Origin: Eledone cirrhosa | Taxonomy: Eukaryota | Assembly: GCA_964016885.1 (NCBI GenBank) | Contig: OZ024741.1 | Span: forward strand, 251,658,001-251,722,000 | Direction of reading: 5' to 3' | Length of the DNA stretch: 64,000 bases | Shown here: positions 1-64,000 of the stretch, one piece after another | Layout of the letters: each line of letters opens with the position of its first letter | How positions within the stretch are numbered: position 1 is the stretch's first letter | Notes under the pieces: generated by a model | Database searches by the model: none | Told to the model about the DNA's origin: nothing | The model's input: only the letters and a program-made list of their open reading frames with translations | Position numbers and translations under genes: made by a program

Positions 1-635
1 AGCAACGACTCCGTTGGAGTGGTCACATTGCCAGGATGAAGGATTCTAGAATACCAAAACAACTCTTTTATGGAGAGTTAGTTTGAGGAAAACGACCGCT
101 ACATAAACCAAAAAAGAGGTATAAGGATTCCTTGAAAACCTCTTTGAAAGACGCTAACATCTCTGCTGATACATGGGAAAATATTGCTGCTGATCGTAAT
201 AAATGGAGAAAGACTGTATATGAGGGAAAAGTTGCCTTTGAGGCATCTCGAATCGCATACGAGAAAGTAAAGCGGGATGTGAGGAAGGGCATTGCTGTTG
301 CACTTCCAGACGGCGAGGGTCCTCCTATGGTGCTGACATGCAGCGTCTGTGCGAGACTCTGCCGAAGCAAAGCTGGACTCAAAAGTCATCTTCGCAGTCA
401 TAAAGTAAGACCAGTGGTTGACTACCAGGCTGCTGTTGGAGATGCTACTCATCATGCTTGCCAAGCATGTGGTAGAGAATGTAAATCAGCAGGAGAGCTC
501 AAACGACATATAAAAGTACATGAACTCCAACCACAACCGACTATTCCCAGTGAATGTTTTGGTTGCCGACTCTGTGCAAGACATTTTAGATCATTGGCTG
601 GGCTAAAAAGCCACATTCGATCACAGCGCTGTTAA
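1..635 (+). mobile_element. 3' end of an RTE-clade LINE ORF (BovB-like C-terminus) ending in three C2H2-type zinc fingers; pseudogenised
   Basis: Frame from nt 3 reads QRLRWSGHIARMKDSRIPKQLFYGELV*GKRPLHKPKKRYKDSLK...WENIAADRNKWR, a typical RTE C-terminal region, with a premature TGA at 84-86. It continues into CSVC..HLRSH, CQAC..HIKVH and CRLC..HIRSQRC. Confidence 0.85.
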
Positions 636-1777
636 TTACTATCATGTGTGTGTTTATAGATATGTTTATGTGTGTGCGTGTGTGTGTATATATATATATA
701 TGTATATTATTATTGTTGTTGTTGTTGTCGTTATTATTATTGTTGTTATTATTATTATTATTGTTATTAATATATATATATATATAACAACAAGAAATTG
801 ATTAACATATAAATAAACATGAATAATCACAGGAGATAATTTTTACAAGTGTGTAAGCACACATAGCTAGGTAGGTAACCAAATAAAGATAACCAGAACT
901 TCAAAAATAGATACCTTATAATATGATTAATCTTCCCTGTATATATTCCATTAAAGATATATATATATATATATATATTTTTTTTTTTCTCGTGCAATGG
1001 CCATACTCAATAACGAGGGGGCAGCCATCATGTATGTATGTATATATGTATTTACTTATGTCTGAATATATATATATACATATCTTCATATGTATGTATG
1101 TATGTAAACCCATGCTAGCGTGGAAGATAGACGTTAAACGATGATGATGATGATGATGATGTATGTATATATGTATATATGTATAGACCCCATAATTTCT
1201 TGTGGCATTGTAGAGGTTCCATAGAAACATACAGTATGTTTGGGTATTTTAAACCTGGCACAGGGGAGCAGGGGCCCTCACCAGGTCTGAACAGGTCTGA
1301 ACACAGCTAATTTCTTCCAGAGAAAGAGAGAGTGAGAATGATAGAGAGTGACGAAGAGATATAGAGGAGGAATCAGCCCCAGTACTGAACTGGTACATTT
1401 TTTTTATTGACCCGAAAGGATGAAAGGCAAATTTAGTTTAAGTGGGAATTGAACCCAGAGAGCACAGGGAGCTGAAACAAACACCACAAGATATTCTATC
1501 TGACATTTTAATGACTCTGTTATTTACTGGTTTATGTCTCCATTTAATTCTTGTTTAATTTTTACATATTTTTCATATTTCTTATCCCATCGAGGTCAAC
1601 ATTGTCTTTCATCCTTTTGGAGTCAATAAAATAAAGTACCAGTAAAATACTGGAGCCAAATTAATTGACTTTCCTTCATCATCATACAATTGCTAGCCTT
1701 GGCCTGATGTCTCAATTTGAAATAATTATTTTGATATTTCTTATTATTTCTGAAATGATTCACCTAGCTGTGTCAAT

Positions 1778-2177
1778 CTGGTAACAGGCCCTAGTCAGTT
1801 GTAATACATTGGTTCCCAAAGATGTTACCATGTTCTGACCAGATGTAAAATGAAGGCACCTAAAGTCTGGTAATAAGCCCAGACCAGATGTAGAATTAAG
1901 GCTCCTAAGGCTGGAAATAAGACCAGGCCAGATGTGACATGGAATTCTCCAAAGATGATAGCAGGCCCAGACCAGATGTATAATGTTAGTTCCCTAAAGC
2001 TAGTAATAGACCCAAACCAGATTTAAAAAGTAGGCTCCAAAATTCTGATAATAAGCCCAGACCAGATGTAGAATGCAGGATCCCTAAAGATGGTAACAAG
2101 CACAGGCCAGATGTGATATGTAAGCCCACAAAGCTGGTAATAGGCTCAGGTCAGGTTTAAAATGTAAGCCCTTAAAG
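1778..2177 (+). repeat. Diverged tandem minisatellite, ~44-45 bp unit, ~9 copies
   Basis: Recurring ctggtaataagcccagaccagatgtagaat...cctaaag at ~44-45 bp spacing. Confidence 0.85.
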
Positions 2178-3086
2178 CAGGGAATATGAATGTAGGTCCA
2201 ATTTCAAACTGTTCTTTAGATATATTAGTAATCAGAGCTAAATATATATGATTTATGCATGATTGACTGGTATATACATATGTACATGTAATATACATCA
2301 TATACTTACATGGGCCCTCTACCTAGGAAGGAAGAGGGCATTGGGTCCCCTCCCCCCACCTCACACACATTTCAATGGTGCACCAATAGATGTAGAAAAA
2401 GTTATGATGATATGCATATTCCAAAACTCCACCTTAGTATTATTGTAAATTAGTGTCCACACAGAATGATCTAAAGTTCCCCCATCACCTCCATTCCCTC
2501 CAAAAACCAAAGACTATTAAGGGGGCCATTATTTACAAATAACAGAACAGAATAAATTAGAATTTGTATTTAAAATTGTGAATTCAAGCCAGATGTCCTA
2601 CCTGGTCCTCCAATTCACACTACACTAGCTTATATAAGGAAATAATGCATTGGATAATACCTTCTATACCCCTAAAAACGATAATATGGTCATAACTTAA
2701 ACACCTTCAATCATATACTTTTTGAACCCAGTGTCAGGGTATTCTACTGTTTGACTATGTAACACCAGCCTGGTATTCCATTCTGACATACACTTTTATT
2801 TACAACTGTTTGTTATTTACACAATTTTCTCCATGAATAATTTCAAATTGTTGCTTTAACCCACATTTTTGGGTAAGGTATTAGCGTGACTTTTGTCAAA
2901 TTTATATAAATACACACAGAGGCACACACATATATATGGAATGAAGAGTATCGACCTTAATGCACCATGACTAGTGATTTCCAGAGGCTGGCTGAGAAGA
3001 TGGGACTGCCCATCTTTCTGTTGTTTTTCCATTGTCTTTGCCCTGTGCACCCCCTATTTTGAAAATATATGTATATGATATATACA

Positions 3087-3254
3087 CCATATTTCCCAGC
3101 GCCAAAGATACTTCGTCCTCGAGGACGCACCCTAATTTTGACAACCAAAAATTTGAAAAAAAATAATAGACAACCTTCGGCCTCCAGGACAGAGTAGATT
3201 TTTTTAGACTTATTTTAGGAAAAAAAGTAGCGTCTTCGATGCCAGGAAATATGG
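3087..3254. mobile_element. Tc1/mariner-pogo-type MITE
   Basis: Imperfect ~26-bp TIRs (ccatatttcccagcgccaaagatact / revcomp ccatatttcctggcatcgaagacgct), TA at the right end, no ORF. Confidence 0.7.
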
Positions 3255-3255
3255 T

Positions 3256-3825
3256 ATATAGCTTTTTTAGCAAGATATATGTACTCATGTATAAGTCACA
3301 CCATTCCCAATAAACTATGTGAAAAACCAGTCTGCAAATTATCTCCAAAACCTCAATATAAAAATATATCATACATTGTAAATATCGCATGCATGAAAGG
3401 TAGATTTTATGATGCCTGCATGAATAGTGCAATATTGCATAGCAGTGAGTCATGGAGGCAAATGCAGAGGATATATGGAGGCTGGAGAGAAATGAAGCAA
3501 ACATGCTTCATTGGATGTGAAATATTAGTATCAACAATGGAGCATGGTTGAACTGAGAGAGAAGCTGGATATAAGAGGAATCAGATTTTGCATGCAAGAA
3601 AGAAGACTGTACTGATATGGATATGTGAAGAGTCGAGTGATGCCAGTGGAAGGAAGCTGCAGTAGATGAAGACCAAGAAAAACATAAGCAGATGTGGTTA
3701 GAGCTGATTTCAAAATGCTGAACCTCACAAAAGAGATGCTGTGGAGGGAGGCTGCAAGTGGAGGGAGGTTGCGTTAAAGAAGAACCATGCAAGCATGGAA
3801 TAGCAAATGGTGATGATGATGATGG
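3256..3825 (+). mobile_element. Degenerate RTE LINE 3' fragment
   Basis: KGRFYDACMNSAILHSSESW matches KGRLYDACIRAPMLHGSETW of the 21-25 kb element; ends in a (GAT)n tail. Confidence 0.8.
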
Positions 3826-3892
3826 AGGTGCAAATCATCTACTAGTATGACTTATACACAGTTAAAAGCAGTAATTCATGAATATTATCTTT

Positions 3893-4077
3893 CAGATTGG
3901 CAGTATCGGTAGAGGGTCGGACGCCATGCTTTCTAGCATAGTTACGTCCCTTTACAGTCTGAGTTCAAATCCCGTCGAGATTAACTTTGCCTTTCATCCT
4001 TACGGGGTCGATAAAATAAAGTACCAGTAATGTACTGGATAATTGCTGGCCTTGTGCCTAAATTAGAAACAATTATC
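3893..4077 (+). mobile_element. tRNA-derived SINE, family 1
   Basis: A-box-like tggcagtatcgg, B-box gagttcaaatcc, central gcctttcatccttacggggtcgataaaataaagtaccag and tail ggccttgtgcctaaattagaaacaatt; about 15-20 related copies in the window. Confidence 0.85.
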
Positions 4078-4184
4078 TTTCAGTGATTTTCCTGCAAATT
4101 GAGAATTGCATATGTTGCACGTGGTCAGAGTTCAAATGATTAAGTAAGGAAAAAACAAACACCACACCATGCTAGTGAAACTGT

Positions 4185-5050
4185 CAGCACCACCACCAAT
4201 AGTACCAATACTACCACCACACTACTACCATCATAGCACACCACCGCTACTATCATTACCACTGCCACCACTACTACCACACCACTACCACATCACACCA
4301 CCACCACCACCACCACCACCAACACTGCACCACATGTGACTGCAACCATCATCATCACCGCCAATAGTACTACCACTATCGCCACACTACCACCTCCACC
4401 ACCACCACCACCACCACCACAACCACTGCCACCACTACCACCAACATCAGTACTACCAACACCAACAACAACAATAACAACACCATCACAACATACCAGC
4501 GCTAGCACCACCAACAACAACACCCCTACCACCATCATTATGACTACCACTACTACCACCACAGCTGCTACTACAACACACCACACCAGAACTACCACCA
4601 CAACCATCCTCATATATTACTGTAAGTGTAAATGTGAAATCCAATGTAGATTTGAAAGTAAGTATAGAGAGGGGTAGTGGTGGATGTGGAGTGGAGGTGG
4701 TGGAGGTTAGGGTAGTAGTGGGGAGTGGAGGTGGGTGGAGGAGGGAGAGTAGTGATGAGTGTAATGATGAGTGGGGAGGGAGGGGAAGGGGGAGTAGTGG
4801 TTGGTGCAGTGGGAGTAGAGGTAGGTGGAAGAAGGGGAGAAATAGTGGTGAAAGGTCGGAGTAGGAGTGAGTGGAAGAGAGAGTGGTGGTGAGTGGAAGA
4901 GAGAGAGTAGTGGTGAAGGAAGTAGTGGGAGTAGTAGCAGTTGTGGAGGAAGAGGAGGTGGTAAGAGTAGTAGTAAGTGAAGGAGGAGGGGAGTAGTGGT
5001 AACTACAGGAGTAGTAGTAAGTAGAGGAGGAGGGGGAAGAGGAAGGGGAG
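4185..5050. repeat. (ACC/ACT)-rich followed by (GGA/GGT/GTA)-rich low-complexity tracts
   Basis: Degenerate trinucleotide repeats; the poly-T/P/V ORFs here are artefacts. Confidence 0.85.
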
Positions 5051-5202
5051 GTATTTCATGAGGTTCCCTGGTGGGATACAGTATCAGTTGTAGTGTTACC
5101 TGCTGGGGCCAGATAATGAATTAAGGGGGCCACCTGACTTAACTAATTGTATATACTACCTGACAATATGCGGGGCTATGTACATGTGTCTGTGTTTTTC
5201 TA

Positions 5203-5245
<43 letters not shown>

Positions 5246-5247
5246 AT

Positions 5248-5302
<55 letters not shown>

Positions 5303-5494
5303 CAACATAAACTTGTGTAAGTATTTTTATAGGCCGATGTATATATAGATGATATATGCATGTTAAAGTGTATGTATCTGTATATGTCCATACTATCACA
5401 TATATGTGTAAATGTTTTAAGAGACATGTGTAAGTGTGTATAATCACACTACCAAATGTATCTGTCTGTGTGTGTGTGTGTGCGTGTGTGTGTG

Positions 5495-5525
<31 letters not shown>

Positions 5526-6554
5526 TAATAGGTAGGCATGTGTAAAATGGAATGTGTAATTACTTTTTATATCTAAATACATGAGCACGTGCATGTGCAT
5601 AGAAATATAAGTATATACATGTGCTGTTAAAACTGTATAAATATATATATTCATAATATCACATGCAAAATACAAACCAAAACTCAACTGATAGATACAG
5701 AGCATGTGAATTTAGCTATAAAAGCTACCAGAGCAGAATCTTAGAATAATATTTTGAACTGGGCATTGAAGACTCATCCATTATTCCTATGATCTTTTGT
5801 GACCACTGCAAAGTGCACGAACAACACACCATTGCTACGATCATTCTTATTCTGAAGATGAGGCAATGAATGTCTCAAAATGTTAATGGATTTAGGAACA
5901 ACTATTGTCCCAAATCAAACATTAAAGAATCAATAAAGAAATATGGAAAATCTTTAATAAATAACTTGAATACAGTCATGTCTTTAATATAACATATTTG
6001 AAAGAAGAGCTCTTCTCTGTTTTACACACACATATAGACTTACGAGACACACACACACATACAAGACACACACACACATACATACCAGGCTTTGGGGTTT
6101 GGTTGGGGTGGGGGTGGGGTGGTGGGATGAGGCGGGGCGGGGTCTTTAGAACATTTAGGTTGAGCAACCTTCACAAAGAATGTATTTCAATTTCAGGACG
6201 TCTTTTATAAACTCTGTTTCCTAAATCTGAGGCTGCACCATTAAATAGTAGGAGCTGGTGCAACACCAACCATGGCTCTCCTTTGACGACAAGCTTGACA
6301 TATACATACACACAGACACACAAATACACACACATACACACATACTAATACCTGTTTTTCTCTCCCAGTCATATGTGTTACACATTATGTTAGAAATTCT
6401 GTCACATGTTTCATACATTGTGTCACACACTTGCCACACACAGTGTCACACACTTGCCACACACAGTGTCACACAATGTCATGCACAGTGTCACACATTG
6501 TTATACATTGTCACAGACTGTCATATATTGAGAAAAAAAGGAAGGGCGCATTTA

Positions 6555-6750
6555 ATAATTGTTTCTACTTTTGGCACAAGGCCAGCAATTATCTCAGTGT
6601 ATTACTGGTACTTAATTTTATCGACCCCGTAAGGATGAAAGGCAAAGTTAACCTCGGCGGGATTTGAACTCAGACCATAAAGGGCCGTAACTCTTTGCTG
6701 CAAAACATGGCATCCGACCCTCTACTGATACTGCCAATCCACTGCCCTTA
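6555..6750 (-). mobile_element. SINE family 1, full-length copy
   Basis: Reverse-complement match to 3893-4077 and 27888-28085. Confidence 0.85.
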
Positions 6751-7185
6751 ATAATGTAATCCTAAATAAACATGTCTGAATAAAAAAAAAACAGGATGAT
6801 CAGAGCATAGGTTTGCTAATTGAGAGCTGATCTGGTGATAAACAACAACATCAGCAAGAAAGTGAACATTAGTTAATATCTTAGATACACAATACCTGAA
6901 TAAAAGTTGGTATGGTTAGGGCTTGTACACTTTTGATTATGTGAATGCTGGGTGAGAGACTAATGTGATAGACAGGGTTAGATTTAGACCATGGAGTGAT
7001 ATGGGGCCCTTCAGGCCTAGTGCCCCCTTATATAAAATTATAATACACAGCAAACTCACAAAATTACATATCACCCTTGCTTATTGTGTGTAACTGGAAT
7101 TGACACATTATACATACATACAGATGTTAAATAGAAAAAAACTGATCTGTAATACATAAATATAATATAGAAATAGTGATACATA

Positions 7186-7533
7186 CATCATTCATCATCA
7201 TTTCATTTCATTTTACGTCCGCTTTTCCCTGCTTGCAAGGGTGGGACGGGAACTGATTCTAGCTTGATTTCTACAGCTGGATGCCCTTCCTAACACCAAC
7301 CTCATTTACAGTGAGTGCTGGGTGCTTTTTTGCCATGGCACCTCCACGACCACTTTGCAGTGGAATGATAGGGACCTCAGTCCTATCATCTCATTTCTAC
7401 AGCTGAGTAAACTGGAGCAATGTGAAATAAAGTGTCTTGCTCAAGGAAACAACACATCACCTGGGTCTGAGAATTGAACTTACAACCTTTCGATTGCAAG
7501 GCCAATGCTCTAACCACTAAGCCATGTGCCTCC
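7186..7533 (-). mobile_element. tRNA-derived CORE-like SINE (family 2) with an RTE-derived 3' tail
   Basis: Minus strand: tRNA-like head (tggcttagtggtt...gttcaattct), CORE-like ccttgagcaagacactttatttcacattgctccag, a gttaggaagggcatccagctgtagaaa module, then a tail matching the RTE end at 34497-34540 and a GAT/GAAAT repeat. Confidence 0.8.
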
Positions 7534-7789
7534 AACACAATGTTAAATGGAAATATTTGTAATATATACGTAATAGGTTCATGTTAAATGTTAAATGTTA
7601 AATGTACTGACAAGTTAGTGTCAAAGTTGCTACAAAGATTTTAGCAAATATACTAAAAGCTTAGGCCAAAATGTATCAAATCCACCATAGTAAGGTTAAA
7701 TACATCTTTCAATACAAAATGTTACCCGAACTTAGTACAGTCAGCTATATCTACTTATAGGGATATGTATCAATACAATACCTACAAAA

Positions 7790-7941
7790 AGTATTTCTTT
7801 CTACATCTGAAAAATCTTTAATGAATTCATGAAATAGCATCATCTTCAGAAAACTGCTCTCTACATTCTTTAGGCAGAGAGCACATAGTATTTTGTGGGC
7901 CATCATGATTCTCAGTTAAATCTTTGAGTATTAATTTGCTG

Positions 7942-7983
<42 letters not shown>

Positions 7984-7984
7984 C

Positions 7985-8062
<78 letters not shown>

Positions 8063-8720
8063 GAAGACCAACTAAATATCAAGCTCAAATATACTAGAAG
8101 AACTATTTCAACACTTGGAAAAATATCAGCAAACCCTTTCTCATTTTCTCATGGAGTAAAACTGCCTGCTCAGATGGCATGAGATATGAACAGAGTTTGG
8201 AAAATGCAGCAAAATGGACAATCTATTCTATCACCACATAACTAAAGTCACAAGGAAAAGCAATGATACATTTCAGGTAAACTCCATAAGTTTACTATGA
8301 ATTTGAATTTATGCTCTAATTTGTAAGCTAACTTACATTTTTTAAGGCAAGTTTCAGTAGAGCAAGAGGCAGCAGCTTGTCCAAGAAGATTTAATGAGTG
8401 ATTATTACAGGAGATGAGAACAGCTGCTGGGTTCTTATCCATATGCCTGGCTTTCATTTCTGTGTGGTGACCAGAGATATTGCTGGCATTATTATAAAAC
8501 TTCCCTGTTAATTTCAAAATTAATACCATCATGTAACACAATTCTAACAGAGAGGTAGCTAGTACTTCAGTCTTGTGATAACCAACCTGCAGGAAAGTAA
8601 AAATGAAACCTTTTTACCATCTTCCTAGAACAACATATTGCATAATAACTGTTAACTTGTCAATATAAGCCAGGTTTGCTATCAAATCTACGAAAACCGA
8701 GAGGTACCATATTTGATGGT
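7790..8720 (-). mobile_element. Decayed hAT transposase relic, interrupted by (TC)n
   Basis: YNNASNISGHH...NPAAVLISCNNHSLNL resembles the hAT YDNAxNMSG...CxxHxLNL motif; an ERxFSKL-like dimerisation-domain remnant lies near 7900-7935. Confidence 0.7.
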
Positions 8721-8739
8721 GTATAATATCCCCAGTAAT

Positions 8740-9130
8740 CAAATCATAAGTGTGGCTGGTAGCTCTCTATGGTTATGAGTCATGAACTTTTGACTTGAAA
8801 TGACTGAGTGCATTTGAAATGTCATTCTATAGGCATGCACATAGAATCAACTGGATAGGTCACAGAACAAATGAATCTGTTCTGGAAGAGATTGGTGCCA
8901 ATCAACAGTTGGTTGAAACAGCAAGGAAAAGGAAATCTCAGTATTTTAGTCATGTCATCAGGGCCCAAAATTTGACTACCCACATCCTTGAAGGATGAAT
9001 ACAAGGGAAAAGGGTCAGGAGATAGCAGATTAGGAGATGGCCAGATGAGATTAAGGAATGGACAGGAAGGAGTTTGGCGGAATGTATGGTAATGGCAAGA
9101 GACAGGGAAAGATGTGAGGATGGGATTAGG
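8740..9130 (+). mobile_element. Degenerate RTE LINE 3' fragment (second RTE lineage)
   Basis: Fragments read ALYGYES..LSAFEM, NESVLEEIG, RKRKSQYFSHVIR, ILEG and RWPDEIKEWTG...ARDRE. Confidence 0.75.
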
Positions 9131-9249
9131 CTAGGCTAGTAACCCCAGTCATATAAGACCCTTCCTCAATTCAGCAGGGAATATTAACAAAAAGTATTAG
9201 CCTACCAGATATGCCAACATTGCACATAGGACAAACAAGGGAACAATAA

Positions 9250-10282
9250 TGGTTTTTATATAGGCACAAGGCCAGCAATTTTTGGGGCAGGGGAAAGTCG
9301 ATTAAATCGACCCCAGTGCATTACTGGTGCTTTATTTTATTGACCCCGTACGGATGAAAGGCAAAGTTAACCTCGGTGGAATTTGAACTCATAATGTAAA
9401 AGAGTGTCCAACGCTCTATCAATACTTCCAATCCAATAGTTGATTATTACCTCCAACATAGCATCTAGAATGTAAGGAGTGACAAGAGTAACATATGTTG
9501 AAGAAGTAATAATTTCTTATTTTAATAATTGTTTCTTCTATAGGCACAAGGCCAGCAATTAGAAGGGGAGGGGAAAGTCAATTAAATCGACCTTAGTACT
9601 TACTGCTGCTTTATTTTATCGACCCCGTAAGGATGAAAGGCAAAGCTAATCTCGGCAGAATTTGAACTCAGAATGTAAAGAGTCATAACTCTATACCACG
9701 ACAGTGTTGTGGGCAAATTGTGACTGATCAAAAATATTTTATAAAACCTTCTGTGAATATAGGGACTGAACAAAGCATGAATTTTGAAAGTGGTATTTTT
9801 TTATAATCCAAAGAGAACAAGAGATAATTAGAAAATAGCTGTTGAATGAAAGAGATAATAAATGTGATTGAAAAACATAAAAAGAGATACAAGATGTGAC
9901 TGAAAATATCGATTACATCTGATCTGATATCTGTAGGAGACATAACAAATATTATAAGTTGCAACACAAAGATATCTTGCTATCTAATATAGATTACATA
10001 GAAAGAAAGAGCATAAATTAAGCTTTAAAATAATTGTTTCTACTTTAGGCACAAGGTCAGCAATTACCCAGTACATTACTGGTACTTTATTTTATCGACC
10101 CCGTAAGGATGAAAGGATTAAGCTTTAAAATAATGATTTCTACTCTAGGCACAAGGCCAGCAATTTGGGGAGAGGGGAAAGTCGATTAAATCGACCCCAG
10201 TGCATTACTGGTGCTTTATTTTATTGACCACATAAGGATGAAAGGCAAAACTAACCATAGCAGAATTAAGCTTTAAAATAAT
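9250..10282 (-). mobile_element. Four SINE family 1 copies (about 9250-9435, 9525-9700, 10035-10116, 10135-10265)
   Basis: Repeated ggcacaaggccagcaatt...gaccccgtaaggatgaaaggcaaag. Confidence 0.85.
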
Positions 10283-10397
10283 ACATAATATTGCACACCT
10301 TGCATGAGTTATAATTGGATAAAGTTGTTGAACAAATAAAAATATAAAACCTGCATTAATTTCTGAACATCTCAATACCAATATTCATTATATATGC

Positions 10398-10680
10398 TCC
10401 AGGCATGTGGCCTAGTGGTAAGGGTGTTGGAGTTACGATCATAATGTCATAAGTTCAATTCCTTGACTGGGTTGTGTGTTGGGTTCTTGAGCAAAACTCT
10501 TCATTTCACATTGCTCCAACATACTCTGCTGAAAATGACTACCAGCTGAAGGTTTATGTGATGGACTGGCGTCCTGTTCAGGGGGTGGGGAGTCTTGTAC
10601 TCTCAGCCACTTCATGCCATGGAAACTGGGATAAGCATCGGCCTAATGACTCACTGGGCATGAAACAGATTAAACTTTTA
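10398..10680 (+). mobile_element. CORE-like SINE (family 2 head) with a different 3' half
   Basis: A/B-box head and cttgagcaaaactcttcatttcacattgctcc as in 7186-7533, followed by gatggactggcgtcctgttcagggg. Confidence 0.7.
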
Positions 10681-10907
10681 TATTTCAAAACATTGTATTT
10701 AGTATTGGTGTCATATTAATACCTTTTAAAATTCAACAGTTAAAATATCAAATGCCAGCAAAATAACAGCTAGATAAATGTTTAAGAATTATTTACAAGT
10801 TGAAGAATATAAATTTCTGCTATAATTTTCTTTTAACTGCCTCTTTTAAACAGAGGGAAAAACTGATAACAGGAAAGAAAGGAAACAGACTAGACGAGAG
10901 AGAGAGA

Positions 10908-10998
<91 letters not shown>

Positions 10999-11372
10999 GT
11001 TGAAAGGGTGACTACTCCTCAATAGTCCAAGTCATAAGTTCAGAATCACAATATGTAATTGACAATTGGAATTAAGTTCCCACTAAATGATTCTTTTAAT
11101 TGATTTTATGGTATATGTACACACAAGGACACACACATATATGGTTGACTGAACACAAGTTTTGTTTTCTCAATTTTTTTTCATTCCTTCCTCTTCTCAC
11201 TCTCTGTCTTTCTATTTCATCTTTATTTCTCATTCTATTTTCTGATGAAGGACTAGTGTCCAAAACGTTAAGACTCTTTTCCTATTATTTCAAGCATTAA
11301 ACTAATATATTTCTTCGTTGTACTGTGTCATTTTCTTTGTTATTTATGTTTATTTTTTACATACATATATAT

Positions 11373-11845
11373 ATCATCATCATCATTTTATGTCCGCTTT
11401 TCCCTGTTTGCAAAGGTGGGACAGATCCTATTCAGTACATCATCTCTCCATTCGTCATGGCCCCTCGTCATCTCCTTTGTGAGCTTCAGCAATCTGAGGT
11501 CAGTTCTCACCACCTCTGCCCATGTTTTTTGTGGTCTTATTCTACTGTGTCTTCCTTCCACCAGGATTTTTTGGCATTTCTTCACCCATCGGTCATCTTC
11601 CATGTGCATCACATTGCCATTCCAATACAGTCTTCTCTCCCACACACTACAGTTTATCCCACTTATGCACAGTTTCACTCTCAACTCGTCTATGATTGGT
11701 CGTTCACGCACATTGACATTGCACATCCATCAGAGCATGCTTGCTTCATTTCTCTCTAGCCATCGCATATCCTCCGCAGTTGCTGCCCATGTCTCACTAT
11801 CATGCAGCATCGAGCATCTCACACAGGCATCATTTAACTGACCTT
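11373..11845 (-). mobile_element. RTE LINE 3' fragment, short-UTR subfamily
   Basis: ERRLYWNGNVMHMEDDRWVKKC...RPQKTWAEVVRTDL...REKRT* followed by (GAT)n; sits in (TA)n. Confidence 0.9.
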
Positions 11846-11870
11846 TATATATATATATATATATATATAT

Positions 11871-13150
<1,280 letters not shown>

Positions 13151-13290
13151 TATTATTAAAACAAATTTCTATAGTTTGCAGCCTATGTTTTGCTTTTATA
13201 TCATCCATCTTATTATTGTTTTTTGTTAAAGATATGAAGCTTGAAGTCATGTACACATAGTTGACAACAATTATATATAAAGAGATGGGT

Positions 13291-13361
13291 GATGTGTTGG
13301 TGTAATGGTAGCACAGTGGTCGCGATAACCAAAGATATGGGTTCGACTCCCATGTACGTCA
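13291..13361 (+). pseudogene. tRNA-like cloverleaf (SINE head or tRNA pseudogene), not a canonical tRNA
   Basis: Acceptor gatgtgt/gtacgtc, D arm gtgt/gcac with A-box tggtgtaatgg, anticodon arm tggt/acca with loop cgcgata (no U33), T arm atggg-ttcgact-cccat, and TTTTT downstream. Confidence 0.65.
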
Positions 13362-14761
13362 ATACTCATCTTTTTCTATTTATCTGAGGGTTCTAAACCC
13401 CATTATCAGGCTAAAATTCCTTTAGTCAAAAATACGGTGAAAGCTATTCTATCTTCTAATTTCAAACCTGCTCACTGTTTCAAAACATACTTACTTGATA
13501 TATATATTTATATGTGTGTGTGTGTGTGTATGTGTCTTTGTACATATATAAAACACTTGGTAGCAGAGAAAACATAATCATTTTTAACATCATCATCATC
13601 ACTCATTTTTATGAATACTTAATCTAAGCTAGACAAGCTAGGGGGCCATTTTATGATTTCTGCAGATGGATACTTTTCCTAATGCCAACGATTTCATAGA
13701 GTGAGTGTACTGATTGCATGATATCATGGCACCTGCAGTGAGGAGGTTGCAATGTGTATGCTGTGACTGAAGAGCCCTCTCAACCTTTTTTGGTATGGTT
13801 TCTATGGCTGGATGATTTTTCTAATACCAATCAGTTTACAGAGAGTAAATGGATGCATTTTCTCTCAGAGAGAGATTTTCAGATCATTGACTTGTTCTCC
13901 CCATCCTATGCTCCAACCAGTTGAATCTCAGTTACATCACAGAACCAAGTGTATTTTAAAGTGGAACAACTAGGTTCCACTATAAAAGAGAATAGGTGGA
14001 TGACAAGTGTGGTAGCATAAAACAGAAGGAATGAAAGGAAGCAATGTATGAGAGAAAAGAATAAGAATAGTACTAAAAATTGTTGGTAGATGGATCAAGT
14101 ATAAATGGAGCAAATATCACATCTTGCTACATGGTAGAGACAGAATATATAATAAATATGTAGAGAGAAGAGGGTATAAGAATGTAGTGGCTAATAATAC
14201 AGTAGATGTGGAGGAAGAGTGGAGTTAATAAAGATATATTGAGTCTCTTGCTTATACTGGTGAGTGGGACATCTCTAACACTGTATGTCACCAATCAACA
14301 TGGTCATTTTTCATCTTCATCATGAAGTTCAGCTTCCTAAAGTCAGTTTTCACCACTTCATCCCTTCTCTCCCTGGTTGTACCACTTCAACAAGCCCCAT
14401 ACACTGAAATTTCTCTGGATTTCTTTATACAGTTGTCATTGTCCATATACATCACATGTCTATACCAGAACAATCTCTCTTACACTTCTTTTTTAGTTCC
14501 TTTTGCTTCTGATAGAGCATTGGGTGACGTCTATCATTTTTGTAGCAATTTTGATTAATGGTGATAAGGCTGCTCACTTCTCTTCTCAATTTAAATATTA
14601 ATTTATTATAAAATAAAGGAATGAGAAAAAAGAAAATGAAGACAACTTATCTTATATTTCATGTCCTAGTTAAGTTATTTACATTTAAATCTCAGTGTCA
14701 TAGGAACATAAGACAAAATTATTATTACCATTTCCCCACAGAGAAATCTTGGAAATATTAA

Positions 14762-15612
14762 TCTATATATCTAAAATAGAGAATATCTGTCTGTCTGTCT
14801 GTCCCCCTAAAACTCGAGAACCACCCAACCAATTTTTTTCAAACTTTACACATGTAATACTTATGGTCGTATGAGTGTTTTGAGCAAAAATTTTCAATGC
14901 CCTAGAGACCGCATTAGGCGAAAAACCGCATATTTTAGGCTTTAAAGGCTTTTTTTAGGCATAACGGAACAATAATCCAGGTGATTTCTTCAAAATTTGC
15001 ATTACTTATGTTGTTTAAAGGGTTTTGAGCAAAAAAGATTTTCTCATTTTTTGCTCCAGGGACCGCATTAGGCAAAAAACCGATTTTAAAGCATTTTGGT
15101 TGTGTTAGGGCCTGTAACTCGAGAAGTACCCAACCAATTTTTTTTAAACTTTGCATATTCATTACTTATGTTTCACAAATTTTCTTGATTGAAAAAGATT
15201 TCAAATTTTTGCCCGGGGACCGCATTTAGCATTTTTGTTGCGTTAGGGCCTGTAACCTTAAAAGTATCCAACTAAATTATTTCATGCTCTCCACCACTGC
15301 AGTCCCACATGCTTACTGCTCTGTAACTATTGCTTTCATTGTACCATAGCACAACAAATACATGTTCAGTTTGTCGAATGCCTTTTTACTTAAACCTATC
15401 GTCTTGGCTTTCGTGGGTTGAACATTTTACTCACAGGCACCCAATTAAGTTAAACCCCTGGTAATCTACGACAAATTTTTTTTATAGGCATAAAATGTAG
15501 ACACCATCCCCAGGCCGAGGTATTCCGTACTTCTCTGTACTGTTTCAGAAAGGCGGGATAAACATGCCAATCTATGTTTAGAATCCCGAGCAATGCCGGG
15601 TCATTCTGCTCG
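14762..15612 (+). mobile_element. Non-autonomous Helitron-like element
   Basis: A|TCtatatatctaaaa start, (TCTG)n near the 5' end, internal repeats of gggaccgcattaggc, subterminal hairpin cccgagcaatgccggg and a CTCG|T end (CTAG variant). Confidence 0.75.
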
Positions 15613-16039
15613 TCTATGGTAAAACAAAGACAACACCTGATCTTCTTCCACCAAGTTTTTCTCTCAGCTCATTTATATTATGTCATTCATAAACACTAAC
15701 ATTATATATCCACAGGAACACACTCACTTCATTTCTGTCTAATCTTTGCAAATTCTCTGCAGTAAAAGACCCATGTCTCATTACATATGACTTGCTCATC
15801 ATATTCCATGCAAAATATTTTGTCATCTCAGCAACTATACCAGAAGATCCAGCTGCCTTCATTACCCTCATACCTCATTATACAATCACATAAAATCAAA
15901 CAGCCTGTGTTACTTCATGGAACATGTATCGAGTAATACCAGTAAAAAGATAAACTCAAAGAAAGCCAGCCCACAATTTCTCACGAGGATAAGAATGGAT
16001 ATAACTACAGTTGAATGTTCCCATCCCAGGATAGTCATA

Positions 16040-17990
16040 ATACTTGTTTCTACTTTAGGCACAAGGCTAGCAATTTGAAGACGAGGGGACAGTCAGTTAA
16101 ATCGACCCCAGTACTAAACTGGTACTATATTTTATCAACCCCATAAGAATGAAAGGCAAAGCTAACCTTGGTGGGATTTGAACTCAAAACGCAAAGGGAC
16201 GTAACTCTATGCTGCAAAGCACATGGTCCAACTTTCTACCGATACTGCCAATCCACCACCACATGATATTCATAATAATGATTTCTAATCTAAACACAAG
16301 GCCTGCAATTGGTAGGGAGGAGGACATTGATTATATTGGCCTCAGTATACGACAGGCACTTTATTTTATCAATCCTTGAAGGATGAAAGGCAAAGTTAAC
16401 CTTGGCAGGATTTGAACTCAGAATGTAAAGAATAGGAACAAATGCTACAAAGCATTTTATCCGATGCTCTACCGACTCTGCCAATCCATAATTTTTGTGA
16501 TATTCATAACAATGCAAATATTTTAATTGAATTTTGCCAAGATACATTTTTAAAGGTGAAGACTATGATTATGTTGATTAAAATTTTTAAAAATATTTTT
16601 TTGTTTTGTTCTCATTCATAACTGTAGAAATGATACTACATTCCTGTAGGAATTCTATGACATTATCCTGGTTGCTATTATTTATTATGAACAGGAAAAT
16701 GGAAAGCATGATGAAAAATTTTCTGAGTTAACATTATAGAATGAAAAGTGATAAAAGGCAAAATTGGCCTCAGTGGTATTTGAACTCTGAACATATACAA
16801 TAATTAAAACATTTTGATGGTTTGAGAGCAGATGAGGGTGAAGATGTGTGTGTAAACTTGTCTTTTACATCGCTTTTCTTTATCTCTTTATTCCAGTCAC
16901 TTCTGTGTGCCAACACACTTCTCCTTGTCTTCCTCCTCATTCAATCTTTTCTATATTTCATCTGCCTGTCACCCACCTTGTGGATTGTCTCTCTGTTGAC
17001 CGCTGGCTGCTGGTCTCCATCCTCTGAGGCATTTTCCTCCATTGTTGACTTTGACTGCATTTAGCTGTTTTAGTAGCTGTTCTAGCGATGAGTTTTCTCA
17101 TTTTTATATGAATTCAAATACAATAATGTTTTGTAATATAAGCACAAGGCCTGCAATGTTTAGGAGAAGGGGAAATCAATTATATTGACCTAACTGGCAC
17201 TTATTTTTTATTGATCTCAGAAGGATGAAAGATAAAGTTGATCTCAGCAGGATTTGAACTGATATCGTAAAGACTTGGAAAAAATGCAGCAAAGCCCTTT
17301 GTCCAATGTTCTAATGATTCTGCTAATCCACCACCACCACCATACAATAAAGGTTTCTAGTTTTTGCACAAGGTCAGCAATTCTTTTTTGTGGGGTAGGG
17401 AGAGAAAATCGATTATATCAACCCTCATATTAGCCTGATACTTTATTTTACTGATCTCAAAAGGATGAAAGACAAAGTTGACTTCCGCATGATTTGAACT
17501 CAGAATATAAAGAGCCAGAACAAATGTAGCAAAGCACTTTGTCTGATGGGTTAACAAGTTTGCCAATCCACCATCTCACGTATATAATAATGAAAGTATT
17601 ATGTTCCCATCTTCATATCCAAGTAATTACAATAAACTTTAACATTAGAGTAGAATGCACTAAACTGTAGTTATATCAAGGGTATTATATGGTGCAGGCT
17701 ATCATATATTATCAATGTAAAAATCAGTTTTGCAGAAAAGTTCAACTCATTCATCAGAAAACATTTGTTGAGGTGCCATAGATTCCAGAAAATACCTACA
17801 TCATCATCATCACCATCACCATTTAACATCCATTTTCCCATGGTATTGTGGGTGTAGCAATTAGCAGAGTCATTAGAACATTGGGCAAAATGTTGAATGA
17901 TATTTTTTCCAGTTCTTTACATTCTAAGTTCAAATCCCACCAAGGTCAACTTTGTTTTTCATCCTTTCACAGTCAATAAAATATCAAAAT
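16040..17990. mobile_element. Five older SINE family 1 copies (16040-16260, 16280-16490, 17130-17335, 17350-17575 minus; 17850-17990 plus)
   Basis: Diverged matches to the family 1 core aaggatgaaaggcaaagttaacct...gatttgaactcag. Confidence 0.75.
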
Positions 17991-18769
17991 ACCAATCAAA
18001 AATGGCAGATTAATAAAATTACTAGATCAGGTCATCAGATGAGATGACATGCAACATTTGTTCCTGCTTTGTGCATCCTCAGTTCAAACCCCACTGTGAC
18101 CTATTTTGATGGTATACTTAATTTGTTGCCTGGCTTAACACCAATGGATGCACAAAGGCTATGTATTCCAAGACCCCAGAAAGGGTCCAAAAGGGAGCAA
18201 CTCTTAACAATCGGCAACTGCTGGACAGATGTTACAGGCAAAAACCAACCAGCAGGAGATTCAGAGTTAGACTCCAAACAAGATGGCTAGATACACCCAT
18301 GAGCTCAAATAGATACAGCCAGATCAATTGGAAATTCTTGCTTCTAACAGGACCCTCTTAGTATGCTCGAAGACTCTGTTCCCACGACCCTCACAAGAAG
18401 AAGAAGTAGTAGGCTTAACACCATTGCCTGACTTTTGAGTGCCGTTGGAAGAATCCCCTCCCATGTCATCATTTGGACCAGGTTTCCAGTTTCCAATGAA
18501 TTCCTCCATCCATTGCACTAGCCCCAGAGGTCTTGAAAAAAGTCATAGGCACTGTTCCCCACCCCTGACTAAACAGTAAAACGAAAACAATAAAATAAAA
18601 AAGAAAGCAATTGAAAATATTCTCTGTATCATAAATGCCACCATATCCTGCTGTCACATAATACATAATACAAGTAATCAGCAGCCTCAACATATAACAA
18701 GGTGTCGATATGTGATTGCTGCATCATGCCCCCTCCCCCCCGATAGAAATATCTAGAAATAAAATAAAA

Positions 18770-18930
18770 CAAACATCATATACAGGGTCACTATGTCCTG
18801 TTACAACGTATCAAATTGCTACATTGGACAGACGAAAAATATCACCATACCTAAAGAAACACAACAGTTCATTTGACTGCCTAGAAAATCCTACATCACT
18901 AATCAAGCACATTTGGAAATCAAAGGATGC
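18770..18930 (+). mobile_element. Possible Penelope-like GIY-YIG endonuclease remnant
   Basis: SYTG...HNSSFDCLENPTSLIKHIWKSKD resembles the YIG...HxxSF...NxTxLSKHIWxLKD pattern of Penelope-like endonucleases. Confidence 0.5.
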
Positions 18931-18944
18931 ATGTAAGAATGGTA

Positions 18945-19355
18945 TGATGTGATATGTGGTGTGGTGTGGTGTGGTGTGGTGTGATGTGGTGTGGTGTGAT
19001 GTGATGTGATGTGGTGTGATGTGGTGTGGTGTGGTGTGATGTGATGTGATGTGGTGTGATGTGATGTGGTGTGGTGTGGTGTGATGTGATGTGGTGTGGT
19101 GTGGTGTGATGTGATGTGATGTGGTGTGATGTGGTGTGGTGTGATGTGATGTGATGTGGTGTGGTGTGGTGTGGTGTGGTGTGATGTGGTGTGGTGTGGT
19201 GTGGTGTGGTGTGGTGTGGTGTGATGTGGTGTGGTGTGGTGTGGTGTGGTGTGGTGTGATGTGGTGTGATGTGGTGTGGTGTGATGTGGTGTGATATGAT
19301 GTGGTGTGGTGTGGTGTGGTGTGATGTGGTGTGGTGTGATGTGATGTGGTGTGAT
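18945..19355. repeat. (GTGTG/GTGAT)n pentanucleotide satellite
   Basis: Directly visible; source of the HHTTP ORFs. Confidence 0.95.
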
Positions 19356-19592
19356 GCATGTTTGTATGTGTGCATGAATGTATGTATGTGTGTGTGGGTG
19401 TATGTATGTATGCATATTCATATATTAATTATAGATCTGTATTCATACAGAAACATATTTACTGGGAGAATGAAATCTTGATAAAATGATAAATAGGCAG
19501 AGATACATAAACAAACATGAATACATATATAATACACATGCATATATGCACAGACATACATCCATACTATATATATATATGTATACATATAC

Positions 19593-19624
<32 letters not shown>

Positions 19625-19729
19625 ATACACACACATATATATACACACATATATACACATATATATACATACATATATTTATATATATATATTTATATAT
19701 ATATATACACACACACACATATATATACA

Positions 19730-20133
19730 TGTAGAAGATCACGCCATCTAGCGTCGACTGTGAAGGCAGTCGATTAACTGCCCTTAGTTCTAATGTCATG
19801 TTCTGACGTCAGTAGCTGAGACAATAAGACTTGGACAATGAGAGCTCAGAGATAATAGACGTGCTATCTCTATCATGCTATCTTCATGCAGTGATCCAAA
19901 GGATGACATCACACCATGCAGTAGAATATGACGACTTAAATATATCCCAACCTAGGAGCACTAATGTATTTGTATATATTCTGTAATTGCTCCTATATAA
20001 AAAATGTTTTTATAACATAAAATTGAGGTATGTTCCTTATTCCTTGTTTGACCATGTGCCAATAAATAATATCCAATTAGACGGCATGTCTGACCATCCC
20101 GCATAAAGTGGTGACCCCGACATGATTTCTACA
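19730..20133 (+). mobile_element. Solo LTR-like element (Gypsy-like), 404 bp
   Basis: TGTAGAA...TTCTACA termini, taca 4-bp flanking direct repeat (19726-19729 / 20134-20137), TATA-like cctatataaa near 19993, AATAAA at 20061 and tRNA-Trp-complementary tggtgaccccgacatgattt at 20109-20128. Confidence 0.7.
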
Positions 20134-20385
20134 TACATATACACATATATACATATATATATGTGTATATATATATACATATATATACACACATATATAT
20201 ATGCACATATATATACATATATACATATATATAAATATACATATATATATATATACATATACATATATACATATACATATACATACATATACATAGATAC
20301 ATATATATACACATATATATATATATGTATATATATATATAGATAGATACATATACACACATATATATATATTTATATATATATA

Positions 20386-20445
<60 letters not shown>

Positions 20446-20829
20446 CATACATATATCTATATAGATACATATATATACATATATATCTATATATATATAT
20501 ATAGTAAAAAATTAAACGGGAACAAAACAGAGAGGCAGTACAAACAAAGGTTTATTAGTTTCACGCTCTTGAGAGTGGGGTGGTGATATATATAGATAAA
20601 TAGATACATATATGTATATATATATGGTGGCTGCCAACTCGTTTTCGAGTATGGCCACTACTTTATATCCATGTAGGAGAACCCCTACTGATGCACTGAA
20701 TGAGTGTGACGTTTTAGTCCAGCCAGCGACTTGAAAACTCTGGTACAAACACTACACTTGTGACAATTATTGACACATAGTGCTGGGCCCATGGTACCAT
20801 GTGATGACAAGTGCAGAGAGATCTCCAGA

Positions 20830-20928
20830 TATAAAGCTGTGCTCCTGCCGTTTTGACAGCTAGGTTCAGACCTCCTAGCTGTTGAAACGCTCAGAGCTGA
20901 GTTGTCGGGGTCCTGACCCTTTTCCTAT
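20830..20928 (+). mobile_element. Diverged copy of the GC-rich fold-back half-hammerhead family
   Basis: gacagctagg...cctagctgtt GAAA cgctcagagctgagttg TC ggggtc resembles 40271-40325. Confidence 0.55.
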
Positions 20929-21060
20929 AGATACATATATATATATATATAGATACACACACGTATATATAAACATACACACACACATATATATACATAC
21001 ACACACACACATATTTATACATTCACACACATATATATACATACACACACACATATATAT

Positions 21061-21092
<32 letters not shown>

Positions 21093-21100
21093 GTATCTCA

Positions 21101-21131
<31 letters not shown>

Positions 21132-21347
21132 CAAATACATATATATACAAATACATATATATACATATATATATATATTCATTTCATCATAATTCATATA
21201 TAAATATGTGTGTGTGTGTGTAAAGAAAGAGGAGGAGAAAGAGGTAGAGAAGGTAAGTTGCCAAAGAGATTAGAAGATTTATAAATATAATTATGAATAT
21301 AGATAAATAAATGAATATATCCGATATATATATATATATGTATATAT

Positions 21348-24300
21348 CATCATCATCATCATCTTCGTTTAATGTCCATTTTCCACGCTAGCATGGGTTA
21401 GACGGGAGTTGTCCCACTTGAGGCAAGGTTGGTCGGGTGACTGTGTCTCGCTCATATAGGACTATCTGGTAGGTTTTCTACGGCTGGATGCCCTTCCTAA
21501 CACCTACCACATTTACAGTGTGGAACTGGGAACTTTTTACCGTGTTACCTACACGGCCACATTACAGCATGGACTGTGTGTGTTTTTTGTCGTGACACCT
21601 ACACGATCTCGATCTCATTAGCTCATGCTGTTGGTGGGAGTGGGAGGATAGGGTAGGGGTAGTGGGACGGGGTGTATATTTGGTTAAGAGGTGTCTACTG
21701 ACTGTAGGTTTCGCTTTGTACTTAGGCAAGGCGGGTCTTCTGTATTGCTGCGTAGCACCAAAGATCTCAGTCCAGTGACATTGTCTTAGAGAGGTGTAAG
21801 TGTCTGAGGTCGGAATTTATCAGATCATCCCAGGTTTTTCTGGGTCTACCTACTCCATAACTACCATCAATTTTGATCGCCCTGCACTTTTTTATGCAGC
21901 TGTCGTTTTTCATGCGCATGATGTGACTATACCAACGTAGTCTTCTCTCAAGTAAACAGCATCTGATCCCTCTTATTCCTAATTTCTCACTTAGTTGATT
22001 TATGCTTTGCCGTTCAAGTATATTACTATTATACATCCAACGGAGCATGCATGCTTCGTTCCTTTCTAGTCTGAGCAGGTCCTCTGCACGTAATGCCCAG
22101 GTCTCACTGCCATGTAGCATTGGTGCTCGTATACAGGCATCATACAATCTGCCTTTCATTTTTAGAGAGAAACCTTTTGTGGCCAACAGCGGTATAAGGT
22201 CTCTGAACTTTTTCCATCCCGTTCTGACTCTGGCTACTGTACTTTCAGAACACCCTCCACCACTACTGATTTCGTCACCTAGGTAATGGAAAGTGTCTAC
22301 TATTTCTATAGAACCATCTGGGCAATAGAAGGAGCTAGTATCATTTGGACAGTTGCTACTTATTGCACCTGAGCATTGGCCACATATAAAGTCAACGTTC
22401 TTAGATAGTTTACCTGTGATCCCACTACATCTTTTATGTACCTATACTTTGCATTTGGGACATAAAATGGAATTTCTGCCTACTCCTTTCCTACACACTG
22501 AGCATGGCCATTTCCCTGAGGACACCTGTGCCCTATTTTCCTTTCTACAAACTAGAACTTTAGTCTTAGACAAGTTAACTTTAAGACCTTTTGATTCTAG
22601 GCCATGCTTCCATGTTTCAAATTTCTTCTCTAGTTCAGCCATTGATTCAGCTATGAGCGTTAGATCATCTGCGTATAGGAGTTCCCATGGCAGCCGGTCT
22701 TGAACTCCTCTGTTATAGCCTGAAGGGCAATAATAAATAAGAGGGGGACTAAGGACAAAGCCTTGATGAACGCCAACTTTTACACTAAATTCTTCACAAT
22801 ATTCATTGTTACTTCTAGCCTTACTGACTGTTTCATTATACATAGCTTGTATAGCTCTCACAAGCCAATCATCTACACCTAGTTTTCTAAGAGCCCACCA
22901 GATAATGGAGCGGGGGACTCTGTCAAAGGCTTTCTCCAGGTCTACAAAAGCTAAGTAGAAGGGTTTACTTTTAGCTAGGTACTTCTCTTGTAGTTGTCGT
23001 ACAAGTAAAAGAGCGTCTGTGGTACTTTTACCTGACACAAACCCAAACTGCATTTCATCTAGATCAATTCGCTCTCTGATTAGTTGCGCTATAACTCTTT
23101 CTGTGACCTTCATGACCTGGTCAACTAACTTAATGCCTCTATAGTTTCCCCTATCTAGAGCATCCCCTTTACCCTTGTAGCAGTTAATGATGATGCTGCT
23201 ACGCCAGTCTTTCGGTATGACCCCATTCTGTATTACTTTGTTAACTATACGGGTGACCATAGTGTGTCCCACCATACCAGATGCCTTCAACATCTCAGCA
23301 ACTATCTCCGAAGGTCCAGCTGCCTTGCCTGTCTTCATATCTTTGATTGCCTTACTTATTATACTACCTTTAACTTGCACCGCTGGTCCTTCTATTGGAT
23401 TGATTTGGGGCAGACTATCTTTTTCCCATTTATTCTTCTCATTTAATAGTCTCTCGTAGTGACACTTCCAGGCTATCTTCTTATCAGTATCAGTGAGCGC
23501 AAGTACACCATTATCATTACGGACACACTTCTCTCCGACAATATCACGGTTTTCCTTGACACATTGTCTAGCAATCCTGAACACCTCACGTCTTTGGTCC
23601 TCACGTTGTAGAACATGCTTGAACTTTCTATCCTCTGCTACCCTTTTTGCAAGGTACACTTGTCTCCTAGCTTCTCTCCAGTCCATTTGATAGTGCTCTC
23701 TACTTCCCCCATCCTGCCATACTTTCCAAGCCTGCTTTTTGGCCTTGATTGTCTCTTCCACTTTACTGTTCCATCACCAAGTTACTCTCCTCCTGCCAAT
23801 AGGTCTGCTCCAGCCACAGATTTCATCCATTGCTTTCAACGGGTTCACTTTCAAGAATTGCCACTGTTCCTCTATATTGTACGTCTCTAATTGCTCTTAC
23901 TTATTGTCAAAGGCATCAAGTAATGAGCTTTTAAATTTGTCACTGGCTATGGGGTCCTTCAACTTCCATATTCTTCTCCTCAAGGTAGGCCTCCTCTGTC
24001 GTCGAGTACGTCTATTTCTGACTATGAGGTCACTAACTACTAGGCTATGTTGGGAGGTGCATTCTTCATGGGGGAGGGATTTAGTGTTTACAACAGACAT
24101 TTTGCCCCGTCTTCTAGTAAGGATATAATCTATCTGGCTGGCGTGTTCCCCTGATCTATAGGTGATCAAGTGGTTTTCATGTTTTTTGAAGTTTGTGTTA
24201 CAGATAGTTAGGCTATTTGCGTCACAGAATTCCAGGATTCTGAAGCCCTCCTCATTTCTATTTCCAACCCCATAGCCTCCATCGATTCCATCATAGCCAT

Positions 24301-25356
24301 CACTATGTTGTCCAACGTGTCCGTTTAAATTGCCAGCAATAATTAAGTAGTCACTGTCGGTTATTTGGGAGGTAGTGTGCATTAGCATCTCATAGAACCT
24401 GTCTTTTATAACCTCAGGTAGATCAGATTGGGGTGCATAATCAGATATTATTGTCACAGTAGTTCTATTTAGAACTAGTCTTAATTTAATTATTCTGTCA
24501 TTCACTCGCTTTACGTCAATTACCTTATCTACCCATTTTTCAGCTAACATAATTCCTACACCACCCTGTCCGTTGTCATTTCCCACCTAGAAAAGTTTAT
24601 AGCATCGTTTTTTACCCACGATGAATCTGGCAGACCCCCCTCTCCACCTAGTCTCTTGAATACAACAAACATCAACTTCTTTACGTTCAAGCATCTCTAC
24701 AACCTCATTTGAGCGACCTTTCAATGTGCCTACGTTCATGGTACCAACTCTGAAGTTGGGAGGGTGGGATGGGTTGGATGGGCAGGGAGGGGTGTGGGAG
24801 ACGGGATTTTGTTGGTCATCTGTGTCTGAAATAAATAGGGGTCCTTGTATTCTCGTCTTGCAGTGGGAGGTGAATTTATCTTTATCTGTGACATTGTCAT
24901 TGAGTGCTTAGACTTTTCAAATTTCCACAATCAATCCATCAAACAGGTCTAAACTTAAGGAGTAGTAACCGGGGTGGTAGATTTGCTATACTGATTTGTT
25001 AGAGAACTTACTAAAGTCGCTGAGTTATGATTGGACCGTTAGCAATGGTGGTGGTGGTGGTGGGGGGGGGGCAATGTTGGGGGAAATGGTGGTGTTGTGG
25101 GAAATGGGTGACTTTAGGAGAAGTTTAGTTTTTAGGAAGGGTCCAACAGATTGAGACATATTAAAAACATGTAAAATAATAATTTAAAATCCGAGAGGAA
25201 AACGGAGAATTTGATTTTTAGTGTGGTATAAATAAGAGTTTAAAACACTGCTTAATTGAGGAGACTAAGGAATGAAGAAAAGACAGGTTTTGCTTACATT
25301 CTCAAAATCGCCAGATCGCCCGTAAGATATTTTAATAGATAAATTCTGTCGTTGGG
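21348..25356 (-). mobile_element. Near-full-length RTE LINE (APE endonuclease + RT with internal PHD-type finger), inactivated by stops and frameshifts
   Basis: APE motifs VGTMNVGTL, CCIQETRW, IIAGNLNGH, SQIDYIL, SQH; RT motifs KGKGDALDRGNYRGIKL, QFGF, AFVDLEKAFD, GVHQG, LLYADD, FHYLG; RTE tail ERRLRWYSHIMR, GRPRKTW; (GAT)n 3' tail; (TA)n on both sides. The 5' boundary is approximate. Confidence 0.95.
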
Positions 25357-25388
<32 letters not shown>

Positions 25389-25412
25389 TATTTATATTTA
25401 TATATATATATA

Positions 25413-25802
<390 letters not shown>

Positions 25803-25959
25803 ATATATACAGAGAGAGGGGGAGGAGGAGAGAGAGATTTACATATTTAAGGTTCAGAAATTTATCATTCATCATTATTTATAAATATGTAGATGTACAG
25901 TTGGATAATGGCTGCATTAGGGGATGGTGCACACACACACACATACATATGCATGCCAT

Positions 25960-27539
<1,580 letters not shown>

Positions 27540-27540
<1 letters not shown>

Positions 27541-27720
27541 GCTGGTAGCTATAACTACATCATCCCATCCTACTCCTTATTTGCCAAACAACAAGAGCAT
27601 TCCCAAGATGTGAAATATTTAACTGTCATCCTTAATACAAAACTCTATAGGAACTCTAATACCAGAAGGACTGTTTCCAAGCAAAATCAGATGACAGATG
27701 TAAGGTAGAAGTATTTTAGG
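27540..27720 (+). mobile_element. Possible CR1/L2-type RT C-terminal remnant
   Basis: PSYSLF...DVKYLTVILNTKL...TVSKQNQM resembles KYLGVxLxxxLxW...SKAN. Confidence 0.45.
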
Positions 27721-27887
27721 GTTTATAGCTGTAATACATTAAATAAATTGTATCTCTAACACTAGATCTTCTACTGAGGAACTTAAAATGGACATCTCAA
27801 AATGTTATACATACACACACAAACACACACACACACGCACGCACACACACACACACACATACATATATATTATTATTATTATTATTA

Positions 27888-28085
27888 GGGTGGTGGATTG
27901 GCAGTATCGGTAGAGGGTCTCACGCCATGCTTTGCAGCAAAGAGTTACAGCCCTTTATGGTCTGAGTTCAAATCCCGCCAAGGTTAACTTTGCCTTTCAT
28001 CCTTACGGGGTCGATAAAATAAAGTACCAGTAATACACTGGGATAATAGTTGGCCTTGTGCCAAAAGTAGAAACAATTATTATTA
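27888..28085 (+). mobile_element. SINE family 1, full-length copy within (ATT)n
   Basis: Complete head, core and tail; (ATT)n on both sides. Confidence 0.9.
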
Positions 28086-28090
28086 TTATT

Positions 28091-28440
28091 GTTCTTTGAG
28101 TCTCAGTCATTGATTCCAGTATTTAACTGGAAAGTTTGTTGAAATGAATATCAAGCCACTACCTGCAGCCTCAGATATTCAGGACGTATCGGAGGGTTCT
28201 TGCTGTTCCCAGCAAGCATGCCTTTTGAAGTGTTCCAAAAAGCGGGGCTGGACTAATCTTCTTTAACCATCCCTGGAAACTCTTTGAGATAGTACCTAGT
28301 GCACCTATGACAATCGGGACAACCTTGATTTCATGGCAGTTCCAAATCCTTTTTAACTCCCACTTTAACTCCTGGTATCGGTTAATTTTCTCCCTCTCCT
28401 CATGTCAAATGGGCAGGCTACATCTACAATCAGGCACGAT
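28091..28440 (-). mobile_element. 3' fragment of an R4/Dong-clade non-LTR retrotransposon (restriction-like endonuclease)
   Basis: Minus strand reads CLIVDVACPFD then, after a frameshift, EKINRYQELKWELKRIWNCHEIKVVPIVIGALGTISK...LQKACLLGTARTLRYVLNI*; the 3' end abuts (TAA)n. Confidence 0.85.
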
Positions 28441-29249
28441 GGCCAGTTAATGTATTGTATCTGGTAGATCTTGAAGTATCTGGAGGTAAGAACTCAACAT
28501 CCTGAAGCATCTCAGATAGATCTGGTGGTCCAGGCTGAATATATTCTTCACTAAATACACACACACGCACACACGCACACATATATATATGAAGTATTTC
28601 CATAGGAAGGGTAAAGGAAAGGAGAGTGCTCTATGTATGGTACAGAGCTATTTAATTATGAACTAAACAACATAAGACAATTATTCCATTTACCAAAGGT
28701 AAATGGAATAATTGTCTTGACAGGCGGGCCCAACAGAGACGTCTGAAATCGCTCATCAGAATGAAAATTTAATATGGACGTAAGATATGAATTTAAAAAC
28801 AAAGGCTAATACAATTGAAAGCAAGGCTGATATACAATAAAATAAAGATAAGAAATAAAATAAAATAACAATCGAAGTTTGAAAGCCATGACAATGCAAA
28901 ATAGACGGATAAACAAACAAGTCGGATGAAACAAGATGTGTTTTTTACCTTACTTTATTTATATGTCCTGATACTTCAAGATTAAAATCTCTTCTTCCAA
29001 GGAAAATAAAAGGGACTAACTCAGTGTCTGATGTAGCACACTATACTATGTTGGCATCATTTTTACATCTGCCTTTCCATGCTTATGTGGATTGGATGTG
29101 TGTATATATAATTAAGAGACAAAGACTGTCATATAAAATGGTCATAGCTCTGGTTATTTCCTTATTCACTCAATAACCAATTAATTTTGTATTATTAAAG
29201 TTTGTATTATTAAAATTCAAGTCCAACTGGTTAGAATGCACACATGTCA

Positions 29250-29390
29250 ATCTGTAAGGAAGATGACTTCATGTAGATTCTCAAAAAGTATTCAATACAT
29301 TGGAAGTGTATAGGCATTTTTGAATTTATATAGAAATGACTTCTACAGGACTAGACCTGTTTCATTTGTATGAAATCATCATGAATGTGC
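29250..29390 (-). mobile_element. Degenerate copy of the AT-rich hammerhead family
   Basis: Minus strand ttc aTGATGA tttcatacaaat GAAA CAG gtctagtc CTG TA gaa, then the tail variant gtattgaatac. Confidence 0.65.
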
Positions 29391-29454
29391 ATATGTATGT
29401 ATGCATGTATTTATGTATATATATATATATGTGTGTCCGTGTGTGTGTATATAT

Positions 29455-30200
29455 ATCATCATCATCATCATCACCATTTTACGTCTGTTCTTCCATGCTA
29501 GCATGGGTTAGACGGGTTGTCCTGTTGTGGGCAGTGTCCAGTCGGCTGACCTTGTCTTGCTCATACGGACACTGATTCTGGCTTGATTTCTACAGCTGGA
29601 TGCCCTTCCTAACACCAACCTCATTTACAGTGAGTGCTGGGTGCTTTTTTCCCGTGGCGCCTAAACGTCCACTTTAGAGTGTGGGCTGGGTGCTTTTTTG
29701 CCGTGGCACCTCCATGACCACTTTACAGGGGGAGGGGATGGGGGTATATTGTCTATATGCTTCAGCTTCGGCTTGTACCCGTGGGAAATCGAGCTTCTGT
29801 ATTACTGCTTGATACCAGAGGTCATGGTCCTGTCTCATCGCCTTTGAGAGATGTAATTGGGTAAGGTCGGCTTTTATCACCTCATCCCAGGTCCATACCA
29901 ACACAACCTCCTCTCCTGCACACAGCATTTGATTCCTCTTATGCTCAGTCTCTCTCTCAATTCGTTTATGCTTTGCCGTTCGCGTATTACACATCCATTG
30001 GAGCATGCAAGCTTTGTTTCTTTTTAATCTACACAAGTCTTCCACAGACAGCACCCAGGTCTCACTACCATGTAACATTGCTGTTTGTATACACGCATCA
30101 TACAGTCTGCCTTTCATTTTGAGGGAAAAGCCTTTTGCAGCTAGCAGTGGCAGTAGCTCCCTGAACATCTTCCATCCCGTTCTTACCCTAGTTATTGTAC
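29455..30200 (-). mobile_element. RTE LINE 3' fragment, long-UTR type
   Basis: FRELLPLLAAKGFSLKMKGRLYDACIQTAMLHGSETW; UTR carries the aggaagggcatccagc module; (GAT)n tail. Confidence 0.9.
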
Positions 30201-30965
30201 TTTCTTACCCTAGTTATTGTACTTTTCATATACCTATATATGACAAAATTTGTGGTCCTGAATTTGTTCATATTACCCACACTACTACCCCAAGTATTGA
30301 GTACTCTGGTGAGTAATGATCTAACTGGTTTTTACTGCATCCATTCTGATTTATATATATATATATACAGAGAGAGGGGTGGGGAGATAGGATTTTAATA
30401 ATAGAGTCAGTGATACTGTAGTGATAAACAGTATGTCTTGAGCATTTAAAACCTAGTGGAATCCATCTCTCTCTTGATCTGAACACAGAGAAAACAAATG
30501 AGAAAGCAATATTGAGTAAGAATCAGACCCTAGTACATGACTGGTACTATATTTATTGAACCTCAAAAGGACGAAAACATGATTTGAATGAATGCCAGGC
30601 AGCATTCTATCTGACATTCTTATGACTCTGCCAGTTCACTGCCTTCAGTTAATATATATGCTCATGTATAATTTATACCTGTAGATAAGTTACAACTCCA
30701 TTTTACATACAACATTTACAATGGACAATATTTTTTCAAATTGAGGTTTTGAGTATTTAGTAGATATGTCACATGCGAATGTTTGATGTCATATTTTTGT
30801 GGAAACTGGCATGACTTATTTACGATGATGTTGATTCAAAAATATACCCAGTCCATCCTTTAACTCTTTACTATTTAAACCGACTGTATCTGGCCAAAGT
30901 TCTCTCACCTCTTTCTATTCAAACTGGCTGTAACCAGCTGCTCATACTGATGTTAAGGTATTGTT

Positions 30966-31234
30966 CTCAAAATAAATAATTGTTTCTACTTTTGGCACAA
31001 GGCCAGCAATTACCCAGTGCATTACTGATGTTAAGGTATTGTTCTCAAAATAAATAATTGTTTCTACTTTTGGCACAAGGCCAGCAATTACCCAGTGCAT
31101 TACCATAAGGATGAAAGGCAAAGTTAACCTCGGCGGGATTTAAACTCAGAATGGCAAGGGCCGTAAGTCTATGCGTCAAAGCATGGCGTCCGACCCTCTA
31201 CCGATACTGCCAATCCACCCTCAAAATAAATAAT
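30966..31234 (-). mobile_element. SINE family 1 with target-site duplication and a local tandem duplication
   Basis: ctcaaaataaataat flanks both ends (30966-30980 and 31220-31234); a ~78-bp duplication covers the junction. Confidence 0.8.
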
Positions 31235-31899
31235 GTCAAAATGTCATAGATTTGATATTATGTGGGATAATTATGTGAGGTAAAGCCTTTATCACAAAAA
31301 ATACAGTAGTATATACAATGTAAATACTAAAGTGTTAATGTGGTTGTGTTGGGCTGGGACTGTGACAAAAAAAGTAGCCTGTGTGCCCTGTAAGGTGGTT
31401 GACATTAGGAAAGTAATCCAGCCATTGAAAACCAGGCTAATATTGAAATGTATGTGCAAGATGTGGTCATCTGACCTGTTTAGCCTCATAGTGTAACAGC
31501 TCATCGTGTGTAGATGTGGATGTATGTGGTACAAAGGAGAATGAGTGATTTATAGATATAAAGCATGAAAAATAGATATTAAACTGATGAATATCATGAT
31601 GATGATGGTTGTGGTGATGATGGTGATGATGATAATAGTGATAATGATGATGAAGATGATGATGAAGATGATAGTGATGATGATGGCAATGATGATGATG
31701 ATGACGATGGCAATGATGAGGATGATGACTTACAATAATCAGCAGGACATGATCAAATTCCAGTACAACTTATCCAGTATCTGGAGCAAGCCTCTCCCCT
31801 CCACCTCAAATTAAGATTCATCACATCCACTTCCATATCTGGAAACAAGGTAAATACCTGTAGATTTCAAAAATTCATTCATTGTGACAAAATTAAAAG

Positions 31900-32330
31900 A
31901 AGACTGCACACAATGTGGAAATTATTGAGGCATTTTCTTCTCTTCATTGATGGAAGAATCTTCATAACAATTCATTTTGCTAGACTAACTTCCATTGCTG
32001 AACGAATACATCTGGAAAGCCAATGTGGGTTTAGAGAGAATAGAAGAATGATCAATATGATCTTTTCCTCACAACAGCTACAAGAAAATCTCTACAATAG
32101 TGTTGTTCTCTATACACAATTCTTTATGAGCTTATCAAGGCTTTCAACTCTGTGCCATGTGATACAAGATAGAAAGTTATAAAACTTTGCTTCACAAAAC
32201 CCTTCTTGAAGATAAGACAACACAGATACTCATTAAATGGGGGGTGGGTGGATGGGTGGGTGGATGGGTAACTTTGCATCAACTTTTCTTATTGGAATAA
32301 GTGTTAAACAGGGCAATGTTCTTGCATCTA
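31900..32330 (+). mobile_element. Degenerate RTE RT fragment
   Basis: ARLTSIAERIHLESQCGFRENRRMINMIFSSQQLQE and SVKQGNVLA motifs. Confidence 0.75.
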
Positions 32331-33105
32331 TGCTGCAATCAATTTCCCAAATCCCAGCTGGAGGAGAAAACACAATGTTGGATGTAACTAGATGTGGTAA
32401 GCTCCTTGAAATGGCTACAGTTGTGTGAAGAACTAATTTGAAATATTTGTTTAGTTATAAAAATGTGAACCAAAATGAGTGCATGTGTTTTGACTGGCAG
32501 AATGGCCCTACCAAAACACAACATTTATCCATCTATATATCTACCTATATAACCCCTTCAATGGATGTTTGTCCACAGCATCAATAATTCAAAAATATAT
32601 ATATATATGTATACAACATAAAACATCCAGTACTCTCTGTAAATGAGGTTAGTGTTAGGAAGGGCATCCAGCTTTAGAAACCTGGCCAAAATCAGTTCTG
32701 TATTTCCAAGACATGGTCACCTAACCTAGCATTGCTCACAACAGGACAATCTGTCTAACCCATGTTAGCAAGGAAAAATTGATGTAAAACAGTGATGATG
32801 ATGATAAGTCATATATCATGAGAGAAACTCAGTATTTTGTACTTATATATAAATACCATATAATATTTAGTAAACTGTATATACTTTAAGGTGGAAAAGT
32901 TATTATATTCCTTATGGCTGCCATTTCATAGTTCATAGATCTGGAGCAATTGATTATCGATTACTAACTACCAATTTTGGTATAGCTCTGGAAGATGCAG
33001 AGCCATTCGTCTTATTATAAGTTACAATTAAATACAATATACCTTTATATCTTTCATGTTCTGAGAAGTAGTCAATCCATACCTGGTGGTGTGAATTAAT
33101 CTTTA

Positions 33106-33420
33106 ATAGTGACGGGAGAGCAGAGACAATTTGCCAACCTGGATGTCCCGAAGATGCTCCATGAATCAGTCAGCTAGCTGATGGCCAGTTTGACCTACGT
33201 AAATGACTTCACAGAGATTGCAATGGATTCAACAGACAAGGCTTCTAGAAGTGCAGCTGAAGGGGTCCCTAACAACAAAGGAGCAACCACTGGGTCCAAT
33301 GAGGGTGGTGGTTTTGGTGATGACGCTGCATGTGTGAAAGCAGGGTTGGGATCTGGGAGACTCTTTTGAGGAGGGCTAGTCTAGGGGCTTTGTGGAATGC
33401 TCTTTGATCGTGTGTTTTCT
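33106..33420 (-). mobile_element. Penelope-like element relic, GIY-YIG endonuclease domain
   Basis: 33267 down to 33106 reads DPFSCTSRSLVC*IHCNLCEVIYVGQTGHQLAD*FMEHLRDIQVGKLSLLSRHY, matching FTCxSxNxxYxIxCxxC...YVGxT.R.L..RF.EH. Confidence 0.85.
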
Positions 33421-33765
33421 TGAATTCAATACCACTTAATAAACCTGATGATATGCAGGGGCTTGCATATTGTGTGAATAATAGTTAATCAATTATAACT
33501 GATTGATATGTGTTGGGATATAAATGCAAGCTTATCACCTCTATAGAAACGATTGTAGATATTAAAGATGGATTTAATTTAAAAACCTTGATTCTCTTTA
33601 CTTTAAATATTTATGCTTTCCCACCCTCACTGTCAGCAAGAACTTTAAACTTTGGAAGACTATTTTGATAGTTTTGAATTCCTTGCATACTGAAGATTTT
33701 AAGCATGCATTGAGCTTTTCCCACCTTACCAAAATTAATAGTGGAATATAATCACTCACACACAA

Positions 33766-33803
<38 letters not shown>

Positions 33804-33846
33804 TTGTTTTGCGAGGTTTTTGATTTGAAATCGTGTGTCAAAACAA

Positions 33847-34350
33847 ATATTGTTATACTTGGGGAGGGTCATATTGTTGTAATATTGCCAGAAATAATAA
33901 CAAAACACAATCACTGTTTGGTTGGTTTTCGCTTCTGCCTCTTTTATATCTCCATAGTTAATTCATTCAGCCATCAATGTTTATCATTGACTGACCAGCG
34001 GTCAAAATTACAGATATAAATATATATAGTCTAACAAAGTTCTTTCGTTGCACATCTGCAACATCATCAGTGGTACTATTATCATGTTTCCCCCTATTGT
34101 ATTGTATTGTATTGTAATGTCTATGCCATTTTATGTTGCAGATGTGCAATGAAAGAACTTTGTTAGACTATATATATTTGTATTTGTATTTTTGACCGTT
34201 GGTCAGTCAATGATAAACATTGATGGCCGAATGAATTAACTATGGAGATATAAAAGAGGCAGAAGTGAAAACGGACCAAACAGTGAGTGTGTTCTGTTAT
34301 TATTTCTGGCAATATTACAACAATATGACCCTCCCCAAGTATAACAATAT
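33847..34350. repeat. Long inverted repeat (218-bp arms, 68-bp spacer) with a hammerhead-like motif at the inner end
   Basis: 33847-34064 pairs with 34133-34350 with about a dozen mismatches; the minus strand reads CTGATGA t gttgca gatg tgcaac GAAA. Confidence 0.9.
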
Positions 34351-34367
34351 ATATATATATATATATA

Positions 34368-34553
34368 TAAGACGTGGTAGAGGTAGACCACGAAAAACAT
34401 GGGCGGAGGTGGTGAGAACAGACCTCAGATCATTGAAGCTCACGGTGGAGATGACGAGGGACCGTGACGAGTGGAGAGATGCTGTGCTGAATAAGACCCG
34501 TCCCACCCTTGCAAGCAGGGAAAAGCGGACGTAAAATGATGATGATGATGATG

Positions 34554-34555
<2 letters not shown>
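34368..34555 (+). mobile_element. Short RTE 3' end inserted in (TA)n
   Basis: RRGRGRPRKTWAEVVRTDLRSLKLTVEMTRDRDEWRDAVLNKTRPTLASREKRT* followed by (GAT)n. Confidence 0.9.
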
Positions 34556-34609
<54 letters not shown>

Positions 34610-34839
34610 CATAGTTCATTAAGATGTCCAAGTATATTAGTGACAAATAACTTTCTGCCTGGAAAAAAAAATGCCTATATATATAGCCAACCACCTGATT
34701 AGGTACAAATTGGACAAACACACAAACCAGACTGACTTTTTTAATTGTTAAATAATATGATGGGCAGATGACAATGAATGCTAAGTCCATCCCCAAGAGA
34801 AGAGTGCACCACACAATATGTTACTTATTAGTGACTTCA

Positions 34840-37240
34840 GAATAAGCACAAGACTTGACAAAACACACAGGAAAATTTAGAAAAGGAAAGTATTGAAGGT
34901 AAAGGACCTGTCTGTTAAATATAGGTTTAGGAAAGCCATACATGATGTTTATGACAAGAAAGAGGAGGAGTAAGATGTATATGACATAGAGGACAATTGG
35001 AAGTTTCTACAAGACAACCTACTGCAGACTACTGATGAAACATGTGGCTGGAGTAAAGCACCAGTTTGACAGAGACTTGCTGGTGGAACAGCACTGTGGA
35101 TAGGGCTGTTAAAGAAAATATGTAGGCATGGAAAAATTGGAAAAATGGAGGCAGCAAAGATCAATATCAAGTAGCTAAAAGTGAAGCTACTTGATATAAA
35201 TACGACAGGTATACATAGCGTACAAAGAAACTGAAAGTGGGAGGTTTGCCATTGTGATGTGAGGATCAAAGGAGATGAAAAAGGGTAAGGCTGCTAGTCC
35301 ACTAGAGATAGCCTCTAAGATGCTGAAATCTTCTGGGAAAGTAAGAATTGAGTCAGCCAAATAATCAGTCAGGTAGTACATGATGGGGACATACTCAGTG
35401 ACTGGTGTAATAGTATACTCACAAGGAAAAAGATGATGCACAAGAAAAGAACAACTACAGGGACATCTATAATATAATAAAGGGAGGAGTGTGGGACAGC
35501 ATCCATTTTATATTTTTTTTTATCCTGTTAGTAAAATAAGTTGGATTATTTTGAATAAATAATGAATGAATATTATGTAATTTATCTACTAAATTTTGTA
35601 GCTCTTGATTAAACATAAATGTTCTTATACATAAAGTATTGCTTATTTTAAGATTCACTTCTTTAAAATTTTCAAATGACAACACTTCTGATTAGCATCC
35701 ATTATATTATAACACAACGGTGGATTGGCAGTATCGGTATGCTTTGACGCATAGAGTTACGGCCCTTGCCATTCTGAGTTCAAATCCCGCCGAGGTTAAC
35801 TTTGCCTTTTATCCTTACAAGGTCGATAAAATAAATTACCAGTAATGCACTGGGTAATTGCTGGCCTTGTGCCAAAAGTAGAAACAATTATATTATAACT
35901 TTCTCTTTCATCCTTACAGGGTCGATAAAATAAAGTACCAGTAATGCACTGGGTAATTGCTGGCCTTGTGCCCAAAAGTAGAAGCAATTATATTATAACA
36001 CTTATTACATCGTTTATATAAACGTTCATATATTTGCATCGTTATATAAGGTTTATATTTCTGTCTCTAATTTTCTCCTTTTTCATTTTCATAACATTAT
36101 CATATATACAGTTTATAGATAATATCGTCTTTTATTTATGTATCATGGATTACTTTAGTGATTACAGAAGAGAGTGTAACACAGACTTCGTTCCATTTCT
36201 GTGCATATTGTCAATTACGATTTCATTTGACATATCATATCTACATGCATATATATTTGCGTATAATATCACTATGCACACTACACATGCTAGCAGAAAA
36301 CCACCCAAAAGGTGGTTTTTCTGCTAGTAAAACTAATGAAAGTGGCAGAGAGAGTCTTAGCACAACTAATTAGAGAAAGAATCAAATTTAGATGAGATGC
36401 AACTTGATTTTGTGAAACAACTACAGGAGAAATTCCTAGATAAGTGTAAACCAATATATTTGGATTTTTTCTATTTGGAGAAGATCTTTGATAGAGTACC
36501 ACGATCTGTCATTTGCTGGTCCTTAAGGAAAGCAGATGTATATAAATGGCTTGTAAGAACAGTGCAAGGAACAGTGCAAGAACAGAGTAAGGTGAGAGTA
36601 GGTCATGAGTTTAGTGAGGAATTCAAACTGCAGATAGGTGTTCATCAGACCTCACCCATTTATTATAGACCTCCAAGCTATAACAGAGGAGTTAAGACAC
36701 AGGTAATCTATGGGAACTTCTGTATACCGATGACCAGGTTCTTATAACCAAATCAGTGGAAAAGCTAGGAAAGAAATTCTGGCTTTGAAAACAGAATTAG
36801 ATTCAAAAGGGCTTACAACAAACATTGGTAAGCAGAAAAGAAGACTCTGATCCCATCAGGAAAGTGTCCTTGCTCGATATGTAGAAAAGGCGTAGGTAGT
36901 AACTCTATTCGATGTACACAATGTAAATCTTGGGTTCAAAAGAGGTGTAGTGGTAAACTTTGTATGTGACAGATGCACAGAGATAGTTAGTAGTAAGATC
37001 ATCAGTAAAATATACATTTTCCAATCGCCCAAAAGGATATATAGATGTAGCTGATAGCTTCTGCTACCTATGGAAGAGGCTGTATCAAAGGCATAGTAGC
37101 TAGAGTAAGAACAGGGTGGAAAAAGTAACTATGTTGAAAACAAAAAGTTTCTCTCTACAGAAAAATAAGCCAGCTATATATAAAATGCCTGAGTGTGAAG
37201 TGTGACGCTGCTTGGGAGCGAGACATAAAAAATTGACAAG
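34840..37240 (+). mobile_element. Older RTE copy related to the 21-25 kb element, split by later insertions (~35470-36320)
   Basis: QLQEKFLDK..LEKIFDRVPRSVICWSLRK, IGVHQ and the PHD-type CSICRKGVGSNSIRCTQCKSWVQKRC...FVCDRC. Confidence 0.8.
35718..35995 (+). mobile_element. SINE family 1 followed by a second 5'-truncated copy in tandem
   Basis: Two consecutive core and tail units, each ending aacaattatattataac or agcaattatattataac. Confidence 0.85.
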
Positions 37241-37448
37241 CTTATATAGATATATATATATATGCAATGTGTAAATATATATACACATTTATGCAATTAG
37301 GGTACCTCTGTACAATTAATCATCATCAGCACCACCACCATCACCATCACTACCACTACCATCACCATCATCATCGCTGCTTTACATTTGTTTTCAATGT
37401 TTACATGGCTTGAAGCTAACTGCATTATGTTCTCTCTCTCTCTCTCTT

Positions 37449-37535
<87 letters not shown>

Positions 37536-37536
37536 G

Positions 37537-37569
<33 letters not shown>

Positions 37570-37575
<6 letters not shown>

Positions 37576-37900
37576 TTCTTTTTATTTATTTTATTGCCAT
37601 CCATTGGTCCCAAAAGACCATGGATTTGCACCTGGAGAATTTTGTGTCAGTTGATGATGGCAGAGAAGAGTCTACTGTAACTGTACAAACCCACATGGGA
37701 GTGACAGTCTCATATACAGCGACTGCATTTGAAGATGCTCTCCTCCAGTGCTACTGTATTCTCCTTTCTTTGAGTGTACGTTTCTTTGGGACCATGTTTC
37801 ACTCTTTCTTCCCCTTGCTCTGTCCCATTGCGCAGTTCTTATCTTTTATCATGGGCAACCATTAGCGACCTCCTTCCTTCTCTGGATTTTAAGATCTATT
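37570..37900 (-). mobile_element. Degenerate BovB-like RTE 3' end
   Basis: Minus strand RDCHSHVGLYSYSR resembles the single C-terminal CxRxCxSRIGLxSH finger of RTE elements. Confidence 0.5.
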
Positions 37901-38835
37901 GACTTCATATATATAATCATCATCACCACCATCATCAATTACCATCTATCTTACCAGCTAGCAGGGAATATTATGATATAATATAGTATATCATATAATA
38001 TCACACACAAACATACACACATTCTCACACACACACAAACATACACACACACACATAGTGTATTCACATTGACAATTATGAAAGCAAATATGAATAATGT
38101 ACTTTAGTGATAAATTGAATAAACTGAAAAATTAAATGTTATTAATCACGTCATCAGAGCAGTAGATTGGTAGATCAGTAGAGCGTTGGACAACATGCTT
38201 TACGGCATATAGTTACAGCCAAATTATGTTTTGAGCTCAAATCCTGTTATGGTTAAACTTGCTGTTTGTCCTTCCAGGGTCGGTAAATTAAAGTATCAAA
38301 AACGTACTGGGCTTGATAATCAACTTTCCCCTAACCCCAAAAAAAATTGTTGACCTTGTGCCTAAATCAGAAACCATTATTTGCAAGTCATGAAAAATAT
38401 TTGACCCTTTATTTATAAGCAGTTCATTACACAGTATTCTCAGAGTTTAAACGGGCTATGGAGTAACCAAAAATCAATAAAATACATTTTTTTTAAAGTT
38501 TCATTCAGAAACATGTACAGATTTTAATGTCACCAAATGTGCAGTGCTGGGCTATTTCAATTCTGACTCTGCATATTACTGGTTCATGGTTCATATACTA
38601 TCTTTGATCAAATATACTGTATGTGTGTGAAGAAGGGGGGGGGGGCAGCAATAATTTCTAAAGATTAAACATTATTTTATTAAGTAAAATAAACAAAATG
38701 ACAAAATATGTTGGTATGGGTTTGTACCTCTCCATGTGGAAAATTGAGCTCCCTCTTTCCATAGAGTAGTACATCAGTATACATTGTTAGATACATTAAG
38801 AAACATATGCATGAACAAATACCAACATATGTGTG

Positions 38836-38872
<37 letters not shown>

Positions 38873-38892
38873 GTATATATGTATATATATAT

Positions 38893-39205
38893 ACCCCTTT
38901 CTCTGTAAAGTTATGTTGGTACCACAACATCCACTCCTAAATAAATGAGGTCGTGTAGGTGTCATGACAAAAAATAACACAGTCCACGCTGTAATGTGGC
39001 CGTGTAGGCAACACGGTAAAAACCTCCCAGTCCACGCTGTAAACGTGGTTGGTGTTAGGAAGGGCATCCAGCCGTAGAATACCTGCCAGACAGTCCTATG
39101 CGAGCAAGACAACCAATCTTGCCTCAAGTGGGAAAACTCCCGTCCAAACCCATGCTAGCGTGGAAGATGGACGTTAAACGATGATGATGATGATGATGAT
39201 GATGA
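38893..39205 (+). mobile_element. Isolated long-type RTE 3' UTR copy in (TA)n
   Basis: Matches the reverse complement of 11871-12175; (GAT)n tail. Confidence 0.85.
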
Positions 39206-39274
39206 TATATAGTTTCAAAATAATCCAGCATGTTTTTCAAATAGAAATTCAAAATAAGGGGCAAACAGGACAAA

Positions 39275-39313
<39 letters not shown>

Positions 39314-39343
39314 TCATATGCATATATATACATATATATCTTC

Positions 39344-39389
<46 letters not shown>

Positions 39390-39535
39390 TCATATGCATA
39401 TATACATATATATATATGTATATACTTATATATATATATACTTATATATATATATATATATATATGTAATTATATATATGTATATATACATATATATATG
39501 TATGTACATATATACATATATATTTATATACATAT

Positions 39536-39584
<49 letters not shown>

Positions 39585-39848
39585 TGCTTCATTTGTATGG
39601 TTTCATAGGAATAAGACAGATTTAGTTCTGTAGAAGTAATTTCTAAATAAGATAATTGAGTTTCTCTTCTAATGTATTGAGTACCTTATTTAACTGTGAA
39701 TTCTTTCCAATTCCTCTTCAGAAAACCATCCTTAATTAAATATGCACACACACCCCACACACATATGTATACAGAAATATATATATATATATATATTATA
39801 TACATGTTATATATATATATATATATACACATATATTATATATATTAT

Positions 39849-39955
<107 letters not shown>

Positions 39956-40081
39956 AATATAGTATACATATATATTATATATATGTATATATATATATTT
40001 ATATATATATATATATATTATATCTATATATATACATATATATTATATATATATATAGTATATATATATATATATTATATA

Positions 40082-40130
<49 letters not shown>

Positions 40131-40132
<2 letters not shown>

Positions 40133-40325
40133 CGAGGGAAAAGTGGTAAGGAACCAGGTGGACCATAACGCACCAAAGTACTCAATACTTAGGGTAGTAG
40201 AGTGGATAATAGGAGTAAGTAAGACCCCGACGGCTGAGCTCAAGCCGTTTCGACGGCTAATTCCAGTACAGAATTAGCCGTCGAAACGGCTTGAGCTCAG
40301 CCGTCGGGGTCTTACTTACTCCTAT
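40131..40325 (-). mobile_element. GC-rich fold-back family element with a perfect 55-bp inverted repeat, in (TA)n
   Basis: Arms 40209-40263 and 40271-40325 with a 7-nt spacer; tail carries GTATTGAGTAC on the minus strand. Confidence 0.9.
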
Positions 40326-40403
40326 ATATATATATATATGTAATATATATATATAATATATAGATAATATATATATATGTGTGTATATATACATATATAT
40401 ATA

Positions 40404-40516
<113 letters not shown>

Positions 40517-40894
40517 CTGTATATATACATATATATATATATATATGTGTGTGTATATGTATATATATATATATACATATATATATATGTACATATATAT
40601 ATATGGAAATATTTATAACAGAATGAAAATAATGTTGTTAAATTAAGTCCATCTTTAATGTCAACAATTCTTTCTTTACAGATGAGAATCGTGTCAATAC
40701 ATAAAAATATTGAACTAAAATTACCAAAGATATTAGTGAATTCCTCCTTTATAATTTTATAATTACATATATATTATATATATACACACACACACACATA
40801 TATATATAATGACACACATATATATATATATAGATATATATTCCTAAATATAAATAGATCATATGGATGTAAATTGGAGATGATTATATATACA

Positions 40895-40995
40895 CAGGAT
40901 GTACCCCCAAAATGTATTCACAATTTGATTACCTCTACAGGGAAAATTTATTAGAATGCCAATGAAGTGTTTATACATTTTTGGGGGACACCCTG
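40895..40995. mobile_element. Tc1/mariner-type MITE (~100 bp)
   Basis: TIRs caggatgtacccccaaaatgtat / revcomp cagggtgtcccccaaaaatgtat; TA at the right end. Confidence 0.75.
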
Positions 40996-41481
40996 TATAT
41001 ATATGCATGCACACAAACAAATACAATACATATATATATATATAAATGTACCATCTGCAAAATCTATAAAGCTATAGTTAATTTTGCTTCAGTATAGATG
41101 GATAAATATCCTGAAATTGTAATCCCTGGCTTGCTCACATGGCTACAGAGGTAGCTGTGACATGATTACAGCTTAAAATACCTATACCAAAACCTATGTA
41201 TGATGATATTACATGAAAATGCTGTAAATATTCTCATATATATATACCTCTATTATGAATCACTGTATATATATATATATGTGAGAAAAACCACAAACCT
41301 TCCATCTCAACTCTACTTTTGAAAAGCAGAAGAACTACGAAACCGGTAAAGGAACCAAATAAATATATATATTTTTTTTAAAATAAGACTCCAGTTGCAT
41401 TTTCGATTTCATCTTTTTTTCTTTATACTTTCACTCGTGTAGGACACCTCGGTTATTTTTCATTTTGTAAAAAAACCTCAC

Positions 41482-41522
<41 letters not shown>

Positions 41523-41526
<4 letters not shown>

Positions 41527-41651
41527 AAAAAGTATGACCCCGACGGCAGAGCTCAAGCCGTTTCGACGGCTATTACCCACTCTACTACCCTACGTATTGA
41601 GTACTCTGGTGCGTTATGGCCCATCTGGTTCCTTAACACAATTCCTTCATT
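41523..41651 (+). mobile_element. GC-rich fold-back family element (one arm missing) in (TA)n
   Basis: gaccccgacggcagagctcaagccgtttcgacggcta joined directly to the GTATTGAGTAC tail. Confidence 0.8.
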
Positions 41652-42002
41652 ATATATATATTTGTTACATGCATATTTATCTGTACATGTATGACTTCTT
41701 TCCAATTTAATTTCTATACAAACACATACACACTTTATCTATTTATCTATATATCTATCTATCCACCTCTCTCTCACTATCTCTCCCTCTCTCTCAGTTT
41801 CTCTCAGTCTCTCTCTCTCTCTATATATATACATATATATAGAATGGGTGAAGGTTTCAAAATCATCATCTTTGTCCATTCCCTTGTTTTCATTTGGATT
41901 GCCTTGAGAACGTAACCTTGTTATGTAATAGAGCTGTCTCATGAGATCATGACACTGGTTGGATGGAATTGCATGGCCACTACTTCACGTTTTCTTATTC
42001 TA

Positions 42003-42044
<42 letters not shown>

Positions 42045-42303
42045 TCATTTTATTAAGGCTAAATAGTGATCTTTATCACAGGGTCATCATCATCATATAT
42101 AAATATATACAAACACATACACACGTATACATATTCATTTTTCTTATTTTCTCTTTTCTCTTCTTTTTTCTGCTAAATTTACTCATCTTTATGAAGGACC
42201 AATGTCCGATACATTGAGACATTATTTTTCCTTTTTCCAATGATCATGAAACTAGTTTATGTAATTGCAGTGTTGTATTAGGTTTTACACACACACACAC
42301 ACA

Positions 42304-42397
<94 letters not shown>

Positions 42398-64000: not shown

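Follow-up and report, generated by a model that had tools for sequence, protein, structure and literature searches.

The locus studied here raises the question of what kind of mobile element carries half a hammerhead ribozyme, and how its two arms came to face each other. Both the way in which Penelope-like elements form inverted ends and the purpose of their ribozyme are stated to be open in the available text of PMC8557442 and PMC11167929. The window, that is, the whole 64,000-nucleotide stretch of Eledone cirrhosa DNA that was analyzed, is animal DNA in which microsatellites and remnants of LINEs are abundant. Within it, copies of a short repeat occur near 20830, 25541, 40131, 41523, 43091 and 55196; they are dispersed, and no tandem array of the unit was found in the window.

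An earlier note on this DNA had described these six copies as bearing the 3' half of a type I hammerhead, and this proved to be real: a 23-nt motif made up of GAAA, stem III and the GUC site had 7 matches in the window with up to 3 mismatches versus none in 100 shuffles, and the diverged copy near 20830 was detected by BLAST alone (E 0.003). Family copies possess the GAAA, stem III and UH site of a type I hammerhead. Stem III consists of 6 bp (ACGGCT/AGCCGT) and its 7-nt loop contains GAGCTC; one stem III change each was observed in 41523 and 55196, and the right arm of 43091 has AAAA instead of GAAA. The CUGANGA strand and the 5' strands of stems I and II are missing from all six copies, which thus carry the 3' half only. 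As the note had also claimed, no copy has CUGANGA; the 29 CTGANGA sites in the window all lie away from the family copies, with none in or beside any of them. A search of the window for the predicted 5' half of the ribozyme gave no match, and CUGANGA is reached by none of the nine GAAA-bearing arms of the family in the window. A type II hammerhead, with CUGANGA downstream of stem I, was considered and rejected, the core being absent there. It should be noted that Rfam reported no hammerhead in 40133-40322 and also none in a complete sibling hammerhead described below, so that it is blind here; its matches were weak and of hairpin type only.

The copy at 40131 shows the arrangement most simply. 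Its direct arm (40209..40263, minus strand) comprises the 3' half of the hammerhead plus 8 variable nt, is continuous with a tail, and pairs over 55 bp with 40271-40325 at 0 mismatches, so the 55-bp arms previously reported at 40209-40325 stand. Between the arms, at the position of loop II, is a 7-nt non-palindromic junction (40264..40270), and beyond it a tail-less inverted arm (40271..40325, plus strand) contains the stem II 3' strand (40275-40282), GAAA (40283-40286), stem III (40286-40304), C17 (40305) and the stem I 3' strand (40306-40311). The copy at 43088..43292 (plus strand) also has inverted arms, which the note had given as 62 bp long by counting from 43091; they start at 43088, are 65 bp in length (43088-43217) with 3 mismatches, and meet in a perfect palindromic junction with no spacer, followed by a tail at 43218-43292. 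These two are the only full palindromes among the six copies, which corrects the description of the family as a palindrome. Three copies are strongly asymmetric: 25540..25690 (plus strand; inverted arm of ∼58 bp, direct arm of 16-20 bp, tail), 41522..41650 (plus strand; inverted arm of ∼51 bp meeting the tail via a 4-nt overlap) and 55199..55342 (minus strand; inverted arm of ∼55 bp, direct arm of ∼10 bp, tail). The older copy at 20828..20927 (plus strand), which belongs to a second subfamily, is a tail-less partial palindrome with a 9-nt non-palindromic loop.

With the tail taken as the 3' end, the first (TA)n is followed by the inverted arm, and after the junction come the direct arm, the tail and a second (TA)n; an inverted 5'-truncated copy next to the 5' end, a trait of endonuclease-bearing (EN+) Penelope-like elements, is present in family copies. 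TA runs flank both sides in five of the six copies and one side in 20830. The inverted arm is 51-65 bp long in all five tailed copies and its inner end lies 0-14 nt past the stem II 3' strand, whereas the direct arm measures ∼4, 10, 16-20, 55 and 65 bp; the inverted arm exceeds the tail-side piece in three of these five. Junctions do cluster in loop II, where the note had placed the axis, but with arm ends spread over 0-14 nt they do not fall exactly on one point. The 8 variable nt near the outer end of the arm are mirrored inside each copy and differ from copy to copy, suggesting that the arms are remade at least now and then.

The previous description omitted a tail module of ∼80 bp, found in five of the six copies and one-sided in all five, as well as a tail-only copy near 30270. 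In the 40131 copy this module spans 40133..40208 (minus strand), abuts (TA)n and, in the orientation that the element probably has, forms its 3' end; identity among the five copies is 87-95%, and the diverged tail-only copy (30268..30345, plus strand) is 74-81% identical to the other tails. Within the module, a bulged hairpin, ACTC-TAC...GTA-TT-GAGT (40180..40203, minus strand), is a candidate recognition site for reverse transcriptase (RT), as its matches in the window and in metagenomes suggest. Its form, CTC-TAC...GTA-TT-GAG with a two-base bulge, has 6 matches in the window versus 0.03 expected. The tail motif GTATTGAGTAC occurs exactly nine times in the window, six times in the half-hammerhead family and three times in other short repeats, and two of these three outside occurrences follow complete type I hammerheads (47391 and 45318). 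GAAA lies 63 nt before GTATTGAGTAC in 40131 and 43091 and 57-63 nt before it in these siblings, and the distance from the outer end of the inverted arm to the hairpin is 5 nt in the half-hammerhead family and 6 nt in the sibling.

Another reading, which goes back to the earlier note, is that the half-ribozyme still works: an RNA with the CUGANGA half would cleave it in trans. Stem III, GAAA and GUC are intact in most arms, and according to PMC4209133 Penelope ribozymes can act as dimers; however, the palindromic RNA is predicted to fold into one 55-bp hairpin (−112 kcal/mol) that would hide the half-ribozyme motif, the asymmetric copies have the motif on the strand opposite the tail hairpin, and the partner sequence was not found in the window. 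Trans cleavage is thus not supported and appears very improbable. For a single arm plus tail, folding stability was not significant (z −0.1 to −1.3).

The sibling family shares this layout and keeps its ribozyme. At 47283..47517 (plus strand), a complete hammerhead is present in both arms (CTGATGA at 47391 on the plus strand and at 47341 on the minus strand), followed by the same tail hairpin, and the junction lies ∼25 nt upstream of the core. A second copy at 45190..45372 (minus strand) has its junction ∼5 nt upstream of the core, which is again found in both arms, one of them decayed; both arms of both palindromic copies therefore keep the core. In alignment, GAAAC of the sibling is in register with that of the half-hammerhead family. 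Further Hydra-type stubs of the sibling family were observed at 29285-29390 and 39580-39735; hammerheads in this family are complete or decayed, and their stem II is weak and AU-rich.

Among the 104 open reading frames (ORFs) of the window, none encodes an RT with a C-terminal GIY-YIG domain and the RWK, DKT and CxCX5C motifs. Other repeats are plentiful. Three long ORFs (366, 453 and 750 aa) at 57735-62640 (plus strand), with a partial repeat of their end at 62766-63203, are presumably a fairly intact LINE of L1/Tx1 type (gag-like, AP endonuclease and RT), and we take 21767-24586 (minus strand), 29674-30204 and 36370-36747 to be broken remnants of RTE-type LINEs with endonuclease and RT stretches. 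An ORF at 87-635 (plus strand) contains an RTE-like C-terminal stretch and then several C2H2-like zinc-finger motifs, and a tRNA-like sequence at 13291-13361 (plus strand; 42.6 bits, above the Rfam gathering score) is probably a SINE head. Long strand-skewed satellite blocks occupy 47649-57016 (a 21-bp unit in ∼125 copies, and units of 47 and 82 bp), and a TA array at 45486-46956 has long internal repeats visible in translation, which suggests duplicated segments inside the microsatellite.

Relatives were sought in metagenomes with a pattern combining the hammerhead core and the tail motif GTATTGAGYAC, which returned at least 120 loci. A stem test was passed by 82 of 121 loci examined, the 121 including one (L001) judged to be a chance match within an ORF. 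CTCTRC, the other side of the hairpin and outside the search pattern, stands just upstream of the tail motif in 103 of the 120 loci listed, versus 1.7% in shuffles. The closing pair of the hairpin is A-T in all six window matches and G-C in 98 of these 103 loci; covariation is thin, with one of eight pairs changing on both sides and 94% of cells pairing in 24 chosen loci. In viral contigs the hairpin pattern was found at 28 loci, none of which has a ribozyme core upstream.

Judged by eye, a Hydra-type ORF ends upstream in 5 of the 120 loci listed, so that the same layout is found beside Hydra-type ORF ends in the DNA of other animals. In L006, a 707-aa ORF with RWK, DKT, CxCX5C and YRDDG ends 95 nt before the ribozyme; 2,895 homologues were found at E up to 1e-30 among 8,000 candidates, and a Pfam search with this ORF gave no significant match. 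L009, L087 and L115 resemble the 3' end of Hydra-2_Amil, and L011 the ribozyme of Penelope-1_NV, again by eye; the consensus ends of Hydra-1_Obim, Hydra-1_Ajap and Hydra-2_Ajap were seen by eye to be without the exact tail motif. Among the loci listed, L002-L121 indicate that Hydra-type elements of animal-associated metagenomes are mostly short stubs.

Scans for an inverted arm yielded 37 rows and then 35 loci, out of 94 with at least 120 nt of upstream DNA; this set is biased to short arms, since short-read assemblies lose long palindromes. The tail motif lies inside the arm in none of the 35. Of 32 loci in which the outer end of the inverted arm could be measured, 31 have it 3-9 nt short of the hairpin. 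Pairing stops between −13 and +29 relative to CUGANGA in all 35, and in 13 of these it stops within the ribozyme. Each of the 35 has an upstream flank of its own. In L002-L121, many junctions coincide with a TTAA/TTTAAA palindrome that immediately precedes stem I, and short duplicated pieces occur at the junction in L015, L019, L031, L050 and L075.

A covariance model was built from 24 of the 120 listed loci, with L001, L037, L109 and L114 left out as probable chance matches. Siblings scored 38-39 bits and background up to 16.3 bits; the five tailed copies scored 20.7-31.5 bits, values that are partly circular because GTATTGAGYAC and the core were fixed by the search pattern. Two more hammerhead-like matches to the model were observed in the window, at 28623-28767 (minus strand; 36.1 bits), which has a variant tail hairpin, and at 43498-43574 (plus strand; 32.2 bits), which has none. 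The longest BLAST match of the family to the 120 listed loci was 42 nt, and the family's own half-hammerhead motif had no match in viral or metagenome contigs. A 16-mer matched 120 prokaryote loci (longest match 44 nt, next 27); these were judged to be chance. The apparent link to Hydra elements is therefore one of layout and short motifs, not of long sequence identity.

A tail hairpin and layout common to complete hammerheads and Hydra-type ORF ends indicate that the hammerhead likeness is not a coincidence and that the family is of Penelope type. This bears directly on the possibility of a DNA-transposon MITE or a Helentron-type repeat with a fortuitous likeness to a hammerhead. Such an element might show inverted repeats, TA at its flanks and a 6-mer that recurs, as it does three times in the arm. 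The flanks, where a target-site duplication of fixed length is expected of a MITE, are TA runs. The tail lies outside the inverted repeat, so terminal inverted repeats do not bound the whole unit, and arm length varies from 4 to 65 bp; the same layout with complete hammerheads and Hydra-type ORFs speaks against it as well. This alternative is largely refuted and has little probability left.

The Hydra clade is marked by RWK, DKT and CxCX5C (PMC8557442, Craig et al. 2021). The inverted copy, the tail and the preference for (TA)n have been described there for Hydra and Naiad elements, and several Hydra ribozymes are reported to have a 7-bp stem II whose 3' strand begins with TA or TG and ends before CGAA. 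Compared with the clade members given in that source (Hydra-1_Amil, Hydra-2_Amil, Hydra-1_Obim and Penelope-1_NV), the window family shares (TA)n insertion, an inverted 5'-truncated copy, a tail at one end, the 3' type I hammerhead frame and, with several families, a 7-bp TA-flanked stem II; it has the tail motif in common with Hydra-2_Amil. On the other hand, the window copies were seen without an ORF and without CUGANGA, stem III, at 6 bp with a 7-nt loop, is longer than the 3-4 bp tabulated for Hydra, the tail measures ∼80 nt versus 30-40 as described, and the sequence of Hydra-1_Obim differs from that of the family. On this basis, the family most likely represents 3' stubs of a Hydra-clade Penelope-like retrotransposon, likely left by insertions that fused two cDNAs, each primed on its own, head to head within loop II. 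Its copies are likely derivatives without a ribozyme; they are not filed as full Hydra-clade members because the core and the ORF are missing in every copy seen.

The closest published insertions are the inverted pLTR insertions of Penelope and Poseidon (Arkhipova 2013, PMC3846280; Frangieh 2024, PMC11167929), which also have head-to-head arms, a palindromic junction, an optional tail set by two RT start sites and an AT-rich target; as described, their arms are ∼180-220 bp long and include the whole ribozyme, whereas those of the window family are 50-65 bp long and cut in loop II. The dispersed minimal hammerheads of truncated Penelope-like elements (Cervera and De la Pena 2014, PMC4209133) share single or opposite-strand motifs and a palindromic loop 3, but according to that source they were found through a complete core, and stubs lacking it, such as those in the window, escape such descriptors. 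Non-LTR retrozymes (PMC7229834; bioRxiv 10.64898/2026.07.22.740005) are likewise non-autonomous, ribozyme-related and probably derived from Penelope-like elements; they are described as tandem direct repeats with complete active ribozymes, and the window family consists of dispersed inverted stubs with half a ribozyme. An octopus repeat annotation (PMC13282606) does not mention hammerheads or Hydra in its available text, and its supplements may list the family.

For the Poseidon element, two RT start sites have been reported to define the tail in vitro, with cutting and extension of both strands of the target and no requirement for cleavage by the ribozyme (PMC11167929). By analogy, a Hydra-type RT/endonuclease acting in trans would bind the RNA at the tail hairpin and nick both (TA)n strands; one strand would prime at the tail end and the other ∼5 nt upstream of the hairpin. 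Synthesis of the cDNA on the tail side would then stop at variable places and the other cDNA would run to loop II, after which the two cDNA ends could anneal via short palindromes or microhomology. Such twin priming would account for the one-sided tail, the identical arms, the fixed outer end and the unequal inner ends. With regard to the stop in loop II, the cDNAs may be terminated or joined by the long GC-rich stem II and the loop's short palindromes; alternatively, the core may already be absent from the master. The CUGANGA half was likely never copied, and the half-ribozyme would be carried along as a passenger, without catalysing anything. Nearly all junctions, both in the family and in its metagenome relatives, are located upstream of the cleavage site, which suggests that the template was likely uncleaved.

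The alternative put forward in the earlier note is snap-back, in which a single cDNA folds over at the stem II hairpin and serves as its own template. Self-priming was proposed in 2013 from such palindromic junctions in Penelope (PMC3846280), and 40131 and 43091, which are symmetric and in the latter case perfectly palindromic at the centre, are what it would produce. Clustering of the junctions in loop II is likewise in keeping with snap-back. Against it, the short arm sits on the tail side in all three asymmetric copies, and snap-back cannot make the inverted arm the longer one unless these copies are later deletions of palindromes, which they could be. The longer inverted arms favour two separately primed cDNAs. 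Snap-back alone would also leave unexplained the fixed arm end, 3-9 nt from the hairpin, in other families, which a second RT start site explains.

Further evidence comes from sequences matching the 40133-40290 reference: 13,785 contigs in set X1, 36 in X4 (under another species label) and 399 in X5, and 23,052 of the 12,467,656 RAD reads in set X16. Joints connect the tail at 40170-40214 to the loop edge at 40259-40269, with at most 14 letters between them, in 14 of 15 listed out of 29, the landing at 40263-40269 being partly forced by where the reference arm starts. The inverted arm is longer than the tail-side piece in 14 of the 15 listed. Four listed joints start at 40170-40179, where the hairpin has not yet been passed; they leave the tail before the partner start of the other arm, which again counts against snap-back. 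Taken together, we consider snap-back unlikely, and two separately primed cDNAs remain the preferred reading.

Among those listed, loose ends of the reads and contigs were (TA)n at the tail end (before 40143) and at the outer end of tail-less arms. Beyond the loop, two subfamilies could be distinguished, one continuing like the centre of 43091 and the other like the loop of 20830. Three observations from these data were set aside: 7,223 molecule ends at 40262 in X16 lie on an AATT site, presumably the cut of the library enzyme, and were left out as evidence; the depth drop at 40265 is uninformative because the loop is copy-specific; and one loose-end row of X16 weakly resembles a decayed core, to a degree within chance.

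Twin priming leaves room for two kinds of template. One that carried a complete ribozyme has a somewhat better than even chance, and one itself without a ribozyme a chance somewhat short of even. The latter is the basis of a rival to the best explanation, in which a ribozyme-less non-autonomous master is maintained: read-through transcripts of copies already lacking the core would be copied again in trans, and the tail hairpin would be the one signal required. The template is the sole difference, and twin priming is compatible with both. Several findings would fit such a master. None of the nine GAAA-bearing family arms extends to the core, which the sibling arms keep and past which 22 of the 35 inverted arms of relatives pair; the family is abundant in the RAD reads and X1 contigs; and cleavage was found dispensable for insertion in vitro (PMC11167929). 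The reverse complement of CUGANGA was seen in none of the seven listed loose-end consensus rows beyond the loop, but these rows are only 30 nt long and mixed (agreement 0.48-0.71 in six of seven), nor do they run on into a mirrored arm. In addition, two of the three rows of the second subfamily pass through a 10-nt loop into 4-5 nt of the stem II 5' strand, as the natural hairpin of a longer template would, and the mirrored variable 8 nt, with arms remade at least occasionally, also weigh against it. We regard a ribozyme-less master as a real possibility with appreciably less than an even chance.

The type of element and the idea of self-priming are already published. In the available text of the papers surveyed, neither the tail hairpin nor the clustering of junctions was found described, and no family without the core was found either. 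A bolder proposal can be offered only tentatively: that a very abundant ribozyme-less mini-Penelope family spreads in trans by its conserved bulged tail hairpin alone, that this hairpin determines two RT start sites in Hydra-clade elements from distant animals, and that twin priming generates the head-to-head inversions, with their junctions held at the hammerhead.

The many short stubs, each with two measurable arm lengths, allow a direct count between snap-back and twin priming. The tail hairpin, with its fixed spacing of 3-9 nt to the end of the second arm in three independent family groups, is a candidate recognition site for RT and a marker for Hydra-type stubs missed by ribozyme searches. 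The core-less state, the hairpin and the asymmetry of the arms provide a testable handle on an open mechanism. If true, the mini-Penelope reading would offer evidence, taken from a genome, that Penelope elements can move without the ribozyme, and it would delimit the minimal cis element.
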